DNA from: Squalus acanthias
Taxonomy: Eukaryota
Length of the DNA: 64,000 bases
Assembly: GCA_030390025.1 (NCBI GenBank)
Contig: CM059431.1
Span: forward strand, 116,562,001 to 116,626,000
Direction of reading: 5' to 3'
In this document: piece by piece, positions 1 to 64,000 of the stretch
How the letters are laid out: the number at the start of each line of letters is the position of its first letter
Position numbering within the stretch: the stretch's first letter is position 1
Notes under the pieces: model-generated
Told to the model about the DNA's origin: nothing
What the model saw: the letters and a program-made list of their open reading frames with translations, nothing else
Database searches by the model: none
Translations under genes and position numbers: made by a program

Positions 1-805
1 CCACTACGCCAGCACAGGATTTCCTGGGGTTCCATCAATGGACAATACTGGGCTTGTGCTTACAGTCAGTACAGCCCAGTGTAAGGATGCAAATGATGTG
101 GGATGGAGGATCCCTGGTCTTAATGCTTCACATTGTTTTGCGTGCACCTATGAGGTACTCAAATGGAGGAGCCCCCTTTGCAGACCTTGCCCCCGACTAC
201 CCTCACCGCCCCCGTCCCCCAAGCACAATGTTCAGGCCTTGGGGTCAGGCCTACAGCTGGATTCCTATTCTTTGCCCCATGATACCAGAGCAAGGTGCTA
301 TCATGGGGTGGGTGGGTCTGTGGCAGGAGGGCACCATGGATGTATATAGTATGGCGTTGGAAAATTGGGTGGAGTCCTCCTGTCAAAACCGTAGGTATGC
401 AACATCTGTTGGACACTCAATGGGGATCCAAGAGGAAAATCGCCCCTCTAGAGTTTATAATACAGGATGAAATTACTAACAACCTGGAAAAACATGAGTT
501 ATCAGGGCCAGTATGCATGGAATTATAAAGGACAGGTTATGCTTGACCAACCTTAAAGAATTCTTTGAAGAAATATTATTGGATCAGAATTTACTGCAGC
601 CAATGAACGAATGGTGCCTATCGTTCATTAAACTTGCCTTGCCCTTATAATTTCCATGAAACTTTGCATTGAAAGTTGCTGTTAGTGGGGGATTGAAAGA
701 GCGCAGTGCCCTCTACAGAGCATCTGAGGCCTGTGTGAACCGGGCAAGCAACCATGTATCTCCTTAACTAATCAGATTGAAGATTGATCAGTGCAGTGTC
801 CGAAC

Positions 806-1195
806 CAATGCAATGCAATGCAATCCAATTCAGCAGTCCAGTTCCGTTCAAATACAATCTGATCCAATCCATCAGTCCAGTTCAGTTCAATGTGAATCCA
901 ATCCAATATAAGACAATACAATTTCAGTCCAGTTCAGTTATAATCCAATCCACTCCATTCCAATCCAGTTCCGTTCAAATCCCATCCAATGCAATCATCA
1001 GTCCAGCCCAGTTCAGTTCAAATCCAATCCAGTTCAGTTCAAATCCAATCTAATCCACCAGTCCAATACAGTTCAGTTCAGATCCAATCCAATCCAATCC
1101 AATCATCAGTCCAGTCCAGTTCAGTTCAATTCACATCCAATCCAATCATCAGACCAGTTCAGTTCATATCCAATGCAGTCCAATCTAATCTAATT
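806..1195 (+). repeat. Compound pentanucleotide simple repeat (CCAAT/TCCAG/TTCAG units)
   Basis: Direct reading, e.g. aatccaatccagttcagttca repeated with degeneracy. Confidence 0.9.
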
Positions 1196-1479
1196 AAAGT
1201 TAGAATAGTGAATTCAATGTCAAATATAAAGGGAGGGAAAGAAAGATTGGATTAAGAGGGAAAAAAGCAACAGAAAGAAAAAGTAAGAATTTAAAAAATT
1301 GTAATTATTGTTTTTAAAATCTCCAACAATTAAAAGTTGAGACGACACGCTTGTAAAAGTTAATTTTCAGTGCTAGTGAGGTTGTTTGGCAGTAATTAAG
1401 ACTTATCACACTTTTAAAAAGTGTACTTTATACTGAAATGAACCAGCCCTAACTTTCTGTAGTGAGTTTAGTCCGTATC

Positions 1480-3518
1480 TACTAAAGAAAACAAAGGCTG
1501 CTATTAGATCAGCAAAAAGGCTAATGGAAAAAATGATCGCCGACAACTGTGGAAGTAATGGGAAAAGCTTTTTCAGTTATGCTTGGAGTCAGAGAACTGT
1601 CAATGACTGTATTGGACCATTGAAGCATGTTCAAGGATAGGTTACAAAGGACTCACTGGGTATGGCGGAAATATTAAATGAATACTTTGCATCGGTCTTC
1701 ACCCTTGAAGATGATGCTTGACTATTAGAATTTAATAATGTTACTAACAAAACTAGTAATATTAACATAGATGAACATATTGTTTTAGAAAGAATTAAGA
1801 AATTGATGATATCCACCCAAAGGTCCTCGGGGAGAAGGGACATGTGCTGTGTGAGCCCCTAGCCTGTATTTTTAATAGCTCACTGCACTCTGGAATAGTT
1901 CCTATAGACTGGAAGGAGGCTAATGTAGTCCCCATCTTTAAAAAAGGTGACAAGACAAACCCAGGTAACTATAGGCCCATTAGTTTAACATCAGTAATAG
2001 GTAAGATGCTTGAGGGAATTATTAGGGATGCAATATATGTATGCTTGGATAGAGAGGGACATATTAGGAACACCCAACATGGCTTCATACAAAGGAGGTC
2101 ATGTCTTACAAATCTAATTATATTTTTTGAAGAAGTTACAAAATTGGTGGATGAGGGAAGTCCAAGTAAACATTGTCTACTTAGACTTCCAAAAAGCTTT
2201 TGATAAGGTACCGCATAAGAGGCTTCTCTATAAGATCGAAGCCTCTGGTATTAGTGGTAATATATTGAGCTGGATTCAGAACAGGCTGGCAGGACGTAGG
2301 CAAAAAGTAGTTATAGATGGATTTGGATCTGTTTGGAGAACGGTCACCAGTGGTGTCCCGCAGGGATTGGTGTTGGGACCGTTACTCTTTGCTATTTTTA
2401 TTAATGATCTGGATGTAGGTGTTGGGGGCACGATCTGCAAATTTGCAGATGATACCAAGATCTGTGTGAGTATTAGGACTGTAGACGACGCTCATCTGCT
2501 TCAGGCAGATCTTAATGTGTTGGGAGATTGGGCTCATGACTGGCAAATGATGTATAACTTAGATAAGTGCAGTGTTATGAATGTGGACAGGGAAAATGCT
2601 CAACATTCATACACCTTTCAGGGAAAAACATTAAAATAAGGTGGAGATAGAAAGAGATTTGGGCATTCTAGTGCATCTTTAAAGGTACGTGAGCAATGCT
2701 GTGAAGTGATAGCTGGAGCAAATAGGGTGTTTGGGTGTATCCATAGGACAATTGAGTATAAGACGAGACATACTGGTTTTTGTCCTTGTACAAGACCTTA
2801 GTCAGGCCGCACTTGGGAAACTGTGTCCAGTTTTGGTCACCTGACATGGTGGGTGATTATTGAGGCTTTGGAGAGGGTGCAGAGGAGGGCCACTAGACTA
2901 ATTCCCAGTCTAAAGCATCTTGGTTATCAAGATAGGCTAAAAGAGTTGGGACTCTGCACTTTAGAGAAACGTAGACTTAGGGGTGATCTGATTGAGGTTT
3001 ATAAAATAATGAAGGGAATAGATTGTGTTCCAGTTGACAGTTTGTTTCAATGAAATAGGCTAGGGAGGACCAGGGGTCACAAATGTAAGTTGTATAAGGC
3101 CAGATCTAGGTTAGCTGTCAGGAGGTGGTTCTTTTCCCAGAGAATAGGGGACCTCTGGAACAGGCTGTCGTCTCAAGCAGTGGATGCTGATTCACTGAAT
3201 TCCTTCAAGCGAGAGCTGGACCTGTTTGTGGCTGGGGCGGAGATCACCTCTTACAGAAGGTAAGTACTACAGGGAATTCAGGACCAGAGTGATCTCGTGG
3301 ACTAGTTTTAATCGCCTAGATGGGTCGGAGAGGAATTTCCCAGATTTTTCCCGCAAATTGGCCTTGGTTTTTTACCTGATTTTTTTGCCAGGAAATCACA
3401 TGGTTTCGGGTGGGGTGGTGTGTATATATTGTGATACACAAGATACCGCAATTGTGTGGGACATGCTCGATGGACCAGAGGGTCTTTACCTGCCCGTCAT
3501 TTTTCGTATGTTTGTAAT
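1480..3518 (+). mobile_element. 5'-truncated CR1 LINE, RT pseudogene
   Basis: ORFs 1844-2203, 2127-2639 and 2823-3053 carry CR1 RT motifs ([48 protein letters not shown]) with frameshifts. Confidence 0.95.
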
Positions 3519-4777
3519 TACAGGAGCTTCACGCCGTTCGATACATTTGAATGGGGAGCCAGATGGCAAGATGGTGTTTTTGCACAGCTTATGGCGGACC
3601 AGCACAATTTGGACAGCAGCTTTCGGATTTTTGCGTTTAACCCCGCATCTGTGCTCATCTGAAGTTGCTGTCCCATTTACACATAAATAACGGTGTGTGC
3701 CATTAGCCTCACTGTTATTTTTACAGTAAATTCTGGCACAATAGTTAAATAGACTTAATGCAGTGGATGTGGTTTATATGGATATTCAAGTTGCATAAGA
3801 GACTTATGGACAAATTAATGGTACATGTAATTAAGAAAGAATGCGGACAAGTGAATAGAGAGATAGTTGGAGGTAGAAAGCAAGAGTTAGTGGTAAAAAG
3901 CATTTTATCAGTGTGGGGCATTTGTTGAGTAGTGTGCCAAAGGGTTTATGTTGGGAAGGTTTTATTTACTACATATATAGACAAATGGCCTGAACCTAAA
4001 AATTGTGGGATAAATATTGACATTTCTGGATGACAGTGATTTGGGGGGGATGGGGGCAGTATGCGATGAGGATTGTGAAAGAGGATTGTGGAGGACATAA
4101 ATATGTTAGCATGAAGGATAGATAGTTAACAGTTACATTTCAATGCAGAAACATGTTAAGTGATACATTTTGGGAGTAAGAATAGGGTAAGAAAATACAC
4201 CTTGTATGGTAAGATTTTAATTGGAGTAGAAGAGCAAAGGGACCTTGATGTACAGGTCATTACAATGACAGTGCAAGATAATAAATCCACAAAAAAGGTA
4301 AAATGGAATTCTTAGTTTTATATCTGGAGGCAAAGAATACAAAAGCAAGGAGGTAATATTGAAATTCTACATGACATTAATCAACTGCAGATGGAATATT
4401 ATACATAGTTTTGGATATCCTAATATAATAAAGATATAAAAGCAATGGAAATAGTTCAGTACAGATTCATTAGAATATTCCCAGAGATTAGAAGTTACAG
4501 TTATGAAAAGAAACTTGGGAAATTATGCTTTTTCTTTAAAACTATGAAGTAAAAGGTGTTCAAGATAATAAAGGGTTATGATAAGGTAAATTGTGATAGA
4601 TTACTTTTATTAGTCAGCATGACAGTAACAAGAGGGCATAAATGTAAGAGAATCACAAAGAATTGAAAGGGAGGTTAGAATTATTTTTAACTTTAAAAGG
4701 TGATTAGAATGTGGAATTCTCTGCTGCAAACCATTGTTGAAGTAAAGTCCATAAATTTTCTTTTAAAAGGGAACTAT

Positions 4778-4916
4778 ATGAGCCAGCTAGTCTAAGTATT
4801 CACTCCTACCTACGCCCCATAACCTTTAATATTCATATTTTTCAAGTAAGAAAATTATGAATATTAAAAGCTTATGGGGAGTAGGCAGCAGAGAATACTT
4901 GGACTAGCTGGCTCAT
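4778..4916. repeat. Imperfect ~65-bp inverted repeat (fold-back hairpin) in a CR1 3' region
   Basis: atgagccagctagtctaagtatt...atttttc [aagtaa] gaaaattatg...aatacttggactagctggctcat. Confidence 0.85.
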
Positions 4917-7120
4917 TTGGAGAAAAACATTGACAGACTTGATAGGCTGAATGGCCTGTTGCTATGCTGTAACATTCTATAATTACATAGCGTCTTCAGT
5001 TATACTAAGAATCATGAAAAAGAATTGATACCCCTTGAAAGCATCCTAATGTATTCAAATTCAATTTTGATGGGTTTGAATTTCAGATACTGTAAAACCA
5101 AATCCAAATTCAAAATCCAAATTAAACCAGCTGGCTGTCATGAGTAACAAGTTTAATTAGATTCTGAATGTAATGCACCCTGTTTCATTAAATTACCCTA
5201 CAGTAACTGTGAGTCTGATTAGTTGGTGAAATATACTGTCACTGAGTAAATGACCTACTGACTAAATTGGTTGAGACGGATGATGTGTGGGGTACAAAAA
5301 AGACTTGTTTCTGGCTTCAAAATGAATGATGAGAACAAGGGACTGTTTGAAGTGAAAAATTTCAATCTTAAAAAGCTAAAGTTAGAATAGGTAAGATGTT
5401 AGTTAGAAAAAGGGTTAAAAAGAAAGAAATAACATTTATAACCTTTTACGATCTCTGGATGTCCCAAAGTGCTTCACAAACAATTGGGCTGAATTTTCCA
5501 GGGTGGTAGCGGACGCAGGCGGTGGTGGGTCAGGTGGGAAAGTTGTTATTTTTGACAGCGGGTCGGGAATCCGGTGTCATCTCACTCCCACGCACTTTTC
5601 CCCCAGGTACGTCTGTCATCACGGAGCCGACCCAACCGGCAGTGGCGGGGGACCCAATTGAGATGATTATCAGGTAGTTTACACTTAAGAGCCTTTTTTC
5701 ACTTACTTTTTAAATTTCCCTGCATGGCCACGGGGTTCACGCAGCTTGGGAAGCACGTCTGTCAACCTGAGGCGGGAGTTCCGTGGCCATTGCTCCAGCT
5801 GATTACGTGACAGCATGGAAAACAAACCAAAATAAAAACATGTTGATTACATCAGCTAACAGATAGATGGAGATTCTGTTCTACTTGGAAAAACTACTGG
5901 TAAATGTTAATTCAGAAATTCCTGAAGGGATATGAGTACTGAAGGCTCCCCTCCAACCCTGGATGATGAGGGAAATACATTTTTCACTGGCCATTCTCGG
6001 CTGTTGCCTTCCAACTCAACAGTAATTGCAGTGAATTGATCTGCACTACAAAAAATAACATATATAATTTAAATAACTTTTTGTGTTGTTTCTGGTCAGG
6101 TTTTTCTCACAGTATACTGTGCTTGTTTAGTTACAGATTAAATCAAGTCATCAACCGTAACAATTTTATTCTCATCACTCACTCCACTGGTTCAATTTGC
6201 TTTCAGTCCCTGAATATAACTAACGTAATTTTACAGTCTGAGACTTTGGGGGTGAATTTCTGCAGAGGTTCTCTCACTTGTCCATTTTTAACTTCAACGG
6301 AAGAGCTGCAGAAATCCCAGAAACACATAAGCACCACTTACACTGTGTGTCAGGGGTTCCACAGCTCTTCCGCTGAACTTGCATAAGACTGTAAATCCAC
6401 CCCTTTACAATTACATTTAAAATCTGCTTAATTTTATATATTACCTATACACACACATCTTTTATTTGTACCAGTTACTGATACAAAAGTCTATAGATTT
6501 GTGACTAAAGCACCAATAACTTCCCAATTAATGTACTTTTAAAATTATGTTCTTGATCATATTTGTAGATGGCGTCACATTACTTAAATGATATTATTTA
6601 AATATTTCTTTGTCACTCATATATAACTTTTATTATATGATCGTAGAGTAAAGGTTCAACACCCACTTTGTTAGATTAAACTTCAAATGCAATGTGGCCA
6701 TGGTCCCTTTAAAGATCCCAGCTGAAAAGGCATCATGAATGATGTCACCAGACCTGCTCCATCTCATTGGGCCGGGTGCTAGGCAGGCTTAATAGGCCCC
6801 AGTAAGGTAAGTTCATTTTCAACAGCGGGATGGCGCCAGTAGTGGGGTCATGACCCACCACGGACACCGCCCACACTGGACCCGCCCAGATAGGCAAAAT
6901 TCCAGCCAATGATGTTTTTTCTAAATAAATTGCAGGAAAATGTGGTGGTCAATTTACACATAGCAAGGGCCCACAAACAGCAGTGAGATAGATGAACAGA
7001 TAATCTGTTTTAGTGATGTTGGTTAAATTAAAGTAAGAACAAAAATAGGGAAGAAGAGAAACAGACAGCAAAAGAGATTAACATAGATGAAGTGTTTAAA
7101 TTTTAGTTTATATAACAATA

Positions 7121-8178
7121 GGCCATATTTTGCTGGAGCGGGCCATCATGCCCATTAGTTAGACATGGTTAGATTTTAAAAAAAATTGCCCACAAAGTTG
7201 CTGGAAGTGCAAGCTGATAACTGCACAGTGAGGGCAACAGGACATCTGGGACCTTGGTGAACAATGGGACAAACAGGGTATAAGAACATAAGAACATAAG
7301 AAATAGGAGCAGGAGTAGGCCAATCGGCCCTTCGAGCCTGCTCCGCCATTCAATAAGATCATGGCTGATCTGATCCTCACCTCAAATCTAAAGAACACAA
7401 GAAGTAGGAGCAGGACCCGGCCACTCAGCCCCTGGGCCCGCTACGCCACCCACAGGGCCTCGACCGATCCGAACTCAAACTCATGTCCAATTTCCTGCCC
7501 GCTTCCCGTAACCCCTGATTCCCTTTACTTCTAGGAAACTGTCTATTTCTGTTTTAAATTTATTTAATGATGTAGCTAATCATGTATCTCCTTAACCAAT
7601 GAGATTAAAGGATTGAGAAATAAACAGAGGAAGGACGGAGAAGGAGGGTGAATTCGAGTGGGTGAATACAATGTCAAATGAGGTACAGAAAGAGAATAAA
7701 GAGAGAGAAAGAAAGATTGTATTGAGAGAGAGAGAGAGAAAGAGAGAGAAAGGAACAGTAAGAAAAATCAATTAAAAGTTGACATTTTTAAATCTTTAAA
7801 AAAATTCACAATCTGAAGGAATGAGACTCCACACTTATAATTGTACACTTTCTGGGCAGGAGAGGTTAATTGGCAGGCATTAACAATAATCACATCATTA
7901 AAAAGTACTTGCACTGCTCATTACTAGACTTAACTTTCTGTGGTCAGTTTAATGGGCAATTAATGTGCAAATGCAGCAACTTCATGAAAATCACGGGGAG
8001 GTTAAGGCCGAGTAGCCGTTTTCGCGAAGCTAACGGCAGAGTGACGCAAATTGGGCCAGCAACTTGTGGTGATTCGAAATTCATGGATATCTCTTCCTCA
8101 TTACAAGTTGCTGGCCAACTTGCATATTAATAATGACATGCGTCATTCAGACACCCTTATTTTTCAGCAAAATCTGGC
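7121..8178. mobile_element. Harbinger-type MITE containing a CR1 3' fragment
   Basis: TIRs ggccatattttgctg / cagcaaaatctggcc; same family as 581-3739. Confidence 0.65.
7281..7577 (-). mobile_element. CR1 3' end fragment with a duplicated terminal module
   Basis: (taagaaca)n tail plus ataggagcaggagtaggcc, followed by a second diverged copy (aagaacacaagaagtaggagcagg). Confidence 0.8.
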
Positions 8179-8805
8179 CGATTATTTTTTAGATATTTAA
8201 ATTAGTATCTTATTGGTTAATATTACATTAATAAAGCTATTGCTGATGGTTAAGTGCTAATGGTTGTGTTTTTATATCAGAAAAACTGAAAATAAAAACA
8301 ATGCCCCCCCAAATTCCTCTGGATGTCATTCCAGTGGCTATACTGGGATCATGCTTGATGGTGCTTTCCAGTGCTGACTCCCATTGAAGTTTGCAGGATT
8401 AATGCCCAAATGATTAATGCCTTATTAATTAAGATTAATGACTTATGCCCACAGAATCTTAGCTATTCACCTGACCTTGGGTGAGGGGCTTACCCAGGTC
8501 TCCTCTCACAACCCTGGCCACATATGTGTCAAGCCCCTGAGCAACATCTAGGCTGATTGTCCTTTTGTGGAGGCCAGTATGCTACCACTCACTTGGTGCA
8601 CCAGCTGCCACTGAAATGCCTTCTAGGCTGCGGGGTGTGAACTCTTGGTTTTGGAAGTCTCTGCCCCTGGCTCTGCCCAGGCCAGCAAAGGGTTCTGTCC
8701 CCCTCAAAGCAGCCAGCAAACTCTCGGAAATGGCGGAGACCCTGCGCAACTGAGTCTCCACCTTTTTTCCTGGGGGCTCCACCAATTCCCACCTCCGTTA
8801 CAGTG

Positions 8806-10520
8806 TGTAGGGGGTGGTGGTTTGTGTCAGCTTTACCTCTGACTTCTGAGCGGTTCGAATCGCTCCCACACCTTTGGTTCTAGACCTTGGACTTATTTGG
8901 GGGTTGTGATACAAAAGGTGCAGCAGACAACTGAGTTTGATGAAAGAACTTCAATCTTTATTAAAAGGTAAGACACAAATAATAACACTCTTATCACTCT
9001 AAAGGTGGGGAACACTTCGGTACAAGCGAGGGAAATGACAGTAGAACAATACTTCACCCCTCCCAACCCCACTTTACTAGCTAAGTTAGGTTTTGAAGGA
9101 CCAGGGATAATGCTCACCAATCCTTTGACAGTTGGGCTAAATCGCGGTTTTGGGGTTCGCTGTTTATGACGGTTAGTGTCTGCTGTACCCCGTACGCGGT
9201 AGAGGAATTCACCTGGGTCTCTGGTCAGTCTTCGTAAGTCCGCTGATGCGGTAGGATGTCGTTATGGATTTATCTGGTGAGTACCCAATTTCTTTAGTTG
9301 AGCAGTAGGGCTTAGAGTCTTTGGGGTAAATCTTACCCAGGAGTAAGTCAGGAGTAGTTTGTAGTGTGGAAACTTTGCGATTCTTCGGGTTTTCTTCCCT
9401 GGAGTTGGTCTTTGTTGGTCGCGGTGTCCTGCGATTACCCGGTCAGTTGGGGGTAATGCGCGGTTGTTGGTTTCATGAGGCCTTTGGTTTCCGCAATGGC
9501 TTTAGGCCTTGGTTGGTGTGTCGGTCGACCTTGTGGAGCCGTCGGTGATTTGTTGCTGCTTGTTGCACAGGGTGACTGTGTTGGGGCCGTTGTTGGGGGT
9601 CCGTCAAGGTGGTGTCTTCGCGAGCTGGACTCAGGTGTGTCTGAGTGGTGAGCGATGCCGACTCGCTTCCAGCTTGGGCCTTCTTCTTCTTGGTCTCTCC
9701 TCCTTCTGATGACCACCGGTTGCGACTGACTGCTCGACTCAACGAACGTTGAACTGTGTTGCTTCTCTCCTCTTCTTGATAGTTCCCTCTCGCTGGTGTG
9801 TGCTTGGTGGGCCTTCAATTATACAGAATTGAAGTGGCCTTATCTACCCGCCAAATCTGTTTAGTTCATTGTCTAGTTTTGGCGGGCTCGTAAATCGGTA
9901 ACGATTTACTAGAACGTTAATTGGGTTTTAACAGGCCTTCAATCTGACCCATTGAATATGGCCTTATCTACCCGCCAACTCTGTTCAGTTCATTTTCTGA
10001 ATTTGGCAGGCCTGCTACCAGTAACTGCTTTGTAAGTGTCAAATGGGTTTGGGATGGTTTGCATCCTGTCGATCTTCTTGGCTGATTGCTGGTGATTGGT
10101 TTTGTGTTTTGGGTTCCTAGGCTGATCTATAGCCTAGTCCTGGGTGCTCTGAATTATGCATGTTTCTTGATGGGTCCTATAATCGGTTTGATGGGACCTA
10201 TTGTTTTGGGTGGGACTGTCTTCTCCTAGGGTCTATTGTCAAAATGTTAATGCGTGCTGGGGCTTTGAGTGAGATCATCCCGGTTCCCCAGTCAATGCAA
10301 TTAACTGCAATACCCAAACTGCTTTTACAGGTCTCGAGCCCAACTTCCTTCACAGCCTTTTCTCCCTTTACAGGCCCAGACATGTTTTTAAAATGCCAAA
10401 ACCTGGTTTTTGGTCTTAAATTCCTTATGTTAGGCCCAAATGCATTTTTATCACTCTGAGGTAGTTTCAAAGTCCTTTTTCCTTAGGTTTTGGGGATCTG
10501 CAAATTTTGGAAACCTTACA
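8806..10520 (-). mobile_element. Solo LTR (1715 bp), related to the LTR at 38460-39417
   Basis: TGTA...TACA termini, near-TSD agtg/ggtg and a minus-strand AATAAA at about 8957. Both ends are homologous to the ends of 38460-39417. Confidence 0.8.
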
Positions 10521-11059
10521 GGTGGAATTACCATGGAAGTTTGGGGCCAATTAGTCCAGGGAGATAGGAATTTACCAAAACTGGCAGTATAAAGTTTGAC
10601 GATTTGGGACATGCCTTCCTTTTTTTTTAATCCAATAATATAAATTCAGCTCTGAGTCTCTCCTCATAACTTAGAGCCCTAAGCCTCAGATTCACCATTG
10701 TAATTCACCCTTCTAAGAAACCTCACAATTCATTAATGTTCTTTTAAAGATACAGTGCCCAGAACTGCACCGAATATTCAAACTATGACCTCACCAGAAA
10801 TCTATACTCATACTTGTACTAGCAACCTCATATCTGATTAGCTTGTTGATAATAGGTTTATATCAGCTTGAAACGTTCAGTAAACGATCAATAATTGTAC
10901 GCAAACCCTTTTCCCTTGGTTTGGACACAAAGTCAGCTGTCTTAAAGTCTCAAAAAAAAAGAGCTGGGCCAAATCTGTATTTTGAGAGGATTGTACATAA
11001 GGGCAAACTCAATGTTCTCCGATATGTATTTCCTTTGAGTGCGCATCCCCATGAACACT

Positions 11060-13150
11060 GAATTTACCTTAGCCATTAAGGAACGAGGAAGGGTGGGCTG
11101 GGGGCTTCTCAGAGCCCGTTACTTTTTGAGGAAGATGCTCAAAAACAAAGCCTAGAAATTTGAACTGTTTGTGCTGGCCGTTAAAGCCCGTTTCGGAAAA
11201 AAAATGGCAGCCGCCTCATTTCCTCCCGCCTCCAGCATGGGACACGGCGGCTGCCATTTTGGTAAGGGCCATGCTGGCCCCAGTAATGTAAATGAGCAGA
11301 GCGTGATGTCATTCTGCATGCAACGCTGACTTGACGCCACGTCTGTAAACTTCAACCTTTTCGCTCAGTTTACCATCGAGTCCTAAGCGCGCTCAGAAAA
11401 GCATGTGTAAAGCAGCCCTGCAGAGATGCTGTCAGCACTTCTTACAGAGACACACACATATTTCAGGTAAGTTTGGATACAAGCTTTTGGACTTCTTAAA
11501 AATATTTTATTGAAATAGTGGCTTGCTGCAATACATGTTAAACGTTTTTAAAGTGTGCAGCAAGTGCAGGGAGTGCTGCTGGATGCTTGCAAGGCTTCAG
11601 ATGGTAAATGAAGGCCTCTGATAAGACAGAACATGCTGTAAATACTCAGTAGATCAGGCAGCATCTGTGAAGAGAGAAACAGAGTTCACGTCTCAGGTCG
11701 AAATGCTGCCTGGCCGATTGAGTATTTCCAGAATTTTCTGCTTTTATTTCCGATATCCAGCATCTGCTCACAGAGGGATGAGGAAGACACAGAAGAGGAG
11801 GAAGCAGAAGGAAAGATGAAATGCAGACTGCCCCTTCTGGCCGGGATATCCAGGATGGAATCATCCACCTGTGGTACCAGTGACCACAACCCGAATTCCT
11901 CTTTCAACATCTGTCCCTCACCTTACTGTTACTGATGATCACACCCTCCTCTTGGCCACAATGCTGAAATAAAGGCCACCACAAAGCAAATTTTCCAATC
12001 CAACTTTATACATCTATTCATCCAATATGACATCAAAAAATGAACTAATCACACTTGTGCATTCCCTTAGAAACTGTCTTGTGTGTGCCTTTGCCTATCC
12101 TAGTGATATTACGCAGTGCTACCCCAGTGGCTGCAGCATGGCTGGTGGAAAGCTGCTGACTTTCAGTGGGGACATTGCAGATATCCTTGCAGGATGACCT
12201 TGAGGAGCTGGTGGCTGGGAGTGTCAAATCGAGTGGCGTTCCTCCTTCTCCTTCTCCTTGGTCAACCACTGGCTGGATTTCTTGGGTGTCTGAAATGAAG
12301 AAGGCACAAGGGTAGAGTTGTGGTGAGGGGAGTGGGGGGAAAGCAAGAGCTGCATGCTTATACCATGTGCACCTTGTAAATCAAAAGATATTGTGGGATG
12401 AGTGGCAAGTGGGATGTGAGAGGGAGGATAATGTATGAGGATACCAGCATTTTGTATCCTTTCTGCCCCATCGCTGTCCAAGGGCTCAGCCATGCCACGG
12501 CCAAGAATGACCAGCACATCTCCTCCCAAGGGGGTTAGGTGAAGCTAGGAATGAGAGGTGTGCCTTGTGTTTAGTACAGATTGTTGGCAGGTGAATGATT
12601 GGAGGGGGGAGTCGTGCATTGGGCAGTCTGTGAGGCTGGTGGTGCAGTTGTTAGGAGATGACTTTTGAAGATGCATTCACTGACCTTGATCACTGGTCTG
12701 AGGTCATGAAGCTTCTTTGGGCACTGGAGCCAGGTCATGGGGGCGACACTGCTGGCAGTGATGGCCTCGGTGATCTGGTCCCACATCATTCTTTCTGGAG
12801 GCCCTCCTGTCCCCTGTGGGCTAAGGACTGCCTATTTTAAAATTATTTATATTTTTATTCATTTTAGAAGGCAGTTCCCCTTTAAGGGACCAACACTGCT
12901 TTCTAAAATGACAGCCTTGCTTTATGACAACGCTGCTCTTGCTTCAGGGACACTACAACCTTGTTACATTGGACCTCCTTCTGAGATTATTGCTGGAAAA
13001 CCAGTCTTGCATGGCAGGTTTTGCACTGTGCTAATTTAAGTAGCAGACAGCACCAACATACTGCCTGCGCTATTATTTCAGGGGGCCGTAAACTTCGGCC
13101 CGCGGTGGCACCGGCAGGTTTCCGGCCTACTCCAATTTCTAGGCCCAAGA
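11060..13150 (-). mobile_element. Decayed PIF/Harbinger element with a Myb/SANT-like remnant
   Basis: ORF 12571-12789(-) 'WDQITEAITASSVAPMTWLQCPKKLHDL' resembles the Harbinger Myb/SANT protein. Confidence 0.6.
11635..11768. mobile_element. Penelope pLTR-derived fold-back remnant
   Basis: Matches the terminal sequence of the 44583-45872 element, in both orientations. Confidence 0.7.
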
Positions 13151-13229
13151 TTTTGAGTGATCTGATTCCTGCAACTTATCTTGTAGGATCACATGTATGC
13201 TTACACAGTTGGATTGTGTCTTTATAGTG

Positions 13230-13440
13230 TAAATCTGTTACTCTCTCCCCTAAAAAATTGTTGAGGCTAGGTCAATTGAAAATTTCAAAACTGAGATTGA
13301 TAGATTTTTGTTAGGTAAGGGTATTAAGGGATATGGAACCAAAATGGGTAAATGGAGTTGAGATACAGATCAGCCATGATCTAATTGAATGGTGGAACAG
13401 GCTCGAGGGGTTGAATGGTCGACTCCTGTTCCTATGTTCT
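13230..13440 (+). mobile_element. CR1 3' fragment
   Basis: gattgatagatttttg...gatcagccatgatctaattgaatgg...ctcctgttcctatgttc. Confidence 0.85.
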
Positions 13441-14834
13441 CCAAAAAAACTCTGGAATTTTTTTAAGCATTGTAACCATATGTTTCTTTTCATTAGTATT
13501 GTTACTCCTATGTCTTTTCCAGTTAAAAGAAGTGCATAGATTTAAAAAGATATACTGCACTTCTGATTTAAAGACTGTACATTATAACACTGTAGACCTG
13601 TTTGGGATTTTATTAGTATTTCAAAAATAAACAAAACAATTGAGTCTGAACAGGTGAATTCGCAAAGCACTTTGTACCTTTGTTTACTTTATCTTTCTCA
13701 GTGCTAAGATTGTAATAAGGTAATCCTGTGCTATCAAGGACTCCCTACTTTTATTGAAGCCGGAACAGTTGGTGATTTGAGTAGTGACAGTCTACATAAC
13801 TCACTGAATTCTATTGATGCTTAAAAATATTCTAACCTGAAAACGTTGGTATTGAATAGCTCATATCATAGCAATGCCAATAGCATTTAACAAGGTTCAG
13901 AATTTGCTTGTGTTTCCTATGCCAAGTTAGAGGGATAATTTGTTGTTGCATTGTTGATATGCATTTTTATTCAGTCTTTAATTTGTACAAACTTTCAAAT
14001 TACCAAGTTTATCTGTTTTTATCAATGCTACTGCATGCAATGTGATATATGTATATGGAAGAACTGCACCAAATGATGACTGCTTTGAAGGAGGAACAAT
14101 GAATTCAGACTTGTTCAGCTTTCGGCACATAAATAAAAAATACAGATTTGCGAAATGGTATTTGTCTTTGCCAAGTTCAGGACGAGCATGCACTATCACT
14201 TAACATGCATTCGTTTACGTGTATTTTTTTATCTTCCTTATTAGAATGTCGTCTTTCTTTTTAACCCTTCACCAACTGAATGCCCTTAACGGCTTTCAAA
14301 CAATACATTTTCTACCCTATAACTTCAAAATAATTTACTATAGTTTCTGATTTTAACATCATGAAAAGAATAAAAAGGTATATCAAACCAGGCAACATTT
14401 CTAAAATTGAGTGTATTTTTCAGTCAGCGTAACATCTTGTTACGTTTTATTTTCTTGTTTGGCATTGAAAAAGTACAATAACCCATTGTGAGGTTCTTTG
14501 TACAGTTTTGCGTTAATTGCATTTTTGAGCGAACGCTGTCCATAATTAAAAATGTTGTGTTCTTTAGGTTGTTGTTCTCCTGGATGAGACCAAGCATAAC
14601 ATTCCAGAATGTCATTTGCAGACACTGTAGACATTGATAGGGTACACGTCAGAGATGAGGCTTAGCATTTAAAAGGTTATTGATACGGTTCACCTCCCAC
14701 AAAAAGTTTTACAGCTCCAGCTGTCCCAAAGCATGTTCACTGTTGTGTTAACTATGCCTTTCGCAATGATGCACAGAAAACAGCAAATGAGAATGCATCC
14801 TCCAGTGACTCTGTAGAACAGTACAGTAGCAAGA

Positions 14835-14977
14835 CCCCTGGGGGATCACAATTGACCAGAAACTTAACTGGACCAGCCACGTAAATACTGTGGCTACAAG
14901 AGCAGGTCAGAGGCTAGGTATTCTGCGGCAAGCGTCTCACCTCCTGACTCCCCAAAGCCTTTCCACCATCTACAAGG
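14835..14977 (+). mobile_element. Short internal fragment of the tRNA-headed LINE family
   Basis: Nearly identical to 36393-36533 (gaccagaaacttaactggaccagccac...ccaccatctacaagg). Confidence 0.85.
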
Positions 14978-14989
14978 TAAAATTGTTCT

Positions 14990-15385
14990 CCTTAAAGCAG
15001 AGAAAGTGAAGGAGTAGATTTAATAGAGGTGTTCAAAATTATGAAGGGTTTTGATAGACTAGATAAGGAGAAATTGTTTCCACAGTGGAGTGAAAACTCA
15101 GTAACCAGAGGATACAGATTTAAGATAATTGGCAAAGAAAACAGAGGGGCGATGAGGAGAATTTTTTTACACAGCAAGTTGTTATGATCTGGAATGCACT
15201 GCCTGAAAGGGTGGTGGAAGCAGATTCAATAGTACCTTTCAAAAGGGAATTGGATAAATACTTGAAAAGGAAACATTTGCAGGGCTTGGGGAAAGAGTAG
15301 TGGAGTGGGACTAATTGGAAAGCTCTTTCAAAGCTCTTTCACGATGGTCCGAATGGCCTCCTTCTGTGCTGCATCATTCTATGAT
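14990..15385 (+). mobile_element. CR1 3' fragment
   Basis: 'DLIEVFKIMKG' coding remnant and gaatggcctccttctgtgctg...attctatgatt tail. Confidence 0.85.
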
Positions 15386-15409
15386 TTTATAGTACATGTT
15401 ATATTTAAG

Positions 15410-16055
15410 TACAATACATGATGTAAGATAGGTTGGTGTGAGGAGTGATGTGTAGGAGTAGGCTTGGGAATGCAGAGTGATGGGGTTGGGGTGACAGGCA
15501 CAGCAGGATGTAGGTGAGTGTGGAATTGCACTCACCTTTCCTGACCTCATGAGATCATTGAATCTTTTCCGACACTGGATCCACATCCTCCTCATGATAT
15601 CCCTGCTACTGACCTCCTCTGCAATCTACAGTCATGCCCTTTTTGTCTCTTTGGGTGGTTGTTTTCAGCAATCTCCAGGGAAGAGGACCTCCCTGCGTGC
15701 TCTTACTGCCTGCACCAGAACTTCCAGGGAGGCATCGGTGAATCTTCATGCTGCCCTTGTCTTGTCTCCATGATCCACAGTTTTGTCAGTTTTATTCCAT
15801 TATTGAGACCTCTGAAAACCACCTTCTGCACTCCTACATCAACCTTCAAATGAGATGTGTGCAAGGCTGCTTTAAATATCAGCGCTATCATCAGACTCAG
15901 TCCATTTACTTGGGTCGGGAAACATGCATGACTGTTTTAATTGGGGCCATTAAGTTAAACACATAGTGCAGAATGTGCTGTTCCAATCTTCAGGTTCCCG
16001 ACCCGCGACGCGGCCCACACGCATGCAATCCAACTTCGAGGTAAAGATTCCGGCC
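15410..16055 (-). mobile_element. Harbinger Myb/SANT gene remnant with terminus
   Basis: ORF 15374-15595(-) 'WIQCRKRFNDLMRSGK|gtgagt', including a splice donor. Confidence 0.7.
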
Positions 16056-18287
16056 TTCATGCATGACCCACATGATTGAGTGTCAGTGATTATTTTGGCC
16101 TGGGTTGGAGGGTATCACAACTAAACCTGACCATGTTCTCACCCAATAGCCATACAGACCATCAAGTAAGGGTTAATGGACCGTGGCAGTGAAAGCACTG
16201 GCTGATATTTCCTCTTCCTACTCCTGCCACACTGAAGTCAGTGTGATCTCCCAGTATTATTTCAGCAGAGATCAAACCAGATATCAAACTTGGGCCTTCA
16301 TGAATTAAGTAGCTTAAGTCCTATGTCACATAAGAACATGAGAAATAGAAGCGGGAGTAGGCCATATGGCCACTCGAGCCTGCTCCGCCATTCAATAAGA
16401 TCGTGGCTGATCTTTGACCTCAACGCCACATTCTCTCAAATAATGGTGAGAGCCAGGAGAAAGAATGGACAAGTAAGTGCAATGTTCAGAAGGATTTTTT
16501 TTAAGAGGGAAGAGGAAAGGAATTGATAGATTCATTTATATTGGGGGAAAAGAAGTAGCAGTACATTTAAAATAGGAGAAAAAGAAAATGAGGAAGGGAA
16601 ATCATAGCAATCACAGGGTTTCATTTAAAAAAATGTTTTTAAGTATTTATTTTTGTAGTTTAGTGTTAATATTATAGTAATAATACCACTCCTGACCTTG
16701 CAGTAGCTTTATTATAATAATAATAATGTTTGTTTCAGTGTCATGGTGTTTGGGTTGAAAATATAAAAAAACTGACCATCCCCTAGGAGACAGGGCCCAA
16801 AATTTTAACAGAATAAGGAATTACTAATAACTTGCTAACTTCCTATGACATTGCTTTATAGGTTGTTTGGATTTTTGAGTGTGGTTATAATGTTTAGCAT
16901 GGTACTATTCCAAATGGGCAACAGACCATAGAGTTGGAAAGTGGCGCACTATGGGGTACCAGGGCACAAGCCACAGTGGAAGGCCGGGGAGTGAAGGCCT
17001 GTGGGAGAGGGGGAGAGGAGCAGAGCATTGCAGGCCAGGGAGTGTAGTACATTTGGCTTGGGGATGGAGCACAATGGGTAGATGAGGGACCAAGGATTGG
17101 AGCATAGCAGGGGGTGACCGCAGGAAGTGGAGCACATGAATTGAAGCAATGGGGAGAGGGACAGAGAGTGGAGCACAGCTGGGATGGGAGTAGGATAGTC
17201 GGCATCACTGTGGACTAGGGTATACAACTTTAAAATGAGTACCACTAAACCTACAGAAAAATACAGGCTTACCTAAGTAATAGCGTTCAGGATATGGCAA
17301 ATCAGCTGTTCTGAGTATTTTTCCCCCTAGATAAAACTTACAATCAGAAAGACTGTTTCTAGAGAAAGGTTTGGCTTGTCCAGTCAAAAAAGGGGGATAA
17401 GTCTTTAAAGCACCAGAATTATTTAATGATTTACAGCATTTACTGAACATGCCATGAACTCCTGTTTGCAATGCTGGCCCTCATTGTCCAGCACTGTATT
17501 AGACTCAGTAAAAGATGCCAGAGTCAATCTATATTCTGGGAGTTGTGTGAGGACAGTGAGTCATGCACAGAATGACACAAGGACATTTTGGGAGCTCGCG
17601 GCCTGACTGAGGCTGTTTGTTCAGGCAAGGCCCAGGTACACAATGGAAGTTGAGGAATGCAGCAGAACAGAAGCCCCAAACTCTAGAAAGTAGGGCTAGC
17701 CTTTGTGGGAGAAAGTTTCTTAGAACCTTTTATAACATATACATGCTGACTTCATGGGTAAGTATACATTTTATTCAGAATTATTTAATATTTATGCAAA
17801 TATGTTGTAAATGTTATTTATACAATAATATATTTTGCTGGTTAGAAATCAAGATGGCACCTGAAATCAGTTTGATAAAATCAATGAAACAATATGATTC
17901 ATCGGTTGTGGGACAGCCACTGTTACCAGATTGAGTGATTGAATTCTCATTCTTTATTGGTTACTTTTCTGATTGGTGGCCTTTTATGTGTCCTCATTTG
18001 AGCCAATCAGCATGGTTATCAGACAAGGACTAGTTAAGCCAATGGGTAATTAAAATTACTTTGATTTGGACAACTTCAATGTGCCAGCCTACACATTTAA
18101 TAATTGTGACATATACATTTCAGGGCAAACTTTCCATATGTGTACTTCCCAGCCTTGTCCACTGGTCACGCATATTGGAAATCATCGGCACACTGCACAG
18201 GATTTCCCATCCTGATGTGTGCGGCTGTTGAACGAGGGTCATTCGGAATATCATCCCTTTTAATATGTGACAGTATATGCAAGACTA

Positions 18288-19058
18288 TGGCCCGTATTTT
18301 CCGATGCCTACGGGTGTGAACGCGCTGTGTACACACCCGTAGGGACATCGGAAATGCCGGTTTCAGGCATGCGAAGCGCATGCGCTGAAAACCGGCATTT
18401 CCGATCTGTCAAGAATCCTCTTGACAGATCGGACGCCTGCCCTGGAGAAGGGCCTCTGCGGGTGGAGAGTTCCGCTTTCTGGAGAACCTCCGCCCGCTGA
18501 AAACACTTAGAAATCTTATGCCTGGTAAAAGCAGGTGTAAGGCCTGCTTTTACCAGCATAAGAGTTGAAAAAAAGTAAAAAAAAATTAAAAAAATTTCAC
18601 TCATTTATAATTTTAAAATAGTTTTAAAAAAGGTAAGTTTATTTTTAGCCCCTTAAAAAACTTTACTTATTTTTTCAAAAAATTAAATTTTGGTTTAAAA
18701 TATTTAATTTAATGTAATTGTAACTCATTTTAAAAACGTGATTTTAAAAAAAATAATTATTTAATGTTTTATTGTGTTTTTGGGGTGGTCTCCATTCATA
18801 TATTTGACAGGTCTATCTGTCAAAAGTATGAAGGGAGATTCCCTTCTCCTATTGGCTGGCCTGGCCCACGTGATCCCTGGGTTTCAGGCTTGCGAACCGC
18901 CTGCGCCCCTGGGATACGTGGGCCCTGCGCATTTCGACTGTGGAGAGGACCAGGAGCAGAAGTGTCCGGTCCTCGGGAGCCCTCAGGTAAGCGCGTCGAT
19001 TTTTTTCCGATAGGAGGCATCCGCACGCAGGAAGCCTCCTATTGGAAATTACGGGCCA
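18288..19058. mobile_element. Harbinger-type MITE (family shared with 52383-53120)
   Basis: TIRs tggcccgtattttcc / ggaaattacgggcca; shared internal gcgcatgcgctgaaaaccggca and AT-rich core. Confidence 0.75.
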
Positions 19059-19794
19059 TAGATATTTAGCCTGAATTTTAAACCAGGTTTACAGTTGTTG
19101 TCGATCTCTAATATTGAGTCAATCGTTGAACTATTATTGTATGCATGTGATGATGATGCATAACATAGGATTTAAAAAAAGGAATAAATAGTGCATACAC
19201 AATGAGTAATAATGGAATATACAATTTATTCGTACGTGATAAAGTCCTTCTAATTCAGTTTGATGTAGAAATGAATTTATTGCTAGAAACACTGGTTACC
19301 AATTCATTAATCTACTGCCACTTAACAAGGAGAAAGATCACTGCCATGGTACAAATATGAAATATTTAGCTCAATGGTTCCAAGTAAAAACAAAAAAAAG
19401 GAATAAGTTTCCAAATTCTACGTGAGCTAATGAATGGAAAGGAACACTTATTTTGCTAGCTGTAACTGTGGTACCACAGCTATAAATGCCTAAATATAGC
19501 AAAGAGGTTTGTCACTATAATATAAGCCTACCTGAGAATATTATATCATGTTGGAATATGATTTTTTTAACATAATAGAATCTATCAAACCACAGATGAA
19601 GATGCACAAGGTATAACAAAATTATAAACCGGTTCTTTAAAACGATGTTGATGTTTTTTTCCTCACCTAATGCACAAGGAAATATTTTCCCATTTGGTTA
19701 ATAAAGGAAATGCCTGAGGATGGATCGCTAAACTGATAGCTTGAGGCAAGATGTGGACCAGTCAAGGAATAACTTTGCTAAAACATTGAGCATG

Positions 19795-21502
19795 GTGTCA
19801 TCCATGGCTCAGTGTTAACACTCTCGCCTGAGTCAGAAGGTTGTGGGTTCAAGTCCCACTCCAGAAACTTGAGCACATAAACCTGGCTGACACCAATAAC
19901 CTGCTCATTGATGCCCAGTTTGGGTTCCGCCAGGACCACTCGGCTCCCGACCTCATTTCAGCTTTGGTTCAAATATGGACAAAGGAGCTGAATTCCAGAG
20001 GTGAGGTGAGAGTGACTGCCCTTGACATCAAGGCAGCATTTGACTGAGTGTGGCATCAAGGAGCCCTAGTAAAACTGAAGTCAATGGGAATCAGGTGGAA
20101 AACGCTCCACTGACTGGAGTTATACCTAGCACAAAGGAAGATGGTTGTGGTTGTTGGAGGTCAATCATCACAGCCCCAGGACATCGCTGCAGGAGTTCCT
20201 CGGGGCAGTGTCCTAGGCCCAACCATCTTCAGCTGCTTCATCAATGACCTTCCCTCCAACATAAGGTCAGAAATGGGGATGTTCGTTGATGACTGCACAG
20301 TGTTCAGCGCTATTCACAGCTCCTCAGATAATGAAGAAGTCCATGCCCGCATGCAACAAGACCTGGATGACGTTTAGGCTCGGGCTGATAAGTGGCAGGT
20401 AACATTCGCGCCACAGAGGTGCCAGGCAATGACTATCTCCAACAAGCGAGAGTCTAACCACCTCCCGCTTACATTCAACGGCATTACCATCGCCGAATCC
20501 CCCACCATCAACATCCTGGGGGTCACCATTGACCCGAAACTTAATTGGACCAGCCACATAAATACTGTGGCAAAAAGAGCAGGTCAGAGGCTAGGTATTC
20601 TGCAGCGAGTGTCTCACCTACTGACTCCCCAAAGCCTTTCCACCATCTACAAGGCACAAGTAAGGAGTGTGATGGAATACTCTCCACTTGCCTGGATGAG
20701 TGCAGCTGCAACAACACTCAAGAAGCTCGACACCATCAAGGACAAAGCAGCCCGTTTGATTGGCACCCCATCCACCACCTTAAACATTTACTCCCTCCAC
20801 CACCGGCGTACCGTGGCTGCAGTGTGTACCATCTACAAGATGCACTGCAGCAACTCGCCAAGGCTTCTTCGGCAGCTCCTCCCAAACCCGCGACCTCTTC
20901 CACCAAGAAGGACAAGGGCAGCAGGCGCATGAGAACACCACCACCTCCAAGTTCCCCTCCAAGTCACACACCATCCTGACTTAGAAGTATATCGCCATTC
21001 CTTCATCGTCGCTGGGTCAAAATCCTGGAACTCCCTCCCTAACAGCACTGTGGGAGTACCTTTACCACACGGACTGCTGCGGTTCAAGAAGGCGGCTCAC
21101 CACCACCTTCTCAAGGGCAACTAGGGATGGGCAATAAATGCTGGCCTTGCCAGCGACGCCCAGATCCCATAAGCGATTTAAAAACAAACTTCAGTGCAGC
21201 ACTGAGGGAATGCTGCACTGTCATAGCTGCCATCTTTGGGATGAGACATTAAAGTGAGGTCCAGTCTGCCTTCTTGGATGGACGTAAAAAATTCCATGGC
21301 AGCGTTTTGAAGAAGAGCAGGGGATTTCTCCCTGGTGTCCTGGCCTATATTTATCCCTCAACCAACATTTCTAAAAAACAGATTATCTGGTCATTTTCTC
21401 ATTGTGGTTTGTGGGTCCTCTGTGTGTAACTGGCTGGTGCGTTTCCTGCATTACAACAATGACTACACTTCAAAAGTACTTCATTAGCTGCAAAGCGCTT
21501 TC
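19795..21502 (+). mobile_element. DeuSINE (SacSINE1-like), split by a LINE insertion at 19892-21188
   Basis: tRNA head (tggctcagtg, ggttcaagtcc) at 19795-19891. The Deu-like body (gccatctttgggatgagacattaaa) and L2-type tail resume at 21190. Confidence 0.85.
19892..21188 (+). mobile_element. 5'-truncated copy of the tRNA-headed CR1/L2-group LINE
   Basis: RT motifs ALDIKAAFD, GVPRGSVLGP, IYKAQVRSVMEY; 3' end gggatgggcaataaatgctggcc; highly similar to 35770-37060. Confidence 0.95.
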
Positions 21503-22624
21503 TTAATTATGTTACCTCTGCTATAACCTTGAACCTTCAGTGATACTGAAGACAACATGTAAACATGTTTCCGTTAAAAATACTTCAAATTGCAGCACTG
21601 ATCTTTTAATGTTATATATGGTTGTTATTTTCATCATGTTCAAAGAAGGAACAGGCTGCTAATGGTTTCGACTTGTGAATTCACAGAGACCATTGGAACA
21701 TCACTGAGTCAGCAGACCAATGATAATGCATTAGCAGTCACCAATAAGGGGCCTGAGGACAAGCCAGAAGGGGCATTACACATCTAAAAGGCAATACATA
21801 AAAGCAAGTGATCTTTTCAAGCTCTCCATGATTTTAATCAGGTTGAATTCTTGTAAAACACTTCCAATGCCACAGGCAACTTAATTTGACAATCGTATCT
21901 GTTAGGTTAACTCAGTTTCTTAGGAAAGAATGTTTTGCACAATGTTTTCCCAGTAAAACGAATATTGCAACTGCTTCATTTTCCTAAACAGAGCATTTTG
22001 AACTGTATAGTTGGTGCTGCGTATAATAGTGCAGAATTTCCTGGAATGGCACGACCAGCAACGTACGCCAGAAGTTACGCCATAATTTCCCGTTGCGAAC
22101 TCCAAAATTTCCTGAAAATGAAATAGGAAGCCGTGCACATAATAGCAAATCAGGGACCTTAGAAGTGGCACAGCCAATGGTGGGCCCCAAAAACCTTCAC
22201 CAGCCAATATAAAAACTTTTTTGATGTTGTTTTCTCAGATTAAAAGTTAATTGAGCTGTTTTTTTAAACACAGTTTTCATTAATGTTACTTGCTGCCTGG
22301 GAGTTCAATTGCAATTTTGTACCAAATAAAAGTTCTATTGTTTGTTACATTAATGCGACTTTCATTCTTATTTTAATTAATTGTTGAAAGAATGCAACAT
22401 TGCAAAAGCTTAAAGCAACATTTTTAAGCCTCTCTAACTTGTAAACCAAAAATCTTGTGAATCAACAAGTCAGATTTTCCTCTTTTGTGCTTAGGGGTAA
22501 ATACTAGCCTGAGCGGAACGTATTAATTTACATGAATGGAAAACCAGCTGGGCTTCTTGTTACGGGCGTGCAATCCCACTGCACATGATTTCCCTTTATC
22601 AGCTCTGCCCAGGCAATTAATTAA

Positions 22625-23070
22625 GTGTCAGCATGGCTGAGTTGGTAGCACTCTTGCCTCTGAGTCATGAAGGTTGCTGGTTCAAGTCCCACTCCAGAGA
22701 CTTGAGCACATAATCCAGGCTGACACTCCAGTGCAGTATCTGAGGGAGGTGCCATCATTTGGATGAGACGTTAAGCCGAGGCCCCGTCTGCTCTCTCAGG
22801 TGGATACAAAAGATCCCATGGCACTACTTGAAGAGCAGGGCAGTTTTCCCCGATGTCCTGGCCAATATTTATCCCTCAACGAACATCACTAAAAGCAGAT
22901 TATCTGGTCATTTATTTCATTTCTGTTTTGTGAGACCTTGTTGTGAGAAAATTGGCTGCCGCGTTTCCTACATTACAACAGTAATTACACTTCAAAAGTA
23001 CTTAATTGGTTGTAAAGCACTTTGGGGTGGCCTGAGGTTGTGATAGGTGCTTTCTTTCTTTCTTCTTTAC
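22625..23070 (+). mobile_element. DeuSINE (SacSINE1-like), near complete
   Basis: A box tggctgagttgg, B box ggttcaagtcc, Deu-like ggatgagacgttaagccgaggccccgtctg, L2-type tail with (cttt)n. Confidence 0.9.
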
Positions 23071-23351
23071 TTGCACCCAAGCTTAAAAGAGGAAAGTTCG
23101 CACTTGACAGTATCAAAACTGTCAATTATATTTTCAAACAGTGTTGTGTTTGAAACATTTCAGCAGTGCAATCCTCAGATTCGTATTGGATAGTAATATA
23201 CTGTTGTCAAGAGCTCAGCCTCATTTATAGTGTTCTGATAATTGTTCACTTCCCACCCCTCAATGACGTGACCTTTTAATAAAAACTTCTTCTCTAGTTT
23301 GCCCATGCCCACTCCAAACACTTCCACCTGGGAGAGCAATATCATAGACTA

Positions 23352-24218
23352 GGGATATAGATAGACTAAGTGAGTGAGCAGTAAGGTGGCAGATGGAGTA
23401 TAATGTAGGGTAATGTGAGGTTATTCACTTTGGTAGGAAGAATAGAAAAACAGAATACATTTTAAATGGTGAGAAACTTTCAAATGTTGGTGTTCAGAGA
23501 GATTTGGCTGTCCTCATGCAAGAAACACAGAAAGCTAGCATGCAGGTACAGCAAGCAATAAGGAAGGCAAATGACATGTTGGCCTTTATTGCAAGGGGCT
23601 TGGAGTATAAGAGTAAGGAAGTCTTGCTACAATTGTACAGGGCCTTGGTGAGACCACACCTGGAGTACTGTGCACAGTTCTGGTCTCCTTATCTAAGGAA
23701 GGATATACTTGCCTTGGAGGCAGTGCAATGAAGGTTCACTAGATTGATTCCTGAGATGAGAGGGCTGTCCTATGATGAGAGATTGTGTAGAATGGGCCTA
23801 TACTCTCTGGAGTTTAGAAGAATGAGAGGTGATCTCATTGAAGCATACAAGATTCTGAAGGGGATTGACAGGGTAGATGCTGAGAGATTGTTTCCTCTGG
23901 CTGGAGTGTCTTGAACTAGGGGGCATAGTCTCAGGAAAAGCGGTAGGCCATTTAAGACTGAGATGAGGAGGAATTTCTTCACTCAGAGGGTTGTGAATCT
24001 TTGGAATTCTCTGCCCCAGAGGGCTGTGAATGCTGAGTCTTTGAGTACATTCAAGGCTGAGATAGATAGATTTTTGGACTCTAGGGGAATCAAGGGATAT
24101 GGAGATCGGGCGGGAAAGTGGAGTTGAGGTCGATGATCAGCCATGATCTTATTGAATGGCGGAGCAGGCTCGAGGGGCCATATGGCCTACTCCTGCTCCT
24201 ATTTCTTATGTTCTTATG
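23352..24218 (+). mobile_element. CR1 LINE 3' portion
   Basis: ORF 23504-23731 'LYRALVRPHLEYCAQFWSP'; (ttcttatg)n tail. Confidence 0.95.
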
Positions 24219-25116
24219 TGACACTGTTGGTGTTGTTTCTTCATTGATGTTCCAGGAAATATCCCCTTCCAAAGCAGTTCCTCTCCACCTCCAGCTGGCA
24301 TGTTAAGATTTGGAACTCTAGTTCTTTGTTGTTTTAATTATTAGGTAATATCACACAATATACCTATCTGAGATGTTAAGATTCAGCAAGCAATTATTTA
24401 CACTACAAATTTGTAGCATCTGTACGAAGTAAAACTACGTAACACCCATTGTAGAGTAAATGCAGCCAGTCCTTTAAAAACATAAATGCTACAAATGTAG
24501 CTTATGAGCAGACATACCACACAATTCACTGAGATACATGGTTTTAATCATGAAGGATGGTTGCTCTAAAAGTGGAAGATTCCATTTTACTTAAATTATT
24601 CCCAGATCGGATGGCAGGATGTAACTGAATACACTGTCACCAAGAAGTATGTTGCTTATCTCATATACCTCTCATATCACATCATTTTTCAAAGTTCTTC
24701 GATGTAACCTTGCTTGCAATGGAGGGACAAGCAACATGATGTTAATAATCATGCCTTATCAGCCCACAGATTTACTGTATCACTCCCAGTTGTAAGAGTG
24801 AAGCACTGGATACAGATTACCATGTAATATCATGACTCAACAACTGTCAATTGAAAGGAAGCTAAAGAACAAGCTGTTCACTTAATGCAGAAAGTACTTT
24901 TGGTCACTGAGGGAAGTATGAAGGTCAAAAGGGAGTTGAAGAAAAGAAGTGCCTTGAAAAGTAGCAAGGGTGGATAGAGAATGTTCACAAAACAATTGTA
25001 TAGTTACCATCAATGCTCCAGATTTTCCTGGGAACTTGCACCATTGTAATGGCAGAACAATGAACCAGGGACCCTTGAATTATGAAGTAAGTGACTTACA
25101 CCATTAATTATGCCAC

Positions 25117-26402
25117 CCTGCTCACTGATGCCCAGTTTGGGTTCCGCCAGGACCACTCGGCTCCCGACCTCATTACAGCCTTGGTCCAAACATGGACAAA
25201 GAAGCTGAATTCCAGAGGTGAGGTGACAGTGACTGCCCTTGACATCAAGGCAGCATTTGACCGAGTGTAGCATCAAGGAGCCCTAGTAAACTGAAGTCAA
25301 TGGGAATCGGGGGGAAAACGTTCCACTGGCTGGAGTCATACCTAGCACAAAGGAAGATGGTTGTGGTGGTTGAAGGTCAATCATCACAGCCACAGGACAT
25401 CGCTGCAGGAGTTCCTCAGGGCAGTGTCCTAGGCCCAAACATCTTCAGCTGCTTCATCAATGACCTTCCCTCCAACATAAGGTCAGAAATGGGGATGTCC
25501 GCTGATGACTGCAGAGTGTTCAGCACCATTCACAACTTCTCAGATAATGAAGCAGTCCATGCCCGCATGCAACAAGACCTGGACGACGTTCAGGCTTGGG
25601 CTGATAAGTGGCAGCTAACATTAGCGCCACAGAAATGCCAGGCAATGACTATCGCCAACAAGCGAGAGTCTAACCACCTCCCCTTGACATTCAACGGCAT
25701 TACCATCGCCGAATCCCCCGACATCAACATCCTGCTGGTCACCATTGACCAGAAACTTAACTGGACCAGCCACATAAATACTGTGGCAACAAGAGCTGGT
25801 GAGAGGCTAGGTGTTCTGCTGCGAGTATCTCACCTCCTGACTCCCCAAAGCCTTTCCACCATCTACAATGCACAAGTAAGGAGTGTGATGGAATACTCTC
25901 CACTTGCCTGGATGAGTGCAGCTCCAACAGCACTCAAGAAGCTCGACACTATCCATGACAAAGCAGCCCGCTTGATTGGCACCCCATCCACCACCTTAAA
26001 CATTCACTCCCTCCACCACCGGCGTACCGTGGCTGCTGTGTGTACCATCTATAAGATGCACTGCAACAACTCGCCAAGGCTTCTTCGGCAGCACCTCCCA
26101 AACCCATGACCTCTTCCACCTAGAAGGACAAGGGCAGCAGGCGCATGGGAACACCACCACCTCCAAGTTCCCCTCCAAGTCACACACCATCCCGACTTGG
26201 AAGTTTATCACTGATCCTTCATCATCGCTGGGTCAAAATCCTGGAACTCCCTCCCTAACAGCACTGTGCGAGTACCTTCACCACACGGACTGCAGCGGTT
26301 CAAGAAGGCAGCTCACCACCACCTTCTGAAGGGCAATTAGGGATGGGCAATAAATGCTGGCCTTGCCAGCGACGCCCACATCCCATAAACAAATTTTAAA
26401 AA
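25117..26402 (+). mobile_element. 5'-truncated copy of the tRNA-headed CR1/L2-group LINE
   Basis: ORF 25300-26109 (269 aa) with RT motifs; same 3' end as 36990-37050. Confidence 0.95.
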
Positions 26403-27268
26403 ACACATTTTCCTGGGACTTTTGCACCGCCCTGCTGTTACTTTTGCCAAAAACAGTTAGAAGGTAATTATCATAGCCCTGCCCCATTAAAGCTAATGGT
26501 GGTAGCGATTTTCCTGCATTTAAGCCAGTTTTCACACCACTACCACTTAGACTGCAAAAAAAGGCGGTGCTGGTGGCCAGGCCGTGGCGTGATTAATTGA
26601 CTGAAAGGAAAATGCTTTTACCATTTATTTAGTGGAAAAGCCAATTGCGTGTGAAGTTAAATTCAGAAAAAGCGGGAACTTGGACTGTCCATGTTAGAAA
26701 GGAGTGGATCCATCACCGATGAAAGCTCGCTGTTGGATTAGGATTTTTAATGTGTAATCGCTTCTCCGAGCAAACTACTGGAAATGGTTCCAATAATGTG
26801 CATGGTTAACTAGCTGGTTGCAAGGGCACATATTACACTACAGTAAATTATTTGGATTATATAACATGGATTTAGAATTTCAAGTTTAAATGTTCGCTCT
26901 TTCGACATGCTTTGCTGAATTGAATCTGTTTGCACCATACAGCCACCAGACTGCAAGTTCTGTAAGGATAGTAGCAAACAAATGAAATGAATCCTTTCAA
27001 TTTATCCCGATTAAATTTTAATGAGAAACATCATCTGATTTAATATAAGGGTAGATAAAGTCAGTGAAGTACAGAGGTTCTTAGACAGATGCATATTACG
27101 GGTGTCCATAGTAAATGATAAACAATCTATGTCTGCAAATAGTCATTGGCTTTGCCGCTTCTGGTTCACCGCTCGCTGTGGCATATCCTAATTAGAAAAG
27201 CAGCAAAATTTGGGGTAAGTTTAGAATGCCAAGACAGGTGTACTAGACGGCAAACTTTACATCACTAA

Positions 27269-27912
27269 GCCCTGCTCTACGCCTCAGAGACATGGACCAT
27301 GGACAGCAGGCACCTCAAAGCACTGGAGAGGTACCACCAACACTGCCTCCGCAAGATCCTGCAAATTCATTGGCAGGATAGGCACACCAACGTCAGTGTT
27401 CTCGCGCAGGCCAACATCCCCAGCATTGAAGCTTTGACCACGCTCGATCAGCTCCGATGGACTGGTCACATCGTCCGCATGCCCGATACGAGACTCCCAA
27501 AACAAGCGGTCTACTCAGCGCTCCGACACGGCAAGAGAGCCCCAGGTGGGCAGAGGAAACGCTTCAAGGACACCCTCAAAGCCTCCTTGAAAAAGTGCAA
27601 CATCCCCACCGACACCTGGGAATCCCTGGCCCAGGACTGCACAAAGTGGAGGAGAAGCATCCGGGAAGGCGCCGAACACCTCGAGTCTCTTCGCCGGGAG
27701 CAAGCGGAAGCCAAGCGCAAACAGCGGAAGGAGCGCATGTCAACCCGAGCACCCCACCCACCCACCCCTTCAACCATCGTCTGCCCCACCTGTGACAGAG
27801 ACTGTCGGTCCCGCATTGGACTCATCAGTCACCTGAGAACTCATTTTTAATGTGGATGCAAGTCATCCTCGGTTCCGAGGGACTGGCTAAGAAGAAGAAG
27901 AAGAAGAAGAAG
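27269..27912 (+). mobile_element. 5'-truncated RTE-clade LINE with an (AAG)n tail and a 27-bp TSD
   Basis: ORF 27299-27850 has 'QLRWTGHIVRMPDTRLPK' and a C-terminal C2H2 finger 'CPTC...HLRTH'. TSD 27242-27268 / 27913-27939 (25/27 identical). Confidence 0.95.
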
Positions 27913-28900
27913 ACTGGATGGCAAACTTTACATCACTAATCTCGCAATTGCAGGAAAACCTGGGCCAATCATTACGACTGCTGCTATGCTATTCTTCTTC
28001 GACGGCTCTGTCAAGCTATTATACATTTCATACGTGTGAAAGAGATACACTATTACAACTGTGATCTTGGTCACATTGGTAAATTCTCAAACTGTGGGAT
28101 TAACCACATTCAAGCAAATTCTTACAACTCAGTTTCAGTACTTACTGGGATTGAGTTATAAGAATTTTCCTGAATTCAATCAGTGTGTCCTAGAATGCAA
28201 CACACAGTATTTTCTCTACAAGTTACCTCTACACGGCCTCTTCTAGCTGGGAAAGAGGGCCGTCTAGCTGATTGATGTTTCTATGACATGGAGATTAATG
28301 ACAACAGACAAGATTGTAGCCCTGTAGTAAGTAGAAAGAAATTACTTTAAAGTTTTATATTTTAGTAATGTGAAATTCTTCAGATGTTATCATACATCTG
28401 ATGGCAATCATTTGGAAATCTATATCACAATGGTTGTCTCATGTTCAGTTTCCTCAACATGTCTGTCACATATAATAATAGATGGTGGGACAAGAGGATC
28501 ATCCTTTTTATTCTGGTAAAGGGGAGATTGTGTAGCTGTTGTTGTAATATCTATGCTCTTGTCTATGTAAGAATAGGAAGCAAATAATCAAAGAAATTGC
28601 TGAGGCTTATACATGAGAGAGGTCATTTGAGTAGAGGACATTACTCTGACAATATCAGTTCACAGGGTATTTAAAGGGGTTGTCTCTGTTTTCAGGGAAA
28701 GTCGAAAAGAGGGAATGAGGAGACAATCAAATGGAAGACACAATCAGTATGAACTGAATGTAGATACCAAGATCCTATGCCTACTGGTCAGCAATGGGCC
28801 TCAGGGAACATATTGATATTCTGTTAGAGAATATGTGGCAAGTGTAAAAAATAACTCACTTACAGAGTTGCATGTGTAACATAAAAAAGAAAAAAGTAAT

Positions 28901-30223
28901 GGGCCATAATTTGCTGTCAAAATAACAGTGAGGCTAATGGTGATGGCCGTTATTTATGCGCAAATGCTACAGCAGCTTCAGATGAGGGACAGATGTGAGG
29001 TTAAACGTGGAAATCCATAAGTTGCTGTCTGAGATGCGCCGCTCTGCTACTAGCTTTACAAAAACGGATTCTCGCTGTCTGACCCACCATTGAAATGCAT
29101 TGAATGGCATGAAGTTGCTGTATTTGCACGATAGATACAAATGAAACTTGCCACAAAAAGTCCATTTTAGTCTAAGTACCTTTTTAACAATGTGATAAGT
29201 GTTAATTACTGCCAGTCAACCTCTCTGGCACTGAAAGTTAACTATTACAAGTATGGAGTCTCATTCCTTCAGGTTTTAATGCAATCTTTCTTTCCCTTTC
29301 TTTATTTCTCTTTTTGTAGCTGATTTGACATTGAATTCACCCACTCTAATTTACGCTTCCTTCTCTGTCCTTGCGCTGTTAATTTCACAATCCTTCAGTC
29401 AGATTGGTTAAGGAGATATACAGTTGCTTGCCCTGTTCACTCAGGTCCCAGAGACCCGGTTTCCCTCGCTGCGACATTATCAGCTCTGCAGAAAGTATAT
29501 ACAGACCCTTAATTTTTAATATTTCTTGAAATGCTTTAAATGCAGAATACGACTTAACTCATGAACTGAACCAAGTGGTTTTCTGCCACTTTTGTAAACG
29601 TTCAGAGTGAATGAACAATTTTGGGCTGTGATAAGGACAAACTGAATAATAGCCACATAGGATGTGTGAGTGTAAACGTTTGACAGCTCAAACAGCTCAG
29701 ACCAACATTAAAGGAACATTTCACTATCTCTGAAAGATTGATTTACGACAAAATGCAAGGAAAGCTGTATAAAGCACAGTGGCTAAAGAGTATCGGCACT
29801 GCAGTCAGAAGAAGGTGGCTTGACCAGTCATCTTGCCTACGAGGCTAAGGCTGCAGTCAGAGGAAGGAGGGGCCTGGCCAGTCTTTCCGCTTACGAGGAC
29901 CTACAATCAACGCTGGACGGATCATCGGCGGGTGGTTGTATGTATGATTTGCTGTAACATTATTGGCGAACTGCTCGAATAGTGGTTGGGGTTTTGAATC
30001 TGTCTTAGGAACAATAAAAGGTTAATGACAGAACCGGTGTGTCTGGTGTAATTTCTCATAAGTCTCAAGTCCGAACTCTATAACCGAGGGGTAATTCCGC
30101 ACGTCTTACAGCTCTTACTTTCAGCAACTTGCGGCGCAAAATATCATCACCACTAAATGGGCAAGGGCAGGTCTAACTAATGATGGACACCATTCGTTGC
30201 CCTGCTACAGCAAAGTATGGCCG
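28901..30223. mobile_element. Harbinger-type MITE hosting a solo LTR
   Basis: TIRs ggccataatttgctg / cagcaaagtatggcc; reverse-orientation relative of 7121-8178. Confidence 0.65.
29487..30110 (+). mobile_element. Solo LTR (624 bp)
   Basis: TG...CA termini, exact 4-bp TSD GCTC, TATA-like gtataaa at about 29767 and AATAAA at about 30013. Confidence 0.8.
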
Positions 30224-31999
30224 ATTATGTTTGCTACTCCATGTGCTCATAACAATAAACTCTTTGGTTTAAACAACTATGCTCTGCACTTTATTTGGAC
30301 CGGGAGGAGTGTGATGTTGAATGTAAAATCAAAATATGTAGCCAAAGCTGACCAGAGTCCCAGATCCATGAGAAGAACAAAGACAATTTATTTTCTGTCT
30401 CTAGGATGTATAATGACCAACAAAGGGGTTTGCAACCAAAAGCCCAAAGGAGGATAGATGAAACTCTTCTCCCTTTGATGTGGCATGGTATTCAAGTGTT
30501 AAGCAGCTTTACAGAACTCATATCTTCAATTAGTTTGATGTTTTAACTGCAAAGCTATAAAGCTGGGCAATATCTTGTAAAGGAATTGAGGTTCCAGGAT
30601 TTTAAGACATGACATATAAGAGAGGTCTAAGCAGGCAGGAGAAAATCCCATTCAATGCAAATCATAACAACGATTGAAAATTCAAGTATTGTTTTATGAA
30701 GAAAAAGCCCAATATAAATCATTGTTCAGTTACTGACTACTTTGCTTCTTATTGACATTCTGCTCCCTTTCTTCTTTGCATGACCTCAGTCCTTTCTGCA
30801 GCTATTGCTATTACCCTTGTTTTCTGGAGCACGTAAGGAGAAATAAGTGCCAATACAAGTGTCTATAGATTTTGAACACTCTAGGACAAAGGTTAACGAT
30901 AAGTTACCTAGAAATATGGTTTTGATTGAGCAGTGCAGATTTCAAAAATTGAAGGTTATTGTGCAGCAAGGAAAATGACTGAGGCTCAAACACGAGCAGA
31001 ATACCAGCTTGACATATGTGAACATCACATCCACTGGATATTAAATCCTCATTTTTTTTATTTTCTCTATACACTGTTTCAGTCCCATTATCTTGCTCGG
31101 TGGCCAAGGAAGGTTTGTACAGACTGTCCTTAAAGGGACTGCTGGAGGCCGCTGAGAAACGCATTCAAAACTGCGATCACTCATGCTTTATCCTGGCTCC
31201 ACAGTAGAACTGCAGCTTGCTGCAGGTCCATGCTCACCCCCTCTCAGGAGCACTCCCACCGGGAGTGGGGGGGTGGGGGTGGGGGTGGGAGTTGCGGAGT
31301 GGGTGGTTGAGGAAATTTGGGACCAATATCTTGCCATATAATTTCTGTTTGAAGGGGGGTTCTTATTGCCAGCAAGCTAACATATATGACTTGTCTGATC
31401 TTATTGTTGGACATGAGGAGGAAATCACAGAGAGAAGTGTTTGCCATGTCCTCGGAATTTCACAAAACTCTGCGTCACTCACTCAAAGCACTGACACATA
31501 AATATCCATTCTAAGAGACTTTGGTCATGAACTTTAGGAGGAAGCATTAGATGACTTACAGAGCGAAAGTAAAGAGGAGCAAGCAGAAGTGGAAATGGAG
31601 GAGCAGAAACTGGCTGCCAGCAGAGCCAGCTCGAGTGCTCCTTGAGTGGCTGCACCCAGGGACTGATGCCTCATGGGGGCCGCCTGCAGATGGAGCCTCA
31701 AACCTGAGCATAAGTATTTCATGCAAACCTTTGAGTCTGTGCCAAGCAAACGGCAGAGCCTGGGGGCACTATTAGGAATGCCTGCCTAAACAAACTATAG
31801 AGCACCATGCAATGTAAGGGTCACCTCAAGCAGAGCCTCCCTTTAACAGAGGGCCTGAGCACAGGTGCAGTTTCTCTAACAAACACTCTGACTGTGGTTG
31901 TCGATGCCTTGGGCTCTAACATACAGAAGTCTCTCTTGTTTGGTTTCAACATTCTGGATGATCAGATTGAGAGAGCCATAAAGCAGAAATTGAAATCTT

Positions 32000-32672
32000 T
32001 GAAGATGACAGGACAGGTTAACACAGTGGTTAATAAAGCATATGGGATCCTGGGCTTTATAAATAGAGGCATAGAGTACAAAAGCCAGGTAGTTGTGCTA
32101 AACCTTTATAAAACACTTGTTCGGCCCCAGCTGGAGTATTATGTCCAGTTCTGGGCACCACACTTTAGGAAGGACATGAAGGCTTTGGAGAGGGTGCAGA
32201 AGAGATTTACTAGAATGAAGGATTACAGTTACGTGAATAGACTACAGAAGCTGGGGTTGTTCTCCTTGGAGCAGTCAAGGCTAAGAGGAGATTTGATAGA
32301 GGTGTTTAAAATCATGAAGGGTTTAGATAGAGTAAATAAAGAGAAACTGTTTCCAATGGCTGAAGGGTCGATAACCAGAGGTCACAGATTTTAGGTAATT
32401 GGCAAAAGAGCCAGAGGCAACATGAGGAAAGATCTTTTTATGCAACGAGTGGTTAGGATTTGGAATGCGCTGCCAGATAGAGTGGTGGATACAGATTCAG
32501 TAGTAGCCTTCAAAAGGGAATTGGATAAATATTTGAAAGAGCAAAAATTGCAGGGATATGGGGAAAGAGCAGGGGATTGGAACTAACTGGATTGCTCTTC
32601 GAAAGAGCCGGCGCAGACTCGATGGGCCGAATGGCCTACTTCTGTGCTGTACTATTCTATGATACTATGATT
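32000..32672 (+). mobile_element. CR1 LINE 3' portion
   Basis: '[19 protein letters not shown]...[11 protein letters not shown]'; attctatgat tail. Confidence 0.95.
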
Positions 32673-33756
32673 CTCATCGCTAGCCAGTGCTTTGCTCCCA
32701 CACAGATCACTGGGAAATACTGAGGCCCAGAAGCAAAGGACAGGCAGGATTTGGATAGATGATGAACTTATCTGTCAGGGTGACACCACCCTGACCCACT
32801 CTGCTCCCCACTCAAAAGAATTTCATGTGCCGGATAGTGTGCAGCTCATGCAGTTAACGCAGCATTTGATGTGGTGACAGAAGCTGCAGAGCCTTTTACT
32901 GAGCCAGTAGAAGACCAGCTCCATCACGAGAGGCAAGCATTGATACCCAGTAGTCAGCCACCGCACGCTCCTCCCACTGTGGAATCACTAAGACGAGGTT
33001 AAGTAGCAGAAGACAAGCACCACACACTTTCAAAAAGTGGAAGAACTTGGAGTTAGGCACACTGAGTACAGTATCAGAGTATGACGGATTTATTTTATTT
33101 CAGCTGTGTCTTGAAAGTCACTTGTAATGGGATAAAATAAGATAGCAATGCCTTGGGATGTTTTTCAATGCCAATGCTTTCTAAATGCAAACCCTTGTTG
33201 TGATTTTCAAATGGATTGGTATCCATGATAGTTGATGCACATCAGAGTGCAATGATTGGGGTAATATATTGGCCCACTTTATAGTGCGAATGTGCACAGG
33301 ACTGTTTGTGGTATATGTGGAATAGGCACAAGTCAATGTCTCATTGATTAGCCCTGCCTTCAGCCTCTTCCTGTTTTACAACCGTGGTTCAGCAGGTAAA
33401 TCTGCTGGCTCCGCCTCAGTGTGCTGTTGTGCTCGTGGTTGCAGCTGGGCTACCTCTTCTACCTACTTCATGCTAATGCTCTTTTAATGACAACGTTGTG
33501 CAGTAAGTAACAGACCACAGTGATCTTTGAGACTCTTACACCCCTCCCCCGATCTGTCCAAACATCAGAACCTTTGGAGTGAATTTTAACATGGTGGAGC
33601 GCGTGGGTTTGGATGCGGGTGCGGGGTGGTTAAAACCGGGGAAACTGTCAGCGCATCGGGAAGCCGGCTCCAACCCGCTGACTTCTGCATTTCACTCGTG
33701 CGCGTTAGGCTGGGTGCGCGCAACCCCCTCGGGAGAGGCGGGTAGTCAAATAACAA

Positions 33757-36700
33757 GGAGCAGTAGCGTAGTGGTAATGTCACTGGACTAGTAATCCAGG
33801 GGCCTGGACTAATGATCTCAGCGACGTGAGTTCAAATCCCACCATGGCAGCTGGGGAATTTAAATTCAGTTAATTAAGTTTTAAAAATTCTGGAATAAAA
33901 AAAAGCTAGTATCAGTAATGGTAACCATGAAACTATCGATTGTCGTAAAAACCTATCTGGTTCATTAATGTCCTTTAGGGATGGAAATCTGCCGTCCTTA
34001 CCTGATCTGGCCTATATGTGACTCCAGACCCACAGCAATGTGGTTGACTCTTAACTGCCCTCTGAAATGGCCTAGCAAGTCATTCAGTTGTAACTAACCG
34101 CTACGAAACATAATAAGAATGAAACCGGACAGACCACCCAGCATCGACCTCAGCACCGGACACGGCAACGGCATACCCAGCCAAGTCGACCCTGTAAAGT
34201 CCTCCTCATCAACATCTAGGGACTTGTGCCAAAATTGGGAGAGCTGTCCCACAGACTAGTCAAGCAACAGCCTGACATAATCATACTCACAGAATCATAC
34301 CTTTCAGCCAATGTCCCAAACTCCTCCATCACCATCCCTGGGTATGTCCTGTCCCACTGGCAGGACAGACCCACCAGGAGTGGCGGCACAGTGGTATACA
34401 GTCGGGAACGAGTGTCCCTGGGAGTCCTCAACATTAACTCCGGACCCCATGATGTCTCATGGCTTGAGGTCAAGCATGGGCAAGGAAACCTCCTGCTGAT
34501 TACCAACTACCGCCCTTCCTCAGCTGATGCATCAGTACTCCTCCATGTTGAACACCACTTGGAAGAAACACTGAGAGTAGCAAGGGCACAGAATGTGCTC
34601 TGGGTGGGGTACTTCAATGTCCATCACCAAGAGTGGCTCGGTAGCAATCCTACTGACCGAGCTGGCCAAGTCCTGAAGGACAATAACTGCCAGTCTGGCC
34701 TGCGACAGGTGGTGAGAGAACCAATGCGAGGGAAAAACATACTTGACCTTGTCCTCACCAATCTACCTGTCGCAGATGCATCTGTCCATGACAGTATCGG
34801 TAGCAGTGACCACCGCACAGTCATTGTGGAGACGAAGTCCCATCTTGGAGGACACTGAGGACACCCTCCATCGTGTTGTGTGGCACTACCACAGTGCTAA
34901 ATGGGATAGATTCAGAACAGATCTAGCAGCTCAAAACTGGGCATCTATGAGGCGGGCCATCAGCAGCAGAATTGTATTCCACCACAATCTGTTACCGCAT
35001 GGCCCGGCATATCCCTCACTCTAACATTACCACCAAGCCAGGGGACAAACCCTGGTTCAATAAGTAGTGTAGAAGCGCATGCCAGGAGCAGCACCAGGCA
35101 TACATAAAAATGAGGTGCCAACCTGCGGAAGCTGCAACAGAGGACTACATGCATGCTAAAAAGCGGAAGCAGCATGCCATAGACAGGGCTAAGCGATCCC
35201 ACAATCAACGGATCAGATCAAAGCTCTGCAGTCCTGCCACATCCAGTCGTGAACGGTGGTGGACCATTAAACAACTAACGGGAGGAGGAGGCTCCATGAA
35301 TATTCCCATCCTCAATGATGGTGGAGTCGAGCACATGAGTGCAAAAGACAAGTCTGAAGCGTTTACAACCATCTTCAGCCAGAAGTTCCGAGTGGGTGAT
35401 CCATATCGGCCTACTCCTGAGGTCCGCACCATCACAGAAGCCAGTCTTCAGCCAATTCGATTCACTCCACGTGATATCAAGAAACGGCTGAGCGCACTGG
35501 ATACAGCAAAGGCTATGGGCCCCGACAACATCCCGGCTATCGTGCTTAACACTTGTGCTCCAGAACTAGCCGTGCCTCTAGCCAAGCTGTTCCAGTTCAG
35601 CTACAACACCGGCATCTATCCGACAATGTGGAAAACTGCCCAGGTATGTCCTGTCCACAAAGAGCAGGACAAATCCAACCTGGCCAATTACCGCCCCATC
35701 AGTCTACTCTCAATCATCAGCAAAGTGATGGAAGTTGTCATCGACAGTGCTATCAAGCGGCACTTACTCACCAAAAACCTGCTCACTGATGCCCAGTTTG
35801 GGTTCCGCCAAGACCACTCAGCTCCCGACCTTATTACAGCCTTGGTCCAAACATGGACAAAGGAGCTGAATTCCAGAGGTGAGGTGAGAGTGACTGCCCT
35901 TGACATCAAGGCAGCATTTGACCGAGTGTGGCATCAAGGAGCCCTAGTAAAACTGAAGTCAATGGGAATCGGGGGGAAAACGCTCCACTGGCTTGAGTCA
36001 TACCTAGCACAAAGGAAGATGGTTGTGGTGGTTGAAGGTCAATCATCACAGCCCCAGGACATCGCTGCAGGAGTTCCTCAGGGCAGTGTCCTAGGCCCAA
36101 CTATCTTCAGCTGCTTCATCAATGACCTTCCCTTCAACATAAGGTCAGAAATGGGGATGTTCGCTGATTACTGCACAGTGTTCAGTGCCATTCACAACTC
36201 CTCAGATAATTAACCAGTCCATGCACGCATGCAACAAGACCTGGACGACGTTCAGGCTTGGGCTGATAAGTGGCAGGTAACATTCGCGCCACAGAAGTGC
36301 CAGGCAATGACTATCTCTAACAAACGGGAGTCTAACCACATCCCCTTGACATTCAACAGCATTACCATCGCCGAATCCCCCACCATCAACATCCTGGGGG
36401 GTCACCATGGATCAGAAACTTAACTGGACCAGCCACATAAATACTGTGGCAACAAGAGCAGGTCAGAGGCTAGGTATTCTGCAGCGAGTGTCTCACCTAC
36501 TGACTCCCCAAAGCCTTTCCACCATCTACAAGGCACAAGTAAGGAGTGTGATGGAATACTCTCCACTTGCCTGGATGAGTGCAGCTCCAACAACACTCAA
36601 GAAGCTCGACTCCATCCAAGACAAAGCAGCCCGCTTGATTAGCACCCCATCCACCACCTTAAACATTCATTCCCTCCACCACGGTGTACCGTAGCTGCAG

Positions 36701-37068
36701 TGTGTACCATCTACAAGATGCACTGCAGCAACTCACCAAGGCTTCTTCGGCAGCACCTCCCAAACCCGCAACCTCTTCCACCTAGAAGGACAAGGGCAGA
36801 AGGCACATGGGAACACCACCACCTCCAAGTTCCCCTCTAAGTCACACACCATCCTGACTTAGAAGTATATCGCCGTTCCTTCATCGTCGCTGGGTCAAAA
36901 TCCTGGAACTCCCTACCTAACAGCACTGTGGGAGTACCTTCATCACACGGACTGCAGCAGTTTAAGGAGGCAGCTCACCACCACCTTCTCAAGGGCAATT
37001 AGGGATGGGCAATAAATGCTTGCCTTGCCAGCGACGCCCACATCCCACAAACTAATTAAAAAAAAAAA
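33757..37068 (+). mobile_element. Apparently full-length single-ORF (APE endonuclease + RT) CR1/L2-group LINE with a tRNA-derived 5' head; pseudogenised
   Basis: A box TAGCGTAGTGG at 33764-33774 and B box GAGTTCAAATCC at 33828-33839. APE motifs (NIxGL, LTES, G.FN.H, LDL, SDH) at 34199-34858. RT motifs (NYRPISLLS, QFGFR, DIKAAFD, GVPQGSVLGP, FAD) at 35110-36213. Ends in an A-rich tail. Confidence 0.9.
33764..33839 (+). promoter_or_regulatory. Type-2 RNA polymerase III internal promoter (A and B boxes)
   Basis: Close matches to TRGCNNAGTGG and GWTCRANNC with tRNA/SINE-like spacing. Confidence 0.75.
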
Positions 37069-37369
37069 ATATTCAATTAGACTGTTATTTCAACTCACTT
37101 TTGAGTTTAACGTCTCATCCATGGATTTCCCGGGCTTCCTAAAACTCACCAGTGAAAGCAAGGCAAGAACACAGTGGCAATTGAGGGGGTCAATCAATCT
37201 CAGGGCAATATGGCAATAAATACTCAGTACTCACAGCTGCTTTCTTACCTGCTAGTGGGAAAGGGTTTGTCCACAGTACTTTTGCTGAAAATTGACTATC
37301 TACATGTTGCAGGTTTTTTCCATCCTTTGGAAGTTTGATCTACACTTTGGAGGTTTGTTCTATCACAGC

Positions 37370-37658
37370 AGGATGGGTGCCGCTTATGCTGCCTTAGATT
37401 GGACCTCAGATGAGGAGCATCATGACCAGCAGCAGCAGCAGCCCTAGCAGTCGGCTGGTCACAGTCCTGTAGCTGCACACCAGAGAGGGGAGCTGCAGAG
37501 AGGGGACCAGCAGGCAATTCTGTGAACTTCACCTGTGATGATGCCAGTCAGAATGAATGGACGCTCGGGTTTGCGGCTCTGGCTAGCTTCCCACAGGTGC
37601 AGTGCATCATTTACAGCACACACGTGGCAATCAGGGCACCCCCAGATCACCCAGCAGT
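37370..37658 (+). pseudogene. Harbinger transposase (HARBI1-like DDE nuclease) fragment
   Basis: 'GFAALASFPQVQCIIYSTHVAIRAP' resembles the HARBI1 'GFP.V.G.IDCTHVAI.AP' motif; truncated by a CR1 insertion. Confidence 0.75.
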
Positions 37659-39452
37659 ATGGCAATTGGAATATAATGTGGAGAAATGTGATGTTATCCA
37701 GTTTGGTAGGAAAAATAGAAAAGCAGAGTATTTTTTAAATGGTGAGAGATTGAGAAATGTTGGTGTTCAGAGGGACCTGGGTGTCCTTGTACACGAATCA
37801 TTGAAAGTTAACATGCAAGTACAGCAAGCAATTAGGAAAGCAAATGGTATGTTGGCCTTTATTACAAGAGGATTTGAGTATAAGAGTAAAGACGTCTTAC
37901 TGCAATTATATAGGGCCCTGGTGAGACCACACCTGGAGTATTGTGTACAGTTTTGGTCTCCTTACCTAAGGAAGGATATACTTGCCATAGAGGGAGTGCA
38001 ACAAAGGTTCACCAGACTGATTCCTGGGATGGGGGGATTGTCCTATGAGGAGAGATTGAGTAGACTAGGCCTATATTCTCTAAAGTTTAGAAGAATGAGA
38101 GGTGATCTCATTGAAACAGACAAAATTCTTACAGGACTTGACAGGGTAGATGCAGAGAGGATGTTTCCCCTGACTGGGGAGTCTAGAACCAGGGGTCACA
38201 GTCTCAGAATAAGGGGTCAGCCATTTTGGACTGAGATGAGGAGAAATTTATTCACTCAGAGGGTGGTGAATCTTTGGAATTCTCTACCCCAGAGGGCTGT
38301 GGAGGCTTAGTTGTTGAGTATATTCATGACAGAGATCGATAGATTTTTGGATATTAAGGGAATCAAGAGATATGGGGATAGTGCAGGAAAGTGGAGTTGA
38401 GGTAGAAGATCAGCCATGATCTTATTGAATGGCGGAGCAGGCTCGATGGGCCGAATGGCTGTAAAGTTTCCAAAATTTGCAGATCCCCAAAAATATCTAA
38501 GGGAAAAAAAATAAGGACTTTGGAACTTTAAAGGAACATGTCTGGACATGTACCGCACATGGATCTACCTCTGTGAATAGCAGGCTCGAGGATTGCATTG
38601 TCTGGGAATTCAAAGCCCAGCAAACATTAACATTTGGACAATAGGCCCTGGGAGAAGGCCGCCCCACCCAAAACACAGAACCCATAGGAATGCTAGGCCC
38701 AGCAAGGAACCCAAAACATGAGAACAATGCAAGCTTCCATAAAACAACAGCTCAACAGGACGCAAGCCATTTGATTTGGTTTAGCATAGTTGAAGGCCCA
38801 TCAAAATTTAACAAGACAATGAACAGGCCTCACCTGAAACTCACTGCATTACGAAACCAGTTTTCATGAGGAGTTTTGGCGGGGGGGGTGGGGGGGTGCT
38901 GTGGGGGGGCGAAAAAGGATTATAATTGCAGCAGGGCCCAAGATTTCTTTCTCTTTTGACTCGCTGACCACGCTGGAACAACGCTCCCTCTCAGCTCTGC
39001 CCAGAAGCCGCATGGTAAAGGAAGACATTCGATGACCAGAATCACCATCAACTTACCTGGCTGGATTTCGTACTGTTAATACCCCTGTTTGGTGAGCATT
39101 ATCCCTGATCTCCTGAAACCAAAACCTAGCTAGATAGTGGGATTTTTGGGAGGGATAAAGGTTTTTCTTGTATACTGTCATTCTCCCTCGCCGGTAACCG
39201 TGTGTTCCCCAAACCTGTTTAAGTGTGAAGTGTGTTTAAGTTTGTTACCTTTTATTTTTAATAAAAGTTATAATTCTTTCATCGGAACCTGTTGTCTACT
39301 GCATCTTTATTCACAACCCCTAAATAAGTCCAAGTTTTGAACCTGGGGCGTGGGAGCGATTCGAACCGCTCACTGAGTCAGGAGAAAGGCTGACCCCTAC
39401 CACTACCACCCCCTACATGGCCAATCCTGCTCCTATTTCTTATGTTCTTATG
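37659..39452 (+). mobile_element. CR1 LINE 3' portion, its 3' UTR interrupted by a solo LTR
   Basis: CR1 RT C-terminus in ORF 37522-38310; tail resumes at 39418 (aatcctgctcctatttcttatgttcttatg). Confidence 0.95.
38460..39417 (+). mobile_element. Solo LTR (958 bp)
   Basis: TGTA...TACA termini, exact 4-bp TSD TGGC (38456-38459 / 39418-39421), AATAAA at 39260. Confidence 0.9.
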
Positions 39453-39459
39453 AGTCCTG

Positions 39460-40450
39460 TGACGGTGCACCCTCAGAAGGACTCAGCTCCTCTGAGGATT
39501 CATCATCGGCCACCTCCACCGACTTCTGCTGCACACGTGAAGGCCCTGTTGGAGATAAAAGACATGAATTAGTCATGGCAAGGTAAGAATATGTTGCAAG
39601 TTATCATGATGAAGATGATCATATTTCACTCGCCGTTGAAACCAAGTCAACATGACTGAGTGCCACATGACATGTGGGTGGCTTTTATTTAATTGTGTCA
39701 CCAGGTAGCTGGGAGCTCCCCGTCTCCCCATCTCCGTCAGCTAGGGACACCAAAACTCCACTGATCTCCGGTGCCTCCTCCTCTGCAGTTGTCATGTGCA
39801 AAATGTGTGGAGGGTAACCTCCAGTTCTCTCCCTCTCCCTGGTGTTCTGTGCTCTCTTCTGCAAAGAGAGAAAGAATGAGTGAGTTTAATGGCATGCATT
39901 CAGCCGATGGATGGAGTGACTTTGGTGAGGGTGACTATGAGGGACAAGCATGAAATTGCATAAGGATGAGGGTGAGTGGGCGTGGTGGATGGATAGATGG
40001 GGCTATGAGGAAGTGCATAGACAGAGAAGGATGGGTGCACCTGCAAGGTAAATGGGTGTGAGGATTGATGTGATGGTGTAGGCTTGAGAAGGCAGAGTGA
40101 GGGGTTGGGGTGATGCACACAGTAGGGTGTAGATGAATGCGCCACTGTACTCACCTTTCCCGACCTGCTTAGATCATTAAATCGCCTCCTGCACTGAATC
40201 CAGGAGCCTGGCATTACTATCCTGCTGCTGACCTCCTCTGCCACCTCCAAACATTCCTTCTTGGTGTCAGCAGCAAGATCTTCCTCCCATTGCTGGGGAA
40301 TAGGTCCTCTCTCCAACTCCTCACAGCCCCCAGCATTCGGAAAGACACCATTTTGTTGGAAAACTCTTAAATCTCTGTTGGTCTGTGTGAGAAACAGTAA
40401 TTTCGACACAATGAGAGGGGCTTTTAAAAATCGGAACACTAACACCAAGA
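39460..40450 (-). pseudogene. Harbinger Myb/SANT-like gene remnant
   Basis: 'LEVAEEVSSRIVMPGSWIQCRRRFNDLSRSGK|gtgagt'; convergent with the transposase fragment at 37370. Confidence 0.7.
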
Positions 40451-40457
40451 AAGTCAG

Positions 40458-42040
40458 TAAGAACATAAGAAACAGAAGCAGGAGTAGGCCAATCGGCCCC
40501 TCGAGCCTGCTCCACCATTCAATAAGATCATGGCTGATCCAATCTTGGCCTCAACACCACTTTCTCGCTCTCTCCCCAAACCCCTTGACTCCCTTGTAGT
40601 TCAAATATCTGTCAATCTCCGCCTTGAATATATTCAATGACTCCAACTCCACAGCTCTCTGGGATAGAGAATTCCAAAGATTCACGACCCTCTGAGAGAA
40701 GAAATTCCTCCTCATCTCCGTCTTAAATGGGCGATCCCTTATTCTGTAACTATGCCCTTAGTTCTAGATACCCCCACTAGGGGAAACATCCTCTCAGCAT
40801 CCACCCTGTCAATCCCCCTCAGAATCTTATATGTTTCAATAAGATCACCTCTCATTCTTCTAAAATCCAATGAGTATAGGCCCAATCTGCTCAACCTTTC
40901 ATCATACGTCAACCTCTTCATCCCAGGAATCAACCTAGTGAACCTTCTCTGCACTGCCTCCAATGCAAGTATATCCTTCCTTAAATATGGAGACCAAAAC
41001 TGTACGCAGTACTCCAGGTGCAGTCTCACCAGTGCCCTGTAAAGTTGCATCAAAACTTCCCTACTTTTATACTCCATACCCCTTGCAATAAAGGCCAACA
41101 TTCCATTAGCCTTCCTAATTACTTGCTGTACCTGCATGCTAACTTTTTGTGTTTCATGCACTAGGACCCCCAGATCTCTTTGTACCGCAGTATTTTGTAA
41201 TCTCTCTCCATTTAAATAATAATTTGCTTTTTCATTCTTCCTTCCAAAGTGGATAACCTCACATTTTCTCACATTATACTCCATCTGCCAAATTTTTGCC
41301 CACTCACTTAACCTATCTATATCCCTTTGCAGACTCTTTGTGTCCTCCTCACAACTTGCTAACCCACCTATCTTTGTATCATCAGCAAATTTGGCTACAG
41401 TACATTCGGTCCCTTCATCCAAGTCATTAATATAGATTGTGAGGCCCCAGCACTGATCCCTGTGGCACCCCACTAGTTACTGATTGCCAACCGGAAAATG
41501 ACCCATTTATCCCGACTTTCTGTTTTCTGTTAGTTAGCCAATCCCCTATCCATGCCAATATATTACCCCCAACCCCGTGCGCTCTTATCTTTAAAGTAAC
41601 CTTTTATGTGGCACCTTATTGAATGCCTTCTGGAAATCCAAATACACTACATCTACTGGTTCCCCTTTATCCACCCTGTTTGTTACATCCTCAAAGAACT
41701 CTAGCAAATTTGTCAAACACTATTTCCCTTTCATAAAACCATGTTGACTCTGCTTGATTGTCTTATGATATTTTAAATGTCCTGCAATTACCTCTTTAAT
41801 AATGGATTCCAGCATTTTCCCAATGACAGATGTTAGGCTAACTGGCCTATAGTTTCCTGCTTTCTGTCTCCCTCCTTTCTTGAATAGTGGCGTTACATTT
41901 GCAGTTTTCCAATCCGCTGGGACCTCTCCAGAATCCAGGGAATTTTGGTAGATTATAACCAACGCATCCACTATCTCTGCACCCACTTCTTTTAAGACCC
42001 TAGGATGCAGGCCATCAGGTCCAGGGGACTTGTCGTCTTT
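40458..42040 (-). mobile_element. CR1 LINE (RT), 5'-truncated
   Basis: ORFs 41720-42070(-) and 40739-41473(-) with KSPGPDG, NYRPVSLTS, FADD; taagaaca tail at 40458. Confidence 0.95.
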
Positions 42041-44679
42041 TGTAAAACTTTTGAAAACAGGAGGCTGCACAAGCAGTCAGGCAGCAAAAGGCTTCTAAGA
42101 GAATAGGTTCTGCCCTTTACTGTAGGACAGGATGTATAGGGATTATTCTGCTTAAGTTCCACCAAAGTGGGAGTAGCATCGTGTGTCCTTTATTTTATCT
42201 CATTATGCAAATATAAGTTACCCACTGTGACTCTGCAGATTACTTAAGTGAACAGAAATGACACTGGGGCCAATTTTGACTTTCAGAGGTGGCATAAAAC
42301 TGGCAATATTGGATTGTCCGCCCATTATGCACCCCGTTCAATAATACTTTCCATTGAAATCGATTAAGTGGAAGACTGCTATTTAAAACTAAACTAATGC
42401 CGCTCACTTGTTTCAAATGTGAAAAGTTATGTTTGACAGGCATTCCAAGCTTGAGTGTATGCATTTATATTGAGTGCGTTGCTGAGCAAGAGAATATGGT
42501 ACTAATCATTCTGTTCATATTTAATCATTAGTGCAATAATGCAATTTAGGAAAGGAAATTAGTCTTGCACAGGTCAAAAGCTTGGCAATTAATGCAATAG
42601 ATGCAGCTGGAAAATATTCAATATTAAAATGAAATATTTCTTCCAAACTACTATCAAAGCTGTTAATACTTATATTGCTGGGAATACAACTGCTGGGTAA
42701 GTAAACAATCAAAATTTAAGCACAAATTACATTCAGCGCAACTCGAGTTTTCGCGATCTTTTGCGATAGTTTAAAACACATCGTGCTGGTAGCCGGCCCT
42801 GCTCACAAAACTGGCCACGCCCCCAGATTGAATTAATCACACCGCTAATTGCACTCGTTTGGTGGCCTTCAAGGAGGCTCTAAAAATTAAGCTTGTTTTT
42901 TTAGGTGCAAGGACACTAATAGGCATGATTTAAAAGCAAGTGCAACTTCTCATCTCAATAACATCTTCATACATTAAAGACACAAAATTAGAGTTTCACT
43001 TTTCAAGTAGGCTTCAGCTGCCCATGAATTTGCAGGGAGATAACTTAAGGGATTTAAATAACTGAAGGGATTTAAGGTGTTGGTGATCCCTTTGGTTGTT
43101 CAGATCCATGCCTTGTTGTGTACCACAGATAATTTGGTCTTAATTTTAATCTGCACTTCAGGCAATCTATCTGTTTGATTCAGCTCATCACCTGTATATT
43201 ATAAATCTCAGTGGTTGGATTGGACACTGAGCAGTTTCTTTACCAGTTGAGGTCCTACAGATTGTGTGGAAGCTACTTTGTAGTTTCTCTGAACTTGCAC
43301 CATTCTCCAGTTTCCGTCATATCTCCTCTCATGCCCTTTCTGAGCTTGTCTTGGCCACGCTCCTTGACCCCATTTCCACTAACTTCTTGAGCCTGTTTTG
43401 TCATTCAATTAGATTCTGGTTGTTTTGAACCTCAAATCCATATATCTGCCTTTGATCCATATACCTTGATACCCTGACCTAATAAAAATCTATCGATCTC
43501 AATCTTGAAAATGTTAATTTACCCAGTATCCACAGCCTTTTGGTGGAAAGGGTTCCAGATTTACACTACTCTTCGTGTGAAAAACAACTTCCTGATTTCA
43601 TTCAGAATTGGTCAAGCTTTAATTTTAAGATTGTGCTTCCTTGTTCTGGATTCCCCCACCAGAGGAAATTGTTTCTCCGTATATACCTTATCGAATCCCT
43701 TCATCATTTTAAAGACCTTGACTCGGTCACCTTTCAACCATCTAAATTCATGGGAATACAAATTGTTTAAACTGCTGACCACCCAACTTCCCTTCATGGC
43801 TCCCATGTTAGCTGATGTTGTAAATGGCTCCCTCTTCTCAGCTACTGTTCCTCTTCCTTTCAAAACCATCGTCATCACAGCCCTCCTCAAAAAACCTACC
43901 CTCGACTCCTCTGTCCTTGCAAACTACTGCCCCACCTACAACCTGTGTTTCCAAATGTGTTGTTGACTCCCAAATTTATGCCCATCAACCCTGCAACTCC
44001 ATGTTTGAATCTCTCCAATAGATGTCTGTCCCTTTCATAGCACTGAAATGGCCATAACCAAAGTCATAAATGGCATCCTCTGTGACAGTGACCATGATGC
44101 ATTATCCCTCTTCAACCTATTTGCAGGCTTTGACATGGTCGACCACAACATCCATCCCCAATGCTATATCCGATCCCGAGCTGAGTTTCTGACCCCATGT
44201 GCTCCCCATCTCTAAAACTGCCTACTTCCACCTCCGTAACATCACCTGCCTCCACCCCAGCTTTAGTCTATCTCCCGTGAAACCTTCATTGATGCCTTCA
44301 TCACCTCCAGATTTGACTATTCCAATGCTCTTCTGGCTAGCCTCCCATCCTCCCCCCACCCTCTGTAAACTTTGGTCCATTCAAAAATTGGCTGCCTGTA
44401 ACCTATGCCACACCAGATTCTGCTTGCACATCACTCCTGTCCTTGCTGACCTACGTTGGCTCCTGGTCTCCTAATGCCTCCAATTTAAAATTCTTAGCCT
44501 TGTGTTCAAATATCTTCATGGTATTACCTTTTCCTATCTCCTTATCCTTTCCTTGCATTGCAACCAAATCCCCTTTACTCTCGATAGCAAAATACTGCAG
44601 ATGCTGGAAATCCGAAATAACAACAGAAAACGCTGGAAAAACTCAGCAGGCCAGGCAGCATCCATGGAGAGAGAAACAG

Positions 44680-44716
44680 AGTTAACGTTTCAGGTCAATG
44701 ACCTTTCGTCAGAACT
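44680..44716 (-). ncRNA. Minimal type I hammerhead ribozyme (intact core)
   Basis: Minus strand reads AGTT-CTGACGA-A-AGGTC-ATT-GACCT-GAAAC-GTT-AACT: core boxes, stem II, palindromic stem III (AACGTT) and stem I AGTT/AACT. Confidence 0.8.
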
Positions 44717-45772
44717 GGAAATAGCAGGAAATGAAATAGATTTAAGGCAAGGATAAAGCTGGGAAAAGGGGGAGGGGATGAAAGAACAAAAGGAGAGATT
44801 AAGAGACATTAAGAGACATTAAGAGATGATCAAGGCAAGAGGTGGTGTTAATGTGACTGGTTGAGGCTAAAAGAAGTGTGAAATGCACTGGCAGAATGAA
44901 GGACAGCTGCCAGCTTCTAGGAGGGAAAAAAAGGCGGGGGGGGGGGGGCAAACAAAAGGGTGGATGAAAAAATAAAATATAAATGTGATAGGGGCTGAGG
45001 TTATGATCTAAAATTGTTGAACTCGATATTGAGTCCAGAGGGCTGTAGCGTGCCTAAACGAAAGATGAGGTGCTGTTCCTCGAGCTTACGCTGCGCTTCC
45101 GTGGAACAGTGTAATAGGCCGAGGACGGTGAGGTCAGAGTGGGAGTGGAGCGGAGAATTAAAGTGACAGGCGACCGGGAGCTCGGGGTTCCCCTTACGGA
45201 CTGAATGGAAGTGTTCCGCTGTGGTCTCCTCTACATTGGGGAGACCAAACACAGATTGGGTGATCGCTTTGCGGAACACCTCCGTTCAGTCCGTAAGGGG
45301 AACCCCGAACTCCCAGTCACCTGTCACTTTAATTCTCCGCTCCACTCCCACTCTGACCTCACCGTCCTCGGCCAATTACACTGTTCCACGGAAGCGCAGC
45401 GTAAGCTCGAGGAACAGCACCTCATCTTTCGTTTAGGCACGCTACAGCCCTCTGGACTCAATATCGAGTTCAACAATTTTAGATCATAACCTCAGCCCCT
45501 ATCACATTTATATTTTATTTTTTCATCCACCCTTTTGTTTGCCCCCCCCCCCCGCCTTTTTTTCCCTCCTAGAAGCTGGCAGCTGTCCTTCATTCTGCCA
45601 GTGCATTTCACACTTCTTTTAGCCTCAACCAGTCACATTAACACCACCTCTTGCCTTGATCATCTCTTAATGTCTCTTAATGTCTCTTAATCTCTCATTT
45701 TGTTCTTTCATCCCCTCCCCCTTTTCCCAGCTTTATCCTTGCCTTAAATCTATTTCATTTCCTGCTATTTCC

Positions 45773-45809
45773 AGTTCTGACGAAAGGTCTTCGACCTGAA
45801 ATGTTAACT
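45773..45809 (+). ncRNA. Minimal type I hammerhead ribozyme (stem III C>T variant)
   Basis: AGTT-CTGACGA-A-AGGTC-TTC-GACCT-GAAAT-GTT-AACT. Confidence 0.7.
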
Positions 45810-47129
45810 CTGTTTCTCTCTCCACGGATGCTGCCTGGCCTGCTGAGTTTTTCCAGCATTTTCTGTTGTTACTCCCCTTTACTCTCTGTTCCTTTGACTG
45901 GCCTTTTGCACAATCCCCTCCCTTCACCCCACCACCATGGCCATAATCTCTGGAATGCCCTCCATAAACTCCTCTGCCTTTCCACATCCCTCTGCTCCTG
46001 TAAGGCCCTCCTTAAAATCCAACTCTTTGACCAAGCTTTTGGTCACCCCTTCTAATATCTCCCTCTTTGTCCATTTCTGTCTCATGGCTCTGTGAAGATC
46101 CTTGGGATGTTTTTCTACATTAGTTGCATTACATAAATCCAGATTGTTGTTGTTCTCTATTCTTCTTTGGCTCTCCTCCTATATATATTAGCCCCCATCT
46201 GACAGGGTGGACAGATAGCTTCATTCAAGGCTTTCTTCGCTGACATAGCCAAGTAGGTTTTAAGTGTTTTTTCAGTGAAAGAGACCCCAGGGCTCAAGAA
46301 CCAAAACTAATGGAAACCCCAGTGTACATAGCTCGATTTCTATCCATCAGGTTATTCTTGGAACAAGTGACTGAAAATTGGAACCTTAATTAGTAAATTT
46401 CTCAGGAATGAAGGGATTACACTGTATCCTCTTTTGCTTGAGCAAGGACTCAGTCCTTTTCAGTACAGTTCTCACAGAACTTACTTAATTAGCTAATTGT
46501 ACACTAGGGAGATGCCCAGAAGGAACAGACATGGACATATTGACAATTACTGTATTTGTTTCTGCCCTTGTTAAAAATGAACATACATTATTGTTGCATA
46601 TGGAAGATAATGGCCCGGAATTTGCTGGAGCAGGGCATCTTGTGGTGTGCCTCATTAGTTAGAATTTTACCCTCCACCTCAAATAATGTTTGCGTTGCAA
46701 ATTGCTGGAAGTGCAAGGCAATGGGACATCTGGGACCTTGGTGAATGACAGGACTAATAGTATCTCCTTAACCAATGCGATTTAATCATTGAGAAAGCAA
46801 CAGAGGAACAACAGCGAAGGAAATAGGGTGAATTAGAGTCAAATCAGGTACAGAAAAAGAAATAAAGAGAAGATGGATTAAGAGAGCGTCAAAAAAGAGA
46901 AAAGTAAGAAAAAATTTAAAAATGTAAAATTTAACATTTTATATATCTCAAAATTGTTTTTACGACTTGCAGGAATGAGACTCCACAATTGAAATTTCTG
47001 GGCCAGAGAGGTTGAGTGGTATTTCAGGAACATAAATCTCACCATTAAAAGCGTCCTTACACTGTAAAGTACTAGCCCTAACTTTCTGTGATGCGTTTCA
47101 ATGGTAATTAATGCACAAATGCAGTAGGG

Positions 47130-48818
47130 AACTCACTGTCAACCCGCCTCCATGCTAGTCTCCCAGATGTCGGGTCTGTCATCGCAGAACAGACCCGACA
47201 CCAAGTGGCGGGGGAGACAATTTAGATCATTAGTTGGATTGTTAAGAGGCAATTAAGTATTATTTTAAGCTTACCTTTAGATTTTTAGAGTTCGCCAATG
47301 GCTTCCCTGCTGCTCGGGGATCACGTCAGGTAAGGAGGTTGGGTATTGTGTCAGCATGTGATTATTTCTAAACTTGACAGCTGCAAATGGTCTATAAAAG
47401 CTCCCGTTTCATAGGTCTTCACTTTGTGGGGTTAGAAGCTGTTACTTACTGCATTTAGAAGACAGATTGACCTTTATGCAGCTAGCAAGTGTTTGGAGCA
47501 AACTCACTATCCAGTGTCACCTCATTGGAACAACCTCTCTCACCATTGACAGATTGCTTCTATCATCTCAACCTCACCTGCCAACTATTCCATCAGCATC
47601 AGTGCCCTTGAAAAAATCTCACCTTGGTCCTCAGAATCCCACCATGATCAGCCCCAACACCAGCAGCACCAGGCAGACCAGCAGGTCCAACAACAACACC
47701 AACCTTCTCTGCAATCAGCTGGTGCTGCACAGAACACAGGGCATCAGCACCCGACCACTTTGCTGCCCGGGATGCCAGGGATGTCCTCACCATGGCCACA
47801 TTTACTTCACTTGATGCTGGACACCCTGGCTGACACATGATGCACCAGGTTAACACCACCTCACACCAACACCATAAAGAATCCCTGCAATGCCCAAGCC
47901 ATTCCTTTCACACTCATCGCCATTGTCTCACCGTTCACTGCAACTCACTAAGCCACTTCCAAAGGTGCACACAAATCTGTCCAAGAATGCAAAGTGTTGA
48001 AAATAAAGATTTCAATGTTTGACACCACATTACCAGAAACTTCACATGAACATTGGCTAAAACACCCAAGTGCCGACCCTTGTGTGTTGTTAGCTGATAT
48101 GACTGGACTAGGATGAGGGTGAGTGTGAGGGGTGGCTAGTGAGATGGGGACGTGATAATATAGATAGAGAGGGATGGGTGGAGGTGCAAGGTAAGTTGGC
48201 GTGAGTAAAGTTGTGCAGGAGTAGTGTAGGGAAGGCAGAGTGATGGGGATGTGATGAGTGGCACAGCAGGATGAGGCTGAGAGTGGCTAGAAGTAATGAT
48301 TTGTGATCTACTGAGATCATTGAAAGGTTTGCACCACTGCAGCCTGGTCACCCTGATGACATCCCGGCTTGTGTCCTCCTTTGCAATGTGCAACCATACT
48401 GCGTTGATCTTCTGGGGAGGTCTCTTCTGCTCATGGGAAGGGAAGAGGTCCTCCCTGCGTGCTGTGACTCCCTCCATAAGTATATGGTGGGAGTCATGGG
48501 AGAGCCTGGGTGCAGCTGTGCACTTCTGTACAGTGATTGTCAGTGTTTGCAGCACCTCAATGCTGTAGAACACTGACAGCAGAACTGTCAAAATAAATTT
48601 AGGCATGGTCCCTTTAAGGAAACCAGCTGATGACGCGTCATCAAGTGACGTCATCAGACCCGCTTCCTTCAATTGGCCGGGAAACGCGCTGGGCAGGCTT
48701 AACAAGCCCAATCAGCGTAAAATTATTTTCACAGAGCGGGATGGAGCCAGCAGCACGGTCGCACCCCGCCTCCGACCCCGACCACACTGGACCCACCTCA
48801 GTAGGTGAAATCACGGCC
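47130..48818 (-). mobile_element. Decayed Harbinger element with Myb/SANT remnant
   Basis: ORF 48136-48711(-) 'PRLS...LMEGVTARREDLFP...WLHIAKE...LQWCKPFNDL'. The left part is shared with 61940-62280. Confidence 0.65.
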
Positions 48819-48819
48819 T

Positions 48820-49130
48820 AAATGTGTGCGGGTAGGGAAATAAGACTGGAGGCAGTTTTAGAGATAAGGTAAGAGGAGGCCATGGAGGGATTTAAAGACA
48901 AATGTGAGAATTTTGAACATAATGCATTGGGGAATAGAGAGCCAACATAGGTTAGTGAGGAAGGAGGCGATGAGAAAGATAGACTTAGTACAGGACACAA
49001 TATGGGCGACTCAGTTCTGGATCAGTTGGAGTTTATGGAGTGTAGAGGATGGAAGGCCAGTAAAGAAGATATTGGAATAATAAAGTCTAGAGGTGACAGA
49101 AGCCTAGATAAGAGCTTCAGTGGTATTAGG
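48820..49130 (-). mobile_element. L2 fragment
   Basis: The reverse complement resembles the L2 RT C-terminus (tctagactttatt..., tttaaatccctccatggcctc). Confidence 0.55.
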
Positions 49131-49165
49131 TTTGTAATGTACATACTGAGTACAGATTCAGATAC

Positions 49166-49325
49166 TCAAATAACAACAGAAAGCGCTGGAAAAACTCAGC
49201 AGGCCAGGCAACATCCGTGGAGAGAGAAACAGAGTTAACGTTTCAGGTCAAAGACCCTTCGCCAGTTCTGATGCTTTCTGTTGTTATTTCAGTTTTCCAG
49301 CATCCGCAGTATTTTGCTATTATTT
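49166..49325. mobile_element. Penelope pLTR fold-back remnant with a mutated hammerhead
   Basis: Matches 44612-44712, then flips orientation; hammerhead core reads CTGGCGA...GAAACGTTAAC on the minus strand. Confidence 0.75.
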
Positions 49326-50222
49326 CAGATATTCAAATCCTCCTGATGGTTCAATGAGACGGATCTTGCTGGAAATATAATGGCATGTTGCCATTGATGT
49401 GCAAATCGGCCAGCAAATTCAGAGGATCAAGAGATATGCCATGAGTTGCAAATCTCCAGAACCTGCTGGTTAATTTACGCCCCTCCGCCATTCACTTTGC
49501 ACAAATGCCATCTCGCCCTTAGCCTCCATAGAATCCAATGGAAATGATAATCAGGAGAGATGTATAATGAATGGTTGAATCGATATCGCCCATTTTACAC
49601 CATCATCCAAAGTCAAAATTACTCCCACTGACTCTGAAATATGGTTCTTATTTGCAAAGTATTTTAATGTTACACTTATTGTAATCACTTATATTGTGAC
49701 AAAGTTACACATTGATGGAAGGCTGCAATTTTAAAAAGATAATGTCAGTCTTCCAAAAGAAAAACAGAAAATTACATTAATCAGTCATTTTGAATGGTTT
49801 CTGAGACATCCTTAAGCATATTCCTTTTCTAAACTTGTGATTGGGATGAAAGGAACTCATAATCCTAATACTTTTGTAGCCATTCCAAATTTTTCTACTG
49901 ATGGAATTGCAAAGCAAAAACATGGTGGAGCTCCAATTGAATCAAATTTGGATAGTCATTGTGCTTGTTAAACTGGCAGATTCTAATAGAACTTTACAGT
50001 TCTATTCACATTACAAGTACTGAATAAAATCTTGCCAACTGTCTGAAAGACAAATGAAGCATGATGTACAGTGTCTGATTTATGTTTCCGCTACTATGCA
50101 GTTTGAATAGTGCAACAGCAGTTATGTAAAATTCCCATATTATGGTTGATGGCTACAACAAGAGATTACTGGGTTGAGGATACTCTGTCAGGCTGTTCCC
50201 GTCTTGTAATATACTTTTCCAA

Positions 50223-50555
50223 GGGAACAGTAGCATAGTGGTAATGTTACTAGTAATCTGAAGGCAAAAGTTCAATCCCACCATGTGCAACTGGGGAATT
50301 TAAATTCAGTTAATTAAATAAATCTGGAATAAAGGCTAGTATCAATAATGGTGACCATGAAACTACTAGATTGTCATAAAAACCCATCTGTTTCACTAAT
50401 GTCCTTTAGGGAAGGAAATCTGCCATTCTTACCTGCTCTGGCCTATATGTGACTCTTAACAGCCTTCTTAATGGCCTAGCAAGGCAATTAGGGATGGGCA
50501 ATAAAATGCTGGCCTTGCCAGTGACACCCAAATCCCATGAACGATTAAAAGAAAA
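50223..50555 (+). mobile_element. tRNA-derived SINE made of the 5' end and 3' end of the 33757-37068 LINE
   Basis: 50223-50482 is homologous to 33757-34078; 50483-50545 is homologous to 36993-37055. Confidence 0.85.
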
Positions 50556-51226
50556 TACATAAAGCTTATAGCAGAAAAGGTGAGCTAGCAAACCACAAGT
50601 AAAACTGAAAATAAATCTGAAGAACAGAGTATTTTTGAGAACATTTCTAGACAGTAGGAAGTAAAGAATTGTACATCCATGCTGCAATTAAAACACTGAC
50701 CTTCATGCATGTAGAGCAAGCTTCCACGAGGAAGGGTAAAGGTAACTGTCAGCGATGTTATCATATGGATGCTTAATAGACTTGTATTAAATTCTTTATT
50801 ATTTGAATAGAGACTTTGGGTCCAATGTTTATCTCCCTTCTGTAATGTATTATCACATGGTTTGTCAATGTTCTGGCCCAATCTCCGTTGGAAAAATTGC
50901 TTTTTGACGTTCACGAATTACTTTATTTTGAGCTTGAAAATTCTCATCTGTACCTTCGGTCTCAATAATGTTATTGGCCTTAAAAAAATCTCCATCCACT
51001 CAATATAAGAACTGAATGGTTCACGAGCTCGGTCATACATGACGAGGCTTCCGATGAATCACGTAGGCATGGTCATGATTGTCCTGATCCCATCGAACAG
51101 TGACTCAGAACGCTACCTGTGTACCTTAAACTATTCTACTCGAAGGTTGAATACTGTGTCCTTCCAAGATCCCTAAAAATGGCTTTGGGATCCCATCCTG
51201 TTCGCCAAAAATGTAATATATGTGGG

Positions 51227-52348
51227 TGAAGGGATAATTACTAGTCCTAGCCCCTTTAGGGCTACCCCAGATCAGGCGTATTCCTCAGACGTTCACCTTC
51301 AACTAAAGTTTGAGTTAGCCGAATCCTAAAGACGCTTAATTGGATCTAAAGGTCTGGACTATCTCTCCCTAAAGGAAAGGAACAACTTGAAGATGTTACC
51401 ATCCTCCAGATAGCACTTTTAATAAGTTTAGCTAGACTGTAACATTCCGGATATTATGAGGGTCCGGAAAACTCCCTCAGAATTCTGCAACTCCTCACCA
51501 AAGAGTGTACAGAGATTGAGTTTGCTAGTTTGATACAGAAGTCTTATGTGAGACAATTCTAAAAATATATAGATTTATTAAAGAACCAACATGTAATTTA
51601 CAGTTGGTGAGTCAATTGCAACATTCACAGTTCCAAAAAGAGTAAGCTTACAATTCTATTATCAGAGAACCTTATTCTCAAATCTTAACTTCGCTACCGT
51701 TTTACAGTTCTTAGTTTTCTACAGGATATCCACCAAAATCAAATACCTTTGATCCTCGAGATACAAAGAGTTGGAGACTTACAGAGCCGCCTCTGAAGCC
51801 GAGAATCGCTTTGCCCCTTTACAGCAAGTCTACTATCCCATTTGAGAGTTCAAAATTTATACCCTTTTCCAGTGGTATTTCCTTTAAGGTTTTCTGCTGA
51901 TGTAAGCTAATTATCTCTAGTCATTTTTCTGTTGACCCCTGCAATTGTTACAGTCACCTCAGCTGGTAGCATTACAGAATCGTGTCTCATCTCTAGGTGT
52001 TCTAAGTTTACCATAAAAAACAGTGTAACAGCAGGTGCGTTTTATTTGATGTCATTTTTACAAAGGCAGATGTTTGTGCTTCTTTACTAAATGTAAATTA
52101 GAACTCCTTAACCAGGGTGAACTATTGTTTTGTTCCCAAAGGTCAGTCTGTCAGGAGCCTTTAACCTTCTGTTTCAATAAGGTTATTGATTCAGTGTCAA
52201 CAACTATCTTATCTCTGTAGCCAGAATGCTATCACAGCTTTTCCATAGTTAGGTTTCTAGATTTCCAGTTTGTCATGTTTTAATAAGGCCCAAATTCTTT
52301 CATAGAATGGTGTATTTTTCTGAATAGGTTTTATGACTTATTCCTTCA
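51227..52348 (-). mobile_element. ERV-like solo LTR (1122 bp) nested in the Gypsy LTR
   Basis: Terminal IR TGAAGGGATAA / TTATTCCTTCA; flanks tgtggg / catggg; minus-strand TATAAA at about 51856 and AATAAA at about 51574. Confidence 0.75.
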
Positions 52349-52382
52349 CATGGGCAGAACAAATGAAGGACATAAACATAAT

Positions 52383-53120
52383 GGCCCAAAAATTAGTCCC
52401 GCGACGCGACAGTACGCACTGCGTACTCTCGCGTATTCTGTCTCCAATTGCCGGTTTTCTGCATGCACTGCGCATGCGCTGAAAACCGGCACTTGGTTTT
52501 TGGAAAAGGGGGCGGTTCCTCGGTGCACCGCGTGCGCGCTACAGGCTGCGCGCACGCTGTGCACTTAGTGCTTTGGACGCGCAGGTAAGGACGGAAGATT
52601 TTAGAAATGAAAAAAGGAGGAGTAAGACCCACTTTTAACAAGGTAAGTAGTGAATTAAGTATTATTTTTTTTAACAGGTATATCTTTTTTAGAGACTTTA
52701 AAGACAGGTAAGTTTATTTTTATAACTTTTTAAAAGATTTTAAATTTTTTCAAAAATTTAATTTTTTATTTAAAATGGTTAATTTATTTAACTATACTTA
52801 TTTTATTAATGTGATGGTTTTTTTTTTAAATTTAATTGAGGTTTAGCTGTTATTTTGGGGGGGGTGTAAAATTCATAGCTTTCACAGCACTTATGTGAAA
52901 CTTATGAATGGAAGATGGTGTGCTGCCATTGGCTCTAACTGAGTCACGTGATCCCACAGCTCGCACGAATTCACTACGCCGGTGGGATATGCAAGCACTG
53001 CCCGGCTGATGTCTAGAACATCAAGTTCGTGCGAGCTGGATCTGAAAAAGCCAACGCGGAGTGAGAGTTCGCGGGGAAGCCTTACCCCCGCGTCAACACT
53101 CAGTCTTTAATTTCTGGGCC
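52383..53120. mobile_element. Harbinger-type MITE nested in the Gypsy LTR
   Basis: TIRs ggcccaaaaatta / taatttctgggcc, 3-bp TSD AAT. Confidence 0.85.
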
Positions 53121-53829
53121 AATGAGTTGCTGGTCAAGATGCTTGTTTACTAGGCCAGAGCGAACTGAGCATGCTCATACTAAACCATGTGACAAACCAT
53201 GTGATAATACATTACACCTTCTGTCCTATTTTTCAGTGTAAATTGGGTGGTGGCAATTCAAAATTCCCCCCCAAAATTCTGACTTACTGCCAGCCCATTG
53301 CAATTTTAAAGTAGGCCTTAGAATTACATAGAATTTTACAGCATGGAAACAGGACAGTCGACCCAACAGATCGAAGCCAGTGTTAACGCTGCACATGAAC
53401 CTCCTTCCACGTCACTTCATCTCATCCTATCAGCATACCCTTCTATTCCTTTCTCTCTCATGTACTTATGTAGTTTCTCCTTAAGCAGCAAGCACTCCTG
53501 TCAGAAAACAGGGAGGAGCCTAATAAATATATTAGATTAGGGTCCTATGATGCAATTAGGATGTGTATGCCATTTTCGCGTGACTGAGCGGTGGCACTGC
53601 TTCTTCCTAAAGCCGTCCATAAATCATGGCAGTACGCGACGGAAAACAGTCACTTCCAGCAGTATTAAGAGGGACGATCACCTGCTATAATTTCAATTGC
53701 TGTAAACATTTGGTGAACATCTTGCTTTTATTTCTCAGTCGTTTGCGGGCGGAGATTTGCTGTTTATTTTTACTTGTAGTGGACGGACAACCTTCAGGAA
53801 GATTAAGGGGATACGGGCAATGCTCCTTC

Positions 53830-55500
53830 TCTGAAAATGGGAATCCTTTTGGCCATTCTATTCTGGCTGGAGTAAGAGAGGAACAGGAGCAAGAGCAACA
53901 AGTGGAAGGAACCCATGGAGCGCCAGCTGCAGGGAGACCAGAGAGGAGGAGGAGGAGAGTTCACAGAGAGGCTTACCCTCCCCACTAGGGGTATAGGCTC
54001 AGAGTTGCTTCTCAAAAGAGTAGCGCGTAAGAAGGCCGCGCTTCTCCAGGGAAGCTGCGACAGACATGGGTCGGCTCCTGCAACAAGACCTGCAACCCAC
54101 TGCTGCAGCTGGCACTGCACTGTCTGTTGCAGGCGAGATTATTACGGCCCTCAACTTCTTTGCCTCTGGCTCCTTCCAGACTACAATGGGGAATATTAGC
54201 AACATCTCTCTGTCTGCAGTTTAGGCTTGCAGGTGACTGATGCCAAGCAAACAATTTCATTACATTCCACATGGAGATTGGCAACAGCAAGATAGTGCTC
54301 TGGGGTTCACGCAGATTGCAGGCTTCCTTCAGTCCTTGACATCATTGGCTGTACACACATTACCATGTAGGCTCACAGCTTTCATGAACTACATGGGTTG
54401 TGATCACCAGCAGCACGTAATTCAGGTCCGTGCCTACCTTCTTGGCAGCTGCCATGATGCTTTTATCTTGTGCCAATCCTCCATCACCCCATTTTGCGCC
54501 CCATGACGGCAAGTGAGAGGCTGGTTGCTTGGGGACAAGGGCTTTTCCCTCCGCACTTGACTCAGCCGTGGCACAGTAGGTAGCACTCCCACCTCTGAGT
54601 CAGAAGGTTGTGGGTTCAAGACCCCCTCCAGAGACTTGTACGCAAAAATCCAGGCTGACACTCCAGTGCAGTACTGAGGGAGTGCAGCACTGTCGGAGGT
54701 GCCGTCTTTTGGATGAGATGTTAAACCCAGGCTCTGTCTGCTCTCTCAAGTGGACGTAAAAGATCCCATGGCACTAATTCGAAGAAGAGCAGGGGAGTTA
54801 TCCCCGGTGTCCTGGCAAATATTTATAAAAGAAAAAAGAAAGATTTGCATTTATATAGTGCCTTTCACGACCACCGGCCATTACAAAGCATTTTACAGCC
54901 AATGAAGTACTTTTGGAGTGTAGTCACTGTTGTAATGTGGGAAACGCAGCAGCCAATTTGTGCACAGCAAGCTCCCACAAACAGCAATGTGATAATGACC
55001 AGATAATCTGTTTTTTGTTATGTTGATTGAGGGATAAATATTGGCCAGGACACCGGGGATAACTCTCCTGCTCTTCTTCTGTTTCGTCTCATCCAAAAGA
55101 CGGCACCTTCAACAGTGCAGCGCTCCCTCAGCACTGCACTGGAGTGTCAGCCTAGGTTTTTGTGCTCAAGTCTCTGGAGTGGGACTTGGAACCCACAACC
55201 TTCTGACTCAGAGACGAGTGTGCTATACACTGAGCCACAGCTGACACCCTCAATCAACATCATTAAAAAAAAAGCCAGATTATCTGGTCATTATAATATT
55301 GCTGTTTGTGGGAGCTTGCTGTGCGCAAATTGGCTACCACGTTTCCTACATTACAACGGTGACTACACGTCAAAAGTACTTCATTGGCTGTAAAGCGCTT
55401 TGGGACATCCTGAGGTCGTGAAAGATGTTATATAAATGCAAGTCTTTCTTTCATGACTCCTCTCAGGAACTCACGCTCGCCAGCAGAACTGAACCACAAC
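53830..55500 (+). pseudogene. Harbinger transposase (HARBI1-like) pseudogene interrupted by SINEs
   Basis: 'ALNFFASGSFQT', 'GFTQIAGF', 'CDHQQHVIQV.A...GSCHDAFIL', 'GWLLGDKGF.L', resuming as 'MTPLRN' at about 55453. Confidence 0.8.
54560..55452. mobile_element. DeuSINE (+) with a second DeuSINE (-, about 54830-55247) inserted inside it
   Basis: Plus-strand head and body at 54560-54828, reverse copy to 55247, then the plus-strand remainder at 55248-55452. Confidence 0.85.
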
Positions 55501-56679
55501 TAGATCCATGTTATAATTGCCACTGTGTACTCTAATCCTATTTCCCTGCCTATTCCCTATTTCCATTTGTATCCTTTCTTTTCATATTACATGCAAAATT
55601 TTGCAGGTAAGTTTTTGGAGTGGCCTCCAATAGTTCCATTGATCACCGCTGATTGGCTGCTCATTGCCTGGTACAACTAGGACTAATATGCACTGCGCCA
55701 CATCACCCAATAATATGTGAAAATGGTAATTGGGGTCCCCAATTGACATATTTAAACAGCATCTTGCCTATTTTGGATGGAAGTACTGGGTACCCATTTA
55801 ATGGCCTACCTGAATTGAACTTGGACCTTGGGCATCAAAGGGGTGTTGAAGGTGCCCATCCAGTTTACAAGCAAGAAATGGGCGAGCAGCAATTGAAAAT
55901 TGCCCCATAATCTTAGTGCACACTGTGAATATTAATCATTTGTCCCATAAAGAAACCATGATTCTTCATATAAAGAACATATCTTTAGCAAAATGAGATA
56001 ATGTAGAAATTAATTAAAATGAAAAATCAATTCATCATTTGCAAATTGCTTCATAACTCAATTGCTTGATTCATTTCTCAATTCATAAAAAAATACTTTT
56101 AGCAGTGTAGCAAATGGAAAAGAATTTCCCCCTATGAGGGAGATTATAATTTAACAAATTCAAAGATGTCAGTTCTTAGATAGAAGTGATGTCAATAAAA
56201 TTCAAAGCTGTATCTAATGATTAACAGCTGAAGAAATTCAAAACTGAAGCAAAGGAGGGAATGAATTAGTAAGAGTTGGATTGTGCATGAGGACTGATGG
56301 TGTTCCTGTATAATCAGATGGTAAGAATTTGATCAGATTGCCTTGCACAGAATGCAACATTTCTATGTCACACCACAGGGAGCAAGAAGAATTATATAAT
56401 GAATAAAATCTATAAGTTGATCAACTTAATCAAAATTCATTAGAAATGCTGAGCTTATGAGGTAATAAATGGCTCATGTGCACTGAATTATAAAATGAGA
56501 CTGCAGGCTGGCTAAGACTGCGTGTAAGTGAATTTGTTGAATAAATTCCCATATCCACGATTACATGACATTTATGATTGTCTGAGTTTAAGACATTTTA
56601 ATACTTTCTAGGAGAAGGTATGAAGATATAATAGTTTATATCAACGTCAAACTGTAAAATTAATGTGGAGATAGTGGAG

Positions 56680-57332
56680 TATATTTTAACTCTCGGGAGC
56701 CTGGATGGTGGAACACACAGGCTGGCCACCTGATCTTTTCATGCAGGAGGCCCAGTCCATTTTGAGGGCCGGGCCTGAGCACCATGCCATCGGCGAACTG
56801 CATACCCCGAACAGTTGCAGCTCGCCAGCTCCAGGCTGGCACAATATCGAGCGGCCTGAGGCTGATCCAGCCAGCAGGAAGGTAGGCCCGGGGTGGGGGG
56901 ATCGATCATGGGGGGGGGTGGGGGATGGTGGGGAAGCCTGGGATGGCAGCAGCCCAGGATGGCAGCAGCCCACATTATTCTTGTGGAGCCCGGAGAAGCA
57001 CTCCTGTTCCTCCTGGCTCCTCAAAAATAATTTTTCACTTACCTTTTGGTGCCTCTCCTCTTCACTGCCCAGTACAACTGGGTGGAGGGTGCATGACGCA
57101 CCCTCTGCCCAGTTGTTCCTCAAAATCACATCAGGGTCCTATGTGTGTCATTGGACCCCAGGTTAAATGGAGTACTGAGGCTCCCTGCTGAGTCAGGCGG
57201 GCACCTGGGCCGCCCAATGGAAGGCTCAGCAACTTTGACAATGAAGCGGGAATGGGACAGCAAGTTCACCACAGCAGCTTTAAACTCCACTGTCGCCCCA
57301 CTTCCGCCAAGCGTGCCGAGTTAAAATTGGCC
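56680..57332. mobile_element. Harbinger-type MITE
   Basis: attttaactc / gagttaaaattggccc termini and a GC-rich interior. Confidence 0.5.
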
Positions 57333-58867
57333 CTGGGTCACAGATAGTGTTGGTTGGCAATAGTGCCAACACCCTGTCCTGCTCAAGAACTCAAAGGAGG
57401 AGAAGACCACTCTTAGCAGAAATAAACATTTGTGACCATGGGCAAGGTCTGGAATTTTGACATTTCATTTGAGACATGATTGAATGTGGGACTCAATAAG
57501 CAAATACATTATCACACACACAATAATAATTAGGGTTCACTCAAAAGACAGCGGAAAAGTAAGCAGTTTATAAGACTTGCCTGAATTAGTACTGACAGTA
57601 AGAACCCAGTCGACCACTCACACACCGCTCCAAAATTCTGAAGGGTTACTACATTCACTGGATACCCCTTAATCTCTCGTGGGGAGGAGGGAATTGCATC
57701 CTTTTAACAAATTTAATTAACTTTTTTAACATGTCATAGCTAACAGCAGACTGACCATGCATGCAGTGCGTCAATGTACTTAGCACCACATAACTTTCTA
57801 ATGTGTTTTAACACCAACAGTCAGAATAACTCCTCCCCCACATTCTCCATGACACTATTGTGTTATTTATGAAATTTCATTTGTACTGCAAATGAAAGTG
57901 ATCATTTTTACAGCAGTGTTAGGTTTCTTAATACTTCATATAGTTTATAATAAAAAAAAACATTGATCAAATTCAGGATTTTACTCCCTCTCAAATATTG
58001 CCACCAGCACTTTGCAGTTTAATACACAGAACGTAGTGTTACAGAAAGGTTCCTTAATTAAAATTGCTAACAATAATATGTTTGCTGCTGGCATTTTGCT
58101 AAAGCGCTAATTTGGTCCTTGTATTCGAAGGTAAGTAATATATCAGAACACATAAATGAAGGCCAACAACAAAAGAAGGTGCAAAAAAACATCAAACATG
58201 AGCAAAAGGAGGAAAGAAAATTAAATAAACACAAACAAAATCAAAATAAAAGAAGACAGAAAGGACAAGAGGATAAAAGAATCTTTTCATCAGGGGTGGT
58301 GATTGCCTTGTGGGACTCTATTCATAGGTTTGGTTTGGGGCCCCTACATTTTACTAGACAATTATACTAAATATTCACTGGCTCAGGGCTCCATGCAATC
58401 TGGCAAAGCCTAAATGGGAAGTTAATGTGCCCAGCTAGTAAACAGGTCCAGATCCTGAGGTAAATTGCAAGATCAGGTAGCGAAGAACACAATACCAGAG
58501 CTGGGGAAAACCTTTGAATGCAAGCATTCTCCATAAGCCGCACTCCTTCACATCCTTACCCGCAGGTTTTGACAGGCATTTCTATTTAGGTTCAGGCTCA
58601 GGCTCATCATCCAGTTGGCCATGGTCAAAATGAAGTGATGCTAAGGGTCTCTAACTGCCTTTTACAGAGGATAGGAACAGCCAATCACATGTTGACTATG
58701 AGGTTTATAACATCATGAGCATGTCTGCCAAGACAAGTAGGATGACGTACCATGTGCTATGGCATTTGGAGAATGTGGAATGAAGAACGACAAATTTCCT
58801 TGCTTATGCATGGGCTAGAAATAGGGACAAGCAAAGAAGATAATAAACAAGACGTCAGTCTTACAAA

Positions 58868-59000
58868 AGGTAAAATACTGTAGATGTTGGAAATCTGAAC
58901 TACAAATGGAAAGTGCTGGAAATACTCGCAGGTCAGGCAACGGTTTCTCTCTCCACAATTGCTGCATGACCTGCTGAGTATTTTCCACCATTTTCTGTTT
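58868..59000. mobile_element. Penelope pLTR fold-back remnant
   Basis: aaaatactgtagatgttggaaatc...tcaggcaac followed by the reverse-orientation gtttctctctccac...tgctgagtattttcc. Confidence 0.7.
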
Positions 59001-60725
59001 AAAACTTCAATCATATTGATTTATTCAATTCTAAATGTTACCATACTCCAACACTTAATATTTATTCAAAACTATTTGCAAATTAAGGGGTGCATTTTAC
59101 AAATTCACACTCCCAACGCACAGCATCATGCACCTGGAAAATTCTATGGGGCTTGATGACCTCCAGGCTGAATCCCTGATAATGTTCTCTTAGCACGTGA
59201 AGCTGCACATCAGGAATGCAGATTTATAAAGCCTACATTTAATTATCCACTAATTATTTTAAATCACAATTTTAATTATTTCATGAAATGCAATAAACAT
59301 TATCCAGGCTAATCTAAATTGTCAAATTTTATTAACTACCTTTGTTTTTCACTATTGTGTCCCTCTGCACTGATTTTCTCCTGTCTTTCCATTTCCTTCA
59401 TTGTCCTTTGGCTATGTTGTTTCTTTAAAATTCTTTCCTCCTCTGATCCTCTCTGTGCTTGTCTACAGCTCTTAATATCTGTCTCTGGTCTCCTTGTTAG
59501 CCATTCTGTTGTGATTTATCAGCTGTCACTCTCCTATCTGTAGATTTTTTGTATTACTCACTCTGTACCAAACCTTCTTCTGCACAACTACCCACCACTT
59601 TGTTGCGCTGTCAATATCTGAAATGGTCCATTACATTCAAGAGTCGAGCAGACCCATGCGATTCTTGTCTTCTGGAAATTAACAGTACACAGAGAGATAC
59701 ATATTTACATTTCTGCTTGCATTAACCTAAACATATCAGCCAAAAAATGTTTTACAAGTTGAAAAAATACTTAACAATAGTTTCCTTCTTCTGAGAGATA
59801 TTTAGTAAATTATCCTTATGTTACATTTTTCTTCTCAATCAGCATCTTTTTATACAAACCATGAAAAATATAAATGCAAACACCAACACAACTGGGTACT
59901 AGATTAGTTGTTTATACCAGTCTGACGCGTCTTATTTGTCAGCTCAACATAGCCAACATTTAGTTTCCATCTGAGTTTTCTGACACGAGCTATATCCTCC
60001 ATACTCTGGTTATTGCCTGGTTCTTAAGCTGTTCTTATTCAATGGTGCATTTTATCTCTTTCCGAATAGACTTTCATGTCAATTATGATTAGTGCCACAG
60101 AAGCACGGCATAGCGATGCAAATAACTTGATGATTCCTGCTGGAAAGATTTATTTTTATACATCCCGCCAAATAATCTATTTTCAGTCAAACAGAAATGG
60201 CATTTGTTGCAAAGTTTTTGCATCTACAGTGACGATCTAACACTGAATGGTGGCTGTTTATCAATGTTCTCAGCTAAAGTATTGACGGCTGGTTCAGCAA
60301 TTACTATAGTTTACTGATCCCAATGTAGTTCAATGGCACTAATCTCTGGGGTTATTGTCAGCTCCTAATAGTCAGTCATTTCAGTGATATGTACCAGTTC
60401 TTGCAATTCCCCCTCTGATTTTTTTAAATCTAGCCTGTAGACAAACTAGCCTGAAATGTCTTTTAAAAAGTTCAGTATTCAACATCCATCTTCTTTATCT
60501 ATGACATTAAATATTTCTTCTAATTTCCCAACTAACCGCTCTTAGGCTTATATCCTTTATTATAAAATCTGCTCTAATTTTCCGAAAGACCCTCATTACT
60601 CTTTCATTAAAATTATAGTCATGATTTTCCACCAAATGGTGTTCATTACCCATCTGATTTATCTGTGACAGTACTAATTGGGTGTTCTTCTCTAACTTTC
60701 CGAAAATTCTGATCAATATGCACAC

Positions 60726-61500
60726 GAAAGAAAGACTTGCATTTCTATAGCACCTTTCAGAACCTTAAGACATCCCAAAGCGCTTTACAACCAATTAAGT
60801 ACTTTTGAAGTGGTCACCGTTGTAATGTAGGAAACGCGGCAGCCAATTTGCGCACAGCAAGCTCCCACAAACGGAAATGTGATAATGACCAGATAATCAG
60901 TTTTTTTAGTGGTGTTGGCTGAGGTATAAATATTGGCCAGGATACTGGGGAGAATGCCCATGCTCTTTTTCAAATAATGCCACCTTTTATGCCAATCTCA
61001 GAGGGCAGACATGGCCTCGTTTTAATATCTCATCCGAAAGACAGCACTTCTGACAGTGCAGTACTGTCCTGGATAGCGAGTCTAGGTTTTGTGCTCACAT
61101 CTCTGGAGTGGGACTTGAACCCACAACCAACTGACTCAGTGATGAGAGTGCTACCACTGAGTGCAGTATGGTTGAGCATTAAATGTTGGCTAGGACACCG
61201 GAACAACTTCCCCACTGTCCTGCGAATAATGGCATGTGATCTTTTTACAGCCACCTGAACAGCCATATGGAGCCTCGGTTTAATATCTCATTTGACAGGC
61301 AGCGGATTCTATAATGGACCGGCGAACTGCTTCGCTAGGTTTCTGCCCAGGTACTGAAGTTGAAAATTACTCCCAGTATCTCTGACAATGAGAATTCCCT
61401 TAGGACTGTTCTGAAGAATCATTCTAGATTATGTGCTCATGTTCTGAATTAAGATTTGCATCCACAACCTGCTAAGTCATAAAACTGAACCAAGCTGACC
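60726..61500 (-). mobile_element. Nested DeuSINE copies
   Basis: Reverse complement of the 22625-23070 family, with one copy inside another. Confidence 0.85.
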
Positions 61501-61852
61501 CATTAATTGATTTTATTATACTCGTGATTCAATGATCATTTACTTCACAATAACCTCAACTTTGTTTGACCACAGGTTTACTGCCATAACTATAAGCCTC
61601 AACATTTCTATAAATTGATCATTTTACCACAGCAATTTGGAGTTACATACTTAAAAATTACAATGCTAAAATCTTTTCACTAAAGTAATAATTTGGTTGA
61701 ATATCCGTCATAATCCTGGATCAGATAGATAACATACCCTTAAATAATGCATGCTGTAACATGGTTAACTGTTGAAAGTATTATTTAATAGCTAATATAC
61801 ATATTCAGTCTTAAAAGTCACGTTTAATTGCAAGGACTGTTCTGCACACTAA

Positions 61853-63090
61853 GGCCAGAATTTTGCCGGCGCTGAGAGGGCGGAATCAGAAGCGGGTCAG
61901 CTGTCAAAATAGAAAAGATTGATAGTGGGTCGGGAGCCCTCTGTCAACCCGCCTCCATGCTAGTCTCCCGAGTCTTGGGTCTGTCAGCAGCAGACCTGAC
62001 ACCAAGCGACGGGTCAGGCAATTAAGCTTATTTAAAGCTATTTAAAAGGTTGTTAAACACAAATTTACCAGGTATGTACTATTTTTACACCTTTTTCATG
62101 AGGTTCACGGCGCTCGGGATCACGTCAGGTAAGGAAAGGAGGTCAGGTGTTGTGTCAGCATGGGTTGATTTACTAACTTGACAGCTGCAAATGGTCTATA
62201 AAAGTTTCCATTTCATAGGTCTTCACTTTCCAAGGTTAGAAGCTGTTGTTTACTGCATTTGGAAGACAGATTGAGCTTTATAAAATAAAATAGAAAATGC
62301 TGGAGACACTCAGCAGGTCAGGCAGCATCTGTGAAGAGAGAAACAGAGTTAACGGGCTGGATTTTCAATGACCCGTGGAGTCGGGTTTGGAGGCGTGTGG
62401 GGGGTTAAAGTTGCAGATTCGGGGGTCCCGACCCCATCCCGACTCCATTCCGCCTCCACGCAATTTTACCAAAATCGGTCGTGGGGTTCCCGACTCCATC
62501 CCGCCTCCAAGAGGCGGGATAGGCCATTAAAGCCCTTAACAAGCCCTAAATTGGCTCTGTAATGCCATTTTGAAACGTTTTAGCTAGTTTAACCCTTTTC
62601 CGACGTGAAGTACGCCTGATGTGAAACACGCCAGTGAAACCTGGCGGGAGCACAAGTGGATAGCTGACTATCAGCTGCAGGTCCACTATTACAACGGAGA
62701 TGTGATGAAGGTAGTAGTAGTATTAGGTCTGAAAGTCGCCTCTGATGCTGCTGCATTAAATGTCTTCAGAGACTGCCTGGGAGTACTTGGTTGCAAAAAA
62801 AATGCTCTCTCTCTCTCTCTGAGATGCTGCTCATTCTGCATCCAGGTCCTCTCACAGCAAAGGCCAGGCAATCTCTGAGACCAGGCAGTCTCTGACCTGC
62901 AATGATGACATCATCAGAGGCGACTTTCAGACTGAAACCACTAATTGGTTCATGGGTTCCCACATGTTGGAACTCAATTGCCCAATTAAGTGAAAATTGC
63001 ATCAATCTCCCACATCCAATTGCAGGCGGGTGGATAACACGAAATGCAGATGACACGACCCCAACCCGCCCCAGTATCAAAATCCAGCCC
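61853..63090. mobile_element. Harbinger-type MITEs with a Penelope remnant (62283-62352)
   Basis: Termini ggccagaattttg and gggctggattttc / caaaatccagccc; 62283-62352 matches the pLTR end. Confidence 0.6.
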
Positions 63091-64000
63091 AATGTAATTG
63101 CTTGGTGTCATCTATTGATATTATATTTTCAAAGCCTTCCTATTTGTACCTTTTACAACTTGTAAACACTTCATCTAGGGTGTTCCATGCATTTCTTATT
63201 TACTTCAATTGGTTGTATTAAGAATCATGTCTCCTGTTTCTAAGTTTAACATAAAACTATTTTACGGCAGGTATTTCTTTTACTTGATGTAATTTTTTCA
63301 AAGGCACTTGTTTTTTTTTAATGTTCTGTGCACCTGTTCGACGTGTTAAATTTCGACACTTTACTTGGGTCATTCCATTGTGTTGGTTCCAATGTTCAGA
63401 CATAGAGGAACCTTCAGCCTGCTGTTTCAATAGGGCCATGTCTTTGTATTTACAAACATTTCCCATTTCAAAGCTTGTGGTGTTTTACAGCTTTGTGTTA
63501 ACAAACCATCTTATCTCATAAGCCTGTATTTCTGTTTTACGGCCTGTGTCGCGGAGGCTTTCAGATTTTTAACCCATTTGTCATGTTTTAATATTATCAA
63601 ATCTGTTTATCGGATGATGTATTTCTTGGAATATGGCTATTTCCTTCACAATGCTTGTGCAAATAAATAAGTGATTGTTAATAAAACTTCTCAAATGATT
63701 CGAGAATTGTTAGGTCAGGAAGTCTTGTTTGAGAGAAGTATCTTTGAAGTAAACAACTACGACTGTTTAGGAAAATAGACTGTTTTCAAAGGATTCAGGA
63801 ACAGATACACCATGAGGTCTTATTTGTAACATGTACCTTTGATGTAGGCCTACTATGGTGTATATAGGAGCATGGTTTTCAACAATTAGTTGGAGGGTTC
63901 AAAAGATACAGAAATCGAAAAGCTACTCTCTGTATACAAATAGATTGACCACCTGTGCTTTAAATCAATAAAGTCTGTTCCGTATACTCCACCATTGAAT

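Follow-up and report, generated by a model that had tools for sequence, protein, structure and literature searches.

LINEs are usually viewed as genes of RNA polymerase II (Pol II), R2 is transcribed by polymerase I, and SINEs are regarded as parasites of polymerase III (Pol III) which borrow only the tail of a LINE. In elasmobranchs, HE1 and HER1 are described as a SINE/LINE pair with a shared 3' tail (PMC3747384). Bipartite non-autonomous LINEs, as well as SINE bodies derived from the 5' regions of LINEs, are presented in Kojima 2018 (PMC5786205), and section 22 of the same paper covers R2, which is co-transcribed with rRNA and carries a 5' ribozyme. The T+ SINEs (B2, Dip, Ves and C) combine AATAAA and an A tail with a Pol III terminator, and polyadenylation of the RNAs that Pol III makes from them is described (PMC8466645, PMC12101331). 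The literature search, with Repbase and Dfam outside its range, yielded no Pol III-transcribed or tRNA-headed autonomous LINE save for a passing remark on RTE-1_DAn.

The window analysed here is a stretch of 64,000 nucleotides of Squalus acanthias (contig CM059431.1, positions 116,562,001 to 116,626,000). The focal element of this window is one decayed copy of an abundant 3.3-kb non-LTR retrotransposon family that encodes an apurinic-type endonuclease (APE) and a reverse transcriptase (RT) and has a SINE-type tRNA-derived head. Judged from its sequence, the whole 3.3-kb element may be copied by RNA polymerase III. The features of the element and of its relatives in the window are the following.

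33757-37069, + strand: non-LTR element (LINE); the A run ends at 37069
33757-33843, + strand: tRNA-derived head, 5' terminus of the family; Rfam tRNA match of 22.6 bits over 33763-33843, below the gathering score
33764-33774, + strand: A-box-like motif TAGCGTAGTGG (TRGCNNANTGG), element position 8
33830-33839, + strand: B-box-like motif GTTCAAATCC (GTTCRANNCC), element position 74
33844-34093, + strand: leader, common to the short SINE-like derivatives up to about 34086
33879-33882, + strand: TTTT private to the focal copy, within a small insertion in the AT-rich linker
34094-37002, + strand: long APE+RT frame, broken by stops and frameshifts; terminal TAG at 37000-37002
34119-34259, + strand: short ATG-initiated ORF, 46 codons in the focal copy, overlapping the start of the long frame
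34241-34822, + strand: apurinic-type endonuclease domain (PF03372 residues 8-198 and PF14529 residues 93-201 of translated 34220-34858)
35671-36192, + strand: reverse transcriptase domain (PF00078, E 5.5e-29, residues 202-375 of translated 35068-36213)
36990-37069, + strand: 3' tail common to the element and the SINE-like derivatives, in which the last codons and the stop are followed by AATAAA (37011-37016), a terminal TT (37056-37057) and A12 (37058-37069)
19891-21188, + strand: 5'-truncated copy of the same family, element positions 2013-3310, 93.6% identity
25117-26403, + strand: 5'-truncated copy of the same family, element positions 2022-3309, 93.6% identity
14837-14977, + strand: short internal fragment of the family, element positions 2637-2777
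50224-50560, + strand: SINE-like short derivative, head and leader fused directly to the 3' tail

The sequence-only reading, in which this element was first proposed as a Pol III-transcribed LINE, had placed it at 33757-37068. The start was correct, and the end had to be shifted by one base because the A run reaches 37069.

The comparison of genomic copies supports the tRNA head as the true 5' terminus of the LINE family, a heritable trait rather than the outcome of a SINE and a LINE meeting by chance. The 40 genome matches scored against the head, leader and endonuclease start (element positions 1-644) were collinear without exception, with identities of 90-92%. From the APE side, 29/29 seeded loci, which were those with given loci among 39 non-self matches, ran upstream into the same leader with their 5' ends at positions 1-409; five of them were clearly full-length and three nearly so. 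Further 18 long copies were found, all with unrelated flanks, and 16 of these started at GGGAAYGGTAGC while the other two were shortened by about 11-21 nt. The check proposed earlier, whether full-length copies share the head at the same junction, was thus answered consistently by the 40/40 matches, the 29/29 loci and the 18 long copies. A chance or recurrent SINE-LINE juxtaposition without a heritable chimera has practically no probability left; nothing was found in its favour, and it is refuted by the identical junction and order in the collinear 40/40 and 29/29 copies with unrelated flanks.

The many copies are dispersed, share one 3' end and are truncated at the 5' side to varying extents, as is characteristic of LINEs. 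The contig depth climbed toward the 3' end, as expected of DNA from a 5'-truncated repeat, and over 33929-34052 it was about 10 times the head depth (four runs of contigs); being DNA-like, this depth does not bear on transcript starts, transcript ends or expression. Target-site duplications beyond chance were not detected, the mean longest shared flank word being 4.47 compared with 4.61 in mismatched pairs. Several LINE clades have no regular target-site duplications, so their absence does not exclude LINE membership.

The statement that the element begins with A and B boxes was confirmed, since both motifs were located at the head and recurred in most of 19 copies. With the commonly used A-box and B-box consensus motifs, the A box was scored at position 8-9 in 14 of the 19 copies and the B box at position 73-74 in 18. 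Two of the five A-box misses were 5'-truncated copies and three were due to point changes. The heads of the family contain an A box at about +8 and a B box downstream at a workable spacing. The Rfam tRNA match to the focal head (E 0.19; gathering score 29) spans model positions 7-64, and the acceptor stem is absent. A duplicated anticodon-arm-like segment is present in the head, and some copies have a single arm; these single-arm heads gave no Rfam tRNA match at E <=1, only unrelated weak matches. ARAGORN reported no tRNA in the window and none in the 6 shark and 80 metagenome loci scanned; as it missed the focal head too, the test was powerless. The predicted folds of the focal, mutated copy were no better than those of shuffled sequences, neither for the head (z -0.32) nor for the 3' tail (z -1.22).

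These properties of the head bear on an alternative in which the element would be read through from a host promoter and its transcript would be processed at the 5' end by RNase P at the tRNA-like structure. Such processing would resemble the way in which ribozymes form the 5' ends of R2 and some RTE elements. It would account for the precise 5' termini, and LINE clades with 5' self-cleaving ribozymes are indeed described (Kojima 2018, PMC5786205, section 22). However, the Rfam match lacks the acceptor stem, the head folds no better than shuffles, and the depletion of T runs presented below is left unexplained, which makes RNase P processing very improbable.

The short SINE-like derivatives consist of the head, the leader and the LINE 3' tail, and several internal-deletion breakpoints were found among them. 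The related SINE is an internal-deletion derivative of the LINE. Since the head and start of the SINE and the LINE are identical, the machinery responsible for SINE transcription finds its promoter on the LINE too.

In the relatives from metagenomes, no pair of A and B boxes was detected upstream of the frame (0/80; in about 15 of these the N-terminus is included together with 197 nt or more of upstream sequence; the focal head was the sole positive control of this motif scan). The lack of heads in the relatives indicates that this lineage acquired the head on its own, within a clade whose transcription presumably depends on Pol II. The headless relatives speak against Pol III transcription and for the main competing explanation, which is less probable than Pol III transcription and still carries considerable weight. 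According to it, the family would be a LINE of the usual Pol II type whose 5' UTR comes from a SINE, the head and leader having been gained once by a template switch onto SINE RNA, and its transcripts would be capped. An internal Pol II promoter in the leader or a start-site element would fire from the same first base, and the A and B boxes would be relics or be used by the SINE only. A coincidence is required here, as the Pol II start would have to lie exactly at the tRNA-like +1 which is also used by the SINE.

A count along the sense strand of 33757-37068 gave a single stretch of at least four T (33879-33882), nine of at least three T and fifteen of at least four A. The earlier claim that TTTT is absent from 33883 to about 37060 was therefore right, while the approximate numbers given for TTT (7) and A runs (12) were too low. 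The single T4 was said to sit in an AT-rich linker where the SINE has none, and this was verified: the run is private to the focal copy (1/19), and at this place AAAT-AAATCTGG is found in the other copies and in those of the SINE. The two truncated copies of the window were also claimed to lack TTTT. This was true of 19891-21188 with zero runs, but 25117-26403 has one, at the 3' terminus past the end assigned to it previously. The neighbouring LINE fragments do contain T4 runs, as had been noted, in numbers close to the expectation from composition (4 vs 3.8 and 5 vs 3.7).

Across the family, ancestral runs were gauged from the number of copies sharing each run, without a family consensus; no T4 run, seven TTT runs and 14 A4 runs were shared by at least 10 of the 19 copies. 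Within the unit, no internal terminator of T4 or longer is common to most copies. In comparison with synonymous-codon shuffles over 44,469 in-frame nt, T4 was observed 5 times against 34.7 expected and T3 99 times against 192, whereas A4 reached 181 against 165; the 19 copies share ancestry and count as one evolutionary observation. In single copies, the probability of as few T3 runs as observed was 0/1000 for copies L005 and L015 and 0.004-0.011 for L008, L012 and L009. The absence of T4 alone was not significant, P(0) being 0.06-0.15 under the dinucleotide-preserving null, which already incorporates the scarcity of TT, and 0.05-0.16 with codon shuffles. The strong depletion signal is that of T3 or longer, rather than the absence of T4.

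The control LINEs were free of such depletion. In 36 related open LINE frames, the ratios of observed to expected were 1.00 for T3 and 1.04 for T4, with the lowest T3 ratio at 0.80, and none of 41 relatives was free of T4. Another LINE family of the same genome showed 28 T3 runs vs 28.4 and 8 T4 runs vs 8.5. The data support a depletion of sense-strand T runs, but not of A runs, beyond codon usage, which is absent from the relatives tested. The comparison with codon-shuffled controls thus upheld the depletion as such, and the absence of T4, taken alone, proved weaker than had been claimed. If the family were transcribed by Pol II, the T runs could have been lost through avoidance of U-tract-binding factors or of a cryptic polyadenylation context. 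There is, however, no reason in that explanation for a T-specific and strand-specific depletion that is absent from the 36 relatives and the LINE of the same genome.

The focal translation matched Exo_endo_phos_2 (PF14529) with E 8.7e-10, PF03372 with 1.4e-06 and RVT_1 (PF00078) with the value listed above. Both domains of the single APE+RT frame described initially were thus found, but the frame is interrupted in the focal copy and in all 19 examined, and no intact coding copy was obtained (19/19 disrupted). Two open frames of 926 aa were considered as intact elements and rejected, since one is a truncated copy read through a microsatellite and the other is broken. As to the statement that the element has no ORF1, an ORF1-sized gene is indeed missing, but a short ORF from the ATG at 34119 overlaps the long frame. 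This ATG is kept in 18/19 copies, and the short ORF has 48 codons in 13/19 and 45-50 codons in 16. With respect to the short ORF the long frame is in frame -1, and no ATG is present near its start. The coding capacity with the leader ORF counts in favour of Pol II transcription.

Among 7999 scored candidates, 3670 RT homologues with E <=0.001 were detected, the best being single-ORF proteins of about 960 aa with 37-45% identity. Elements of the RTE clade typically measure about 3.3 kb and have a very short first ORF that overlaps the long one; the length of this family and its 48-codon overlapping ORF fit that description. The C-terminal WNSLP..FK motif, on the other hand, is presumably a sign of the CR1/Jockey group rather than RTE.

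The sole place at which runs of T4 or longer recur is the 3' terminus, ahead of the A tail. They were found in 4/17 ends and, by eye, in 7/39 ends (together 11/56), the rest being T1-T3; the terminal T run ranges from 1 to 9 in length among the copies. That only about one fifth of the 3' ends have T4 or longer speaks against Pol III transcription, as do the long frame without an ATG and the head below the Rfam tRNA threshold. The lengths of the T run and the A tail are inversely related at the 3' ends, which is not predicted by termination followed by polyadenylation. AATAAA and an A tail are also compatible with an ordinary Pol II mRNA and count for a capped transcript; yet AATAAA lies about 45 nt upstream of the tail, which by the usual distance is far for a cleavage signal.

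Transcription by Pol III is the best-fitting mechanism for the family, and on the sequence evidence its chances are about even. In this mechanism, TFIIIC and TFIIIB would bind the head and Pol III would start at the first base of the element, as the anatomy and the identical 5' termini suggest, so that each new copy would carry the promoter along. Pol III would read through the whole 3.3 kb because the sense strand is kept free of T runs; here the depletion is observed and the cause proposed. Transcription would stop at the T run of the 3' end or in the flank, and the A tail would be gained or kept as in T+ SINEs. Speculatively, the uncapped RNA might be translated by way of the 48-codon leader ORF followed by the -1 frame, or else from a non-AUG start. 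The protein of the element would recognise the shared 3' tail and the RNA would be copied into new sites, often with the 5' truncation seen among the copies. Internal deletions keeping the head, leader and tail, with the several breakpoints observed, would give rise to the matching SINE. A 3.3-kb Pol III unit and translation of an uncapped RNA would be unusual, which counts against this mechanism.

The original proposal that selection removed terminators so that Pol III can read the element retains two of its supports, the head as the 5' end and the T-run depletion, whereas the absence of T4 carries less than was assigned to it. The complete scenario appears somewhat less probable than Pol III transcription as such: a vertebrate LINE with a swapped-in tRNA-derived Pol III promoter, whose coding RNA would be made end-to-end by Pol III with T runs purged by selection, a stop at its own T run, a T+ SINE-like A tail and cap-free translation via the 48-codon ORF and the -1 frame, the SINE arising by internal deletion as the short form of the same element. 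In a further alternative, both polymerases would be active: Pol III on every head, giving SINE-like or run-on RNA, and Pol II producing the translated RNA, with T runs purged because the Pol III run-on RNA would be the template of retrotransposition in cis or in trans. It draws on the same evidence as transcription by Pol III alone and in addition avoids the translation problem of uncapped RNA. But this alternative is the more complex one, and the sequence offers no means of telling the two apart; a division of labour between polymerases is considered improbable, though less so than RNase P processing.

If Pol III transcription is true, the family would provide a natural long protein-coding Pol III transcript in a vertebrate, and a LINE could give rise to a SINE directly by deletion instead of the fusion of separate parts. 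It would also represent measurable selection against Pol III terminators inside a gene, a signature with which other genomes could be screened. Even if the family is transcribed by Pol II, the family-wide head and the family-specific T-run depletion would still need explaining.

In comparison with the known systems, the short derivatives match the build of tRNA-derived SINEs (SINE2, e.g. HE1), in which a head bearing A and B boxes is followed by a leader or body and by a LINE-identical 3' tail. HE1 is a V-SINE, and its body probably differs from that of this family. The pairs of SINE2 and partner LINE differ in that here the LINE itself has the head and body at its 5' end; HE1/HER1 were compared by description. 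The bipartite LINEs (PMC5786205) are likewise composed of a LINE 5' part and a 3' part by internal deletion. In the model given there, however, the head is joined to a headless bipartite LINE and the LINE is taken as a Pol II unit, whereas here the full-length coding LINE is already headed. RTE-1_DAn is also a LINE with a tRNA-like sequence, known here from a passing remark about spurious hits; that remark contains no position, promoter claim or terminator analysis, and the comparison is by description only. What the T+ SINEs have in common with this family is AATAAA within the tail and, immediately preceding the 3'-terminal A tail, a T run. As described, they are mammalian, L1-dependent and about 200 nt long, whereas this family is 3.3 kb and coding, with T4 or longer at 11/56 ends and AATAAA about 45 nt upstream. 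R2 and similar elements, according to their description in section 22 of PMC5786205, are LINEs that borrow non-Pol II transcription; R2 is tied to its insertion site, whereas the present family would carry a portable Pol III promoter.

The focal copy, a 3.3-kb LINE with a tRNA-like 5' part (the head), lies in an assembly of 3.7 Gb and 3882 contigs.

Features of the focal copy and of a related short form
33757-37069, + strand: whole element, 3.3 kb
element position 8, + strand: A-box motif match, TAGCGTAGTGG
element position 74, + strand: B-box motif match, GTTCAAATCC
between head and long frame, + strand: leader, about 340 nt
34119-34259: short ATG ORF, 46 codons, overlapping the start of the APE+RT frame
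50224-50560: SINE-like short form, head and leader joined directly to the last ~75 nt of the LINE

The tRNA-like stretch at the element start scored 22.6 bits with Rfam tRNA (E 0.19), under the gathering score of 29, and the ARAGORN scan of the window found no tRNA. A single long frame encodes an apurinic-type endonuclease (PF14529, 8.7e-10) as well as a reverse transcriptase (PF00078, 5.5e-29). The frame is split into pieces in this copy and stops with TAG at 37000-37002; an A12 tail begins 67 nt further on. The layout proposed in the sequence-only reading, A and B boxes at the start, a leader of this length and one APE+RT frame, was thus recovered.

The tRNA-like head is part of the LINE, on three agreeing lines of evidence. 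With element positions 1-644 (head, leader, endonuclease start) as the query, all 40 matches scored of 11,497 first-look candidates were collinear from ≤22 to ≥636, with 90-92% identity. The endonuclease region alone (positions 474-1104) was chosen as a second query to avoid selecting for the head. All 29 matches with loci among its 39 non-self matches extended upstream into the same leader, their 5' ends being spread over positions 1-409. Among 15 of these copies inspected, L045, L050, L055, L047 and L060 had clear full-length heads, L052, L041 and L059 were nearly full-length or rearranged, and the remaining ones were usual 5' truncations with unrelated flanks. Finally, 18 further long copies were rebuilt by joining adjacent loci. 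Twelve aligned collinearly to the focal copy along practically its entire length; L006, L017, L002, L003, L012 and L014 had internal insertions/deletions or 3' truncation. The 5' terminus GGGAAYGGTAGCGTAGTGG was common to 16 of the 18, L012 and L014 being 5'-shortened by ~11 and ~21 nt, and the flanks were unrelated in all 18. The mean pairwise mismatch over the 19 copies (focal plus rebuilt) was 5.4%. Full-length copies thus carry the head at the same junction, and a chance SINE-LINE juxtaposition is refuted by the collinear matches, the endonuclease-seeded copies and the common terminus amid unrelated flanks.

Most LINE heads contain a ~23-nt duplication of an anticodon-arm-like segment (33800-33822); a single arm was seen in some LINE and SINE copies (comparison with L047, L060, L080, L084, L089), with an anticodon loop reading AGT by eye. 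At L013 (rebuilt-stretch positions 19-452, - strand) an older copy of 80% identity has the leader joined to the endonuclease start (element 51-508), which suggests that the headed lineage is far older than the sampled burst.

An ATG at position 347-365 starts a short ORF in 18 of the 19 copies, its length being 48 codons in 13 and 45-50 codons in 16. The absence of ORF1 noted earlier therefore holds for an ORF1-sized gene and not for this short ORF. The long frame opens ~30 nt upstream of the ATG, in the -1 frame relative to the short ORF in 14 of 15 copies scored, and no ATG was found near its start; frameshifting or non-AUG initiation is implied. The long frame was broken in 19/19 copies. 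Two long open frames flagged as candidate intact elements were checked, and neither is an intact element.

The genome search with 50224-50560 returned short head-to-tail forms and matches to head and leader only, the latter probably being LINE 5' ends. Identity to the query was 76-89% at the 11 non-self loci. Breakpoints differed among eight aligned short forms: several joined ...GCCTAGCAAGCCACTCA to AGGGCAATTAGGG, and L084 and L089 retained a larger 3' portion. In contigs from four public runs several distinct joints were seen, each skipping ~2850-2930 nt. The SINE copies are thus internal-deletion derivatives of the LINE, with which they share head, start and tail. In the same contigs the depth over the leader segment 33929-34052 was ~10 times that of the head or of the endonuclease region; this segment probably represents a conserved body domain that also occurs in other SINE families of higher abundance. 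A long inverted repeat in L080 (858-994) matched two plant miRNA families at 47 and 42 bits (gathering scores 135 and 140) and is probably an unrelated hairpin-forming repeat.

Since the internal promoter and the first base are identical in SINE and LINE, Pol III should start on the full-length LINE too. The main rival, possible but doubtful, is a Pol II LINE with an incidentally SINE-derived 5' UTR; it agrees with general knowledge of LINEs and accommodates the translation problem, but requires a coincident start site.

The sense-strand T runs bear on both readings. The focal copy has a single run of four or more T (T4), at 33879, in agreement with the earlier count, and this run is private to it (1/19); nine T3-or-longer and fifteen A4-or-longer runs replace the estimates of ~7 and ~12. 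Eight copies had no T4, seven had one and four had three. No T4 position was common to at least 10 of the 19 copies, compared with 7 TTT and 14 A4 positions, so the family ancestor lacked internal T4. Only two T4 sites recurred, one at 217-220 (3 copies) and the other at the 3' terminus, 3300-3303 (4 copies).

The strength of the depletion depends on the null model chosen. Mononucleotide shuffles gave 3.9-4.8 expected T4; dinucleotide-preserving shuffles gave 1.8-2.5, with P(0) 0.055-0.15, because TT itself is under-represented (0.78). Taken by itself, the lack of T4 is therefore weak evidence. In synonymous-codon shuffles preserving protein and codon usage (44,469 in-frame nt from 19 copies), T4 was observed 5 times vs 34.7 expected and T3 or longer 99 vs 192, whereas A4 reached 181 vs 165. 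The per-copy P(T3 ≤ observed) was 0 of 1000 for L005 and L015, 0.004 for L008, 0.007 for L012, 0.011 for L009 and 0.059 for L007; the focal copy, which is more broken, gave 0.104. The per-copy P(T4 = 0) was 0.05-0.16. Owing to their common ancestry, the 19 copies amount to one evolutionary observation seen through noisy copies. The proposed removal of terminators from the sense strand is thus supported in part by T3/T4 depletion beyond codon shuffles, and weakly by the missing T4.

The same test was applied to 36 related-LINE open frames of ≥800 aa from metagenome contigs (25-49% protein identity). Their T3 and T4 counts were 2699 vs 2695 expected (ratio 1.00) and 1001 vs 958 (1.04); the minimum T3 ratio was 0.80, and P was <0.02 in 2/36. 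None of 41 related coding stretches was without T4 (fewest, 5), and their T content was 0.229-0.351 vs 0.20 in the headed family. A different LINE family in this genome (L212, 2043-nt open frame) had 28 vs 28.4 T3 and 8 vs 8.5 T4, and two further LINE fragments from the window had 4 vs 3.8 and 5 vs 3.7 T4. The depletion is thus T-specific, sense-strand-specific and peculiar to the headed family, and the Pol II rival leaves it without explanation. Fragments of two other LINE families lie at 40742-42031 (-) and 1799-2636 (+); the former family is young and abundant (94-96% identity, 10,695 first-look candidates), with normal T-run content.

Copy ends read ...CCCATAAAC(G/A)AA-T(n)-A(m), with AATAAA ~45 nt upstream of the A tail. 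In 17 complete copies n was 1, 2, 3 and 4 in 4, 4, 5 and 4 copies. In 39 further ends, picked without reference to the terminus and counted by eye, n was 1 in 15, 2 in 10, 3 in 7, 4 in 1, 5 in 3 and 8-9 in 3. T4 or longer recurs solely at the 3' terminus (11/56 ends), where the run length is unusually variable (n 1-9; 56 ends, L004-L020 and L173-L211; window 37056-37069). The A run seems shorter where the T run is longer, n+m being near 10-12.

The sequence-only observation was confirmed and extended, and its interpretation is partly supported. Full-length transcription of the headed LINE by Pol III has, judged from sequence, an even chance of being correct. Pol III would initiate on full-length copies as on the SINE; selection for full-length transcripts would purge T runs in this family specifically and would place the sole recurrent T4 or longer at the end of the unit. 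A mixed model is improbable, and RNase P-type 5' processing is highly improbable. The family merits direct RNA and Pol III assays.

No A+B-box pair was found upstream of the frame in 80 related metagenome loci (~15 with the N-terminus and ≥197 nt upstream), which implies that the head is a lineage-specific gain. [quoted passage not shown] An elasmobranch pair, HE1/HER1, is listed in PMC3747384. The internal-deletion SINE agrees with the bipartite-LINE concept of Kojima 2018 (PMC5786205), but here the full-length LINE itself is already headed. The AATAAA, T(n) and A(m) 3' end recalls the build of T+ SINEs; according to PMC8466645 and PMC12101331, these combine AATAAA with a Pol III terminator and an A tail, and the RNAs that Pol III makes from them are polyadenylated.
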